64,000 nt of DNA from a virus. The stretch is taken from the IMG/VR virus record IMGVR_UViG_3300045541_000163; one strand, 5' to 3'. The notes below the pieces were generated by a model that saw only the letters and a program-made list of their open reading frames with translations, ran no database searches and was not told the DNA's origin. Shown here one piece after another: positions 1-64,000 of the stretch (within the stretch, counting starts at the first letter, position 1; each line of letters starts with the position of its first letter). The position numbers were made by a program, and so were the translations under genes.

Positions 1-1590
1 TAATGCTAACATTTCGTCTAACATTTCAGGATAGCTAGGGCAAGCGATTAATGTAAAATAATTTATTTCTTCACGAATCTCGGTATTTTCGTTAACGGCA
101 GCCTGTAGTTGTCTTACTACAGAACGACGTTGCGCCTTACGCAACATATATGGTCTGCCATTTTCTTGATTACCACTGAATGTGTCCCATACTCCTGTAG
201 TAGCATTATATTTTTTCACGTTGCCTGTAGATACTACAGCGTTCCAGCACATCATTCCAACGGGATATAGTGCAGGATCTGGACCGTCTGTTAGAACAGT
301 TGCACCGCCGCCATTGGATGTGTCAGCTGCTGTGTCAGTTAGATCAGCAAATACAACACCGTTAGGAGTTGTTTGATCGGTTGTATCTCTTGCTACCCAA
401 GCTGAACCATCATATTCATATATAGAAGGATAGTTTTCAATGTCTGAACTATCGACCCAAACATCGCCAGCTGAAGGACCTGATGGTGCTGTGCTATCAA
501 TTGTTACTGCGCCTGCCACTGGTACCCACTTAGTGCCTGACTTTTTATACAAGTCAGCTACTAAAGCAGAATTATACCATAATGTTCCATCAGCTGGTGC
601 TGATGTTGGAGCATCTGCTCCGGGCTTTTCGTCAAGAGCTACCCATGTAGAACCATTATACTTTAGCAGAGTATAATTAGCATTTGTGGCTGCGACTTTG
701 GCGTATATTTTTCCAGTTGCTAATGAAGCACCAAATCCAGTATTGGCAGCAGAATCATCGGCATAGGCCGGAACATTTTGTAGTTCCCATGGACTCTTAA
801 CTGGCAAATTAGCGGCTACATATTTTCTAACAACTAGTTTTAGGCCTGAATTTGGTGATGTTGTTTTAATCCAAATATCACCGACATTCAGTGCTGTTGG
901 AATTGCGTAGTGAGCGGCAGCAAAAACCTTTTTTCCTAAACCAGATTCTGTGCAAATTACCCAAGAACCGCTTACATATTTCCATAGCTGATAGCTAGCT
1001 AAAGTCTCTAAAGCAACAATAGTATAGTCGCCGTTTGTACCACTAATAGTAGGAACGTATACACCACTTACTACAGTAGTATCAGCAACATCAGTAACAA
1101 TACTTGGAGTCTTTGCTACCCAATTGCCTGTGCCGGTTGCAGTAGCTTCGAAGATGCCAAAGGTACTGGCTGTTAAATCAAACCAATAAGTACCATCTGC
1201 TGGAGCACTTGCTGGTTCAAACACTGTAGGCTCTAATTGAGCTAAGTCAATGTCAGCTCGTAGCACATAAGCGCGGTTGGCTAAGCCTAGATAGCTATAA
1301 GCAGCTAATAGGCCATACTCGTTAGTCTCGGCACCGTGTACAGGTGTGCCATCGATAACTTTAAATTGAGGCTGACCGAATTGCTCGACTAATTCTCGCT
1401 GGCTTGTTAATAAATTAAGTTTGCCAGCATTTGCAGGACGAGTTCCTGCGGCATAACCTGTGCCACTTACATTGACTTTATTGCTTTGAGTAGCAAGAAC
1501 AATCAGTGGTACTGTGCCTTGGCCTGCTGAACCATATTGACTTTCATCTGTAACGCTAATCGCTACGCCGGGGGAAACTAATGTAGGCAT
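1..1590 (-). CDS. gp18: Tail sheath protein, 5' part; runs off the window start and is not in the ORF track
   Basis: ATG at 1590 with AAGGAG RBS. Manual translation begins MPTLVSPGVAISVTDESQY...ETNEYGLLAAYSYLG, the N-terminal motif of T4-like sheath proteins. The same frame is in register at base 1 (...IACPSYPEMLDEMLAL). Confidence 0.92.
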   Translation of the reverse strand, partial: MPTLVSPGVAISVTDESQYGSAGQGTVPLIVLATQSNKVNVSGTGYAAGTRPANAGKLNLLTSQRELVEQFGQPQFKVIDGTPVHGAETNEYGLLAAYSYLGLANRAYVLRADIDLAQLEPTVFEPASAPADGTYWFDLTASTFGIFEATATGTGNWVAKTPSIVTDVADTTVVSGVYVPTISGTNGDYTIVALETLASYQLWKYVSGSWVICTESGLGKKVFAAAHYAIPTALNVGDIWIKTTSPNSGLKLVVRKYVAANLPVKSPWELQNVPAYADDSAANTGFGASLATGKIYAKVAATNANYTLLKYNGSTWVALDEKPGADAPTSAPADGTLWYNSALVADLYKKSGTKWVPVAGAVTIDSTAPSGPSAGDVWVDSSDIENYPSIYEYDGSAWVARDTTDQTTPNGVVFADLTDTAADTSNGGGATVLTDGPDPALYPVGMMCWNAVVSTGNVKKYNATTGVWDTFSGNQENGRPYMLRKAQRRSVVRQLQAAVNENTEIREEINYFTLIACPSYPEMLDEMLAL

Positions 1591-1652
1591 TTAATGCTCT
1601 CCTTATTGGTTACTATTATTTAGTAAAATTCGGAGAAAACGCCTTTATTTAG

Positions 1653-2306
1653 TCAAATTGGTATTTTTTGAGAATTCTCATGCACCAACTCTTGTACCTT
1701 ATCGTACAAAGAATCGATAGATCCATTATTGTCTAGTATAGCATCAAAGTTTGTAGCTGCCCAGCTATACTCGCTGGCATGGATGCCGTCTCGAACTAGT
1801 GCGTCCCTGGCGATGGCCCAACCAATTTTACTAGGGCCACTCATATAGTTAATAGCATGTGGCATCCAACTGGGTTCTTTGCCGCGAACTACACGAACTA
1901 CAATTCCACCTTGATTTTTAATAGCTTTAATTTCATTAGGAAATCTGCAATCGCTAATTACGATATCGTCCTGTGTTTTTCTAAGTTTATTTTCTACACT
2001 AGCGATCCAGATATCATCATGAAAATGATTACGCAAAACATCTGTACCCCAATACTGCAAAACCCAACGAGGAGTAAGATGCGGGATATCTAGACGCTTG
2101 GCCCACCATTCGTCAACTTGTTCGCGCCATGCACGAGCTTCTTTAGTACGACCTTCTAATAAGACACGATCCCAGCCGAATACTGCGGCTACAGCATCCT
2201 TAAGAGTATTGGCGAAACTTTCACGACGAAACTCATGCACATTGACAAGATAGTCAGCAATAGTATCTTTTCCAGCACCAATAAGACCGCAAATTCCTAT
2301 AATCAT
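1653..2306 (-). CDS. Deoxynucleoside monophosphate kinase (T4 gp1-like)
   Basis: N-terminal IIGICGLIGAGKDT P-loop, TPRWVLQYWGTD and VISDCRFPNE motifs typical of phage dNMP kinases. Confidence 0.9.
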   Translation of the reverse strand: MIIGICGLIGAGKDTIADYLVNVHEFRRESFANTLKDAVAAVFGWDRVLLEGRTKEARAWREQVDEWWAKRLDIPHLTPRWVLQYWGTDVLRNHFHDDIWIASVENKLRKTQDDIVISDCRFPNEIKAIKNQGGIVVRVVRGKEPSWMPHAINYMSGPSKIGWAIARDALVRDGIHASEYSWAATNFDAILDNNGSIDSLYDKVQELVHENSQKIPI

Positions 2307-2794
2307 TTAAATGTTTCCTCTAGCCATTGTTTGCATTCTGGCCATTCAGTATACTGATGTGCGATACCGCCAACGGCACGCCACGCTTTACAATTACTTT
2401 CCCTGTCGTCAATCAATATGTCGCCAGGAAGGCATCGCTGATGTTTTTCTCGACTGTAAGGACCAAAAAATACCGGGACCTCGGGAAAATGGTCGTTGGC
2501 CCACCAAATCTTGTCGTTAAATGCCCAAGGCACATCGTTACCTCTGGGAACAGCCGTTAAAAAATATAAGCCAATATTGGGATTTCTTTTACGATAAGAA
2601 ACTAGCCAGGAAATCAATTCAATGCCGCCGGATCTAACAGGAAGACTTCTATAGAGTCTTTGATATTGTTTTAATTGATTCCATTGATCTTCTGGGATTC
2701 GTTCTTGACCTTGATCCCAGTGGCCGACAATTTTTCGGGCGGCTGACGAGAAATCAGCTACTACATCATCCATGTCAACATATATGTTAAGCAT
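2303..2794 (-). CDS. 5'(3')-deoxyribonucleotidase, HAD superfamily
   Basis: YVDMDDVVADF (HAD motif I), FLTA, ILIDD (motif IV). Confidence 0.85.
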   Translation of the reverse strand: MLNIYVDMDDVVADFSSAARKIVGHWDQGQERIPEDQWNQLKQYQRLYRSLPVRSGGIELISWLVSYRKRNPNIGLYFLTAVPRGNDVPWAFNDKIWWANDHFPEVPVFFGPYSREKHQRCLPGDILIDDRESNCKAWRAVGGIAHQYTEWPECKQWLEETFK

Positions 2795-2830
2795 CGTAGT
2801 AGTATATATTTCGTACTATCTGTTTGTCAA
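2795..2830 (-). promoter_or_regulatory. sigma70-type promoter TTGACA-18-TATACT, 6 nt upstream of the ATG
   Basis: Minus strand TTGACA at 2830-2825, TATACT at 2806-2801, ATG at 2794. Confidence 0.75.
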
Positions 2831-2835
2831 CTGTT

Positions 2836-3042
2836 TTATTTTTTAGGCATAGGATTTTCGCCGGTAAGTCTGGGACGACTAAACCATAGCTTAAACCACT
2901 CGTCACTGCCGGGGCGAATATTGTGTTTACGCATATATTCGGCTTTTTCGCTGCCAATGGCACCGCTAACAGGACTTTGCTCGCCGGCTGACTTAGCTTC
3001 GTCGATACCGGCAAGTTTGCGAAGTTTTTCTAAATCATCCAA
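2836..3042 (-). CDS. Small hypothetical protein (68 aa) with an LRKLAGI motif; probable TTG start
   Basis: GGAGGA lies 7 nt before TTG at 3042, overlapping the gp13 stop. Gives MDDLEKLRKLAGI...; the ORF-track start at 3075 has no obvious RBS. Confidence 0.65.
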   Translation of the reverse strand: MDDLEKLRKLAGIDEAKSAGEQSPVSGAIGSEKAEYMRKHNIRPGSDEWFKLWFSRPRLTGENPMPKK

Positions 3043-3781
3043 TGATGAATCCTCCGTAACCGCCGCCATCAACATAGTTCTTCAAATCTTCGTCTAGTTT
3101 TTCAATTTCGGCTTGAGCTTCGTTCTTAAGGTTGTCGCCGTTTAAGCTTGTACCGCCTTGTGGGCCTGCAATAGTAGCAAATTTGCTACGAGCTTCGCCT
3201 AGCATAAACTTGGCTTTGGCAAACGCATAATCGCGCAACCAAGTAGTAGCATAAGGATCCATTAACAAATCTTCATCATCCCGCTCAATCCAACACCATA
3301 CATATACTGTATCATCCATACGGAATTTACGATGTAACATGATAGTTTTATCGTTTTGATTGAATGTAAAAGTTACATAGCCGCCAAACATACGAGCAAT
3401 TAATTCACGGCGATCTGCGTAAAGTTCATAGTTCATTAGACCGGCAAAGTTAGTAGCATTTTGCAGTAACATGTTGTTCAAATACATAGTGTTGAAAGGT
3501 TCAAAGTCAACACCTGTGCCGCTGGTTCCTGCTGTACCAGTTTGACGAAGTACAACTTCGCGCACTACTTGTACATTCATGGGCAATTGATAAACTTGTT
3601 TTTCTTGTTGAATATCTATTGGAATAAACTTTTCTGCAACGCCGCGACTGCTACGAGACTTATACTTTCTCAATGCTTGATTTAATGCAAGATTATAGTG
3701 GTCGTAATCAAGTTCAACGTCAACCATGCCGCCGCCTAGTCGTAGTTCAATGTCTTTGATTACATCATCTTTTATGCCCAT
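3035..3781 (-). CDS. gp13: Neck protein (T4 gp13-like head-tail adaptor)
   Basis: IELRLGGGMVDVEL, WLRDYAFAKAKFMLGEARSKF, GPQGGTSLNG resemble gp13 family motifs; GGGAG RBS; near gp14/gp15-like genes. Confidence 0.8.
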   Translation of the reverse strand: MGIKDDVIKDIELRLGGGMVDVELDYDHYNLALNQALRKYKSRSSRGVAEKFIPIDIQQEKQVYQLPMNVQVVREVVLRQTGTAGTSGTGVDFEPFNTMYLNNMLLQNATNFAGLMNYELYADRRELIARMFGGYVTFTFNQNDKTIMLHRKFRMDDTVYVWCWIERDDEDLLMDPYATTWLRDYAFAKAKFMLGEARSKFATIAGPQGGTSLNGDNLKNEAQAEIEKLDEDLKNYVDGGGYGGFIIG

Positions 3782-3816
3782 AAAAAATCTCCCGATATTG
3801 TATTTATCGGGAGATT
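3782..3816 (-). terminator. Intrinsic terminator hairpin containing a late promoter (GATAAATA) and the gp13 RBS
   Basis: 12-bp perfect stem 3786-3797/3805-3816, followed on the minus strand by a U tract. GATAAATA at 3808-3801; GGGAG in the 3' arm. Confidence 0.8.
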
Positions 3817-3834
3817 GAGTTTAAGTTATCTGTT

Positions 3835-5040
3835 TTATTTGTAGGCTTTTAGCAGAATGATGTCTGCACTAATGCGTCCATTGAGCTTAGTCTCTACACT
3901 TTTGACACCTTTGAACCATTTCTTGGCAGCAGGCTTGCCGTTACTGCTAAACTCTTTGATTTGATCCTTGGGCTTACGTAGAGTTTTCTGCACACTATTG
4001 GCAGCATCAAATCCTACAATAGCTTTGCCCTTAACACCCAATGCTCCTGCATATTGGTCTGCAACATAAATGCCCAACTTGCGAGTCTTGGTGTTGTAGA
4101 CCCACAGTTCCTGTGCTGTAAGAATCTGCGTGGCTTCAATACTCTTGAGTTTGAGCTCGGCAAACTCTTTCATGAATACCAGCTTGCTAACAACCTTCTC
4201 TGGTGGCACGGCTTTCTTCTTGCGCGGTGCTTTGCTGGCTTTCTTAATGATGCCATAGCTGTTGCAGTCTGCAAGAATCTGCTGCCACCACTTAACAATA
4301 GCAGTCAGCTGACGCTTGCCAAAACGACCATATGCTTCGACTAGCTGACTGTCAGTGCCTGTAATGACTTCTTCATACTCAGCAACACGGCGTTCTGCTA
4401 GTGCAATAACTGTTTTAATATGCGCTGGCTGTACATTGAATTGTGTTAGCAAGTCAATGATTTTGGGTTCAGCTTTGAAGTCACCGGCAGTGATATACTC
4501 ATCGAAACGGCCTTCGATTTCACCAATACACTCAGCAGTCTTCTCTGCCAAGCGATCTTGAATAGTAGGGCCTTTTGGCTTTTCTACTTCTTCAACAAAT
4601 GGAGTGTCAATGGCAATTTTAGTATGAGCTTGTTGGGCCCGGTCGAGCTGCCGAAGAATTGTCTTTAGAGTGCTGTAGCGCAGGTGCAGACCAATTCGTG
4701 CCGCTCGAAGTGCATAACCGGCAGTAGCACCAGGCCACACATCTCCGCGGCGAACCGCTTCGGCCAGTTCATGACGCCGCGGGTTTCGTGCCAAAAACTG
4801 ATGTAGCCATTCGGCACTCTTTTTGTTGTCTTGTGTATAGTTGTACCAATTCAACGCCTTGCCTAGTCGAATTCGATATTCTGAGTCAGACCATGTGGCT
4901 TGAACATCGGCACTGGGATAGCTAGGCTCGTCGCCCATGTACTTAGCATCGCTGCCGCGATTGACTATGGGCTTGACCGGCTCGGCAAACCGCCACGCTA
5001 TTTGCCCTGTAGTTACTTTGGTGAGTTTTTTAGTTGCCAT
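3835..5040 (-). CDS. Hypothetical protein (401 aa), basic C-terminal domain
   Basis: Long intact ORF downstream of a sigma70 promoter; no catalytic motif recognised. Confidence 0.85.
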   Translation of the reverse strand: MATKKLTKVTTGQIAWRFAEPVKPIVNRGSDAKYMGDEPSYPSADVQATWSDSEYRIRLGKALNWYNYTQDNKKSAEWLHQFLARNPRRHELAEAVRRGDVWPGATAGYALRAARIGLHLRYSTLKTILRQLDRAQQAHTKIAIDTPFVEEVEKPKGPTIQDRLAEKTAECIGEIEGRFDEYITAGDFKAEPKIIDLLTQFNVQPAHIKTVIALAERRVAEYEEVITGTDSQLVEAYGRFGKRQLTAIVKWWQQILADCNSYGIIKKASKAPRKKKAVPPEKVVSKLVFMKEFAELKLKSIEATQILTAQELWVYNTKTRKLGIYVADQYAGALGVKGKAIVGFDAANSVQKTLRKPKDQIKEFSSNGKPAAKKWFKGVKSVETKLNGRISADIILLKAYK

Positions 5041-5042
5041 TA

Positions 5043-5471
5043 TTAGTCCTTAGTTAGTTGATGAACAGCACGACGGAACAATAAAATTTCTTTGGAAAAT
5101 GCTTCCACTTCCCATGGCTGGTCCAAATAATCTTTGCTATTTTTGCGGCCGCACCAGTAAGCATTAACTTTGCCGCGTTGATACTTATGTTGTAACTGGC
5201 CACGAATCAATTGCTTAACATGAACCATTTCATGTGCCAATGTACGTAATAGATCGCAGAGATTCATTGAACTCTGCAAGTATATAAAAAAGTCTCCGGC
5301 TAGTCCCAAAGTTAAACCTTCGGAGTTATGTTCTGACCCTACGTCCCTGCGTAGACAAATGTACACGGTTGTGGGTTTTTTGTCAACATTTAAGAATTCG
5401 GCGTATTTTTTGCTAAATTCCAATAATGCTTGGCGTTTGTCCCTAGACCGGGTCTCGATTACGAAGTCCAT
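5043..5471 (-). CDS. Putative zincin-fold metallopeptidase
   Basis: TLAHEMVHVKQ (HEXXH) plus downstream YLDQPWEVEAF providing a third-ligand Glu. Confidence 0.7.
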   Translation of the reverse strand: MDFVIETRSRDKRQALLEFSKKYAEFLNVDKKPTTVYICLRRDVGSEHNSEGLTLGLAGDFFIYLQSSMNLCDLLRTLAHEMVHVKQLIRGQLQHKYQRGKVNAYWCGRKNSKDYLDQPWEVEAFSKEILLFRRAVHQLTKD

Positions 5472-5506
5472 TTTCGTATTATATAGCCGGAATCAATTTG
5501 TGTCAA
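5472..5506 (-). promoter_or_regulatory. Consensus sigma70 promoter TTGACA-17-TATAAT, 6 nt upstream of the ATG
   Basis: TTGACA at 5506-5501, TATAAT at 5483-5478, ATG at 5471. Confidence 0.88.
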
Positions 5507-5522
5507 TAACCCAAGCCAAACA

Positions 5523-5530
5523 GGTAAATA
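5523..5530 (+). promoter_or_regulatory. Late promoter GGTAAATA
   Basis: Matches the T4 late box TATAAATA; 7 nt before the ATG at 5538. Confidence 0.65.
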
Positions 5531-5537
5531 CTATACT

Positions 5538-6584
5538 ATGCCAAGATTAAGCCTTTGGAAAAACGAAAAAACCGCGGACTTCCATTTTATGGACAAAGTG
5601 ATCCGCGAACAATTTATGGTCGGCGGTACTGCTGTGTTGATCCACAAATATCTACAGCCTGCAGATCAAGGTGCCAGCAATGACGCCACAAAGCCCAACT
5701 ATGCTGCCGACGACATTCTGAACGAAACCAAAATACAAGACTTGTTGTTTTTGGAAAACAGGGATCGTATATATGACCCCGATGTTTACGAGCTTCGTGG
5801 TGTTTATAACGTTGGCGATCAGGACTTCGATTTAACACAGTTTGGTTTATTCTTAAGCGCCGACACAATATTTGTCAGCTTTCACATCAACGATATGGTC
5901 GAGCGTATGGGCCGCAAACTAATGGCCGGCGATGTCATTGAATTGCCGCATGTCAGAGATGATTTGTTATTAGATCAATCAAAAGCTGCTGTGAATAAGT
6001 TTTATGTAGTGCAAGACGCCAGCAGAGCAGCCGAAGGTTTTAGTCAAACTTGGTACCCGCACATTTGGCGTATCAAAGCCAGCCCAATGACTGATGCACA
6101 AGAATATCGCGATATTCTGCAGAATAAGGCAGACAACGGCGTCGATACTTTAAAAGATGCACTTAGCACTTATCAACGTGAGCTAGAAATCAGCAATGCT
6201 ATCATTGAGCAAGGCGAACGATTAGCACCAAATATACTAGACGACAACAGTAACATAGTACAAGATACCACTAAGCGTTATCAAGTTCATGCAGACCCAA
6301 CTTATGAACACGGCGAGACATTAAATCAAGGACTAAGTTTTCCATTGAATCCCAAGCAGGGCGATTTTTTCTTAAGAACCGATTATACACCTCCGGTATT
6401 ATTTGCCTATCGAGGAACAAGATGGCAGCGTATGGAAACACAGAACGGACCGGTTGACTTACGAGAGCGTGTATTAAATGCTGCACCATTTATTAACAAT
6501 GAAAATACCACTGTTATAGGAAATCAAGAGATGCCAGAGCGTCAAGCATTGAGCCAAGTTGTCAGACCCAAGACTGATTATTAA
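5538..6584 (+). CDS. gp14: Neck/head-completion protein (T4 gp14-like)
   Basis: MPRLSLWK...QDLLFLENRD...FDLTQFGLFL...GDVIELPH pattern; directly precedes the gp15-like gene. Confidence 0.72.
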   Translation: MPRLSLWKNEKTADFHFMDKVIREQFMVGGTAVLIHKYLQPADQGASNDATKPNYAADDILNETKIQDLLFLENRDRIYDPDVYELRGVYNVGDQDFDLTQFGLFLSADTIFVSFHINDMVERMGRKLMAGDVIELPHVRDDLLLDQSKAAVNKFYVVQDASRAAEGFSQTWYPHIWRIKASPMTDAQEYRDILQNKADNGVDTLKDALSTYQRELEISNAIIEQGERLAPNILDDNSNIVQDTTKRYQVHADPTYEHGETLNQGLSFPLNPKQGDFFLRTDYTPPVLFAYRGTRWQRMETQNGPVDLRERVLNAAPFINNENTTVIGNQEMPERQALSQVVRPKTDY

Positions 6585-6586
6585 TC

Positions 6587-7945
6587 ATGAATTATTTTTA
6601 CGACGAACAAATTAGACGATATCTTACACAGTTTATGCGTATCCTGGGCGGCTTTACTGTTAAAACTGGCAAGGATCGAAACGGCAACGAAGAATATATT
6701 CAGGTACCTGTGCGTTATGGCGATATAAATCGCATGGCAGCACATATCATGAAAAATCAAAGTGAAAATGCCATCAACACTGTACCATTCATTAGTTGCT
6801 ATGTTACTGACTTAACTATCAGTGCTGAACGCAGACTTAATCCAACTCACATAGACAAAACAAGAGTTTACGAAAAAAAGTTTGATCCCGATTCAGGACA
6901 ATACGTAGACGGCGAAATAGGCAACACTTATACTGTTGAAAAGTACATGCCTGTTCCCTATGATTTAACTGTTCAGGTTGATATATGGACCAGTAATACC
7001 GATCAGAAATTACAAATATTAGAACAGATTTTAGTTCTGTTTAATCCCAGCATTAACTTAAAAACCAACGACAATCCTTTTGATTGGAGTAATTTAACTT
7101 ATACTGAATTAGTTAATGTGGTATGGAGTGTGAGACAAGTACCACAAGGCACAGACGACATTATTGATGTTGCAGCATTAAATTTTACTTTGCCTATATT
7201 AATCAATCCTCCAGCAAAAGTAAAACGCCAAACTTTAATTCATACGATTTTAACTGAAATAAAGAAAAAAAGCGACGACGACCAACTAGACTGGGTACCT
7301 AGCGATCCAGTGCCACATAAGCAATGGGTAATTGTAACTTTCGAAGACTTAAAACTACAAGTAAAAATATCCGGCAACGAAGCTACTCTGTTGAATAAAA
7401 GTGGCGGCACTCTAGACGATCAGGGCAATTTACTAAGTTGGGAAAATACTTTAAAGCCATACGGATCTAGTAGTTTTGGAATCAGTAACATAAGATTACG
7501 CCGTGGATATGACCCGTCGGACGCATCAGACGATATTGTTGCTGTGATTGACGGCTTTGATCCATCCCCATCTAAATCAAATATTGCTTATATTACTATT
7601 GATTCAACAAGTTTGCCTAGCACAACCCAAGCATCAATAAACGCTATCATTAATCCTTCGAAAGTATATCCAGGCGGAGTGCTGCCTGCTGCTGTTACGG
7701 GACAACGTTATCTTATAGTAGCCGATGTACCACAGATTCCTGCATGGGGAATTACAAACGCTAAGGCCAATGATATCATTGAATACAATGGCAGTTCGTG
7801 GATTGCAAGTTTTTCTGCGGCTAATAATACTAATGCCATTGTATTAAATACTACTAACAATTTCTTATACGAATGGCGTAATGGCCAATGGATTAGTGCA
7901 ATCGAAGGCACTTATCAAAATGGTTGGTGGAGATTATATTTGTGA
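6587..7945 (+). CDS. gp15: Tail sheath stabiliser/terminator (T4 gp15-like) with C-terminal extension
   Basis: YFYDEQIRRYLTQF, VPVRYG, MPVPYDLTVQVDIWT, QILEQILVLFNP are gp15 family motifs. Confidence 0.8.
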   Translation: MNYFYDEQIRRYLTQFMRILGGFTVKTGKDRNGNEEYIQVPVRYGDINRMAAHIMKNQSENAINTVPFISCYVTDLTISAERRLNPTHIDKTRVYEKKFDPDSGQYVDGEIGNTYTVEKYMPVPYDLTVQVDIWTSNTDQKLQILEQILVLFNPSINLKTNDNPFDWSNLTYTELVNVVWSVRQVPQGTDDIIDVAALNFTLPILINPPAKVKRQTLIHTILTEIKKKSDDDQLDWVPSDPVPHKQWVIVTFEDLKLQVKISGNEATLLNKSGGTLDDQGNLLSWENTLKPYGSSSFGISNIRLRRGYDPSDASDDIVAVIDGFDPSPSKSNIAYITIDSTSLPSTTQASINAIINPSKVYPGGVLPAAVTGQRYLIVADVPQIPAWGITNAKANDIIEYNGSSWIASFSAANNTNAIVLNTTNNFLYEWRNGQWISAIEGTYQNGWWRLYL

Positions 7946-8418
7946 AACAATTCAAAGGTGTGGGAGCAATTATTGTCAGTGAAGCATCTGGTCGTGTCAT
8001 GACTGTGCTTCGCTCGCCTAAAGAAAGCTATCCAAACACCTGGACATTTGCTGGAGGCAAAGTCGAAATAAATGAAAATTCAATTGAGGCTCTCGTAAGA
8101 GAATTAAAAGAAGAGTTACAATTAACAAAAATTAAAAAGATACTTCCTTTACATCGTTATCAAAGTCGCAGCGAAGATTTTGTCTATGACACGTTCATTG
8201 TTCTGGTTAGTAAGGAATTTATTCCAGAACTTAACTGGGAAAACAGTGGTTATTCCTGGACTAGCATTGATGAATTACCTAATCCGTTACATCCCAAAAC
8301 TCGTAAAATGATTAGTTCGTCAAGACTGATATCGAAGTTTAAGAATTTTTATAACTGGGTTGATAAGAAAAATGGCAGCAAAGATAATACCTTTTCCCAA
8401 GAAGGAACAACCTCTTAA
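7942..8418 (+). CDS. NUDIX hydrolase; probable GTG start at 7942
   Basis: Nudix box GGKVEINENSIEALVRELKEEL; GTGA overlap with the gp15 stop and an upstream GGAG. Confidence 0.88.
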   Translation: MKQFKGVGAIIVSEASGRVMTVLRSPKESYPNTWTFAGGKVEINENSIEALVRELKEELQLTKIKKILPLHRYQSRSEDFVYDTFIVLVSKEFIPELNWENSGYSWTSIDELPNPLHPKTRKMISSSRLISKFKNFYNWVDKKNGSKDNTFSQEGTTS

Positions 8419-8770
8419 TAGTGCAAGGTCATTAGATTTATATTATTGCTGGGATTGCCGGCTTAATAATCCTCTGCTCAACAAATTGTATAAGCCAGAG
8501 ATATGCTATGTAGAAAGATGGTTTTTACAAGTTCAACATTTATTAAATATCGAAGATGTCGAGCACCCTATTATAAAAACTATATTCAATGAGAAAGACA
8601 ATACACTCGAATTATTAATCGACGCCACAGAAAAAGATTTGGCAGTTCAACGATATTTTGCAGATACTACTAATAGAATATCAGCTGATATTAACACTGG
8701 CAAATTAAATCGTTGGCTATTTAAGTGGCAAAGCTTACAGAAATATCGTCAGAGTTTTTATACTCTTTAA
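8372..8770 (+). CDS. Hypothetical protein
   Basis: Intact ORF starting MAAKIIPFPKK; overlaps the NUDIX stop and, convergently, the 3' end of the glycosyltransferase-like gene. Confidence 0.65.
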   Translation: MAAKIIPFPKKEQPLNSARSLDLYYCWDCRLNNPLLNKLYKPEICYVERWFLQVQHLLNIEDVEHPIIKTIFNEKDNTLELLIDATEKDLAVQRYFADTTNRISADINTGKLNRWLFKWQSLQKYRQSFYTL

Positions 8771-9359
8771 TGCCCAAGTGTCCTATTTCTAAACTAGTTT
8801 TAACATCTAGCCAGACTGGAATGTCGGCTGCGAAACATTTTCTAAAAAATTCAATGTCCTCGCCGGTATATTCGCCGTTATGAAATCCTAGTATAAACCA
8901 CGGCAATTCAAGTTCGTCAAATACTGATGTTTTTATTAAGCAAAAGCCAAGAGCCATTGCTTCGACTTGAATGTGACTGTCAGTTTGTTCTGTTAACACT
9001 ACATGTGTCGACCAGTCGCCAATTTTATGCCATGCAGTAGTTATTAAAGGTTCGATGCGTTTACTGTATGCTGCACCGACAATAGGCTCGTTAAACTCAA
9101 TTAGACTGATGACATGACTTGGCTCAAACACAATGTCACTGTCAATGAACATCACATGAGTTGCGCCCCATTCTTTAGCTACCTTGACTAGTTCGTGTCT
9201 TTGATTGGCAATTAAAGTTCCAGGGCTTAAGAATAATCTATGCTCTATATTATAAGCCGAAAGCTCTATGGCAAGATTGTACAAACTAAATGAGCATCTG
9301 CTATGCATTAACTCCCGCGTGGGAATACATATAGCTACCTTGACGTCTGCTTGATTCAT
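8721..9359 (-). CDS. GT-A fold glycosyltransferase-like protein
   Basis: VAICIP start, VMFIDSDI (DxD), GFCLIKTSVF, GEDIEFF, IGHLG motifs. Confidence 0.72.
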   Translation of the reverse strand: MNQADVKVAICIPTRELMHSRCSFSLYNLAIELSAYNIEHRLFLSPGTLIANQRHELVKVAKEWGATHVMFIDSDIVFEPSHVISLIEFNEPIVGAAYSKRIEPLITTAWHKIGDWSTHVVLTEQTDSHIQVEAMALGFCLIKTSVFDELELPWFILGFHNGEYTGEDIEFFRKCFAADIPVWLDVKTSLEIGHLGIKEYKNSDDISVSFAT

Positions 9360-9913
9360 TTAATATTTTTTAGCAGTAATTTTTTAATTGGTTTAGTAGC
9401 AGTTGGGGCAGAAGTTTCGGGAGCACTTTGAGTAATGCCTACCAATTCCTCAGCATCCTGTGTAGCAGTTTTAATAGTGTTTGCTAGCTTAACACAGATT
9501 TGTGTACTCTTGATATAAAGCTCTTCAGGTAATTGAGCCATTTTTAACATAGTTTCGTAAGATACTTTGCCGTATGTAAGAATTTCAATGGCTGCAATTT
9601 TTCCAAGATGATCAGTCCAATAGTCTTTTTCAACTAATTGCCAATTACTAACAGCGGCTGTAAGTTGCTCTTCATTTTGATCTTCTAGTAATTTTACTAA
9701 GGTATCGCGCTCTTCAATTAATTGATTTTTTTCAAATGTTCTTGTTTCTGTTTCAAGGTCGCTGTCAATTTTTCTAATTCTATTAATTGTAGTGATTATA
9801 AATCTAGCATAGCTAGACCCGCCTTTTTTATGGAAATTATCAATTTCAAATTCACTGATAAGATTGTACGGACAGTTTTTAAATAAAGAATTCATTTTAT
9901 CGAGCGGAGTCAT
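9356..9913 (-). CDS. Hypothetical helical protein
   Basis: Intact ORF with GAGGT RBS and a late promoter; ATGA overlap with the next gene. Confidence 0.75.
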   Translation of the reverse strand: MTPLDKMNSLFKNCPYNLISEFEIDNFHKKGGSSYARFIITTINRIRKIDSDLETETRTFEKNQLIEERDTLVKLLEDQNEEQLTAAVSNWQLVEKDYWTDHLGKIAAIEILTYGKVSYETMLKMAQLPEELYIKSTQICVKLANTIKTATQDAEELVGITQSAPETSAPTATKPIKKLLLKNIK

Positions 9914-9948
9914 AAAAATACCTCAAACTATAGTTTGAGGTATTTATT
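9914..9948 (-). terminator. Hairpin/terminator containing a late promoter (AATAAATA) and the RBS of the next gene
   Basis: 13-bp perfect stem 9916-9928/9933-9945 with TATA loop. Promoter at 9948-9941; GAGGT in the 3' arm; U tract then ATG at 9913. Confidence 0.78.
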
Positions 9949-9965
9949 AAATTTAACCTAATTTA

Positions 9966-10160
9966 TTAATATGTGTAAGGAGTTGTAGCGCCACCAAATG
10001 TAGAACTCATGCTAATTTGATTCCCTGCTGCTACACCTTTGTAGGGACCAAGAGTTGCACTTAATGAAATATTTGCGCCAGCTGAAGCTGTTGTATTTGT
10101 ATAAGCTTTGTAAACACGACCCATTGTCATTTCTGAACCAGTTGCAGGCAATAAAGGCAT
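9966..10160 (-). CDS. Small fibre-associated protein (64 aa)
   Basis: GGAG RBS and GATAAATA late promoter at 10190-10183; Gly/Ser/Thr-rich; lies in the fibre cluster. Confidence 0.72.
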   Translation of the reverse strand: MPLLPATGSEMTMGRVYKAYTNTTASAGANISLSATLGPYKGVAAGNQISMSSTFGGATTPYTY

Positions 10161-10198
10161 AAAAGTCTCCTAATTCAATGTTTATTTATCTATTTTCG

Positions 10199-10834
10199 TT
10201 AATATGAGCCGCCATCTACGGTCATATCATCAATTCCTAAATTGGTTCTTGCTGCAGATGCAGTACTAGCTCCGGTGCCACCGTAAGCTATGCCAATGTT
10301 TGTTGCCGTCCAAGTTCCAGTTGTAACTGTACCCAAACTAGTAATTGCTGGACTAATTTTAGTAGGATCTAATGTACTGTTTGCGGTTAATATTTCATAA
10401 TAATTTGTGCCGTTTTTAGTTAGTTCCCAATGATCGTAAGTTTCGTTCCAATGAATTCCAACTGTAGGACTAGCTCCTCTATTTACTTCAACACCGGCGT
10501 CGACTATTGGTTGCCCTTGTGCATTCGAATTAAGAGTCAAAGTAACAATATTATCTTCGATTACTAAATTTTGAGTAGTTAAAGTAATGGTATCGCCAGT
10601 AACAATAATGTCGCCACCAACTGTTAAATTTCCGCTAGTTGTCAGGGTAGAAACAGATAAGTTTGTTATAGTGTTTTGACTGGCACTAGTAATACGACCG
10701 TCACTATCAACAGTAAATTGCGGAATCGCCGATTGTGATCCATAAGTTCCGGCCGAGACTCCAGTTGCGGCTAATTCATCGGCAGCTACAGCACCGGTGC
10801 CAATAGAATTTACATTTAATCGAGTTAAGGCCAT
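10199..10834 (-). CDS. Short fibre-type structural protein (211 aa) sharing modules with the 2613-aa protein
   Basis: MALTR N-terminus, GTYGS..FTVD..GRITSAS and GNLTV..DN..TL..AGVEVNRG modules, DGGSY C-terminus. Confidence 0.8.
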   Translation of the reverse strand: MALTRLNVNSIGTGAVAADELAATGVSAGTYGSQSAIPQFTVDSDGRITSASQNTITNLSVSTLTTSGNLTVGGDIIVTGDTITLTTQNLVIEDNIVTLTLNSNAQGQPIVDAGVEVNRGASPTVGIHWNETYDHWELTKNGTNYYEILTANSTLDPTKISPAITSLGTVTTGTWTATNIGIAYGGTGASTASAARTNLGIDDMTVDGGSY

Positions 10835-10855
10835 TTATTAATCCAATATTAGTAA

Positions 10856-10889
10856 TATTTATCAAAATGAAAGGGCCCCTGGGCCCTTT
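10856..10889 (-). terminator. Intrinsic terminator followed by late promoter GATAAATA
   Basis: AAAGGGCC/GGCCCTTT stem at 10870-10889, then TCATTTT and GATAAATA (10863-10856). Confidence 0.82.
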
Positions 10890-10914
10890 CTAAGTTGTAA
10901 TTATTTGTTAATAA

Positions 10915-13900
10915 TTATAGTGTTTTGGATCCACCAAGTTGAGCTTCTAAGCTTTCTACCTTGTCGTTAAGTTCCTTGATTGCTTCTACTAATAGAGCAA
11001 CAATCTTTTCGTACTTAACTGTCATGTAGTCTTCACCGCTCTTGCTGACTTCTTTGCCGTCTTTTACAGCAATGTCGAATGGAGCAGGAACAACTACTTC
11101 TGGTAGAACTGCCTTAACATCTTGCGCTAATAGACCAACTTGTGTTTCTTTGTTGGTATAACCAAAACTTTCAGCTACATCGTTGGCGTTGTAAGTAACA
11201 CCGTGTAGAGCCAATGTCTTAGCAAGAGCATTTTCGATTGGCTTGATGTTTTCCTTTAGACGCTTGTCTGAGTAGTAAGCTGTAATTTCGTTTGTAGCAC
11301 GAATTTGACCAGCTGTTCCAGAACCTGCTGTGCCAACGCCTAAGCTGTTAAACTGGACGTTGCTGGCTGTGCCAACTGCTTGTCCAATGCTAACTGCTGT
11401 ACCGCTAACACTAACACCAGTACCTGCGGTAACAACAGTAATATCAGCACTACCGTTAAAGCTTACGCCTTGAATGTTTCTAGCAGTAGCTAGTGTTGTT
11501 GCTGTAGTAGCATTGCCGCTTAGAGCAGCAGTAACAGTACCTGCTGTAAAGTTTCCGCTAGCGTCACGAGCAACGATTGTGCTGCCTGTATTAGCACTTG
11601 TAGCATTACTTGTTACAGTGAATGTAGCAGCACCAGAACCATTATATGTAGCAGAACCACTTAGGCCAGTTCCAGACACGCCCATTGTCAATGTGTCTAA
11701 GTTTGTGCCTAGTGTCTTGCCAGAAATTGTACTTGCAGCCAACTTGCTTACAGCAATAGCAGCACTAGCACTGATGTCACCGTTAACGATAGTACCGTCT
11801 GCAATCATTGTGCTTGTAACTGTACCGCTGTCGCCAGTTGTAACAATTGTACCAGTTGTTGCTGGAATAGTTAATACTGTACCAGTACCTACCGCAGCAG
11901 TTGGTACTAATTGTACTGTACCACTTGTGCTGCCTGGCAATGTCACACTACTGATACCTGTTAGTGCCAAGTTACCACTTGCGCGGTTTAAAGCAACTGA
12001 TGTTGTACCAATGTTAACACTGGAGTTACCTAATACTGAAGAAGGAATAGTTCCTGTTAGGTTAGCGGCTGTTAAGTTGGTTAGGTTAGCACCGGATACA
12101 GCGCCAAATGAGCCACTCCAAGTACCGCTGGTAATTGTACCGACGCTGGTTAAGCTAGAAGCAGTAACACCGGAACCTAATGTAGATGCACTCAAAACTG
12201 ATGTACCATTGATTTCGTATACCTTGCCGCTAGCAAGGTTGAAGTCTTCCGAAGAAGTCCAACCAACTGACGACCAAGTAATAGTCTTATCGGTGGCGCC
12301 TTTTAGAACAATACCGCCGCCGTTAGCAGTAACATCTGTTGGGCTTGCTACAGAACCTAGTTCGAATGTAATGTCATCAACGCTAACTACAGTGCTGTTA
12401 ATTGTAGTTGTTGTACCGTTAACAGTTAAGTCACCGCCAACTACTAAGTTTCCACTTGTGCTAAGAGCAGCAAAGTTGGCAGTACCAGTAAATGTTGGGC
12501 TAGCAGAAAGAACCATGCTACCAGTACCCGTCACCGAATTGGACAATGTAGTTCCAGCATAAGTCATTGTAGTGATAGTTGGACTTGTCAATGTCTTGTT
12601 AGTTAATGTTTGTGTGCCAGTTAATGTAGCAACAGTGCTGTCAATAGCAATAGTAACTGCTGAACTACCGTTGAAGCTTGTGCCGCTTAGACCTGTACCA
12701 ATTGTCAATGCATTGGTTGTGTTAGATGTAACAGTTGTACTACCGCCTAAACTTACAGCGTTACCGTTAATTGTAATGCTGCTATTTGCTAGTTTAGCAT
12801 TGGCAATACTACCAGCTAACATTGTATTAGTAACAGTGCCACTATCGCCAGTTGTAATCACTGTACCAGTTACATCAGGTAGAGTAATTGTGCGGTCTGC
12901 TGTGGGATCTGTAACTGTTAGAGTAGTTTCAAAATCGTTAGCAGTGGCACCTTCAAAAATAATGCTGCCATCGTTTAAGAACAAGCTAGTAACTGTAGGA
13001 CTACTAATTGTTGGAGCAGTTAGAGTCTTGTTAGTTAATGTTTGGCTACCTGTTAATGTAGCAACTGTAGAATCAATAGCAATAGTAACTGCGCCAGAAC
13101 CGTTATAGCTAGTACCGCTTAGACCTGTGCCAATTGTCAATGCATCTAAGTTTGTTCCTAATGCTTTGCCGCTGATTGTGCTGTTAGCTAGTTTAGCATT
13201 AGCAATGCTACCAGCCAACATTGTGTTAGTAACAGTACCAGTGTCGCCTGTTGTAACTACTGTACCGGTTAAATCTGGGAAAGTAATTGTACGATCGGCT
13301 GTTGGATCTGTAAATGCTAGTGTTGTTTCAAATGCGTCGGCAGTTGCACCTTCAATAGTAATGCTACCGTCGGTGATGGTTAAAGCACTAATATTTGGAG
13401 CAGTTAGTGTCTTATTGGTTAATGTTTGGCTACCTGTTAATGTAGCAACTGAACTATCGATTGCAATTGTAACTGCTGAGCCGCCATCGAAGCTTGTACC
13501 GCTTAGACCAGTGCCAATTGTCAATGCGTTAGTTGTGCTGGCTTTAACGGTAATGTTAGCAGAACCATCAAAGCTTACACCGTTGATGTTACGAGCAGTT
13601 TGTAGTGTAGTTGCTGTACTTGCGTTACCCGTTAGCGCACCGGTAAAGCCTGTAGAAGTAACACTGGTTAGACCTGCTAGTGTTGTTGCTGTTCCGCCTA
13701 AGCTGATTGCTGTAGAGCCAACTGTAACAGAGCTGTTAGTTAGACTTGAGTTACCAATATTGCTTAGTGTGTTGCTTGAACCGCTGATTGTCTTGTTGGT
13801 TAAAGTTTCTGTACCGGCTAGAGTGGCCAATGTACCAGTTGTCGGTAATGTTACGTTGGTAGCACCAGTTGCTGTTAATGTTGTAGCAAAAGCGCCGCTA

Positions 13901-14880
13901 GTTGTAAAGTTGCCACCTAGAGTAATTGTCTTGCCGCTGTTGTTTACACCAGTACCGCCATAAGCAGCGCCAATAATTGTACCTTGCCATGTACCAGTAC
14001 CAATTGTACCAACACTTGTTAAACTAGAACCAGTAACACCAGAACCCAGTGTAGTTGCGTTTAATACGCTTGTGCCGCCAATGTAAAATGCTTTGCCGCT
14101 GGCCAAGTCTAAGTGTTCGCTTGATGTCCAAGCGTCTGATGCATCAACCCAATTGAATGTTTTGTCTGTTGTGCCTTTTAGTGTAAGACCGCCGCCATCA
14201 GCAGTTGCATCATCTGGACTGGCTGTATCACCTAATACTAAATTCTTGTCGTCAACTGCTACTGTTGTGCTGTTGATTGTGGTTGTTGTACCGTTAACTG
14301 TTAGGTTACCAGTAATAGTTGCGTTGCCACCTACACTGATATTGCCCGAAGTTGTTAAACTTGTAGCACTAGCAACACCTAAAGTTGGTGTTACAAGCGT
14401 TGGACTGTTAGCAAATACTAAAGCGCCTGTACCAGTTTCGTCTGTTACTGCGGATGCTAAGTTAGCACTGCTTGGTGTAGCTAAAAATGTAGCAACACCT
14501 GTACCTAAACCACTAATACCTGTGCTTACTGGAAGACCAGTAGCATTAGTTAGTGTCAATGCACTCGGTGTACCTAAATTTGGAGTTGTTAAAACTGGAC
14601 TTGTTAAAGTCTTATTTGTTAATGTTTGTGTATCTGTTAAAGTAACGACAGTATTATCAATAGCAATAGTACCACTGCTGTATGTAATACCACTACCACC
14701 ACTCAGGTGTGCATCAACTCTTGCATCACGATAGCTAACTTCAACTACAGAGCCATCGCCTTTTTCCATGAAAACTTTGCCGTCTGCGGTATTGAGTGCT
14801 AATTCGCCTAAAGCTAGCTGTGCTGCTGTAGGTGTTGCGCCTGTTGTACTACTGCGCTTATGTAAAATTGTATTTGCCAT
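10915..14880 (-). CDS. Long tail fibre (1321 aa) with C-terminal intramolecular chaperone (peptidase S74-type)
   Basis: N-terminal ILHKRSS...[13 protein letters not shown] anchor, internal duplicated modules, C-terminal [11 protein letters not shown]...[17 protein letters not shown] coiled coil. Confidence 0.88.
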
Positions 14881-14896
14881 TTTAATTCCTTTTTAT

Positions 14897-14990
14897 GGGT
14901 CAGGATTATTTATATAATCGCCCTGCGGGTCAGGTTAACTCAGTTAACGCCCTACGGGTCAGGTTGGGGAGTTGCCTCCCCAACGCCCTA
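14897..14990 (-). repeat. Tandem array of three hairpins with constant base AGGGC...CUGACCC and variable apical stems
   Basis: Plus strand GGGTCAG at 14897, 14927 and 14956, and GCCCT at 14920, 14949 and 14985, each pair flanking a different perfect inverted repeat. Confidence 0.92.
14907..14914 (-). promoter_or_regulatory. Perfect T4-type late promoter TATAAATA inside the last hairpin of the array
   Basis: Minus strand TATAAATA at 14914-14907, 26 nt upstream of the fibre ATG; AAGGA RBS in between. Confidence 0.8.
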
Positions 14991-17900
14991 TTAGAAACTA
15001 CCTCCATCAATGCTGATATCAGGATCTAATGTTGTACCTAAATCAACTGCAACAGGATCTCCATTGGCATCAAGGAATCTGACTGCATTTGCAACATTGT
15101 CCCACTTGATTTGAGCATCACCAAGATAAATTGTATTGCCAGCTAGGTATAGATCTCTCCAACGCTTGCTTGCACTACCTAAGTCGAATGTGATGTCAGT
15201 TGCAGGAATAATGTTACTGTTTAGAGTACCATTGCCCATCAATGTCTTAACACGAGTGTCGGTGTAGTAGAAGTTTGAACTACCTTCAGCAATGTCGTCT
15301 GTGCTGTTTGGTGCTGGACTAAACACGCCTGTTGAGAAGTCAATAACTTCAACAATTTCACCGTTTTGTGGAGTACCACCTAGTGTTAGTGTTGTGCCAC
15401 TTACGCTGAATGTGTCGCCACCTTGTGGAACACCAGATACTGTAACGATCAAGAAATCGCGACCTTCTGGAGCGTTGTTTAGTGTAAAGCTAGAACTTGT
15501 ACCGTTAGCAGTAAAACGTTGACGACGCATTTGGAAGCCGCCGCTGATACTTGGTTCCCAAGAACTTGTAGTTGCGTTCCAACGAATTGTGTCACCGTCT
15601 TGCAATCCAGTTAAGTCAACATCACCGATATCGTCTAAGATATGGTTGCTAATGTCAGTAACTTGACCTGTAACGTTGCCAGTTAAGTCGCCAACAAATC
15701 CAGTTGAAGCTGTAATTGTTGTACCATTCACTGTAGTAAATGTGCCAGCAGCAGCGGTTGATGCACCAATTACTGTGCCATCGATGTCACCGCCGTTAAT
15801 GTCAACTGTAGCAAATGTACTTGTACCGCTACTTGTTACGTTACCAGTCAAGTCGCCAGTTACATTACCAGTTACGTTACCAGTCAAGTCGCCAGTTACG
15901 TTACCAGTCACATTACCAGTTAAGTCACCAGTTACATTACCTGTTACATCACCAGTCAAGTCGCCAGTTACATCACCAGTTACATCACCAGTCAAGTCGC
16001 CTGTGAAGCCTGTTGTAGCTGTGATTGTTGTACCAGTTACTGCGGCTGCTACTGTAGCACCAATTATAGTTCCGTCAATGTCACCACCGTTGATGTCAAC
16101 TGTAGCAAATGTGCTTGTACCGCTACTTGTTACATTACCTGTCAAGTCACCTGTTACGTTACCAGTTACATTACCAGTTACGTCGCCAGTTACATCACCA
16201 GTTAAGTCACCAGTTACGTCGCCAGTTAGGTCACCAGTAAAGCCTGTTGTAGCTGTGATTGTTGTACCAGTTACTGCGGCTGCTACTGTAGCGCCAATTA
16301 TAGTTCCGTCAATATCGCCGCCATTAATGTCAACGGTAGCAAATGTGCTTGTACCAGAGCTTGTAATGTTACCAGTTACATCACCAGTTAAGTTACCTGT
16401 TACATTACCGGTTACGTCGCCAGTTACATCACCAGTTAAGTCACCAGTTACGTCGCCAGTTAGGTCACCAGTAAAGCCTGTTGTAGCTGTGATTGTTGTA
16501 CCAGTTACAGCAGCAGCGGTTGTTGCACCAATTACGGTGCCGTCGATGTTACCACCGTTGATATCAACGGTAGCAAATGTGCTTGTACCAGAACTTGTAA
16601 TATTACCAGTTACATCACCAGTTAGGTTACCAGTTACATTACCTGTTACATCGCCGGTTACATCACCAGTTACGTCGCCAGTCAGGTCACCAGTAAAGCC
16701 TGTTGTAGCTGTGATTGTTGTACCAGTTACGGCAGCAGCGGTTGTTGCACCAATTACAGTGCCGTCAATATTACCGCCGTTGATATCAACAGTAGCAAAT
16801 GTACTTGTACCACTGCTTGTAATATTACCAGTTACATCACCAGTTAGGTTACCAGTTACATTACCAGTTACATTACCAGTTAAATCACCAGTTACATCGC
16901 CAGTTACATCACCAGTTACATCGCCAGTTAGGTCGCCTGTAAAGCCAGTAGTAGCTGTGATTGTTGTACCAGTTACTGCTGCTGCACTTGTAGCACCAAT
17001 TACTGTGCCGTCGATGTTGCCGCCGTTAATGTCAACTGTAGCAAATGTGCTTGTGCCACTGCTTGTAATATTACCAGTTACGTCGCCAGTTAAGTTACCT
17101 GTTACGTTACCAGTTACATCACCAGTTAAGTCACCAGTCACATCACCAGTCACATCACCAGTTAAGTCGCCAGTGAAGCCTGTTGTGGCTGTGATTGTTG
17201 TACCAGTTACGGCAGCCGGTGTAGTACCACCGATTACTGTACCATCGATATTACCGCCGTTAATGTCAACTGTAGCAAATGTGCTTGTGCCACTGCTTGT
17301 AATATTACCAGTTACGTCGCCAGTTAAGTTACCTGTTACGTTACCAGTTACATCACCAGTTACATCACCAGTCAAGTCACCAGTTACATCGCCTGTCAAA
17401 TCACCAGTGAAGCCTGTTGTAGCTGTGATTGTTGATGCGTTGATATCGGCATCGGCTGTTCCAACCAAGAAGTTCCAAGTATCTGTAGTTTCATCCCAAA
17501 CTAACTTAGCATCATCTGATGTACCTCTGTCGACTTCAATACCTGCTGTTCCGGCTGTTACGCCTGCGCCAGCTTCACCCTTGTTTAGAGTGATAATGTT
17601 GTCGTTGATTTCTGTGTTAGTTGTTTGTAAGCTTGTTAATGTACCTTGTACAGTTAAGTTACCACCAATAGATACATCACCTGTTGTAGTAATATCAACA
17701 ACACCAGCAATATTTCCAGTAATTGTTAGATCATTTCCAATTGTAACATCGCTTGGTAAACCAATTGTAATTGTTTGACCGCTTACGCTTGTTTCAATTT
17801 CATTGGCTGTACCAGAAAGTGTTAATGTATCTGTAGCAAAACTTACTGTGCTTGGGCCACCTGTATCGCCATCGATAGTCAAGCTATCAATAGCATTTAA

Positions 17901-20900
17901 GCTGTCATCAACATACTTTTTAGTAGCAGCATCTTGATTGCTTGTTGGATCAACAACATTACTAATTGTGCTTGTACCCGCATCAATTATACCGCTTGCT
18001 GGATTTAGAACAATGTCACCACTTGTTGTAGAAATAGTGTCAGTGCTGAAATCCATATTAGCAATAGAACCAGTTGTTGCTGTAATGTCGCCAACTGTTA
18101 GCGCATCACTTGCGCTGTCGTATGTCATACCAGCATCGTCGACTAATGCGCCGCCTGCACCTACTACAACAACACGACCTGCTGTTAAGCTACTTGCTGA
18201 TAAGTTTGTAGCATCTACATCAGTAGCAGTAACATTAGTTACGCTTAATGTGTCAGTAGCACTGTCAAATGTGAAGTTTGCATCATCGCTTAATAAACCT
18301 GCATTACCGGCAAATGTTACACGAGTTGCTGTTAGTGCGCTGTTAGTGATAGTAGCAGCAGTTAAACTTGTTGTTGCATCAACAGTTGTAAATGTACCGG
18401 CAGCGGCAGTTGTTGCACCAATTACTGTGCCATCAACGTTACCGCCATTGATGTCAACTGTAGCGAATGTGCTTGTGCCACTACTTGTAATGTTACCAGT
18501 TACATCGCCAGTTAAGTTACCTGTTACATTGCCGGTTACATTACCAGTTACGTTACCAGTTACATCACCAGTTACATCGCCAGTTAGATCACCAGTTACA
18601 TCGCCAGTTAGATCACCAGTAAATCCAGTTGAAGCTGTAATTGTTGTACCGTTAACGGTTGTGAATGTACCAGCTGCGGCAGTTGTAGCACCGATTACAG
18701 TGCCGTCAATATTACCGCCATTAATGTCGACTGTAGCAAATGTGCTTATGCCTGCACTTGTTACATCACCAGTTAAGTCGCCAGTTACGTTACCAGTTAC
18801 ATTACCAGTTACATCACCAGTCAAGTCGCCAGTTACGTCACCAGTCAAGTCGCCAGTAAATCCAGTCGAAGCTGTAATTGTTGTACCGTTAACGGTTGTG
18901 AATGTACCAGCTGCGGCAGTTGTAGCACCAATGGTAGTACCGTCAATATTACCGCCATTGATATCTACAGTAGCAAAAGTGCTTATACCTGCACTTGTTA
19001 CATCACCAGTTAAGTCGCCGGTTACGTTACCAGTTACATTACCTGTTAGGTCACCAGTTACATCGCCAGTTACGTCACCAGTTAAGTCACCTGTGAAGCC
19101 AGTTGAAGCTGTAATTGTTGTACCGTTAACGGTTGTGAATGTACCAGCAGCAGCAGTTGTAGCACCAATTGTAGTACCGTCAATATTGCCGCCGTTAATA
19201 TCAATTGTAGCAAAAGTGCTTATGCCTGCACTTGTTACATCGCCGGTTAAGTCGCCGGTTACGTTACCTGTTACATTACCAGTTAAGTCGCCGGTTACAT
19301 CGCCAGTTACATCGCCAGTTAGGTCACCTGTGAAGCCAGTTGAAGCTGTAATTGTTGTACCGGTTATGGCTGCGGCACTTGTAGCACCAATTACTGTACC
19401 ATCGATATTACCGCCGTTAATGTCAACTGTAGCAAAAGTACTTGTACCACTGCTTGTAATATTACCGGTTACATCACCAGTTAGGTTACCTGTTACGTTA
19501 CCAGTTACGTCACCTGTTAAATCAGCAGTTACATTTGGTACTGTCAGTGTACTTGTACCGCTGTTGAATGTTAAATCGCTGCTGTCGCTTAGTAAACCAT
19601 TTGTGCTAGCAAATGTTACACGACCAGAAGTTAATGTGCCAACTGTTACACCGTTAACAGTTGTTAAACTATCGGCAGTAATATCTTCGGCACCAATATC
19701 GCCGGCGTTGAATGCACCATTTGCGTCACGACTTACAATAGTTCCAGCTGTATTTGATGGAGTAGCATCACTAGTTAATGTTACAACACCGTAGTTTGTG
19801 TTTACGCTAATACCAACACCGCTGGTGCTTAAACTTGTTACACCATCGTTTTGAATTGTAATAGCATCAGTTGTTGGGTCTGTACTTAAACTAATAGCTG
19901 TACCACCAACAAGTGTTAGTGTATCATCAGGAGTATCGGCTGCAACTGTTGTTTGGCCGCTGACTGCAACATACTTGAATGCGTTTAGACCAGCATTGGT
20001 AATTGTAATTTCTTTTGTAGTATTGTCTGTTGTTAGTGTAACACCAGTACCGGCTACAAGAGTCAATGTTTCAGTATTAGAAGCCGCTGTAACAGTTGTT
20101 TCGCCTGCGACAGCAATGCTCTTGAAGATCATCTGATCACTACCCTTGTCATCGTTAGTGATTGTTGGAGTAGAACCTTCACCGCCTGTGTTGCTAATTT
20201 GAATACCAACACCTGCAATTAGATCTTCGACATAGTCACCGGTTGTATCTGTACCTAGTGCTACACTGTCTGGTTCGATGGTAACTGTTAATGTTTCATT
20301 GCTGCTACCGTCAATTGTTACGCTACCGCTTAGGTCACCTGCTAATGTAATTGTACGAGCAGTTTCCCATGTACTAGCTGTGCTAGCATTACCGACCAAA
20401 TCAGCTGTAATTGTACCTGCTGTAAAGTCACCGCTGCCGTCACGAGCAACAATAGTACCAGCTGTATTAGCAGAAGTTGCATCACTGGTAATTGTAATAG
20501 CTCCAGTACTTGAGTTGATGCTTAGACCTGTACCGCTAACCGCAGCACTAGTTACACCGTCGTTAGTAAATGTAATTGTGTCTGTTAAAGCATCAGTGGT
20601 GATTGTTAAACCTGTGCTACCAGCAAAAGTTACAGTGTCACTGGCTTGGTCAGCACTAACAGTAGTTTGGCCGCTGACTGCAAAATTACTGTAAGCTTCG
20701 GCACCTGGAACACTGAAACTTAGTGTATCTGCGCCGTCGTCGTATGTTACGCTTACGTTTGTGTGAGTAGCACTAGTAATCATTAGTGCCGCAGCATCAC
20801 GAACTGCTTCGTCAAAGTCTGTAACTGCTGTGCTTGGGATGGCGATTGAAGCGATACCAGCTGCGGTTAAACGACCTTTGCTATCAACTGTGAATGTTGC

Positions 20901-22832
20901 TACTTCGTCCACAGCACCGTAGCTGCCGGCTGTTACGCCTGTGTTGCTTAGTGTTGTAGTAATTTGAATATTAGCACTGCCGTCAAATGATGCTAGACCA
21001 GTTACATCGCTTATTAGTTCAATGTCACGAGCTGTAACAAACTTACCATCTAAATTGGCTTCCAATGTTGCCTTAGTACCAGTGAATACTTCACTGTTGT
21101 TGCTGGCACTCTTTAATAGTTTGAATACACCGTCTGTTGTGTCGTAACCAAAGAAGCCAGTGCGTGTAGCAGTGTCATAATACTTGAATTCAATACCACG
21201 GCCTTTACCGTCATTACTGTTATATGTTCCTTGACCAACTGTCAATACGGGATCAACAATGGTTGTAACTGTTGAATCAACTTGTACAGTTGTACCTAAA
21301 ACTGTTAGATTACCGTCAACTGTTAAGTTAGTGTTAATAGTCATGCTACCTGTAACAATAGCATCGCCGTTAACGTCAAGTGCAGCGGCCGGTGTTGTAT
21401 CATTAATACCAACAAAGTTGTTTGTTGGATCGACATACAATACACCGCCGTCAACATCTAGGAAGCCTGTTACTGTTACATCAGTAAAGTCAGCAGCAGC
21501 AGGTGTGCTAGAACCAATTACTGTACCGTCAATATTACCGCCATTGATATCAACTGTAGCAAATGTGCTTGTACCGGAACTTGTTATGTCACCAGTTACA
21601 TCACCAACTAAGTCACCGTTGAATTGTGAATTAGCTGTAATTGTTGTACCAGTAATAGCTTGTGGAATTGTGCCGCCAATGATTGTATCATCGATAGTGC
21701 CGCCGTTTACATCAATATTACTAAATGTGCTTGTACCAGTGCTGGTAATATTACCAGTTATATCACCAGTTACATCACCAACCAAGTCTGCTGTGATAAC
21801 GCCTGCAGCGAAGTCACCGCTGGCATCGCGAGCAACAATAGTGCCGCTTGTGTTTAATGCAGTGGCATCACTGCTAATAGTGATAGAACCAGTTGATTGG
21901 TTAATACTTAAACCAGTTCCACTTACAGCGGCGCTAGTTACGCCATCGTTAGTAAATGTGATAATATCAGTAGTTGCATTTGTTGTGATAGTTAAGCCTG
22001 TGCTACCAGCAAAAGTAACTGTATCAGTTTCTGTATCTGCAACAACAGTTGTCTGTCCACTAACTGCAATTCTGTCAAATTTGTTTGGATTATTTAGGGT
22101 AGAACTTATTAAACCGGTAGTATCATCATATGTGAATGTAATACTTGCGTGTGTGCCGCCTGTTAAGCTTGCTGCGGCGGTGTCTTCTACAGCTTCTTGC
22201 CAGTCTGTAATCTGTGTGCTAGGAATAGCAATACTAATGTTTGATGCGCTAGTAATGCGACCTTTAGCGTCGACGGTGAACTCGCCTACTTGAGTTGCAC
22301 TGCCGTATGTTTGAGCTGTAACACCTGTGTTGACTAGTGTTGTTGTAATGGTAATATCAGAACTAGCGTCAAAACTAGCTGTACCTGTTGCGTCGCCGCC
22401 TAGACTAATGTTTCGAGCATTAACTAATGCGCCGTCTAGGTCAGCAGTAACTATATTAGCACTAAAGTTACCAGAACCATCTCTAATAACTAGAGTATTT
22501 GAAGTATTATTACTGGTTGCGTTAGTACCAACATCTAATGTATCTGTTGCAGCATCAGTGGTAACTACAATACCGCCTGATCCTGAAACTGTTAAAGTAG
22601 AAGCAGCAGCATCAGCAACAATGTTACTTTGCCCGCTAACTGCTACGGTTTTAAAGTTATAAACAGCAGCAATAGAGTTGTCAACATAAAGCTTGTTTGC
22701 TGCTTCTGTGTTTGCTGTCGGAGTACCAACAGTAACAGTCTTAGATGTTAGTGTAAATGTACTGTTAATCTCGTTGCCCGTAATTAAGAAACTTGGGTCA
22801 ATCGAGATATTTTTAATTTTGGTCAATGCCAT
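14991..22832 (-). CDS. Giant repetitive fibre/virion structural protein (2613 aa)
   Basis: Intact ORF with AGGAG RBS; 14 STF..(D)INGG modules; runs of (D/N)(V/L)TG; modules shared with neighbouring fibre genes. Confidence 0.88.
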   Translation of the reverse strand: MALTKIKNISIDPSFLITGNEINSTFTLTSKTVTVGTPTANTEAANKLYVDNSIAAVYNFKTVAVSGQSNIVADAAASTLTVSGSGGIVVTTDAATDTLDVGTNATSNNTSNTLVIRDGSGNFSANIVTADLDGALVNARNISLGGDATGTASFDASSDITITTTLVNTGVTAQTYGSATQVGEFTVDAKGRITSASNISIAIPSTQITDWQEAVEDTAAASLTGGTHASITFTYDDTTGLISSTLNNPNKFDRIAVSGQTTVVADTETDTVTFAGSTGLTITTNATTDIITFTNDGVTSAAVSGTGLSINQSTGSITISSDATALNTSGTIVARDASGDFAAGVITADLVGDVTGDITGNITSTGTSTFSNIDVNGGTIDDTIIGGTIPQAITGTTITANSQFNGDLVGDVTGDITSSGTSTFATVDINGGNIDGTVIGSSTPAAADFTDVTVTGFLDVDGGVLYVDPTNNFVGINDTTPAAALDVNGDAIVTGSMTINTNLTVDGNLTVLGTTVQVDSTVTTIVDPVLTVGQGTYNSNDGKGRGIEFKYYDTATRTGFFGYDTTDGVFKLLKSASNNSEVFTGTKATLEANLDGKFVTARDIELISDVTGLASFDGSANIQITTTLSNTGVTAGSYGAVDEVATFTVDSKGRLTAAGIASIAIPSTAVTDFDEAVRDAAALMITSATHTNVSVTYDDGADTLSFSVPGAEAYSNFAVSGQTTVSADQASDTVTFAGSTGLTITTDALTDTITFTNDGVTSAAVSGTGLSINSSTGAITITSDATSANTAGTIVARDGSGDFTAGTITADLVGNASTASTWETARTITLAGDLSGSVTIDGSSNETLTVTIEPDSVALGTDTTGDYVEDLIAGVGIQISNTGGEGSTPTITNDDKGSDQMIFKSIAVAGETTVTAASNTETLTLVAGTGVTLTTDNTTKEITITNAGLNAFKYVAVSGQTTVAADTPDDTLTLVGGTAISLSTDPTTDAITIQNDGVTSLSTSGVGISVNTNYGVVTLTSDATPSNTAGTIVSRDANGAFNAGDIGAEDITADSLTTVNGVTVGTLTSGRVTFASTNGLLSDSSDLTFNSGTSTLTVPNVTADLTGDVTGNVTGNLTGDVTGNITSSGTSTFATVDINGGNIDGTVIGATSAAAITGTTITASTGFTGDLTGDVTGDVTGDLTGNVTGNVTGDLTGDVTSAGISTFATIDINGGNIDGTTIGATTAAAGTFTTVNGTTITASTGFTGDLTGDVTGDVTGDLTGNVTGNVTGDLTGDVTSAGISTFATVDINGGNIDGTTIGATTAAAGTFTTVNGTTITASTGFTGDLTGDVTGDLTGDVTGNVTGNVTGDLTGDVTSAGISTFATVDINGGNIDGTVIGATTAAAGTFTTVNGTTITASTGFTGDLTGDVTGDLTGDVTGDVTGNVTGNVTGNVTGNLTGDVTGNITSSGTSTFATVDINGGNVDGTVIGATTAAAGTFTTVDATTSLTAATITNSALTATRVTFAGNAGLLSDDANFTFDSATDTLSVTNVTATDVDATNLSASSLTAGRVVVVGAGGALVDDAGMTYDSASDALTVGDITATTGSIANMDFSTDTISTTSGDIVLNPASGIIDAGTSTISNVVDPTSNQDAATKKYVDDSLNAIDSLTIDGDTGGPSTVSFATDTLTLSGTANEIETSVSGQTITIGLPSDVTIGNDLTITGNIAGVVDITTTGDVSIGGNLTVQGTLTSLQTTNTEINDNIITLNKGEAGAGVTAGTAGIEVDRGTSDDAKLVWDETTDTWNFLVGTADADINASTITATTGFTGDLTGDVTGDLTGDVTGDVTGNVTGNLTGDVTGNITSSGTSTFATVDINGGNIDGTVIGGTTPAAVTGTTITATTGFTGDLTGDVTGDVTGDLTGDVTGNVTGNLTGDVTGNITSSGTSTFATVDINGGNIDGTVIGATSAAAVTGTTITATTGFTGDLTGDVTGDVTGDVTGDLTGNVTGNVTGNLTGDVTGNITSSGTSTFATVDINGGNIDGTVIGATTAAAVTGTTITATTGFTGDLTGDVTGDVTGDVTGNVTGNLTGDVTGNITSSGTSTFATVDINGGNIDGTVIGATTAAAVTGTTITATTGFTGDLTGDVTGDLTGDVTGDVTGNVTGNLTGDVTGNITSSGTSTFATVDINGGDIDGTIIGATVAAAVTGTTITATTGFTGDLTGDVTGDLTGDVTGDVTGNVTGNVTGDLTGNVTSSGTSTFATVDINGGDIDGTIIGATVAAAVTGTTITATTGFTGDLTGDVTGDVTGDLTGDVTGNVTGDLTGNVTGNVTGDLTGNVTGNVTGDLTGNVTSSGTSTFATVDINGGDIDGTVIGASTAAAGTFTTVNGTTITASTGFVGDLTGNVTGQVTDISNHILDDIGDVDLTGLQDGDTIRWNATTSSWEPSISGGFQMRRQRFTANGTSSSFTLNNAPEGRDFLIVTVSGVPQGGDTFSVSGTTLTLGGTPQNGEIVEVIDFSTGVFSPAPNSTDDIAEGSSNFYYTDTRVKTLMGNGTLNSNIIPATDITFDLGSASKRWRDLYLAGNTIYLGDAQIKWDNVANAVRFLDANGDPVAVDLGTTLDPDISIDGGSF
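15676..17440 (-). repeat. Coding repeat block: seven STFATVDINGG modules with intervening runs of 8-14 12-bp (D/N)(V/L)TG units
   Basis: Counted from the translation; synonymously diverged 12-bp units such as gttacatcacca and gttacgtcgcca. Boundaries approximate. Confidence 0.9.
18390..19530 (-). repeat. Coding repeat block: five modules of the same family, intervening runs of 8-11 tetrapeptides
   Basis: Counted from the translation. Boundaries approximate. Confidence 0.9.
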
Positions 22833-22873
22833 CGCGGTGGATCTCCTGGTTAAAAAGGGTGATTAATCTTTAT

Positions 22874-22908
22874 TATTTACCAGAATTTGAAAATAGCTGT
22901 TATTTACT
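22874..22908 (-). promoter_or_regulatory. Two tandem late-promoter boxes (AGTAAATA, GGTAAATA) for the 2613-aa gene
   Basis: Boxes at 22908-22901 and 22881-22874. Confidence 0.6.
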
Positions 22909-22968
22909 ATTCTAAATCAAACGAAAGTAGGTGGCAGAAAGAGCCGGGGTTTACAGTAGTTATTAATG

Positions 22969-22991
22969 AAAAAGCCCCGGCGGGACTTTTT
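22969..22991 (-). terminator. Intrinsic terminator
   Basis: Minus strand AAAAAGUCCC-GCC-GGGGCUUUUU (one U-G pair) ending in a U tract. Confidence 0.78.
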
Positions 22992-23025
22992 ATTACACTT
23001 ATAGTATTAGTAGAACGAAGTTTCC

Positions 23026-23292
23026 TTACATATTTGCTATTCTAGATTTAAAATCAGCAAAGTCAGTACTATCAGTGACAATTTGCTTAAGAGTAGACGC
23101 GGAAACAAATGCTGTTGCACCATTGCTATCTTTAATAACGCCACCGCCCGATTTTGATGTTATCTATAGTTTCGATTTTCAAAGCATTTATGTTATTGTC
23201 ATACAACATAAATTTGCCGGTCTCATTGTACCGGCATTTTGATCTGTACTAAAAATTTGAAACTCGTGGGTAAAATCGTTATTATCAGACAC
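23026..23292 (-). pseudogene. Small ORF (~88 aa) broken by two compensating 1-nt frameshifts
   Basis: GTG at 23292 and TAA at 23026 are in the same frame. In-frame TAA, TGA and TAG occur at 23190, 23181 and 23166, while an alternative frame is open across this stretch. The C-terminus LKQIVTDSTDFADFKSRIANM looks like a phage fibre-type ending. Confidence 0.6.
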
Positions 23293-23310
23293 TGCTGTCT
23301 CTTTTATTGC

Positions 23311-23700
23311 TTATACTGTTACTAAATCTATAGTGGCAGTCCAATTTATTGTGTCGCCTGTGAGACCTGTAACTGTCAAAGTAAGTTCGTCGCTGACAAA
23401 ACTTATGGTAGGTCTAACAAAACTATTTGTATCTACAAATGTATCAATGACATAACCACTAACTCCTGACCCAGGAATGTAACAACCCTTAATTGTATAT
23501 GCGGCTGCGGCTGTGCCTTGGCCTACAATGTAAGCAGTAAAGAAAACTGTGGAGGTTGCTGTGTAACTTGTGCCGCCACGATCAAGCAAAGTTGCTGTGG
23601 AATTTGTTGTTGTTTGGCCAGTTAAGGTAATTCTTTGATTGTTGATGCCTATTTTAAATCGATCAACAGTAGTACCATGAAGTTTTTGGTATATGTCCAT
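23311..23700 (-). CDS. Virion structural protein, hypothetical (129 aa)
   Basis: Thr-rich, beta-rich ORF; TATAAATA late promoter 5 nt before the ATG. Confidence 0.75.
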   Translation of the reverse strand: MDIYQKLHGTTVDRFKIGINNQRITLTGQTTTNSTATLLDRGGTSYTATSTVFFTAYIVGQGTAAAAYTIKGCYIPGSGVSGYVIDTFVDTNSFVRPTISFVSDELTLTVTGLTGDTINWTATIDLVTV

Positions 23701-23719
23701 ACCAATATTTATACAAAAT

Positions 23720-25540
23720 TTAGAACAGGCGTTCTATACAGATAAAGTTGTTGAGCCAACTAGGAGCTATCATCAGTGTAACACGATACATCCTATTATT
23801 TGTTTTATCAAATATATTGTATGTTGATGTATCACCTTCAGTTGAAAATTGCCAATTGAACAGCGAACTAGATGCTGTAGTAGTATATGTAACATTATTA
23901 GCAGAACTGCCGCCGCTGCCTCCTGGGACTGCATACCAAGCGCCAATATTAGCCACAAATGAAGTGGATACTGCTCCCAGACTTAGTCCACGATTACCAC
24001 TGGTTGTGACAGAAACTTTAATATTGTCTAATGTCAAGTATGTGCCGGCATTGACATAACCAGTTTTTTTCCACATTAGCTCACCGGCTATACCAGTAGG
24101 TGCTTTAGATAAATCAATGTGTACGCCTCTGTAGTCACCACCATTTTCAAAAATTCTAAGTCTGTCTTGGTAAGTATCAAAGTAGATGCCGCCATTGAGT
24201 GTGGCATTTGGCGGCTTTGCCAGTTGTATCTCACCGCCTTCGTCACCCGTGGCATTTGTTGATACTAGAATACTTGCGGTTCCACTTAACAAGTTTCCGG
24301 TATCAGTTAGATCACTAACATCGGTAGGAATAGTTGGCTTGTTGGTTAAGTCGTTGTAGTTGCCGCTAAATGAACCTGCGCCGCCACTAATACTAGTAAA
24401 TGTAAAGTTGCCAGCACCGTCTGTGGTCAACACTTGGCCGGTCGAGCCGTCAGTGATGCCTAAGTCGTTTAAAGTTAAACTATCATTGATCCACTTTGTT
24501 CCGTTCCAAACTAAAACATCACCGTTAGTAGGAGTAACCACATCTGTATCAGTTAAATCCGTAATTTCATTAGGTATGCTAGGTAAGTTTGTTAAATTAT
24601 TATAGTCCCCGTCGAATAATAAACCTGTCGAATCAGTAAAGTCACTTAAATCTGTAGGCAATGTTGGTTTGTTTGATAAATCGTGATAATTTCCGCTAGT
24701 AGCCACTGTAGATAATAAAGGAGGTCCAAGAAGATCACTATAGTTCAATTTAGTGTTTACAAATGTTGTTCCATTGTATCGCAAGACTTGGCCTGCCAAA
24801 GGAGTATTAACACTTACATCAGCAAGGCCATCTAAGTCAGTGGCTCCAACACTGCCGCTAACTGTTGTCCAAGTTAGGCCGCCGCTGCTGTTTACTGCTA
24901 AAACTTTTCCAGCAATTGGATTGTTATCTGTTAATAGTTTTTCAGAACTAACTGTAGCGTCACTAGGAGTACCAATACCGGTGGTTCCTACATCAATAGC
25001 ATAAAAACTGCTAATTGATTGAGGAGCTTCGCTAAAAATAATGTTGTCACCATTTGTGGTATACGCAATACCTGGCTCTTGAATAACACCGTCAATACTT
25101 ATGATTAATACATTTTGACCTAAAATATTAGCCGCTGCACCATTGGCTGTTAATGTAAACTGAGTTTGAACGCCGTCAAATTGACTGCTAATATCATCGA
25201 GCTTTCTAATACTACTAGTAGCTTCGTTCTTGGGAAATATTAAATGATGTACAGTAATGTAGCCGCCTGCAGCAGGCGATGTAGTAAATTCTAAATTTCC
25301 TGTATTATCTAAATCGTAGTCAATTGTGGGAACTAATAACTGGCCGTTAAATGTTACTAATAGCGCACGACTTGTTAATGGCTTGGGATTACTTAAAGGA
25401 AAAACTGTCTGAACACCATTAGCAACAAAAGTATCAACAACAAACGCTGTGGAAGGTCTTTGAGATGTTGGATGAAATCCAATATAATTTGGACTTAGTT
25501 GTTCGCTGTCAGTAGATGATACTATACCGATATAAGCCAT
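23720..25540 (-). CDS. Tail fibre-like structural protein (606 aa)
   Basis: DTFVANGVQTVF, LDDISSQFDGVQTQFTL, IDGVIQEPG modules and SGxYxDLxNKP repeats typical of T4-like fibre proteins. Confidence 0.8.
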   Translation of the reverse strand: MAYIGIVSSTDSEQLSPNYIGFHPTSQRPSTAFVVDTFVANGVQTVFPLSNPKPLTSRALLVTFNGQLLVPTIDYDLDNTGNLEFTTSPAAGGYITVHHLIFPKNEATSSIRKLDDISSQFDGVQTQFTLTANGAAANILGQNVLIISIDGVIQEPGIAYTTNGDNIIFSEAPQSISSFYAIDVGTTGIGTPSDATVSSEKLLTDNNPIAGKVLAVNSSGGLTWTTVSGSVGATDLDGLADVSVNTPLAGQVLRYNGTTFVNTKLNYSDLLGPPLLSTVATSGNYHDLSNKPTLPTDLSDFTDSTGLLFDGDYNNLTNLPSIPNEITDLTDTDVVTPTNGDVLVWNGTKWINDSLTLNDLGITDGSTGQVLTTDGAGNFTFTSISGGAGSFSGNYNDLTNKPTIPTDVSDLTDTGNLLSGTASILVSTNATGDEGGEIQLAKPPNATLNGGIYFDTYQDRLRIFENGGDYRGVHIDLSKAPTGIAGELMWKKTGYVNAGTYLTLDNIKVSVTTSGNRGLSLGAVSTSFVANIGAWYAVPGGSGGSSANNVTYTTTASSSLFNWQFSTEGDTSTYNIFDKTNNRMYRVTLMIAPSWLNNFICIERLF

Positions 25541-25543
25541 TTA

Positions 25544-25780
25544 TTATTTGTTCCAGGTATTCAAAATTGCGTCTTCAATTTTATTTATGAGACTATCGCC
25601 AGCAGCGGCTCGGCCCCAATGACCTTTCGGACAAGATGCGAGTGCTAATGTAGTTTTAGCTGGCATGAAACAATGACATATACCACATGTGTTTGCTACA
25701 GATATATGCTCGCAATTTTTACATATTGCCCAACGTTGTTGTTTTACTTCTTCACTAACTGTTTTAAAACTTATAGTCAT
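25544..25780 (-). CDS. Small Cys-rich protein
   Basis: CKNC...CGICHC...CPKGHW pattern with six Cys. Confidence 0.75.
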   Translation of the reverse strand: MTISFKTVSEEVKQQRWAICKNCEHISVANTCGICHCFMPAKTTLALASCPKGHWGRAAAGDSLINKIEDAILNTWNK

Positions 25781-25782
25781 TA

Positions 25783-26103
25783 TTAAACCTCCATAACACT
25801 AGCAAATGCAGTTATGGCAACTCCTGTATTACTTTTAATTCTTACACTATCACTGGCTTCTAAATTAATTGGTTTTTCTAACATCAGTGTAGTGTTTGCT
25901 CTTAAAGGCACTTTGTCCAATATTGGAATGTTTACACTAGCACTACTGTCAACAATTTCTAGAATAACTTCGGCATTACTACCGATACTATTATTACTGA
26001 TATAAATTGCATGTACCACAGTAGTACCACCGGCTGTATACAATGTTGAATAGTTTGTATCGGCGCTTGATATCATCACATTAGCATTTTTAAAAGTTGC
26101 CAT
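25783..26103 (-). CDS. Small beta-sandwich-type virion protein
   Basis: MATFKNA start; GGAGG RBS within the preceding gene's ...IVFGG end; beta-rich composition. Confidence 0.78.
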   Translation of the reverse strand: MATFKNANVMISSADTNYSTLYTAGGTTVVHAIYISNNSIGSNAEVILEIVDSSASVNIPILDKVPLRANTTLMLEKPINLEASDSVRIKSNTGVAITAFASVMEV

Positions 26104-26104
26104 T

Positions 26105-27493
26105 TTATCCTCCGAATACTATCGCATACATTAAGGCGTCAGTATCAGTACCAACTTTTTTACCGTTGATGTTAACGCTGCCTGTACCATTGCTTGCTAG
26201 ATTCAAGTCGCCATTGGTATCTGCTGCGCTAATAGTATTTCCACTTATATTTACATTTCCTGAAGTAATTCCAGAAGTCGTTACCGATCCCACATAGATA
26301 TTATTCCATTGTTTAGATATGGAACCTAAGTCGTAAGTTAATGTAGTTTTTGGTATAAGGTTACTAGTAATATCGGCTGTGATATTCACTGTGTCAATTG
26401 ACTGATCACCAATTGTAATATTACCACCGATGACTACATTACCATCGACATTTAGATTTCCACTAATATCAGTATTGCCTGCAACACTTAAAATACCACC
26501 AACATCTACATTTCCAGTAGAAGTTAGTGTTGTTGTATCGATATGATTGGTAGCAGTTAAATTAGTTGCTGTTAGATTAGAAGCAGTGGTGGTTCCTATT
26601 AGATTAGTTGTGCCAGTGACTTCTAAATTGTTATTAACATCTAAGTTTCCAGATATAGTAGCATTGTTATTAACAGTTAATGAATCTGAAGTTAAAGATG
26701 TTGCAGTTGATGAACCAATTAAGGTAGTAGTCCCATTTACAGTTAAATCTGTAGTGACTTCTAAAGATCCAGGTGCTATTAAATTTAATGGAAGACTAAT
26801 TGTTAGTACATCACCGACTACTGCTGTTTGTATTTGATATGTAGTACCATTGACTGTTAGTGTACCTGTAGCCAGATCAACTGACCCACTTGCTGAATCT
26901 CCAGAGACATTTAAAACGCTAATAGCACTAGCAGCATTGTCTACATAATCTTTAGTAGCTGCATCTGTAGCTGCATTAGGTGTTCCTAAATTTGATATCG
27001 TGTTGCCAGATACATCAATGTTACCAGTTGTAGAAGTTATAGCATCAGCTGAGATACTTAAATCGCCAACGTCTATTTGTTTTAGTGCCAGTGTACCATC
27101 ATCGCCACTTACAACTTCACTGCTAATTGTTGCATCAGGAATTAATCGAAACTTACCTAAGCTACGATCGTAACCAAAGAATCCTGTTTTATTTCCGTAA
27201 CCGTCGTTGTAATAAAATGCAACACCTCGATCCTTACCATCGTTGACATTGATAGGATTTCCGTCAACATCTGTACCTAACAGTAAAATAGGATCAACCA
27301 AAGAAGATGTAGTCGAGTTGATTGTAGTAGTGGTACCCTGAACAGTAAAATTTCCTATAACATTTATACTGCCGTTTACATTTACTAATCCACTGTCAGG
27401 TGTAAGTTCAATATTAGAACTGTTACCAGAATTAAGATTTAGAATATCTAAACCTTCAATGGTATTTGTAGGGTGGTTGATATTTATTGCCAT
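26105..27493 (-). CDS. Fibre-type structural protein (~462 aa); probable start at the second Met (27493)
   Basis: [15 protein letters not shown]...DGKDRG...GFFGYD module, DAATKDYVD, hydrophobic ALMYAIVFGG end; GATAAATA lies 5 nt before ATG 27493. Confidence 0.8.
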   Translation of the reverse strand: MAININHPTNTIEGLDILNLNSGNSSNIELTPDSGLVNVNGSINVIGNFTVQGTTTTINSTTSSLVDPILLLGTDVDGNPINVNDGKDRGVAFYYNDGYGNKTGFFGYDRSLGKFRLIPDATISSEVVSGDDGTLALKQIDVGDLSISADAITSTTGNIDVSGNTISNLGTPNAATDAATKDYVDNAASAISVLNVSGDSASGSVDLATGTLTVNGTTYQIQTAVVGDVLTISLPLNLIAPGSLEVTTDLTVNGTTTLIGSSTATSLTSDSLTVNNNATISGNLDVNNNLEVTGTTNLIGTTTASNLTATNLTATNHIDTTTLTSTGNVDVGGILSVAGNTDISGNLNVDGNVVIGGNITIGDQSIDTVNITADITSNLIPKTTLTYDLGSISKQWNNIYVGSVTTSGITSGNVNISGNTISAADTNGDLNLASNGTGSVNINGKKVGTDTDALMYAIVFGG

Positions 27494-27498
27494 AGTAA

Positions 27499-27537
27499 TA
27501 TTTATCAAAAATGAAAAAGGGCACCGAAGTGCCCTTT
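27499..27537 (-). terminator. Intrinsic terminator after the capsid gene, followed by late promoter GATAAATA
   Basis: AAAGGGCAC-UUCG-GUGCCCUUUUU; promoter at 27506-27499. Confidence 0.92.
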
Positions 27538-27565
27538 GTGTACGAAAGTATAATCCTCGAAAGAA

Positions 27566-37221: not shown

Positions 37222-37650
37222 CTAAATTTTATTAATTATATGGGAGCCGTGAACTCTAAGATTGATGATATTATTGTAGTAGTCAGGGGATTCTAGTACA
37301 CGCCTGTTGAATTGTTCTCTTGCTTCGAGGTATGAGCAAACAGCCTTGCTGGAGCCGTAGTAGAGTATTTCACGGATGAATTTATCGGGACCTAAGGCTG
37401 CAACGTCCTTTTTTAGTTCTTCGCTGCTGCCCCAATATTCTTGCCAATCGCTGTCTATCTTAGTTTTAATCTTTTTTCGTTTCTTAGTGCCGTTTTTGAG
37501 TTTTACAGTTTTGTAAGTAGTTTTACTAAATTTCGATAGTTTTTTGCCAATATACATGCGGCCTGTGACTGTGTTAGTGATGCAATAAACATATCCAACA
37601 CAGTCCTCAGGCAATTGTTCTACAACTTGACCTTCGAACAGCCATGTCAT
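37222..37650 (-). CDS. Minimal (single-domain) GIY-YIG-family nuclease-like protein
   Basis: GYVYCITN...MYIGKK...YWGSS...LEA..Q...YYN motifs; no C-terminal DNA-binding extension. Confidence 0.82.
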   Translation of the reverse strand: MTWLFEGQVVEQLPEDCVGYVYCITNTVTGRMYIGKKLSKFSKTTYKTVKLKNGTKKRKKIKTKIDSDWQEYWGSSEELKKDVAALGPDKFIREILYYGSSKAVCSYLEAREQFNRRVLESPDYYNNIINLRVHGSHIINKI

Positions 37651-37850
37651 TTAACTGACAATGCGGCCTTTTCTTCGGTGATTTCTTTGCGTCGAGCTTT
37701 GACTAGTTTAGCGACTTCTTGTAGTGCCTTACGAGCACGACCAGCAGCAGCCTTTACTTTTTTGGTTGTGAACTTTTCGTTTTCTTCAACGTAGATTTGA
37801 AACTGTTTTACTAGTTCTTCTTGGGTATTTACTTGTACTTGTTCTGTCAT
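37647..37850 (-). CDS. Histone H1-like (Hc1-type) small basic protein
   Basis: KAAAGRARKALQEVAKLVKARRKEI resembles the KAAGxRARK core of bacterial Hc1-like proteins (recognised from memory). Confidence 0.65.
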   Translation of the reverse strand: MTEQVQVNTQEELVKQFQIYVEENEKFTTKKVKAAAGRARKALQEVAKLVKARRKEITEEKAALSVK

Positions 37851-37851
37851 T

Positions 37852-39627
37852 TTATGCCTCTACCATTTCTATATCGGTGTTAAAAGTTGTAAAGCCGTTT
37901 TCCTTAACAACTTGTAGTATGTTATTTACTCTGCCAACCAGTTCATCTCGGTGGCTAATTAAGAAGATATTTTTCCGATTCTCGCGGCTCATCTTCTTTA
38001 ACAAGCCCAATGCGCTGTCAACACCATTGGCGTCCATGCCCGAATCAATCATTTCATCGATGAATAGTAAATTGACTGGACGGTTTAGACTTTCGTAGAC
38101 ATCTCTGAATGCCCACGATAAGCCCAAAATAAGTCTATTGCGTTCGCCTCGACTCAAGTTATCAAAGTCAAATTCCTGCCCCAACTGAGTAATATCAACT
38201 TCCAAGTCACTGCGGAATTTAACTTCATGGGGCAAAGCTAATCGTTCTAAGTAATGTGCTAGTCTGTGATTGAGATAACTCAAGTTTTGTTCAATGATAC
38301 GCTTGCGGATAAACGAATCCTTGCTGGTCAATAGTTTAAGCAAGAACTCCTGATGTTCATTAAGTTTGGTTAAACTATTGATCGTTTCAAAATTAATTTC
38401 TTCTAATGCTGTGGTTTTGAGATGCTCAATCTGTTCAACATAAGGATCTAGTTCTAAACTACGACGTTCGTACTGATCCTGTGCAGTTTCCAGTGTGCTC
38501 TTATGATTGACGGCATCATCAATATTATCATACTTGACTTTGGGACAACTGCCAAGTTTGCCTTTGGCTGCAATCAGTTCAGTTACTTTGGCTAAAAGTT
38601 TTTCTTCTTTGGTGATTTCTTTTTCGATAGTAGAAACTGCACCACGCAGTTCAACCATCATTTCTTCTTGCTTGGCATCGTGAATGTCTTGTCCGCAAGC
38701 ATGACACTTGTGTTCTTCAGCTTTAGAAAACGCACCTTTTAGTTCAGCCAAATTAGCATTTAATCGCTTGACTGTGCTTTGATGATTGGCTAAGTCTTTA
38801 TTAAGTTGCTTGAGTTCTTTTTCATTAGCTCGCCATTGAACTACTAGTTTGTGGTTTTCTAGTTCTTGTGCAATGTCAATGTTTAGCAGTTCATTTATGG
38901 CCGCGTCAAGTTTCTCAAGATCGTCTCTCTGCTTGGCCTGCCAAAGACGACTACGACGTTCGAGATCTTCAATAGATGTTTTAATTTTATTGTTTGCATC
39001 TGTAACTGCCTTTATACGATATTCTTCTTCTTTGATAGCATCCTTGGTATTCTTAATTAGATCTTTAAGTAAGTCTGCTTTTTCACTGAGCTGAGTAATA
39101 CCAAGAAGTTGTTCAATGATATTTCGCTGATCATTGGCCTTAAGGCTAAGGAAAGGTTCGGTATAGGTATTAAGAGCACAGATATGCTTGAACATATCAT
39201 GACTCATACCAAGAAGACGTTCAATTTCTTCCTGAGTTTCTCGATTCTCACCCTGTTGCTCTTCAGTTTCCCCTTGCTCTAGTTCTCTATCATCCACAAT
39301 GAACTTGAGCACATTGGGTTTGCGACCCCGTTCGATTCTATAGCTATGGCCGTTGGCTTCCAGTTCACAGGTAACCAACATGTTCTTGCCGTTGGTCTTA
39401 TTGATCAAGTTGTCCTTGCGAATGTTAGTAAGAGCACCGCCGTACAAGACATAACTTAATGCGTTAACAATAGTAGTCTTACCAGTGCCGTTTCTGGATC
39501 CATCACCGCCGAGGTCGAGGTTGTTACCAAGGACTAAGGTCAAACCATGCTGGTCAAACCTTAGTGCTTGTGTAACATTGCCTACAGAGAGAAAGTTTCT
39601 AACTGTGAGATTTTTAATCTTAATCAT
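37852..39627 (-). CDS. gp46: Recombination ATPase subunit (T4 gp46 / SbcC / Rad50)
   Basis: Walker A NGTGKT, CHAC zinc hook, LSRGE signature, LLFIDE Walker B, ISH. Confidence 0.95.
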   Translation of the reverse strand: MIKIKNLTVRNFLSVGNVTQALRFDQHGLTLVLGNNLDLGGDGSRNGTGKTTIVNALSYVLYGGALTNIRKDNLINKTNGKNMLVTCELEANGHSYRIERGRKPNVLKFIVDDRELEQGETEEQQGENRETQEEIERLLGMSHDMFKHICALNTYTEPFLSLKANDQRNIIEQLLGITQLSEKADLLKDLIKNTKDAIKEEEYRIKAVTDANNKIKTSIEDLERRSRLWQAKQRDDLEKLDAAINELLNIDIAQELENHKLVVQWRANEKELKQLNKDLANHQSTVKRLNANLAELKGAFSKAEEHKCHACGQDIHDAKQEEMMVELRGAVSTIEKEITKEEKLLAKVTELIAAKGKLGSCPKVKYDNIDDAVNHKSTLETAQDQYERRSLELDPYVEQIEHLKTTALEEINFETINSLTKLNEHQEFLLKLLTSKDSFIRKRIIEQNLSYLNHRLAHYLERLALPHEVKFRSDLEVDITQLGQEFDFDNLSRGERNRLILGLSWAFRDVYESLNRPVNLLFIDEMIDSGMDANGVDSALGLLKKMSRENRKNIFLISHRDELVGRVNNILQVVKENGFTTFNTDIEMVEA

Positions 39628-39636
39628 GAAAGTCTA

Positions 39637-40656
39637 TTATACATGTAAGCCATTGTAAATGTCAATGAGTACCTGACGATCTACTACATCACTTTCGATA
39701 GCATTAAGCTGTCCAACTACAATTTGATCCACTGATTCGAAGTGTATGTCGCCGCTCCAATCCTGTGTGTGTTCTTCACGCTTGGCAGGAATCAAACTGA
39801 TTTCACGCAGGTTATAAGTTTCTTGCCAGTTTTCTTTAAGAAATGTGGCTTCTTCAAAACTAATATCAGCATCACATGTCACACGCAAGAATGTATTCTT
39901 GTTCATGTAACGATCCGGATCTTCAATCAGCTTGGTCAAGTCAATGGTCTTGAAACTAGGAGCATCAGGCCACGCAACATATTCGGGCTTACTGCCCCAT
40001 TCTAAAATCATCATGCCTCGGTCATCGTCCCACGCATCGGCGTAGTTATGCGGAAAAGCATTGCCAATATATTGAACATTGCCTCGCTGTTGACGCAAAT
40101 GGAAGTGGCCGCTGAAAACATATTCTTGATTGGGAAAGTGTTCACTGTTAAGTCCGCCGTGATCGGGCATTTCAACCATGGCATTCATCTTAAAGCTGGG
40201 CAGCTCAAAGTGACCAAACACATAACGACTGTCTAGACGCTTCATACTGGTCCATTCGTCGCCTACTAGCCACGGCACTAAACTGACATCTCCTTCAGTA
40301 TGAACTTCGTTGACCAAAACAACATTTTTCTGATTCTTGATAAATGGAACGCTGTTCAAGTCACGCTTCTCTCTATAATAGAGATCGTGGTTACCAGGAA
40401 TAAAAAAGAAACGCTCAAAGTGTCGGCTGATATAATCAATAGCATCCACAGTATAGTTCAATGTGCTGACGTTAACAGTGGCACGATGATGGTGCCAGTC
40501 GCCCATAAAGATAGCAGTGTCGCAGTCGCGCTGCTTGGCAACTTCGCAGAACCATTTAACAAAATTCATGCAGTCGTCATTATGGGCTTTGCTGTTTTGC
40601 CGCATACCAAAATGTATGTCGGTGAATACGGCCGCCCGTTTAAATAGTTGACTCAT
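39637..40656 (-). CDS. gp47: Recombination nuclease subunit (T4 gp47 / SbcD / Mre11)
   Basis: TDIHFG, GDWHH, PGNHD, GHFE, SGHFH phosphoesterase motifs. Confidence 0.95.
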   Translation of the reverse strand: MSQLFKRAAVFTDIHFGMRQNSKAHNDDCMNFVKWFCEVAKQRDCDTAIFMGDWHHHRATVNVSTLNYTVDAIDYISRHFERFFFIPGNHDLYYREKRDLNSVPFIKNQKNVVLVNEVHTEGDVSLVPWLVGDEWTSMKRLDSRYVFGHFELPSFKMNAMVEMPDHGGLNSEHFPNQEYVFSGHFHLRQQRGNVQYIGNAFPHNYADAWDDDRGMMILEWGSKPEYVAWPDAPSFKTIDLTKLIEDPDRYMNKNTFLRVTCDADISFEEATFLKENWQETYNLREISLIPAKREEHTQDWSGDIHFESVDQIVVGQLNAIESDVVDRQVLIDIYNGLHV

Positions 40657-41116
40657 ACACAGTTCCTTTTAGTAAATGTTTCTTTTTTTCCTTGGTTTGA
40701 TTTAATTGCATTCTTCGATTCATTGCTACTTTTTTCTTGCCTTGTTGTTCTAACATCATTATTTCTGCTAATAATCTTTTTTCTTTTTGATTTATAACTT
40801 TTAATATTTGTTTTTGTTTTTTAGTTAATTCTTTTGGTTGTTGGCTAATCAACTGTGCCTGTTCTGATTGTTTTTTAGCTAAGGCTTCTTTGGCTAGCCT
40901 TTTTTGTCTTTGAGCTTCAGTTTCGTGTCGTCGAAGAAGTCTATTAACATTTTTATCGCCAATTTTAGCCCATTCTCCAATTAAATCATGTAGTTCTTGT
41001 TGTATTTTTTTATCAGCCGGCGACTCTAAACTATCTAAATTTCGATCTTTAGTTCTGGTAACTGCAACTTTTTGCTTACCAGATAGTTGATGATCGACAA
41101 TCTTCTGTCGCGACAT
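40640..41116 (-). CDS. Lys/Gln-rich basic coiled-coil protein, hypothetical
   Basis: Fills the gp55-gp47 gap exactly; low complexity; no clear RBS. Confidence 0.55.
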   Translation of the reverse strand: MSRQKIVDHQLSGKQKVAVTRTKDRNLDSLESPADKKIQQELHDLIGEWAKIGDKNVNRLLRRHETEAQRQKRLAKEALAKKQSEQAQLISQQPKELTKKQKQILKVINQKEKRLLAEIMMLEQQGKKKVAMNRRMQLNQTKEKKKHLLKGTVYESTI

Positions 41117-41121
41117 AAAAA

Positions 41122-41979
41122 TTATAATTCTTCTTTAAGATTAGAGATTCGTTCACGTTCGTCACGCATCATAGCTTCGTGCTCGAACTGACGAGTAAAG
41201 CTGGGGTTGCTGCCAATCTCGATTAAGAGATCGTCTCGTATCATTTGATTTTTCTTCTCAATATTAAGGATACGAGTGAAACTGTTATCAATGGCAGCAG
41301 TATAATACGCAAAAGGATTTTGACTCTTAGATTCATCAAACTGTAGGCCAATCTGAGATAATTGTAGCAATGCTTGACTACGCATTTCGTCGACGTAAGT
41401 GTAACCGCGCCAGTTAAATCTCATGCTGTACCGTTCCACAAGCATCATGAAACTCTTGGCTAACTTGTTGGTCATTGATCCTTCAAGGCTGAACTCGCCT
41501 GTTTCTATATCACCTTTCCAATGACTTTTGCCTACACAAATCAACCGATCCTCGCTGTCGACGTTTTCAAACTTAAAGTGTTGATATGGCGGAAAGTTGA
41601 CTTTGCTATGATGATCGCCGCGACTCTTGGGAGTCTTTTTACGACCCGGTTCCAAGGGAATATGATCATGAGTCATAATACGGAATACTACATCTGTTTT
41701 GGCTACTTTTTTGTAGTCAATTTCAACATCGGCCAGACGAGTTTTTGGATTAATTTTTTGTGCTTCTGCCAAAGCCTGCTGACTGAGTTTCAGGGCTCTG
41801 TTGCGTTTAGCTTCGGCTATGGTTCTAATGTTGATTTTACTCAAATCACTAAGGATCAAATCGTAGTCGCCGTATTCGGGTTTGATATAACTACTGTATC
41901 TGTTTTTGCTAAGATGTATTTCTTTTAGCAGTTCCTTATTTGTTAAGTATTGTTTTGCTTGTGGATTTGCGGTTGTCAT
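41122..41979 (-). CDS. gp55: Late transcription sigma factor (T4 gp55-like); probable start at the second Met (41979)
   Basis: YLTNKELL, NWRGYTYVDEM, QFDESKSQNPFAYYT motifs; many TAAATA boxes in the window. Confidence 0.88.
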   Translation of the reverse strand: MTTANPQAKQYLTNKELLKEIHLSKNRYSSYIKPEYGDYDLILSDLSKINIRTIAEAKRNRALKLSQQALAEAQKINPKTRLADVEIDYKKVAKTDVVFRIMTHDHIPLEPGRKKTPKSRGDHHSKVNFPPYQHFKFENVDSEDRLICVGKSHWKGDIETGEFSLEGSMTNKLAKSFMMLVERYSMRFNWRGYTYVDEMRSQALLQLSQIGLQFDESKSQNPFAYYTAAIDNSFTRILNIEKKNQMIRDDLLIEIGSNPSFTRQFEHEAMMRDERERISNLKEEL

Positions 41980-41985
41980 GGTCAT

Positions 41986-42015
41986 AGTTTAGCAGTTCTA
42001 CTGTCAAAAAGTCAA
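41986..42015 (-). promoter_or_regulatory. sigma70-type promoter TTGACT-18-(TGC)TAAACT for gp55
   Basis: -35 at 42015-42010; extended -10 at 41991-41986; 6 nt to ATG 41979. Confidence 0.68.
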
Positions 42016-42049
42016 GACTTTTTGGTATTAAAATACTAGATTATTTTAC

Positions 42050-42057
42050 GATAAATA
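42050..42057 (+). promoter_or_regulatory. Late promoter GATAAATA, 5 nt before the ATG
   Basis: GATAAATA-CCAGT-ATG(42063), with no SD. Confidence 0.75.
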
Positions 42058-42062
42058 CCAGT

Positions 42063-42725
42063 ATGAGTGTATTCCTTCGACCCAAGAATCCTGTTGGCAA
42101 TTTAGTAAGATTGGACTTTCCATATACGCCGCAGATTGACTATAGCACCGATGTCAAGTATGACACGTATAATACCACGCATACTAATTATCAGTTATAT
42201 GGTTATACTAGAACCGAAAATCCGCAGATAAATTTGAACTGTAAATTCAGTGCTCATACTAGCCAACATTTTGATTTGAGTTTATTTGCCATTAGATTTT
42301 TACGAACATACTCAAAAATGAATTACGGTCGATTGGATGATCAGCGCGGAATACCTCCCAGAATATTAAGATTTTTTGCCTACGGCGAACAAATGTTCAG
42401 CGACGTTCCTGTAGTAATCAGTAAATTCAATATAACATTTCCTGATGATGTTGATTATGTTAAAGGCATAGTTAGCACAGATGGAAAACTAGCTGCAACA
42501 GAATCGGTGCGTCGATCTGATGTGCCCACAAACGTAGGCCCAGTTCAGGCCGCACAAAATGCACAGCAGTCTTCAACTCAACTACAACAATCAGATATCT
42601 ATTTGCCAGCATTTTTTCAGATTAGCATAAGTTTAATGGTTCAGCAAAATCTCTATAAAGCAGTTAATGAATTCAAGCTCGAAGATCTTGCGCTGGGTAA
42701 ATTAGGCAGTAAGGGATATATCTAA
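42063..42725 (+). CDS. Baseplate tail-tube initiator-like protein (gp48/gp54-like)
   Basis: FPYTPQI...PPRILRFFAYG...VPVVISKFNITFPDDVDY; first gene of the hub operon. Confidence 0.6.
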   Translation: MSVFLRPKNPVGNLVRLDFPYTPQIDYSTDVKYDTYNTTHTNYQLYGYTRTENPQINLNCKFSAHTSQHFDLSLFAIRFLRTYSKMNYGRLDDQRGIPPRILRFFAYGEQMFSDVPVVISKFNITFPDDVDYVKGIVSTDGKLAATESVRRSDVPTNVGPVQAAQNAQQSSTQLQQSDIYLPAFFQISISLMVQQNLYKAVNEFKLEDLALGKLGSKGYI

Positions 42726-43049
42726 ATGTTAGGAATAAAGAATAACGCAAACTACTACGATCAACGTAGTTTCCTTAAAGATGCTGAATTTAAAAACTTT
42801 CACTTAGGTGTTAATTCTCTTCCGGAGATTTCACTTGAAGTGGGCGATTTTGTTCAAGTTCCTTCCGAGTGTGAAAATCGCATGGATCTTTTTAGCTATC
42901 AACAATACGGATCAAGTAGACTATGGTGGGTCATAGCATTAGCTAATGCTGACGTCATTAAAGATCCAATTTGGGATTTTAAATCTGGAATGACAGTGTT
43001 TGTGCCTAAGAACAGTGCTTTAATTGAACAACTTGTCGGGGCAAGATAA
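42726..43049 (+). CDS. gp53: Baseplate wedge protein, LysM-like (T4 gp53-like)
   Basis: RMDLFSYQQYGSSRLWWVIALAN motif. Confidence 0.82.
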   Translation: MLGIKNNANYYDQRSFLKDAEFKNFHLGVNSLPEISLEVGDFVQVPSECENRMDLFSYQQYGSSRLWWVIALANADVIKDPIWDFKSGMTVFVPKNSALIEQLVGAR

Positions 43050-43717
43050 TGCCAAGAGAATCCAGTAATTTTGGTCGCCGGATTCATCCTGTAACGGGCC
43101 AAGTGGGTCAACATAGTGGTGTAGATTATCCTTCGCCAATTGGTTCGCCTGTTTATGTTAGCAAGCCCATGACAGTGGAATTTATTGGCGAAAAGTCGGG
43201 TTACGGAAAAGTTATCGAAACTAAAGATGCAGCAGGAGTCAAATATGTGTTTGCACATATGGACGGATTTCCACCTAACTTAAAAGCTGGAGATTCTTTA
43301 AGCACAGGATCTGTTGCAGGATATACTGGGAATACCGGTATGTCTAGTGGTCCGCATTTACACTATGAAGTGAGGATGTTCGATCCCACAACTGGAAGAT
43401 ATAAAGCTTATGATCCAGTAACAACTATAGATCCTACTACAGGAAAACCTTATATTAACAACGCATCCTTTAGTCCTGGACGCACTCCTAACAACAGTTC
43501 TTTAAGAAGTTCTACTCCCACAAAAGATCCTGGTTACAAACCAAACGGTAAAGAATCCGACAGAACAATGGATCGTGAAGTTCGTAGCTTGCAAAATCGT
43601 CGCCCTGGGCCTACTGACACTGGTGACGAAACTGAAAGATTATTAAGAAGAAAACCTGCGCAGGCCAATGTTCATGTAAACCCAGTACTGAAACTGGGTG
43701 ATGAATTAATTGACTAA
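43049..43717 (+). CDS. M23-family peptidase
   Basis: HSGVD (HxxxD) and SSGPHLHYEV (HxH) zinc ligands intact. Confidence 0.92.
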   Translation: MPRESSNFGRRIHPVTGQVGQHSGVDYPSPIGSPVYVSKPMTVEFIGEKSGYGKVIETKDAAGVKYVFAHMDGFPPNLKAGDSLSTGSVAGYTGNTGMSSGPHLHYEVRMFDPTTGRYKAYDPVTTIDPTTGKPYINNASFSPGRTPNNSSLRSSTPTKDPGYKPNGKESDRTMDREVRSLQNRRPGPTDTGDETERLLRRKPAQANVHVNPVLKLGDELID

Positions 43718-43726
43718 TTACTATTA

Positions 43727-46705
43727 ATGGCACATACCTACAATACTCGATTAACAATAGTTCATCCTAAAAATGCAAACATGCTGGATCCTAGGATGGG
43801 CCTGGTCATTGCCGAATCTGCTGCTACTGGTAGATTTATCATTGGTGATATATCATGGGAAAGTTCTGTTGGTCCTAATGCCGATACCACAGTGGCCTAT
43901 CATGCCACCGGAGAATTAAAAATATTTGAACCCTTGGGCATGTCTTTGTTTGATTATATCAAAGCAGCCGCTTATAGGATTGGTGTTGATAATCACTTAG
44001 ATGCCAGATTCTTGCTAGAAATTGAAATTGTAGCAGAAAAAATGAAAGAAGCAGGTACTGGGTTTAAGTATATTTGGCCTATAATGTTTTTGGCTACTGA
44101 AGTTAAAAGTTCAGTAACTGAACGCGGTACCGAGTATATTGTTCGCTTTGTTCATTTGCCTTATCATACCCAAACTGATTTAGTGCAGCCAGTTAAAGAA
44201 ACTATTACTGTCACTGCGCCAAACCTTAAGGAGTATTTTAAAAAATTACAAGTTGAATTAGAAACAAGAGAATTTAAGTATGCGCTTGCAAGACAAAAAG
44301 CAGGCGGTACTAAATCTCCCGGCGGCGATAATCCTGCATCTAGTGATCCTTATCATGACGAGTATCATTTTATTTTAGATCCTAGAATTGAAAATTTTAA
44401 ATTTACAACTAAAGGGTCTTCGGATCGTGCTATCCAAGGTGGATTTTTAAATCGTTTTCGATCACAAAAAATTTGGGACATATCTATTAGACCTGGAACA
44501 ACAATTATTCAGCAAATTAATAAAATATTAAAAAGCACCGAGGATATATCAAATTTACTTCCAGGTAAAAAGACACCACAAACGTCTGATGCCGCAGGTA
44601 GTAGCCAGGCTAGTTCTGATAATTTGTTAAATCAATTAGGATCAGTGTATCAATTTTTTAGAATTGAAACTCATTGTGTTTATAAAGAATTTGATTACAT
44701 ACGCAGTCGCTATGCAGCAAAGTATATATTCTTTATTTTTCTAGCTGATCAACCAAACATGTATCATTATCCTGATGAACTAAATTTGCTGAATCAACTA
44801 AAAAATAAAGACAAAGCACTGACTAAGCTCAAATATTATATACAAGAAGGTCTCTTAAGAAAACTCTATTATCATAATTATACTGGTTTAAATACAGACA
44901 TTCTTAAAGTTGATTTAAATTTTAATCAAGCATATTTCTTACCTAGCTTCCCAGTAATATGGATGGATCGTGGCTATACTGGTCCGGGTTTACAAGGACC
45001 GCAAAATAATTCCGACACAGTTAATCCTTATGTTCATGCCGACGATCTTGGCCCAGCCCGACGCCAAATTAGTTTGTTAAGGCAGCAAGCTGGTGCAATT
45101 AACGTTGAACTTCTAGATATCATCAAAAGCTCAGGCGGAGAAGATATACTAAATCGTCCACCGGGCTTGGGTGTCAGTGAAGGCAGTAAAAAATTAAATG
45201 AGCGTAAGCAGAGATATAAAGAATTAAAGCTCTTAGAAGAAAAAGTCAAAAAAGAGTTAGCTAATAAAGAAAAAGAATTAGCCACAAAAGAACAATCCCG
45301 TGCTGTAAATTTAAACACAGTTAACAACCGTAAACAGTTGTTAGATAATCTTAAAGGTCAATATATTGAAGATTTAAACGGCGAAAGCTTTAAACGATTA
45401 TTAGAAAATTATATTGCAGCCGACTATCCTAATATCAGACCAAGAATGGAAGCTGATGACATTTTAAGTCAAGTTGATGATCCGAAAACAGAAAACGAGC
45501 GACTGATGGAAAAGATATTTGCTGTCCAGGTTGCTCCTCGTGACATCGTTGAATTAGATTTGGAAATCATTGGTGATCCGTATTGGCTAGGTGCTCCGAA
45601 CTTTTTATTGCAAGGAAAAAAGCATTTAGAAAAAATAGAATTTACTCCAGATAACGACAAGCGAGTTCGCGATAAAATCAATGAAGTAATGCCTAAACTA
45701 GATCCAGGCTGGACAGAAAGAAATCCAGTCTGGGGACAAGACTACAATATTTCACAGCACTACAAAGGTGCTCCTTTATTCTATTTTCTTTCACAAATTC
45801 CCGACAGCGAATTTACCGAAGACGACATGATTAAATTTAATTCTAATGATCAGATCGTTGGGATTTATATGGTAAAGAAAGTTGTCAATGACTTTAAAGA
45901 AGGCAAGTGGACACAAAAAATTGTCAGCGTTCGTGATGTAACTATTCCCAGTTATATACTGCCAAGAACAGTAAACGGCCAGCTGTCCTTTGAAGAATAT
46001 ATGAAAGATGTATCAGCATCTTCAGAGAAAGCCAAGGATACTATCGCCGAACTTCGCCGAACAAATGAAGCAGAGCGTGCAGCTAACGCAGCAGGAAATA
46101 AAATAACCAGCACAAATCCTCCTGGTACTAATGCTTCGCCGGCTATGGCCAAGGCGTTAGAGGCTAAGAATAATTTGGCAGATCAACGTCAGGATATACC
46201 TGTAGTTAGAAATCCTGTTGACAGGGCCAACGAATTAGTAAATTCAGGCCTCAGTCGGGATCAAGCATATTCACAAGCTAAGAAAGAATATGTCGAACAG
46301 CTAAATGCCAAGAACAAAATTCTAGAAGAAATTAATAAAAAGGCCTATGCTGAAAGTGGAGTTGGTAATTACAAACCATACAGCGCCGATACAATGACAC
46401 AGCTTGCCATAACAAGAAGTGGTGCAGGCGGATTGGATGCTTGGAAATCTGGCAAGGCCGAAAATGTAGGTTCATCAATTTATAACAATCCGGCTGGCAC
46501 AGGCTATGATAAGAGTAACAATTCTTATTATAGATATAAGTCCTTTGACGAAGGTATAGATGCCAGCAACGATTATTACAATTATGCATCGAATGTAAAG
46601 TCTAAGAATAAACAAGATGCAGAAAGATTATTACTGCCCAAAGACTTTAAAGGCAATGAGATTGAATATTTGAATAAGAAATTAAAATCAGGTGGGGGCG
46701 GCTGA
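43727..46705 (+). CDS. Baseplate hub-like protein (992 aa) with a C-terminal glucosaminidase-like segment
   Basis: Lies between the gp53-like and gp5-like genes; LEIIGDPYWL and GIYMVKKVVNDFKEGKWTQ hub-type motifs. Confidence 0.6.
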   Translation: MAHTYNTRLTIVHPKNANMLDPRMGLVIAESAATGRFIIGDISWESSVGPNADTTVAYHATGELKIFEPLGMSLFDYIKAAAYRIGVDNHLDARFLLEIEIVAEKMKEAGTGFKYIWPIMFLATEVKSSVTERGTEYIVRFVHLPYHTQTDLVQPVKETITVTAPNLKEYFKKLQVELETREFKYALARQKAGGTKSPGGDNPASSDPYHDEYHFILDPRIENFKFTTKGSSDRAIQGGFLNRFRSQKIWDISIRPGTTIIQQINKILKSTEDISNLLPGKKTPQTSDAAGSSQASSDNLLNQLGSVYQFFRIETHCVYKEFDYIRSRYAAKYIFFIFLADQPNMYHYPDELNLLNQLKNKDKALTKLKYYIQEGLLRKLYYHNYTGLNTDILKVDLNFNQAYFLPSFPVIWMDRGYTGPGLQGPQNNSDTVNPYVHADDLGPARRQISLLRQQAGAINVELLDIIKSSGGEDILNRPPGLGVSEGSKKLNERKQRYKELKLLEEKVKKELANKEKELATKEQSRAVNLNTVNNRKQLLDNLKGQYIEDLNGESFKRLLENYIAADYPNIRPRMEADDILSQVDDPKTENERLMEKIFAVQVAPRDIVELDLEIIGDPYWLGAPNFLLQGKKHLEKIEFTPDNDKRVRDKINEVMPKLDPGWTERNPVWGQDYNISQHYKGAPLFYFLSQIPDSEFTEDDMIKFNSNDQIVGIYMVKKVVNDFKEGKWTQKIVSVRDVTIPSYILPRTVNGQLSFEEYMKDVSASSEKAKDTIAELRRTNEAERAANAAGNKITSTNPPGTNASPAMAKALEAKNNLADQRQDIPVVRNPVDRANELVNSGLSRDQAYSQAKKEYVEQLNAKNKILEEINKKAYAESGVGNYKPYSADTMTQLAITRSGAGGLDAWKSGKAENVGSSIYNNPAGTGYDKSNNSYYRYKSFDEGIDASNDYYNYASNVKSKNKQDAERLLLPKDFKGNEIEYLNKKLKSGGGG

Positions 46706-46707
46706 CC

Positions 46708-49116
46708 ATGACAAAAGTAACTAATGCCTACGGACAAAAAAAGGTTCATCAGAGATATACCGAAAATACAGATTCAGTTGGCATTGCCCAAAGCCCTGGC
46801 ATATACATCGGTGTTGTTAAAAAGAACGATGATGCTCAAAACATGGGCCGTCTCAAAGTTTATATCAAAGAGTTTGGCGGCGACCCCCGTTTAGAAAGCT
46901 CGTGGATTACTGTTAGCTATGCCAGTCCATTTGCTGGCAGTACATCAATTTATCAACAAGGCACAAACTATAGTGAATACGACGACACCATAAAAAGCTA
47001 CGGCTTCTGGGGAGTGCCACCAGATATAGATGCTCATGTTCTTGTGGCTTTTATTGCAGGTAAAGTATCTGTGGGATATTGGTTTGCTTGTTTATTTCAA
47101 CGTGGAACACAAGTTAGCATCCCGGGAATTCCAGTAGGCAGAACTGCTACCGGAGATAATAAACCAATAGCACCAAAAAATCATAGAGATCCTGATCCTG
47201 ATTTAGAAAAATATGTAGAGCACAAGCCAATGAGTTCTGCGTTAAAGAAGCAGGGTTTAGAAAATGACCCTGTTCGCGGCACTTCAACTAGCGGCGCAGC
47301 AAGAGAAGCACCTAGTCGAGTAGTTGGATTGTTAACGCCAGGCCAGCATCAATTTGTAATGGATGATGGCGACAAGGACGGTAATAATAGGCTTATAAGA
47401 TTACGCACAACTAACGGAACGCAGCTACTCTTAGACGATGTTGCCGGACATATCTACTTAATTACCAAAGAAGGAAAAAACTGGGTTGAGCTTAATGCTG
47501 ATGGAAACATACATGTATATTCCGATGGAGATGTTAATGTTCGTGCCGAGAATAATATAAACCTTAAAGCTGATAATGATGTAAACATTGAAGCAGGTTC
47601 TAGTGTAAACATCAAAGCAGTTGAAGGATCGATTAATTTAGAAGCAGCCGGTGATTTTAATTCGTTTGCATTTAAGAGCACAAAGATTACTAGCGTCGAA
47701 ACTAGTAACATAAACAGTGGCACCGGTCATTATGAAACAGCCGGCGAAATTCATATGAATGGACCAGTTGCCGATGCTGCGAATCAAATCAGCACATATA
47801 CATTAAGCATCAATCAGGGTGTAAGTTCTAGTATATGTAATACTGTTCCTGAACACGAGCCGTGGAGCGGGCATGGCGGGTTAATCTTCCCAGTGGGTCA
47901 CGGAAATCAACAAATGAAAGATGACCCTGCGCCTAATCAGCAAGCTCGCTCGCCTGAGAATAATGAACAAGGTGCAGCAGTTAAATCATCCGGAGCAGTT
48001 GGTCCAACAGTGGAAGTCGAAAAAGCCACAACTAGTTCGGCGGCACAGGATGTAATAAAGAAAAATAACGGATTTAGTCCAGTTAATGTAGCCGATGCCG
48101 GCGGACAAAGCGGAGGCTTTGGTTCGGTAATTGTGCCTAAAGATAGTAAAACTGCTGCCAGCACTTCTGCAACTTCCAATGGCAGTTCCGAAGTTCCACT
48201 TACTCAAGCTGAAATTGACCTAAGAAATCAAACAGCAAATTTTCTTGCTAATGGCGGCATGAGTCAAGCAACAAAAGATGCAGTGGCCAAAGCCCAACAA
48301 TCTCGCAGAGAAGCCGATTCGTTAACAACGCTGGGGGATGCTACCATGTCATTGGGTGCATCGGTCTTTCAAAAGTTTAAAGAAATATTAAACAAATCTA
48401 ATGCTGCAGGTGCTCAGATTGATGCTGCTAGGCAGTCAATGAGTCCTAACAGCTTGTCATTTAAAGCTTTAGTTACTTCGATATCAAATGTATTCGGTGG
48501 ATCCAAGACTTCCGGGAATCCAATTAAGAACGATGTTGTCAATACATTGGCTTCGGGTATTGATGTAAGCAAAGCCGAGTCTATGTTTGCCAAGGATATA
48601 GAATCAAATGAAAAAGCAGTTAGACAAGTATTAAAAGCTAACGGTGTAAATGGATTGCCGCAAAATGTCTTCGATGGTTTAGTAAGCTACCAAAATCAAG
48701 TAGGTGATATCAAATATGCTTTTGTTCGCGGAGAAAAAATAGATTTAACTGGCTTGTATAGACAGCGCGACTGGCGCAGAGTGGCCAGCTTTATTGCCGC
48801 AGATGAGCGTGATCGTCCAAGACGAATACAAGAAGCGGCCATGATTGCCAATAATTCTTATGGCGTTGATGTAGATCTATTGAGAGTAATCAATAAAGGC
48901 TACGCAAAAACCGACGAATTAATTGCTAAAGAAAAACTAAATCAACAAACAGGCGATCCAGCCACGCCTCAACAGCTGGTAGCGGCCGCCACTAGCTACT
49001 GGGATCAAAATCAAGAGCCAATGCCTAGCCAAGATTTTGTGTTTAATAATCTAATAGCCAATAAAGATGTTGCTGAAGAAATTAAGAAACAGCAACCGGG
49101 CCCGTGGCCTTATTGA
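46708..49116 (+). CDS. gp5: Baseplate central spike (T4 gp5/VgrG-like) with a C-terminal lysozyme-like region
   Basis: OB-fold YIGVVKKNDD...GRLKVYI, beta-helix repeats (DVNVRAENNINLKADNDVNIEAG), QNVFDGLVSY...RRIQEA. Confidence 0.82.
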   Translation: MTKVTNAYGQKKVHQRYTENTDSVGIAQSPGIYIGVVKKNDDAQNMGRLKVYIKEFGGDPRLESSWITVSYASPFAGSTSIYQQGTNYSEYDDTIKSYGFWGVPPDIDAHVLVAFIAGKVSVGYWFACLFQRGTQVSIPGIPVGRTATGDNKPIAPKNHRDPDPDLEKYVEHKPMSSALKKQGLENDPVRGTSTSGAAREAPSRVVGLLTPGQHQFVMDDGDKDGNNRLIRLRTTNGTQLLLDDVAGHIYLITKEGKNWVELNADGNIHVYSDGDVNVRAENNINLKADNDVNIEAGSSVNIKAVEGSINLEAAGDFNSFAFKSTKITSVETSNINSGTGHYETAGEIHMNGPVADAANQISTYTLSINQGVSSSICNTVPEHEPWSGHGGLIFPVGHGNQQMKDDPAPNQQARSPENNEQGAAVKSSGAVGPTVEVEKATTSSAAQDVIKKNNGFSPVNVADAGGQSGGFGSVIVPKDSKTAASTSATSNGSSEVPLTQAEIDLRNQTANFLANGGMSQATKDAVAKAQQSRREADSLTTLGDATMSLGASVFQKFKEILNKSNAAGAQIDAARQSMSPNSLSFKALVTSISNVFGGSKTSGNPIKNDVVNTLASGIDVSKAESMFAKDIESNEKAVRQVLKANGVNGLPQNVFDGLVSYQNQVGDIKYAFVRGEKIDLTGLYRQRDWRRVASFIAADERDRPRRIQEAAMIANNSYGVDVDLLRVINKGYAKTDELIAKEKLNQQTGDPATPQQLVAAATSYWDQNQEPMPSQDFVFNNLIANKDVAEEIKKQQPGPWPY

Positions 49117-49466
49117 ACAAAAGGTTTTAGATTAGGCGGAGTCCATCCTTCGGGCTTGAGCACTTTGCCATCTTCACGCTTGCGAACCTTACCAGTAGTA
49201 GGATCAATCTTGGCAAAGTTAGTTCGCATAACTTCTCGCCAAGCACCTTCACCGTCGGCACCCATGCTGTGTATAGCACCAATAGTAACAACGAGAATGT
49301 CGATTAGTGCATCAAGTTCTTCTACTTGATTATCGGCGTCCTTTAGTTCATTGAATTCTTCTTCAATCAAACTAACATACAGCATCTTTTGCTGATAGTT
49401 AACTTCGCCTACAGTTTGATCGCAGGCTCGCATAAAAGTTTCTTGGTCGTAAAACGGGTTAGTCAT
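49110..49466 (-). CDS. MazG-like NTP pyrophosphohydrolase; probable start 49466
   Basis: LIEEEFNEL, DALIDILVV, NFAKID...REDGKVLKP motifs; ATGA overlap with the upstream gene. Confidence 0.88.
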   Translation of the reverse strand: MTNPFYDQETFMRACDQTVGEVNYQQKMLYVSLIEEEFNELKDADNQVEELDALIDILVVTIGAIHSMGADGEGAWREVMRTNFAKIDPTTGKVRKREDGKVLKPEGWTPPNLKPFVQ

Positions 49467-49690
49467 TCTGCTAGTTTCTCCATAAAGTGTTCTTGTCGAG
49501 TCATAAATGCTACGGGCTTGAGCCAACCGTATTCAAGACACGCTTGAATAATTTGTCTGTATTCGTTCGGGCATTTTGCGTCGATTTCAAATCCTGCTCG
49601 ATTACATAACATAATGCCATCTCGAATGGTAAATTCAGGGTCGCCATGGCGAACAGTTTTAATATTACTGGTAACGGCTGTGAGTTTCAT
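49463..49690 (-). CDS. Hypothetical protein
   Basis: Tightly coupled ORF in the minus-strand cassette. Confidence 0.7.
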   Translation of the reverse strand: MKLTAVTSNIKTVRHGDPEFTIRDGIMLCNRAGFEIDAKCPNEYRQIIQACLEYGWLKPVAFMTRQEHFMEKLAE

Positions 49691-49917
49691 GATTTGATAG
49701 TGTCAATCATTTTCTGTTTGGCTAATTCTTCTTCTCGTTTGACGATAATATCAACGACTTTCGGCGCTAGCATTTTAACAAGTTCAGACATTACTTCAAT
49801 GCCTTCTTCTTTAAGATGACTATAATTGGCTACACTACTACGATAGCCATACTTACTGTCATTCATTAAAGAAAATAGTTGCCCTGAAAGTATTTTACCA
49901 ATGTCTTGTTCAGTCAT
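49687..49917 (-). CDS. Hypothetical protein; probable start 49917 (MTEQDIG)
   Basis: A start at 49917 removes the overlap with 49922-50221. Confidence 0.65.
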   Translation of the reverse strand: MTEQDIGKILSGQLFSLMNDSKYGYRSSVANYSHLKEEGIEVMSELVKMLAPKVVDIIVKREEELAKQKMIDTIKS

Positions 49918-49921
49918 TGGT

Positions 49922-50221
49922 TTAGCCTTTCTTAAGCATTTCCATAAAAATAATCTTGCCGATACTGTCGCCGAAATTTTCGTCGCTAGTGATGACATGT
50001 AGTGAAGTGTGGTGTCGATCAGTTTTACGATCATAGTGTTGAATCTGTAGAACTTTGCCGCCTTGAGCGTTGTGAACAGTGAAACGAAGACAATCTTCAT
50101 GATCGAAGTCAGTATGTCCCATGGTCCGAAGTCGTGCCGATTTTATAGTATTGACGGCTTCTTGGGGACCGTCCTCATTAGGATGTAAAAAATTGAGAAT
50201 TTTTCGGCGTAGCCAATTCAT
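49922..50221 (-). CDS. Hypothetical protein
   Basis: Intact ORF with AGGAA-type RBS; tightly packed. Confidence 0.72.
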   Translation of the reverse strand: MNWLRRKILNFLHPNEDGPQEAVNTIKSARLRTMGHTDFDHEDCLRFTVHNAQGGKVLQIQHYDRKTDRHHTSLHVITSDENFGDSIGKIIFMEMLKKG

Positions 50222-50224
50222 AGT

Positions 50225-50464
50225 TTATTCCTTGAATAGTTTTTGGATTTCGTCAATGGCTTGAAGTTTAGCACAGTTGACAATGCTTTCTTGAAAAGTA
50301 GTGTAAGCACAATGTAAGGGCATGTTATCAACAGAGGCGATACATTCCTGTATGATCAATTGGGCGAAGTCTCGCATCTGCTCGAAAGTGTAGCCATGGA
50401 TATCTCCCTTTTCAGGATCGTAACCCAACCACTCTTGAGCAGGCAATTTAATTCGTTCGTTCAT
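50225..50464 (-). CDS. Hypothetical protein
   Basis: Intact ORF; TTGAAT-17-TAAAAT promoter upstream (50515-50487). Confidence 0.7.
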   Translation of the reverse strand: MNERIKLPAQEWLGYDPEKGDIHGYTFEQMRDFAQLIIQECIASVDNMPLHCAYTTFQESIVNCAKLQAIDEIQKLFKE

Positions 50465-50518
50465 TGCTGATACCTTTTAACTTGTTATTTTAGCATCAGT
50501 GTCAAACATATTCAAGAC

Positions 50519-50758
50519 TTATTTGAGCAAACTGATGTCTTTATGCCCAACTTTGACGATTTGGTATACCGCGTTTTTATGCTTGATTGGCAAGTCGCTG
50601 TGAACAGTAACTACCGGCGGCGATTCCCCGTCGACACAATTATCAATATATACAGTTCCACTAAAGGGAATCTTAGTCCAAAAGCCCCGCACCCTATCAC
50701 CAATATGGTATTTGGGTTTGTAAGCAACGCCATTAAAATATTCAGCGTAGTTAGGCAT
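50519..50758 (-). CDS. Hypothetical protein
   Basis: Directly follows the ligase gene; PKYHIGDRV SH3/KOW-like start. Confidence 0.7.
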   Translation of the reverse strand: MPNYAEYFNGVAYKPKYHIGDRVRGFWTKIPFSGTVYIDNCVDGESPPVVTVHSDLPIKHKNAVYQIVKVGHKDISLLK

Positions 50759-50760
50759 GA

Positions 50761-52053
50761 TTACAACTTCTCGCCTGCTTCAAATCCGCGGAATCGCAAA
50801 AAGCGAGGGAACCGCAAACTGTAACTGCCATCTTGGTTTTGAGTAATAGCGTCTGCTCTTACCTCAACCATGTGTCCAAGTAGACGATTACGATTAGTCC
50901 AATAGTCGACGCGATTACTATCGCTAAAACCGCTACCGACATTGACTTCAATAAATCGTCCTCCGTCTTCTCCTTGACATACCAATGCTCCGAGTCTTCC
51001 CTCGTTGCGTCCTGTTCCTTCTTCGACACCTGAGACCTCCAATGTAACTTCAATAAAGGGCTTGAGTTTAAGCCAACTATAGGTGCGTTTGCATTCGTAA
51101 GGTGCACCTGGATCCTTAATCATGATACCTTCATAGCCGCCATCAATGGCCTGCTGATTGATAGCACGGAATCGCTGTTGGCCTGCGTCGGTGTCCAAGT
51201 TAACTAGTTCTTGTGCAAGCATACGCACATTAGGCAGGCCCTCGATGTTGCCGTTATACCATTCCCGTACCCATTTGCTACGATCCAGTTGAGTGACTTT
51301 AGAACGACCTTGTTCAAAATCACCAAGTGACACAGCATCAAACAAATAGAGCACAGCATCCTTGGCGTTGACATTGTCCTTGCGATGCACCTGCTTCATC
51401 AAGTCTTGGAAACTACTTGACATCACTTCGCCGTCGAACACCCATGGCTCCTGCAAACCAGCCGCCACTGCGGCAAACTGTTCCTTGATGTGTCCAAAGT
51501 TTAGCAGTTCCTTGCCATTGCGACTGAACTGATCCACTCGACCCTCGGGGTAGACGATTGTCAAAACCCGCACTCCATCCAGTTTGACTTCGATTAGTTT
51601 TTCGCCACATACCTTGCTCTCGTGATCGGTACTGTCGTGTGCCAGCTGACAACTGAACACAGGGATAGCATTTTTGACGACCTTGTTAATGGTCTTTTCG
51701 CTAACGCCGCATCGCAAATCCTTAATTAAGATACGCCGATACCAATTGTTCCACTGATCGTTTGTACAGTGACTCATCATTTCTGTCAGCATGTCGCGAG
51801 CAGTATGCCCTGTGACTTGTCGCGAAACAAAGCCTGTAATGGCCAATGCGAACACTTCCCAATCGACACCCTCGCCGTCAGGTCCAGTGCGCTCAGGCAC
51901 TTGTTTAATGCCAAAGGTAATCATGGGGTCCAGGGCCAGGCGACAGCCTTCGAGGAATTCAGTGTTATCTCGATTAACTTCGATAATCTGCTCTTTATTA
52001 GTACGCAGATTATGAGCCTCAAGATCGCGGATAATTTGCCAAGGTTTGTTCAT
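50761..52053 (-). CDS. lig: ATP-dependent DNA ligase (T4 gp30-like)
   Basis: EVKLDGVR (motif I), FDGEV, EGIMIK, WLKLK, LRFPRF. Confidence 0.96.
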   Translation of the reverse strand: MNKPWQIIRDLEAHNLRTNKEQIIEVNRDNTEFLEGCRLALDPMITFGIKQVPERTGPDGEGVDWEVFALAITGFVSRQVTGHTARDMLTEMMSHCTNDQWNNWYRRILIKDLRCGVSEKTINKVVKNAIPVFSCQLAHDSTDHESKVCGEKLIEVKLDGVRVLTIVYPEGRVDQFSRNGKELLNFGHIKEQFAAVAAGLQEPWVFDGEVMSSSFQDLMKQVHRKDNVNAKDAVLYLFDAVSLGDFEQGRSKVTQLDRSKWVREWYNGNIEGLPNVRMLAQELVNLDTDAGQQRFRAINQQAIDGGYEGIMIKDPGAPYECKRTYSWLKLKPFIEVTLEVSGVEEGTGRNEGRLGALVCQGEDGGRFIEVNVGSGFSDSNRVDYWTNRNRLLGHMVEVRADAITQNQDGSYSLRFPRFLRFRGFEAGEKL

Positions 52054-52059
52054 AGTGTA

Positions 52060-52110
52060 AAAGAAAAATCCCTATACCCATATTATACAGGTATAGAGAT
52101 TTTGTGTCAA
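52060..52110 (-). promoter_or_regulatory. Consensus sigma70 promoter TTGACA-17-TATAAT overlapping a terminator hairpin
   Basis: -35 at 52110-52105; -10 at 52087-52082, in the loop of AAAATCTCTATACC/GGTATAGGGATTTT followed by a U tract. Confidence 0.88.
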
Positions 52111-52299
52111 TTAAGCAATAAAGCCCCATTGCAATTCAGGGTCATACCATGCTACTAGATGCCCGTTGTATTCGTAGACTTTAATGGGATGGGCCTCATT
52201 GTGTACTCGGGTCCAAATTAGAGTCTCTTCAAATTTTTGACGAGTGCAGTTGAGCTCTTCTGCGGGGTTGTCGTTAATAAAGTTACAAATATTTTCCAT
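52111..52299 (-). CDS. Hypothetical protein
   Basis: Has its own sigma70 promoter and a downstream terminator. Confidence 0.7.
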   Translation of the reverse strand: MENICNFINDNPAEELNCTRQKFEETLIWTRVHNEAHPIKVYEYNGHLVAWYDPELQWGFIA

Positions 52300-52331
52300 T
52301 TGCAGTCTCTTGTGCAGTTAACGAAGCCTCT

Positions 52332-52373
52332 ATTTTATAGCCGATATTATTTTGTGTCAATTAACCATAAATA
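52332..52373. promoter_or_regulatory. Back-to-back promoters: sigma70 TTGACA-17-TAAAAT (minus) and late CATAAATA (plus)
   Basis: -35 at 52360-52355; -10 at 52337-52332; late box at 52366-52373, 5 nt before ATG 52379. Confidence 0.8.
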
Positions 52374-52378
52374 CCCTT

Positions 52379-53572
52379 ATGAATGTCTTGATACTTACGC
52401 CTGATGCAGTTGGCAGCACTCTGCTACAACGATTAATAACAGTCTACATGCAATTTCATAAATTCGATAAACCTGTAATTAATATACATGAATTGGCATT
52501 GGGCATCGACAAGTTTTTTAGCCATGATTTTAATCGGGAAATACTCTGCAGAGCCAAAACCAATGGCTTTTATCAAACCATGCCCGAAATCATTGATTTA
52601 CTAAAAAACGCAGATCATTACAAAGTTTGTCGCTTGGCCAAGTATCATTTAAATGCTAGAAACGATGGCATCGAAAATGAACTACCGTTTTATGAGTATC
52701 TAGACGAAAACTTTTTTGTTATTGCAACACGTCGCCATAACTTGTTTGAACATGCATTGAGCTGGGGAATTAATAAAATTACCAAAAAGCTAAATGTCTA
52801 CTCGCCCACTGAAAAAATCGATACATTCATGAATTTGTATAAGAGCTCTGTAACACTAGACAAACAGGCATTTTATATGAGCCTTGAAAATTACAAAGAT
52901 TATGTCAATTGGTCAGAGAAAAATTTCAACATAGGTTCATATTTTTACTATGATCAGCACGTGGACAACATCGAAAAATATATTTTAAACTTGCCTATAT
53001 TTGCTGGCCAACTCGCGCAGATAACTTGGCAAGACGTGTTTAATATTGATTTTGCTAATTGGAATCGCTGTCATTTCTTTACCAGCAACATGGAAACACT
53101 GGCATTGGAAAATAAATCAGAACCAGTTGCTCAATTAACTTTTGACAAAAAACACGACGAAAAAGATTTAGAATTTTTAGATCGTTACTACGATTACACT
53201 AAAGACAGTCATCATGATAGAAATTTAGCCTTAACAGAATGCTCGAATCTTAAAACGATGGTCAGTTATTTGCCGCAAGAACAAATTAACTTTCTTAAGG
53301 AAAATTTTAGCAAATACGCTGATGCCGCCGATGCTGTGAGAAAAATGCATTACTTGGGTATATTACCCACTACAATACCGATTAAAAAGCAAACCTTGGC
53401 CGCTAAAAGATTTATGGTCAAAAACTTTGATCAATGCCTTGATGTGTATAACCAATGGATTGCAAGAAACCCAAGCTTTGGAAAGCCAATCAATGCAGAA
53501 GACTTGGAAGAGAATATGGCAAAAGAACAGAATTTCTGGAGCCATAACCCCGACACAAAATTATTAAGTTAA
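52379..53572 (+). CDS. Sulfotransferase-like P-loop protein; probable start 52379
   Basis: N-terminal VLILTPDAVGSTLLQRLI resembles the 5'-PSB loop; TRRHNLFEHALSW resembles the 3'-PB motif. Confidence 0.5.
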   Translation: MNVLILTPDAVGSTLLQRLITVYMQFHKFDKPVINIHELALGIDKFFSHDFNREILCRAKTNGFYQTMPEIIDLLKNADHYKVCRLAKYHLNARNDGIENELPFYEYLDENFFVIATRRHNLFEHALSWGINKITKKLNVYSPTEKIDTFMNLYKSSVTLDKQAFYMSLENYKDYVNWSEKNFNIGSYFYYDQHVDNIEKYILNLPIFAGQLAQITWQDVFNIDFANWNRCHFFTSNMETLALENKSEPVAQLTFDKKHDEKDLEFLDRYYDYTKDSHHDRNLALTECSNLKTMVSYLPQEQINFLKENFSKYADAADAVRKMHYLGILPTTIPIKKQTLAAKRFMVKNFDQCLDVYNQWIARNPSFGKPINAEDLEENMAKEQNFWSHNPDTKLLS

Positions 53573-53778
53573 TCCCAATCGATACGATTCATTAGATCGT
53601 GTCGCTTGCGATACATTTCACTTAATTGATCTTTGAGTCGGAGTTTTTGCTTTTTGAGCTCTTCTGCTTGGTATTCGTCCCAACTTTTTTGTTGGTAGAG
53701 TTGTTCCAATTGGCGTTCGATCGCAGTATGCTGATTGGTCAACGTTCTAATATGATGTTCCAGTGAATCCATGTCCAT
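53569..53778 (-). CDS. YdcH/DUF465-like small coiled-coil protein
   Basis: L...H..IERQL...ELKKQKLRLKDQL pattern; AAGGAG RBS. Confidence 0.7.
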   Translation of the reverse strand: MDMDSLEHHIRTLTNQHTAIERQLEQLYQQKSWDEYQAEELKKQKLRLKDQLSEMYRKRHDLMNRIDWD

Positions 53779-53808
53779 TTTGAGCTCCTTTGCGAGTTAA
53801 ACTCGGTG

Positions 53809-53837
53809 TTGACAAATAATATTTACTACTATACAAT
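53809..53837. promoter_or_regulatory. sigma70 promoter TTGACA-17-TACAAT (plus) with an opposite-strand late box AGTAAATA inside its spacer
   Basis: -35 at 53809-53814; -10 at 53832-53837; minus-strand box at 53827-53820. Confidence 0.75.
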
Positions 53838-53888
53838 GTTTTTTTCGGGCTGTCACGCCTTATTTTACCAGATTAAATATAATATATC

Positions 53889-54425
53889 ATGAGCGATACT
53901 TTACTTTTGAACCACGACGGTGCTCCGCTGAGTATGTTGCCACCCAGTGTTATTGACTGGACAATGGCTATTAAACTTGTTTATTTGAACAAAGTCATGG
54001 TGGTCAAAGAGTACGACGATTGGACAGTGCGTAGTCAAAAATTAGAACTTAAAGTTCCTAGCATTGTTATGACTAAGCGTTATGTCCGCCCACGCCAGCG
54101 TGTGCTTTTTAACCGTAAAATGGTTTACCTGCGTGACAACTATACTTGTCAATATTGCGGCGAACAGTTTACAGCCAAAGATCTGACACTAGATCATGTT
54201 AGGCCTAAGAGCTTGGGTGGCGGCAGCACATGGAGTAACTTAGTTACTTGCTGTGCCACATGTAACTGGCTCAAAGGCGCTAAAGTCATGGATCCTTTGA
54301 CCAAACCCAAAGAACCCAATTATTGGCATTTGGTCAAAGCTGCCAAGCAACACAATCATTTTACCATGAGAGATCCTGCTTGGGCAGAATACTTGGGCTA
54401 CGAAGCTGATCAACAAGCAGCTTAA
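53889..54425 (+). CDS. HNH endonuclease
   Basis: RDNYTCQYCG, TLDHVRP...GG..W.NLVTCCATCNWLKG. Confidence 0.92.
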   Translation: MSDTLLLNHDGAPLSMLPPSVIDWTMAIKLVYLNKVMVVKEYDDWTVRSQKLELKVPSIVMTKRYVRPRQRVLFNRKMVYLRDNYTCQYCGEQFTAKDLTLDHVRPKSLGGGSTWSNLVTCCATCNWLKGAKVMDPLTKPKEPNYWHLVKAAKQHNHFTMRDPAWAEYLGYEADQQAA

Positions 54426-54644
54426 TTATTTTCTTGTATAGACAAGATCCAGGCCGCCCATGCGGCCTGTGTACACACCCTTGACATTTCCGCTGGCCAG
54501 CGTAATTTTTACGCCCTGAATAGCGGCCACTAGCCTGCGATCGTCTAAATCGATCACTTGGGCTTCCATGCTTTTTCCATTGTTTTCGCAGATTACATTA
54601 ACTGTATCGGGCGTGTATTTCTTGTTCCAGTCGTTTTTATTCAT
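54426..54644 (-). CDS. Hypothetical protein; probable start 54644 (MNKND)
   Basis: GGAG RBS 6 nt before ATG 54644; this start avoids overlap with gp25. Confidence 0.68.
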   Translation of the reverse strand: MNKNDWNKKYTPDTVNVICENNGKSMEAQVIDLDDRRLVAAIQGVKITLASGNVKGVYTGRMGGLDLVYTRK

Positions 54645-54688
54645 TGCTGTCTCCGGCCATAAAATACTTATATTATTTTGTAATAAAT

Positions 54689-55081
54689 ATGAGTATGAGA
54701 ACATTTAAAGGCTTTAGTACAATTGGCCAGGAGTGGGGAAATTTTAAACTCTACGACTTGGATTTAGCCAAACGCGATTTACTCAATGAGCTTTACACTA
54801 GAAAAGGCGAAAGAATCATGAGCCCGCAGTTTGGCAGCGTCGTATGGGATTTATTGTTTGATCCTATGACAGATGAAAACATAGAAATAATTAGAGAAGA
54901 CTGTTTGCGTATTGTAAGTAAAGATCCTAGACTAGAGCTAAGACAGTTGGATGTTCAAGAAAATTTTGATCAACAGTCTATTACAGTGGCAATACTATTA
55001 AATTATGTTCCCACAGCAACACTAACTGAATTAGTTGCAGTATTCCAGCGCGAAATCGCAACTAATAAAATTCAAGGATAA
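54689..55081 (+). CDS. gp25: Baseplate wedge subunit (T4 gp25-like); start at 54689 or 54695
   Basis: LAKRDLLNELYTRKGERIMSPQFGS..WDLLFDP...DPR motif. Confidence 0.92.
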   Translation: MSMRTFKGFSTIGQEWGNFKLYDLDLAKRDLLNELYTRKGERIMSPQFGSVVWDLLFDPMTDENIEIIREDCLRIVSKDPRLELRQLDVQENFDQQSITVAILLNYVPTATLTELVAVFQREIATNKIQG

Positions 55082-55084
55082 TTT

Positions 55085-58000
55085 ATGCCAAAAGCAATTA
55101 GACAAGATAATTTATATGGTGCAGAAGATTGGAGTATAATTTACACCAGTTTCAAGAATGCCGAGTTTGTCAGCTATGACTTTGATACTTTACGAGACAG
55201 CATGTTAAATTACATGCAGGTAAATTATCCTGAAGAATTTAATGATTATACACAGAACAGCGAATTCATAGCATTACTAGACTTGGTAGCTTACGTAGGT
55301 CAAAACCTTGCATTCCGTATGGATCTTAATGCAAGAGAAAATATACTAGACACTGCTGAAAAACGAGAAAGTGTCTTGCGTATTGCCCGTATGCTTAGTT
55401 ATAAGCCCAAGAGAATTCGTGCGGCACAGGGTTTACTAAAAGTTACTAGCGTTCAAACTTCTGAACAAATTCTTGACAGCACAGGTCAAAGTTTGGCCAA
55501 TAAAGTAGTCATGTGGGGCAGCGACCCTAGTGAACTAGAATACGAGCGTTTTATTCGTATTATTAATTCTGCATTCGCAGACAATAATAAGTTTGGCACT
55601 CCGGTTAAGCGCAGCGTCAATACCGATAATGCTAATATTTTTGAAATATACAATTTCAACAACGTCAACTTAATTACTAATTATCCCGTGGGAGTAGCTG
55701 CCGACGGTGCTAACTTAAACTTTGATTTACTACCAGTAGATATCAATACCGACGGCTTTATCGACCAATCAGAACCTGACTTTAATAATGCATTTAGTAT
55801 ATTATATAGAAATGACGGCCGCGGCACCGGCAGCACCAAAACTGGATTCTTCGTATTTGCTAAACAGGGCTTTATTTCCAGCAATGTACAGTATATCAGC
55901 GATCCAGTGGCCAACATTGTTGTCAATTTAGATCAAACTGCTAATGCCACTGAAGATGATTATTTTGTACAGACTGTTGACGAAACTGGTGCAGTGATAA
56001 AGTCTTGGACTCGTGTGCCTAATTTAGACTTTAACAACATTACACTAAATGACTTAACAGGATCAAACAAAGATCTATACGAAGTAATTTACTCAGACAA
56101 CGATGTTACTAGCATTAAATTCGGCGACGGTACTTTCTCTAATGTGCCAACAGGTTTCATTCGTGTTTGGTATCGTAATGCTGAAAATCAATTTATCAAA
56201 GTTAAGCCTCAAGATATCACTAGCGTGGACTTTGAAATTCAGTATGTTAATGCAGATAACCAAACACATACATTATTAATGTCCTTGCAATTACAGGACA
56301 ATATGGTCACTGGTATACCGGCCGAAACAGTAGACGAAATTAAAAACAACGCACCTGAAGCATTCTATAGCAAAAATAGAATGGTAACTGGTGATGACTA
56401 CAATGGTCTACTACCTACTCTAAATAACGATGTATTGATTATGAAAGCTGAAAATAGAACCTTCAGCGGCCATAGTCGTTATGTTGACTTAAAGGATCCA
56501 ACCGGACGCAATCGTCCTTTAATAGAATTTGCCGACGACGGATACTTTTATCGCACAGAATATCAAAGAAATATTTTTATTCCCGACGATCCTGCCAGAC
56601 GAACAGTTGATCTATTGGACGAGTTTATCGAAAACAAATTGAATGACATTGCATTGGTAAATTTTTACTATGGCAAGTTGAATTTATTAGATGCAACAGA
56701 CACAAAATTATTTCCATTAGTCAAACTAGGAAAAACAACTCATAGCACTACATTGTCAGTGGCAATTCCGGCTACTGGACAAATAACGACGATTACTGTA
56801 GCTAATATTGCTATTGCAACTGATCCATATAATGGATTTGATGCAAACGGCGGCCTACTACAAATTGACAACGAATTGTTTACCTATGATTCGGTTACAA
56901 CAGTTGGCGTAACACACACATTTAATTCTGTACGTCGAGCTGCTCAGCGTTCAACCGCAGCAGCTCATTCAGTAGGCACCGGCGTGTTTAAAGTCTTGGA
57001 TTATCGCTGGCGTGTTGCTTACAACGATTTAAATTCTAGTAATGGTTTTATTTCTGAATCAAATGCCAACGAATCTCCAGTGAAAGTAGGCTACACCACC
57101 GCGGGTCCATTGAGAATTGTTCGCCCCGGATCCTTTATTAAATTTGAATACGGACCCGGCGATGAATATCGTTGGGCCGCAGTGTTGGATATTAAAGGCG
57201 ACGGCTTGGGCATACAAGACGAAAATTATGACTACACAGGCTTGCTGGTCAATGGCATGGGCCCTATCGAAATTAATCGAAGCGTCACTGATACTTTAGA
57301 TGTCTTGCCTGAAGAGGACGATCCTACTACATATCGTTTGGCATCAATCATTCCTGCGTTTCCTAGAGTGTTTGATGACACTAGCAGAGTTCAGTTGTTA
57401 GACCTGTTGGAAAACAAACAGTCATTTGCTATTAAGTTTAATAACCTAGAACCCAAGTGGGAAGTTATAACCGATGCAATAGATTTATATTCGGATTTTG
57501 ATACTGCTAGCACAGAAACTAATTGGTTAATGGCATTAGATTATCGCAACAACGAAGGTTATATATTGACTCTTCGCCAATTGGATTATGTATTTGGCAG
57601 CGAAGAATTATTGAGATTCTATAATATTAATTTTGCGGCGTCATTTAATCCAGGTTTTAAGCCACTTAGCGATGATACTATTAAAATTCTAACTTTAAAT
57701 TCCAGCAATAAGTTAGCTGAACAACAAAGTTATAGAATTTCAGGTTACTATGTTTATGATGACGGCTACACAGATTCTAGCAAAGTAAAAGTAACACCAT
57801 TAGATGTGGACAATGACTTTTTGCCAGATGATCCTATGCATTTTATTAATCTGGTCAATTCAGACACTGTAAAATTTGTACATTATGACGAAGGTGATTT
57901 TACCTATCTAGTGCCAGATCAGACCGCTGCCGCCGGGGATGTTGTTCAAACATTATCCGGTACAACAAACTTGGCCTTTAAGTGGCATCACAAGGTCGAC

Positions 58001-58588
58001 ATAGATCAAACATTAGATCCTAGCCTAACTAACATAATTGATGTATACGTATTGACTAAGACTTATAATGATGATTTCCAAATTTGGAAAAAGAAAAATA
58101 ATGCAACGTTAAGCATGCCATTGCCGCCCACAACAGAAGAAATACGCGGCAATTTCAGAGATTTGTTAAGTTATAAGATGATGACTGACGAAGTTATTTT
58201 TCATCCTGTAAAATTCAAGCCTTTGTTTGGTAAACTAGCAGACATTGAATTTCAAGCACAATTAAAAGTAGTAAAAAATCCCAAGAGCAAATTAACCGAC
58301 AACGAAGTTAAGAGTAAAGTTATTGCCGCCATAGACAAATTCTTTACTCCTGGAAACTTTGGTTTCGGGGAAACTTTTTACTTTACCGAACTAGCTGCTT
58401 ATATTCATACTTCATTGAATGTAGATCTAAACAGCGTAGTTCTTGTTCCTATAGGTACCGAAAGCAAGTTTGGAACTTTATTCCAGATTCAGCCTGATAG
58501 AAATGAAATAGTCACTAGCGTGGCAACCGTTAATGACGTAATTGTAATCAATGAAATTACAGATAATAACATTAGGATTGGTAAATGA
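55085..58588 (+). CDS. gp6: Baseplate wedge subunit (T4 gp6-like), enlarged
   Basis: DFDTLRDSM, LVAYVGQNLAF..DL..REN.L.TA..RESV..IA..L.Y, ETVDEIKNNAP...QN-like RMVT..DY motifs. Confidence 0.88.
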   Translation: MPKAIRQDNLYGAEDWSIIYTSFKNAEFVSYDFDTLRDSMLNYMQVNYPEEFNDYTQNSEFIALLDLVAYVGQNLAFRMDLNARENILDTAEKRESVLRIARMLSYKPKRIRAAQGLLKVTSVQTSEQILDSTGQSLANKVVMWGSDPSELEYERFIRIINSAFADNNKFGTPVKRSVNTDNANIFEIYNFNNVNLITNYPVGVAADGANLNFDLLPVDINTDGFIDQSEPDFNNAFSILYRNDGRGTGSTKTGFFVFAKQGFISSNVQYISDPVANIVVNLDQTANATEDDYFVQTVDETGAVIKSWTRVPNLDFNNITLNDLTGSNKDLYEVIYSDNDVTSIKFGDGTFSNVPTGFIRVWYRNAENQFIKVKPQDITSVDFEIQYVNADNQTHTLLMSLQLQDNMVTGIPAETVDEIKNNAPEAFYSKNRMVTGDDYNGLLPTLNNDVLIMKAENRTFSGHSRYVDLKDPTGRNRPLIEFADDGYFYRTEYQRNIFIPDDPARRTVDLLDEFIENKLNDIALVNFYYGKLNLLDATDTKLFPLVKLGKTTHSTTLSVAIPATGQITTITVANIAIATDPYNGFDANGGLLQIDNELFTYDSVTTVGVTHTFNSVRRAAQRSTAAAHSVGTGVFKVLDYRWRVAYNDLNSSNGFISESNANESPVKVGYTTAGPLRIVRPGSFIKFEYGPGDEYRWAAVLDIKGDGLGIQDENYDYTGLLVNGMGPIEINRSVTDTLDVLPEEDDPTTYRLASIIPAFPRVFDDTSRVQLLDLLENKQSFAIKFNNLEPKWEVITDAIDLYSDFDTASTETNWLMALDYRNNEGYILTLRQLDYVFGSEELLRFYNINFAASFNPGFKPLSDDTIKILTLNSSNKLAEQQSYRISGYYVYDDGYTDSSKVKVTPLDVDNDFLPDDPMHFINLVNSDTVKFVHYDEGDFTYLVPDQTAAAGDVVQTLSGTTNLAFKWHHKVDIDQTLDPSLTNIIDVYVLTKTYNDDFQIWKKKNNATLSMPLPPTTEEIRGNFRDLLSYKMMTDEVIFHPVKFKPLFGKLADIEFQAQLKVVKNPKSKLTDNEVKSKVIAAIDKFFTPGNFGFGETFYFTELAAYIHTSLNVDLNSVVLVPIGTESKFGTLFQIQPDRNEIVTSVATVNDVIVINEITDNNIRIGK

Positions 58589-61500
58589 GTCGACTAGGTA
58601 AAAAGCCAGCAGAAAAAATTGCAGCGAAGGTAAAGAATGTAAATTTATTGCCTGCCGTTTTTAATACAGAACCTAACCAAAAAATGTTAGATTCAACGCT
58701 GGACGTTATGACCAGCAAAGGTCAACTATTGCCCTTTGAGGAAACTTACGGTCTCCGCACAGCTACTAATAAAGTTGACGAGTTTTTTAAAGTTGAATCC
58801 GATCAAGTTCGTCGCGAAAGCCAGGGCAACGCTGCCTTAGTATTAGAAAATCAAAATGGCGAATATCTAGACAAAGTCAGTTATCTAGACATCGAGAACT
58901 ATTTTACTATTAAGGGCGCCAGCTTAGTTGATGGTGTATTATTAGATAAAAATATTAACGTGCTAAACTTGCCAATAAGTCCTAGCATGATTACCGACTT
59001 TAATCTCTACTATTGGTTATCGGATAATTTACCTGCATGCCGAATACATTTAAATTCAGCCAAATTTAGTATCGACGATGATCTGGTAGGTCGCCAGTAT
59101 GTAACTGTAAAAGACGACTTAACTCTTAAAGAGCTTCGTTTACAAACAGGCATGGCCTTGTATTTCACAGGCGCAGTTGATGACTTTTATAAAACCACAG
59201 ACTTGTCAAATCCTAAGATCTTCTTAGTTTATAACGTTGGCGAATCAATTCAATTAATAGAAGAATCGTTGTTAGAAAAACGAATCCCCGTAGGATATCT
59301 ACGCAACGTTCCCTATGACGACAATTTTACTAATGACTTATATGATGGCAGTAACTCATTCACTGACATTGAGTATATTGTGCAGGAAAATTTTACCGTC
59401 AACGGTAATAATTGGCAAGTAGCTAACCATTGGTATCATATCAGTGTCATTAGAGCAGTAGCTAAATTCCATGACATTAAAGTAGAGGACATTGCAAAAT
59501 TTGAGCTAAAGGCTCGTCGTCCTATTATTTGTTTTGATCGAGCAGTTAAATTATTCAATTGGCCTGCTCAGGTTACATCTGAAATTAAAACAATTCTGCC
59601 AACCAATAAGAACAAATATCAAAATAAACAATCAGTAACTGATCCCTACGGATATACTTTGCAGGATGGCGACAAGTTAGTATTCGAAGAAGAACCAGGC
59701 ATTTATCAATGCACTGAAACTGCTCTGGGATTACAATTTAATTATGTCGGTCATAGCGCCGAGGATGATGGTGCATTGATTGTTGCAAACAGTACAAAAA
59801 AATATTATCAGGTTGTATTTAAAAACGGCAAATGGAAGTTTGCACAAAATAAAACAGAAAAAAACCAGGCTCCGCGATTTGAGTTCCGTCTCAGTGATGG
59901 CAGAGAATTAAGTGTATTCTCTGAAATTAACTATGAAGGTGGAATTATTTTAGGATTCAAGGATGGCGAAACATTTGATCCTGTTCTACAACGTTATGTT
60001 GACGCCACTGGAATTTTAATCAATGCAGCATCGATTTCTGGAGAGATAAGTCCACATCAATTAAAATTTAGTCTAGACATAGACACTGAATTTTTCTATC
60101 CAGATTCAGTAACTGGAGAGAGAATTTATGTTAAAGGTCCTTACGGCTACAAGTATAATGAAAAAATTATTCCTTTCTATCAGCCACGCTTAGGACTAGA
60201 TTTTACTAGACAAATTCAAGACGTACTAATATCCAAGCCTGATGATGAAACTTGGTCAGCTAATATTAATCCAGTAGTGTCAGGTTTTAATAAGATTCAT
60301 ATTTTTTACGATGACAATAATCAATACAAAATATATTTTGAATTAGAAAAATATGGCCTAGTTAAGTTTTCAAGCAAGCGTTTTAGTAACTTTAAATATC
60401 AAAATGGCGCTTACGATAATGAAAACTGGGACGATGCATCATGGAACCACGACGAAGACAGCCTCGAACAGTTGCTGCCTTTAATCTCTGGCAGCACAGT
60501 ACAAATTATATGTCATCAACTGCCTGAACCTATAACTTTTTATAAAGCAGAAGTAGTCGATAACATTACCAGACCGGTAGCCATTGCCAGCAATTTAATT
60601 TCCAACAACGGCACATCTAATGGCATTATTGAATTAGACTTGTCTGCCAGTGTTCTGTCCGGCGGTAGCTATGTCGACAATCAGCTGTCGGAAACTGATA
60701 CATTTTTATGGTTTACCTTAGGCGGCCAATATAAAACAGCCGTAGTAAAATCAATTGAAAATTGGTATTTCATACAGAATGTTTTCCTAATGGACTATAA
60801 AAAGCCTTTGTATGAAACATACGATTATACCATTAGCGACTTCTCTGAAGATGACGGCACTGTTAGTTACTTTAAGAAAATTACTGAAACTAATAACTTG
60901 TTTAAGAAAACCAAAGCAGGTGACAAGCTTGGTATTAGTTCTATAATTGCCGATCCGACTAGCAGAACAGCTCCGTTAGCATTGACTTCTAACCCATTAA
61001 ATGAAACCTTTGATGATTTGTCATACTATTCGCTGTTTGAACACAATACAAACATAAAGGCAAATTCAGCAAACCATAGAAAATATCTCGATCCTGAGGC
61101 GCTATTATTAAATGCACAATTGGGCGGCGGCACTATCATTAAACATGATGATTCCATGGCCAAAGCAGCTATTACCGCAGTGAATTTGCCCTATGATTTT
61201 ACTGAAATTATTATCAAGCAAGGCAAACACTACGATATGTTTTTAACAAGATTAAAAACAGAATTAACTAATGTAATCAACAATAACAATTATTCACAGT
61301 ATACATCTTTAGAAATTTTAAACCTTGCACTAAAGAACATTTATAATGTTATCGCTAGCGAAACAATGTTCTGGTCTCATAGCAATATGATCGGATGGGG
61401 AGAAGTAGGTACCGATTATGCAGAGAAGTTTGTTACCATTGATTCAACTTTAGTAGTCAATTTACAAGATGCAGAGCTTTCAAATATCAGTCATAGAACT

Positions 61501-64000
61501 GGTAAAGAAACTCTGCTGCACATTACCTACGATAATAAATTATTAACTCGCGGAGTTGATTATTGGTTAATGTCTGTCGATGACAACGAATATTCTTATG
61601 TAAAATTTGCTGCCAGTTACCAAGGCGATACAGTAAGCATTAAACAATGGCCTGGCGATTTCCAGTCTCTTGTTCCTGCTAGCTTGGCAAAAATTGGTTT
61701 ATCGGCAGTTTACCGGCCTGAAATATATCTAGATGGTTCTTTCTACAGTAATTCATATTTCCTAGTAAGGCATGACGGAACAAGATATTATCTACAGAAC
61801 GGTGTTGACAGCAATCAATATCCAGTTGATTTAATTGACCAATATCTCTACGAATATGAAAAAGCCGTTTGGAGCAGCATTGCCAAGGATGTAGAACAAA
61901 ATAATCAAAGAGAATTATTAGAAAACCAACCCGGGTACTTTAGACAGCGTGCCAAGTCTTGGAATTCAATACGAGAGATTGTCAGTAACGAAAGCCGTCG
62001 TTGGCTAGTTGAAAATAACATCTTTAGCATGAATAATACTGTTGCTGATCCCAGCAATGGATTTACATTAAAATACCAACTAGGCACAGGCGATGGAGAT
62101 TTCATACTTGGATCGTGGCGTGCAATTTACAAGTATTTGTATGACACTGATAGACTGCACAGTCATCCATGGGAGATGTTGGGCTACAGTGTCAAACCAG
62201 ACTGGTGGGATGTATTTTATAGCTGGACAGTTGACTGGAAAAGAACTCTATTAGAAACTGCACTACGCACGGGCAATGTCGCTAATCCAAGTCTTGGTAA
62301 TACTAAAGTTTATCTAACTTTACGCAAAGATATTGCCATTGGTGCTATTGTTGACGGCACAGGTAATACCTTGGAAGTAACAGAAACTTATCTGCCAGAT
62401 TTTGATTACCGTGGCGGCGTTATAAGAATTGACGATGAATTGTTTACCTATACTGGCATTGATTCTTCGCTAGGCTATAGCAAATTCTTGGGTGTACAGC
62501 GAGCAATCTATAATACAACAGCAGCCGAACATCGTGCTAACGTCACTGTAAGACAAGTTGGATTTGTAGAATCTAACCCAGCATTCGCTCGTATTATTAA
62601 CATCAACAGCCCCGAATCATTCCCAGTAACTTCAGCAGGCGAATTGATGTCTCCTCTAGACTTACCATGGCTAGACATTGAAGTCCTGGACGCAGACACT
62701 GATTGGTCTGTTGGCGACATCGGCCCTATTGAATATGTGTTTTTAAATACACATCGTGGACTTGCAGCTGAAGTTCAAGGCTTATTCTTAATTTCTCCTG
62801 CTCAGTATGTCAACCTTAACTGGGTTCCTGGTCAAGTTATATACAATTCCTGGAATAATAAGATTGACCGCACTACAGGATACTGGCAGTCGGGTACACT
62901 TGCTCATGACTACCACAGAAAAGTCGTCAACGATCAGACAGTCTACACTGGCGGCATTGAAAGCTTGTTTGCAGAGTTCTGCTTGCTAAACAACAAAGAC
63001 TATATCAGCGAAGTCATTGACAAATTCTATAATCCTCAGGTAAAGAAAGAATTTTTACTTAACGGCTTTACTAATAAAGACAGTGTCAGAATTCAAAGTA
63101 ACAGTCTGAACAATAACCATAGCACATTGTTTGTGCCGGAAAAGAATTACGAAGTTCGTACAGTTAAGCATTATACCGACAGAGAAATATTTTACTCCGG
63201 CGTTAGAATTATTTTCGATGGCAGCGGCTACAGTATCAACGGTTATTCTTCCGAAGCAGGCAAGTTTGCTTATTTCGAGCCAAAAGAAAACTCACCTACT
63301 GTTATACGCACAATTGGGGATGTGAATTTCAAAGAAAAAACATCCTACAATAATGAAGTTAAGTATCTAAGATATGGCACTGCTATTTCCAATAGACAAG
63401 AAATTTATGATTTCTTAATTGGCTACGGCAAATATTTAGAAAGTATCGGTTTTGTTTATGAAGAAGCCGAAGCTGGAGATATCAAGAATTGGCAATTAGT
63501 TGCCAAGCAGTTTATTTTCTGGAGTAATAACAAACTAGCCTCAGGCAGCTTCATTGATCTAAATCCTTCAGCCGATGCAATAATTATTCAGGGCTTCTTA
63601 GGTCAATTAGACAATTTAGAAGGCACAAACGAAAACGTTGGACAGATAGTTAATAGACTAGGACAGCCATTGTTCAGCAAAGACTTGTTAGTAAAGCGAG
63701 AACCCAATTTACTAACGGTCAAAACCAAGGACAAGTCTAACAGTATATATGGTGTTAAGTTAAGCTTCTCTGTCTACGAAACTGTAGTACACTTAGATCC
63801 CGTTAGCGAATTCCAAGACATCTATTTTGATCCGGCACGCTGTGTCAATAAACTTAGTTTTATAGTTGGTGGAAAGAAAAGCCAAGCTTGGGATGGCACA
63901 TACTTTGCACCTGGATATGTGTTTAACGAACAGTCATTGATGCCTAACTTGGAAAGCATGTCCGATCTAGGTCGCAACTTGCTTGACATTGAAAATGTAA
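58585..64000 (+). CDS. Very large baseplate wedge-type protein (gp7-like position), partial; runs off the window end and is not in the ORF track
   Basis: ATGA overlap with the gp6 stop; begins MSRLGKKPAEK...LLPAVFNTEPNQKMLDSTLD. No terminated ORF in this frame appears in the track, so it is inferred open for about 1805 codons. Confidence 0.82.
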   Translation, partial: MSRLGKKPAEKIAAKVKNVNLLPAVFNTEPNQKMLDSTLDVMTSKGQLLPFEETYGLRTATNKVDEFFKVESDQVRRESQGNAALVLENQNGEYLDKVSYLDIENYFTIKGASLVDGVLLDKNINVLNLPISPSMITDFNLYYWLSDNLPACRIHLNSAKFSIDDDLVGRQYVTVKDDLTLKELRLQTGMALYFTGAVDDFYKTTDLSNPKIFLVYNVGESIQLIEESLLEKRIPVGYLRNVPYDDNFTNDLYDGSNSFTDIEYIVQENFTVNGNNWQVANHWYHISVIRAVAKFHDIKVEDIAKFELKARRPIICFDRAVKLFNWPAQVTSEIKTILPTNKNKYQNKQSVTDPYGYTLQDGDKLVFEEEPGIYQCTETALGLQFNYVGHSAEDDGALIVANSTKKYYQVVFKNGKWKFAQNKTEKNQAPRFEFRLSDGRELSVFSEINYEGGIILGFKDGETFDPVLQRYVDATGILINAASISGEISPHQLKFSLDIDTEFFYPDSVTGERIYVKGPYGYKYNEKIIPFYQPRLGLDFTRQIQDVLISKPDDETWSANINPVVSGFNKIHIFYDDNNQYKIYFELEKYGLVKFSSKRFSNFKYQNGAYDNENWDDASWNHDEDSLEQLLPLISGSTVQIICHQLPEPITFYKAEVVDNITRPVAIASNLISNNGTSNGIIELDLSASVLSGGSYVDNQLSETDTFLWFTLGGQYKTAVVKSIENWYFIQNVFLMDYKKPLYETYDYTISDFSEDDGTVSYFKKITETNNLFKKTKAGDKLGISSIIADPTSRTAPLALTSNPLNETFDDLSYYSLFEHNTNIKANSANHRKYLDPEALLLNAQLGGGTIIKHDDSMAKAAITAVNLPYDFTEIIIKQGKHYDMFLTRLKTELTNVINNNNYSQYTSLEILNLALKNIYNVIASETMFWSHSNMIGWGEVGTDYAEKFVTIDSTLVVNLQDAELSNISHRTGKETLLHITYDNKLLTRGVDYWLMSVDDNEYSYVKFAASYQGDTVSIKQWPGDFQSLVPASLAKIGLSAVYRPEIYLDGSFYSNSYFLVRHDGTRYYLQNGVDSNQYPVDLIDQYLYEYEKAVWSSIAKDVEQNNQRELLENQPGYFRQRAKSWNSIREIVSNESRRWLVENNIFSMNNTVADPSNGFTLKYQLGTGDGDFILGSWRAIYKYLYDTDRLHSHPWEMLGYSVKPDWWDVFYSWTVDWKRTLLETALRTGNVANPSLGNTKVYLTLRKDIAIGAIVDGTGNTLEVTETYLPDFDYRGGVIRIDDELFTYTGIDSSLGYSKFLGVQRAIYNTTAAEHRANVTVRQVGFVESNPAFARIININSPESFPVTSAGELMSPLDLPWLDIEVLDADTDWSVGDIGPIEYVFLNTHRGLAAEVQGLFLISPAQYVNLNWVPGQVIYNSWNNKIDRTTGYWQSGTLAHDYHRKVVNDQTVYTGGIESLFAEFCLLNNKDYISEVIDKFYNPQVKKEFLLNGFTNKDSVRIQSNSLNNNHSTLFVPEKNYEVRTVKHYTDREIFYSGVRIIFDGSGYSINGYSSEAGKFAYFEPKENSPTVIRTIGDVNFKEKTSYNNEVKYLRYGTAISNRQEIYDFLIGYGKYLESIGFVYEEAEAGDIKNWQLVAKQFIFWSNNKLASGSFIDLNPSADAIIIQGFLGQLDNLEGTNENVGQIVNRLGQPLFSKDLLVKREPNLLTVKTKDKSNSIYGVKLSFSVYETVVHLDPVSEFQDIYFDPARCVNKLSFIVGGKKSQAWDGTYFAPGYVFNEQSLMPNLESMSDLGRNLLDIENV

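What the first reader, a model, noticed from the sequence alone, without database searches (positions are those of the whole stretch)
14897..14990. Three-unit hairpin array with invariant base and variable stems between two fibre genes
Seen, read as mRNA: UAGGGC[GUUGGGGAG-GCAA-CUCCCCAAC]CUGACCC, GUAGGGC[GUUAAC-UGA-GUUAAC]CUGACCC, GCAGGGC[GAUUAU-AUAA-AUAAUC]CUGACCC, then the SD of the next gene. The apical stems differ in sequence but all pair perfectly, which amounts to covariation within one locus. The constant part would form GGG/CCC plus a C/CUGA asymmetric internal loop. The first unit has a GNRA loop (supporting the minus strand) and begins at the TAA-TAG double stop; the third holds a perfect TATAAATA promoter. 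No U tract follows any unit. Inference: three tandem binding sites for one protein (translational or antitermination control, or processing sites that set fibre stoichiometry). I do not recognise this as a described motif.
Basis: partly seen in the sequence, partly recalled or inferred. Interest (0 to 1): 0.75.

Follow-up and report, generated by a model that had tools for sequence, protein, structure and literature searches.

The report
Modular hairpin leader of phage fibre gene
The three hairpins are real copies of a previously uncatalogued small RNA module that a lineage of uncultured giant aquatic T4-like phages keeps, in one to three tandem copies, just in front of the ribosome-binding site of one tail-fibre gene, most likely as a docking site for a still unknown regulator.

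Summary
Observation confirmed. Window 14988..14897 (- strand) holds three units of GGGCG-[perfect variable hairpin]-CCUGACCC joined by 3-nt linkers. They lie between the stop of a 2613-aa fibre gene and the SD/ATG of a 1321-aa gp37-like distal fibre gene.

The same module occurs in 52 distinct arrays (69 distinct units; 1, 2 or 3 copies) from IMG/VR and metagenome contigs. In 48 of the 50 arrays with a readable start it directly precedes a gene starting MA(N/T)xI.HKRSS. The last unit ends 5-12 nt before the SD in 47 of 48.

Upper stems covary strongly: 99.6% of cells pair against 78% in shuffles. The base helix and the G5:C1' pair also show compensatory changes. G3, C4, U3', G4', A5' and C6' never vary. 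34 of 52 tetraloops are GNRA/UNCG on the mRNA strand and none on the other strand.

Two complete 344- and 383-kb phage genomes carry it at this one locus only. Cultured relatives, 33 prokaryote-genome descriptor hits and Rfam 15 have nothing like it.

Single-unit versions sit in promoter-driven leaders with no fibre gene immediately upstream, so the element belongs to the downstream gene's leader.

Best reading, unproven: an RNA operator for a trans-acting factor that controls translation or stability of the fibre mRNA. The scan had flagged a look-alike in another genome (e1-5652929, unchecked).

The parts
14956..14988 (-). Unit 1: GGGCG + 8-bp G/C-rich upper stem + GCAA loop + CCUGACCC. It starts 2 nt after the TAA stop and overlaps the second in-frame stop TAG (14990..14988).
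   Evidence: 31.7 bits, E 5e-6. Positional homologues with a GGGG/CCCC stem are in L019, L055, L076, L115 and L148.
14927..14952 (-). Unit 2: GGGCG-UUAAC-UGA-GUUAA-CCUGACCC. It is preceded by the 3-nt linker GUA (14955..14953).
   Evidence: 30.8 bits. An identical apical hairpin is found in L055, L076 and L079.
14897..14923 (-). Unit 3: GGGCG-AUUAU-AUAA-AUAAU-CCUGACCC. It is preceded by the linker GCA (14926..14924). It contains TATAAATA at 14914..14907.
   Evidence: (30.1 bits)
14878..14896 (-). Spacer AUAAAA, Shine-Dalgarno AGGA (14890..14887) and ATG (14880..14878) of the downstream gene. The last unit ends 6 nt before the SD.
   Evidence: Across the family the spacing is 5-12 nt in 47 of 48 arrays.
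10915..14880 (-). Regulated gene: a 1321-aa distal long-tail-fibre protein. It has a gp37-type N-terminus ([21 protein letters not shown]) and a C-terminal Peptidase_S74 intramolecular chaperone domain.
   Evidence: the N-terminus matches gp37 of K3, CC31 and PG7
14991..22832 (-). Upstream 2613-aa fibre or structural protein ending ..IDGGSF*. It is probably co-transcribed with the array. The nearest upstream TAAATA box is at 22879..22874.
14993..15000 (-). UAGUUUCU, the last codons of the upstream ORF. In the MFE fold it pairs with AGGAAUUA (14890..14883) and encloses the whole array and the SD. This is a weak lead only.
   Evidence: window z = -2.0; family mean z = -0.8; absent in several arrays

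Best explanation
This is a lineage-specific, cis-acting RNA module in the leader of the mRNA for the gp37-like distal tail-fibre protein.

Anatomy of one unit:
- a 3-bp G:C base helix;
- a conserved asymmetric internal loop with C on the 5' side and YUGA on the 3' side. It is probably a lone C:G pair flanked by a bulged A and a bulged YU, and UGA may form a U-turn;
- a G:C pair;
- an upper helix of free sequence and length (3-10 bp), capped mostly by a stable GNRA or UUCG tetraloop.

One to three units are strung together by exactly 3 nt. The last unit sits 5-12 nt upstream of the Shine-Dalgarno sequence.

The most likely function is recognition. The invariant loop and its flanking pairs would be the docking site (operator) for a trans-acting factor. 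That factor is most probably a protein of the phage, less probably the host ribosome or an RNase. Binding next to the ribosome-binding site would set how much distal fibre is translated and/or how long the mRNA lasts.

Extra units are found mainly where the gene is read through from an upstream fibre gene. There, terminating ribosomes would unfold the first unit.

Shown here: the structure, its conservation, its strand, its position, and its one-gene-per-genome specificity. Inferred: that a factor binds, and that the output is translational.
For: 1) Homologues with the same context. Searches give 52 distinct arrays and 69 distinct units. In 48 of the 50 arrays with a readable start they directly precede genes starting MA(N/T/S)xI.(H/L)K(R/Q)S.

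2) Covariation. 99.6% of cells pair against 78.1% in shuffles. There are 59 double-change cells against 17.8 expected, reached by 0 of 500 shuffles. Slid controls give a score of 0.10 or less against 0.436.

3) Compensatory changes in the constant part. GAGCG..CYUGACUC occurs in five distinct units. AGGCG and AGGCA pair with ..UUGACCU. GGGCA pairs with ..UCUGACCC. G3, C4, U3', G4', A5' and C6' never change, although the flanking N-terminal protein region is only 34-50% identical in the more distant phages.

4) Strand. 34 of 52 tetraloops are GNRA/UNCG when read on the mRNA strand, and 0 of 52 on the other strand. There are 8 G.U against 3 A.C.

5) Fixed geometry. The linker is 3 nt in 49 of 49 junctions. 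The last unit lies 5-12 nt from the AGG in 47 of 48 arrays.

6) Specificity. cmsearch over 302 kb of loci hits only these sites. Two complete genomes of 383 and 344 kb have it at one locus only, and each has exactly one gene with this N-terminus. None of the 33 prokaryote-genome loci hit by the descriptor has the hairpins, against 44 of 73 metagenome loci.

7) Single units lie in leaders behind a TAAATA box and a separate 5' hairpin. In the L131-L140 group an intrinsic terminator, not a fibre gene, lies just upstream. So the unit serves the downstream gene.

8) There is a sequence preference in the two upper pairs next to the loop, U:A or A:U and then Y:R. This is as expected for a recognition surface rather than a mere stabilising hairpin.
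Against: - No partner has been identified.
- RegA (PF01818) and ToxN (PF13958) were not detected in the two complete genomes, but those searches had no positive control.
- No experimental data exist and no cultured phage carries the element, so neither binding nor a regulatory output is shown.
- Nearest-neighbour energies slightly favour the antisense fold, by 1.1 kcal/mol on average. The strand call therefore rests on loops and position.
- The invariant loop could equally be a self-contained tertiary or RNase-recognition motif.
Confidence: 0.42

Rival explanations
1. Passive mRNA stabiliser or insulator. The stable hairpins protect the 5' end of the fibre mRNA from 5'-end-dependent decay in promoter-driven leaders, and the 3' end of the upstream cistron. 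They would also keep the ribosome-binding site from pairing with the very long upstream ORF. No specific factor is needed.
For: Loops are the classic stabilising GNRA/UUCG tetraloops. In some promoter-driven leaders the first unit starts 8-11 nt after the TAAATA box, so close to the expected RNA 5' end (L299, L349). T4 is known to use structured translation initiation regions (TIRs) and leaders (PMC3014915).
Against: A stabiliser needs no invariant asymmetric loop, no invariant 3-nt linker and no fixed distance to the SD. Promoter-driven leaders already have a separate, freely varying 5' hairpin in front of the unit.
Confidence: 0.18
2. Endonucleolytic processing signal, a form of mRNA punctuation. 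A host or phage RNase would cut at the conserved loop. This uncouples the two fibre cistrons and leaves hairpins at the new ends.
For: The intercistronic position in 31 of the 40 multi-unit arrays. There is an analogy with the T7 RNase III R-sites, from established knowledge.
Against: The minimal units have only 7 bp, far below an RNase III substrate. Units also occur in monocistronic leaders where nothing needs to be separated. There are no AU-rich single-stranded RNase E-type sites in the constant part.
Confidence: 0.12
3. Translational coupling device. The array compacts the spacer so that the last codons of the upstream fibre ORF pair with the SD/AUG region of the next gene. A terminating ribosome then opens this helix.
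For: The window MFE closes the array with UAGUUUCU x AGGAAUUA. In the S-Y-stop clade, GUUAUUA pairs with UGAUAAC, UAAUAAC or AAUAGC between the SD and the AUG. The duplex is stronger than shuffles in 7 of 31 arrays.
Against: The mean z is only -0.8. The helix is absent in several arrays (L237, L274, L307). It cannot apply to the promoter-driven leaders that lack an upstream ORF, and it does not explain the invariant loop.
Confidence: 0.07
4. Co-transcriptional element acting on RNA polymerase, giving put-like processive antitermination or a pause. It would help transcription through the 3-6 kb fibre gene.
For: It is a leader position in front of a very long gene. The hairpins have conserved internal bulges, as in HK022 put (from memory, not tested).
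Against: There is no sequence or architectural match to put or other antiterminator RNAs in Rfam. The tight spacing is to the SD rather than to a promoter or terminator.
Confidence: 0.06
5. Small-ligand or ion sensor (tandem mini-riboswitch), or a direct ribosome-docking structure.
For: The architecture resembles tandem bulged stem-loops placed next to an SD, such as the nadA (NAD+-I) or guanidine-II designs (from memory). An SD-overlapping CCU-N4-AGG mini hairpin follows most 1- and 2-unit arrays.
Against: A 21-nt unit with 5 unpaired bases is very small for a pocket. A fibre gene is an odd target for metabolite control. There is no Rfam riboswitch match.
Confidence: 0.06
6. DNA-level element. 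It would be a recombination or structure-specific site (PeSL-like cassette, attC- or REP-like hairpin) that promotes exchange of fibre modules.
For: It lies exactly at a module boundary of host-range genes. Identical duplicated units in L173, L325 and L349 show local recombination or slippage. PeSLs are known in T4-type phages (PMC4122927).
Against: It is a single locus per 340-380 kb genome rather than a dispersed repeat. There is no promoter-terminator composite. The RNA-type tetraloops are strand-specific. It sits at a constant distance from an SD.
Confidence: 0.04

Closest known systems
Phage translational operators (T4 gene 43 hairpin, gene 32 pseudoknot, RegA sites; MS2/PP7 coat-protein hairpins with a bulged A). 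Review: PMC3014915.
   Same: A small structured RNA immediately 5' of, or at, a ribosome-binding site of a phage gene. The conserved unpaired or bulged bases are presented by a helix whose sequence is otherwise free.
   Different: There is no sequence relation. The module is repeated 1-3 times with a fixed 3-nt linker. It lies upstream of the SD rather than over it. The partner is unknown. The target is a late structural (fibre) gene.
Inhibitory or enhancing TIR hairpins of T4 late genes (e, soc, I-TevI, 25, 38; PMC3014915).
   Same: RNA structure in leaders of T4-type late genes. In this window a TATAAATA box lies inside unit 3, as late promoters lie inside the gene e and I-TevI hairpins.
   Different: Those hairpins contain the SD or AUG and have no conserved loop motif. 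Here the SD is outside the unit, and the box in unit 3 is not conserved in relatives.
PeSL promoter/stem-loop cassettes of T4-type phages (PMC2839356, PMC4122927).
   Same: Conserved intergenic motif with a stem-loop followed by an SD and a start codon in T4-type genomes.
   Different: PeSLs are many-copy, sigma70-promoter-containing, found in hyperplastic early regions, and are thought to act at the DNA level. This element is single-locus, late, has no sigma70 promoter, and shows RNA-type covariation.
Box C/D kink-turn (box D CUGA next to a terminal stem).
   Same: CUGA directly abuts a short G:C helix, as box D abuts the terminal stem. The weak top Rfam hit was a C/D snoRNA (15.9 bits, far below the 47-bit cut-off).
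   Different: The opposite strand is an invariant GGGCG with no GA, so the tandem sheared G.A pairs that define a K-turn cannot form.
Other fibre-gene leader RNAs found by this scan in large aquatic myoviruses (notes e1-5354931 and e1-5659771, Immutovirus-related).
   Same: One structured leader per genome, in front of one particular tail-fibre gene of a large aquatic myovirus.
   Different: It is a different motif. Flavobacterium phage immuto_2-6A (MW353175) has no match to this model or descriptor, and a sequence look-up found no shared words.

Membership tests
Any Rfam 15 family | Score at or above the family's gathering cut-off, or at least a low E-value | tested here: not met
   There was no hit in the region at gathering threshold. 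The best permissive hits score 10-16 bits at E 0.7-9.5, far below the cut-offs. There was nothing at E<=1 in five homologous loci.
Kink-turn / box C/D | Tandem sheared G.A / A.G pairs (GA on both strands) next to a 3-nt bulge | tested here: not met
   The 5' strand is GGGCG (or GAGCG, AGGCG, AGGCA, GGGCA) in all 69 units and has no GA opposite the UGA.
Hammerhead ribozyme | CUGANGA and GAAA core strands around a three-way junction | tested here: not met
   CUGA is followed directly by CCC. There is no NGA and no GAAA core strand, single units are simple hairpins, and there is no Rfam hit.
Intrinsic terminator | G+C-rich hairpin followed by a U tract | tested here: not met
   No unit is followed by a U run. 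The genuine terminators of this phage do have one, for example after the 1321-aa gene.
RNase III processing site (T7 R-site type) | About two helical turns of dsRNA, often with an internal loop | tested here: not met
   22 of the 69 units have only a 3-bp upper helix, giving 7 bp in all including the lone C:G.
PeSL cassette | Many copies per genome; stem-loop upstream of a sigma70-type -35/-10 promoter | tested here: not met
   There is one locus per complete genome. No -35/-10 promoter lies between the units and the SD. The definition comes from PMC4122927.
Group II intron domain V | Fixed hairpin of about 34 nt with an AGC triad, a 2-nt 3' bulge and a GNRA loop, inside an intron | tested here: not met
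   The resemblance is only superficial (G/AGC at the base, 2-nt 3' bulge, GNRA). Length varies from 21 to 35 nt, the units are tandem, no intron domains are nearby, and there is no Rfam Intron_gpII hit.
Type III toxin-antitoxin antitoxin array (ToxI-like) | Near-identical tandem RNA repeats next to a ToxN-family toxin gene | tested here: inconclusive
   Units are diverged and positionally conserved across phages. The neighbours are fibre genes. PF13958 was not found in the two complete genomes, but that search had no positive control.
New family proposed here (fibre-leader GGGCG/CYUGACCC module) | 3-bp base helix + C/YUGA loop + G:C + variable capped helix, 5-12 nt upstream of the SD of a gp37-like gene | tested here: met
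   All three window units score 30-32 bits against the family model R2, and the context matches.

The most novel reading that the evidence does not exclude
The module is the operator of an autogenous or assembly-coupled feedback loop. A phage protein of the fibre pathway would bind the C/YUGA loop. Candidates are the trimeric fibre itself, its chaperone, or a dedicated small RNA-binding protein. Binding would gate translation of the distal, host-recognising fibre. Copy number (1-3, changing by unit duplication) would tune cooperativity. That would be a new class of RNA-protein switch controlling virion stoichiometry or host-range gene expression in giant phages.
Probability: 0.15. Interest if true: 0.8.

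Novelty: new variant of a known kind. Interest (0 to 1): 0.58.

Why it matters
Structured leaders and operators are known for early and replication genes of T4. No conserved RNA element has been described for tail-fibre genes, which decide host range.

This module is very small and modular. It is supported by unusually clean covariation and is confined to one gene per 340-380 kb genome. It is therefore a tractable handle on late-gene post-transcriptional control in uncultured giant aquatic phages.

Its invariant loop is a ready bait for finding a new RNA-binding factor. With the two other fibre-leader motifs flagged by this scan in other lineages, it suggests that RNA-level control of one fibre gene is a recurring solution in large aquatic myoviruses.

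Tried and rejected
- **Own-genome search:** no genome is held for this window.
- **blastn against cultured phages:** the window region and a single-unit leader gave no match.
- **Cultured relatives by capsid:** Vibrio phage 2.275.O, Sinorhizobium phage Phosso and Pectobacterium phage CBB gave no credible model hit.
- **Immutovirus (MW353175):** no hit, so the leaders reported by earlier scan notes are a different motif.
- **First junction scan of IMG/VR:** mostly chance hits in GC-rich coding DNA. Only about 11 of 67 were real.
- **Two-unit descriptor in 185,579 prokaryote species genomes:** 33 loci, none with hairpins. All were chance or coding repeats, so there is no host clue.
- **Literature:** searches for the constant heptamer and for a fibre-gene RNA motif found nothing relevant.
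- **Families considered and rejected:** K-turn, hammerhead, terminator, RNase III site, group II domain V, PeSL, DGR target hairpin, and pairing of CUGACCC with the phage's large Polynucleobacter-1-type RNA. No GGGUCAG lies in that RNA. The single-unit leaders of the L131-L140 group have no fibre gene just upstream.
- **Long-range helix (upstream ORF end x SD):** inconsistent across the family.
- **Thermodynamic strand test:** uninformative, slightly favouring the antisense.
- **RegA and ToxN family searches in the two complete genomes:** empty, but without a positive control.
- **Not attempted:** phylogenetic profiling of the roughly 500 genes per genome to find the partner. The lineage-specific gene set would be too large to be informative.

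Full report
**1. The observation**

On the minus strand the window reads as follows. The 2613-aa ORF (14991..22832) ends in TAA-TAG. Three units follow at 14988..14956, 14952..14927 and 14923..14897. Each unit is GGGCG, a perfect hairpin, then CCUGACCC. The units are joined by GUA and GCA. After them come AUAAAA, AGGA and, at 14880, the ATG of a 1321-aa ORF.

- The descriptor GGGC-N6-36-CTGACC matches nowhere else in the 64 kb.
- The 121-nt region folds better than shuffles on both strands, z = -3.8 and -3.0.
- Rfam 15 has nothing here, either at gathering threshold or at E<=10. The best hits score 10-16 bits.

**2. The phage and the flanking genes**

The window encodes T4-type head, portal, baseplate and gp46-like proteins. 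Its major capsid protein is 66-70% identical to those of cultured 350-470 kb jumbo myoviruses: Vibrio phage 2.275.O, Sinorhizobium phage Phosso, Serratia phage BF and Pectobacterium phage CBB.

Both flanking ORFs are fibre or structural proteins. The downstream protein has a C-terminal Peptidase_S74 intramolecular chaperone domain. Its N-terminus is of the kind found in gp37, the distal long-tail-fibre subunit, of K3, CC31 and PG7.

A terminator and a new TAAATA box follow the downstream gene. The nearest box upstream of the 2613-aa gene is at 22879..22874. The two fibre genes are therefore probably one late transcription unit, with the array in the middle.

**3. Homologues**

- A scan of IMG/VR for the inter-unit junction gave mostly chance hits. 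About eleven loci had the same layout: stop, units, SD, ATGGCAA.
- A protein-guided search with the N-terminal alignment A1 added three-, two- and one-unit versions.
- Further pattern scans, including a 24-base two-unit descriptor, added 24 IMG/VR and 73 metagenome loci. Of the 73 metagenome loci, 44 have both hairpins. The other 29 have none and are GC-rich (58-74%) chance hits.
- The same descriptor hit 33 loci in 185,579 prokaryote species genomes, and none has hairpins.

In total there are 52 distinct arrays: 12 with one unit, 31 with two and 9 with three. They contain 69 distinct units. One of the single-unit entries, L159, is a GC-rich chance hit that slipped through the filter.

In 48 of the 50 arrays with a readable start, the downstream gene starts M-(A/S)-x-x-I-x-(H/L)-K-(R/Q)-S. 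One exception is L159. In the other, L322, a 38-aa ORF lies between the array and that gene.

**4. Structure and covariation**

A covariance model built from six units found 48 hits in 302 kb of loci. All were the expected sites and none lay elsewhere.

- On the resulting alignment, 99.6% of cells pair against 78% in shuffles. There are 59 cells with changes on both sides, reached by 0 of 500 shuffles. The score collapses when partners are slid.
- The constant part also shows compensatory change. GAGCG..CYUGACUC occurs in five distinct units. AGGCG and AGGCA pair with ..UUGACCU. GGGCA pairs with ..UCUGACCC.
- Each unit therefore closes on itself through G1-G3 : C6'-C8', and G5 pairs with C1'.
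- C4, U3', G4' and A5' never vary. RNAfold pairs C4 with G4', which leaves a bulged A and a bulged YU.
- These changes argue against nested folds or inter-unit CCC-NNN-GGG folds.

**5. Strand**

Of 52 tetraloops, 34 are GNRA or UNCG on the mRNA strand and none on the complement. There are 8 G.U pairs against 3 A.C. Nearest-neighbour energies do not help. They favour the antisense by about 1 kcal/mol, because a U.G pair can be added in the constant part. Together with the fixed position before an SD, I take the sense RNA as the active form.

**6. Position and copy number**

- The linker is exactly 3 nt in 49 of 49 junctions (R-Y-H).
- The last unit ends 5-12 nt before the AGG of the SD in 47 of 48 arrays, and the AGG lies 6-13 nt before the ATG.
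- All eight complete three-unit arrays, and 23 of 31 two-unit arrays, follow the stop of a fibre ORF ending (I/V)DGG(S/T)(F/Y).
- Eight of eleven single units, and a few two-unit arrays, instead follow a TAAATA box, usually with an additional covarying 5' hairpin.
- In the L131-L140 single-unit group, the upstream neighbour is an intrinsic terminator.

The unit thus belongs to the leader of the downstream gene. More copies occur where ribosomes arrive from upstream. Identical neighbouring units in L173, L325 and L349 show that copy number changes by unit duplication.

**7. Specificity**

- Two complete genomes (383 kb, and 344 kb with terminal repeats) have the module at one locus only. Each has exactly one gene with this N-terminus.
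- Contigs with single units have capsid proteins 75-76% identical to the window's, so they belong to the same lineage.
- Cultured relatives have no credible hit, and blastn against 50,697 phage records finds nothing.
- In the window, the refined model run with filters off finds only the three units.

**8. Mechanism**

The following features fit a recognition site next to a ribosome-binding site better than they fit a passive hairpin:
- the invariant asymmetric loop;
- the sequence preference in the two adjoining pairs;
- the free apical helix with stabilising loops;
- the rigid linker;
- the tight spacing to the SD.

I therefore favour an operator for a trans-acting factor that controls translation and/or stability of the gp37-like mRNA (0.42). 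The rivals are a passive stabiliser or insulator, a processing signal, a coupling helix, an RNA polymerase-directed element, a small sensor, and a DNA-level site. They are listed with their evidence in the rival explanations.

The possible coupling helix between the last upstream codons and the SD region is present in the window (z = -2.0) and in one clade. It is inconsistent overall, with mean z = -0.8.

The TATAAATA in unit 3 is real. It sits 26 nt before the ATG, close to the 24 and 25 nt seen at two other late genes of this window. It is unique to this window among the nine three-unit arrays. The exact octamer is also not enriched in the window: 3 copies against 5.5 expected. If it is active, it would give a transcript lacking all three units.

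**9. Comparison with known elements**

- There is no Rfam match and no relevant literature hit.
- The element works most like phage translational operators and T4 translation initiation region (TIR) structures (PMC3014915). It shares no sequence or architecture with them.
- It is not a PeSL (PMC4122927), a K-turn, a hammerhead, a terminator, an RNase III site or group II domain V (see the membership tests).
- Earlier notes of this scan report other fibre-gene leader RNAs in Immutovirus-related phages. Immutovirus lacks this module, so those are different motifs.
- An unchecked note (e1-5652929) describes what looks like the same element in another genome.

**10. Verdict**

This is a real, well-supported, uncatalogued RNA module of unknown partner. 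It is a new variant of the known kind 'structured phage mRNA leader or operator'. Interest is moderate to high for RNA and phage biologists. The function remains to be shown.

Noticed in passing
window 14907-14914 (-): TATAAATA lies inside the apical stem and loop of unit 3, 26 nt before the ATG. That is close to the box-to-ATG distance of the late genes starting at 10834 (24 nt) and 10160 (25 nt). A transcript started here would lack all three units. The box is not conserved in the other three-unit arrays.
   Followed up: partly
window 14991-15010 (-) and 10199-10220 (-); loci L081-L130: Fibre proteins end in (I/V)DGG(S/T)(F/Y)*, and the next gene starts MA(N/T/D).. with a gp37-type N-terminus. 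This junction recurs in many unrelated, often GC-rich, phage lineages. There the two genes simply abut with no hairpin array.
   Followed up: partly
L131-L140, L152, L153, L157-L167, L178, L183 (about 20-45 nt upstream of the single unit): Promoter-driven single-unit leaders carry an extra hairpin between the TAAATA box and the unit. Its stem covaries (AGCGAU/AUCGUU, ACGAU/AUCGU, CACUAU/AUAGUG, AUGAU/AUCAU), but it lacks the GGGCG/CYUGACCC base.
   Followed up: no
most one- and two-unit leaders, e.g. L069:1460-1500 (-), L167: A CCU-N4-AGG mini hairpin overlaps the Shine-Dalgarno sequence (CCUAAAUAGG, CCUAUAUAGG, CCUUUUUAGG). Its loop varies while CCU and AGG are fixed. In L148 the CCU of the last unit's own base helix could pair with the SD instead.
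   Followed up: partly
L322:454-690 (-): Here a TATAAATA box, a 5' hairpin and two units are followed by a 38-aa ORF (MYTQPLTPPSEIDYL..). Only after that ORF comes the gp37-like gene.
   Followed up: partly
L173, L325, L349: Two adjacent units are identical in sequence. This shows recent tandem duplication of unit plus linker, that is, copy-number turnover.
   Followed up: partly
L122, L123, L144, L145, L154; and L086, L108, L109, L116, L118, L147 (upstream of the match at about 1400-1500): gp37-like genes of other phage lineages have their own, different, conserved leaders of about 70-90 nt. One type has GCCCGUACAA..CUCUAUAG..CCUCC. The other has AAAGAAAUAAAUACAUG..AUCGUAAC. This suggests further fibre-leader RNA motifs.
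   Followed up: no
window 37045-37189 (-): Rfam Polynucleobacter-1 RNA hit (49.9 bits). It was already examined by earlier notes of this scan, and it contains no complement of CUGACCC.
   Followed up: partly
window 10835-10914 (-): A G+C-rich hairpin with a U tract (AAAGGGCCCAGGGGCCCUUUCAUUUU) is followed at once by a GATAAATA box. This gives a compact terminator-promoter junction between the 1321-aa fibre gene and the 211-aa fibre-like gene.
   Followed up: no
L357, L388 (prokaryote genome contigs): The two-unit flank descriptor hits several times in a row in some bacterial contigs without any hairpin. These look like periodic coding repeats, and they are a reminder that the flanks alone are not diagnostic.
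   Followed up: partly
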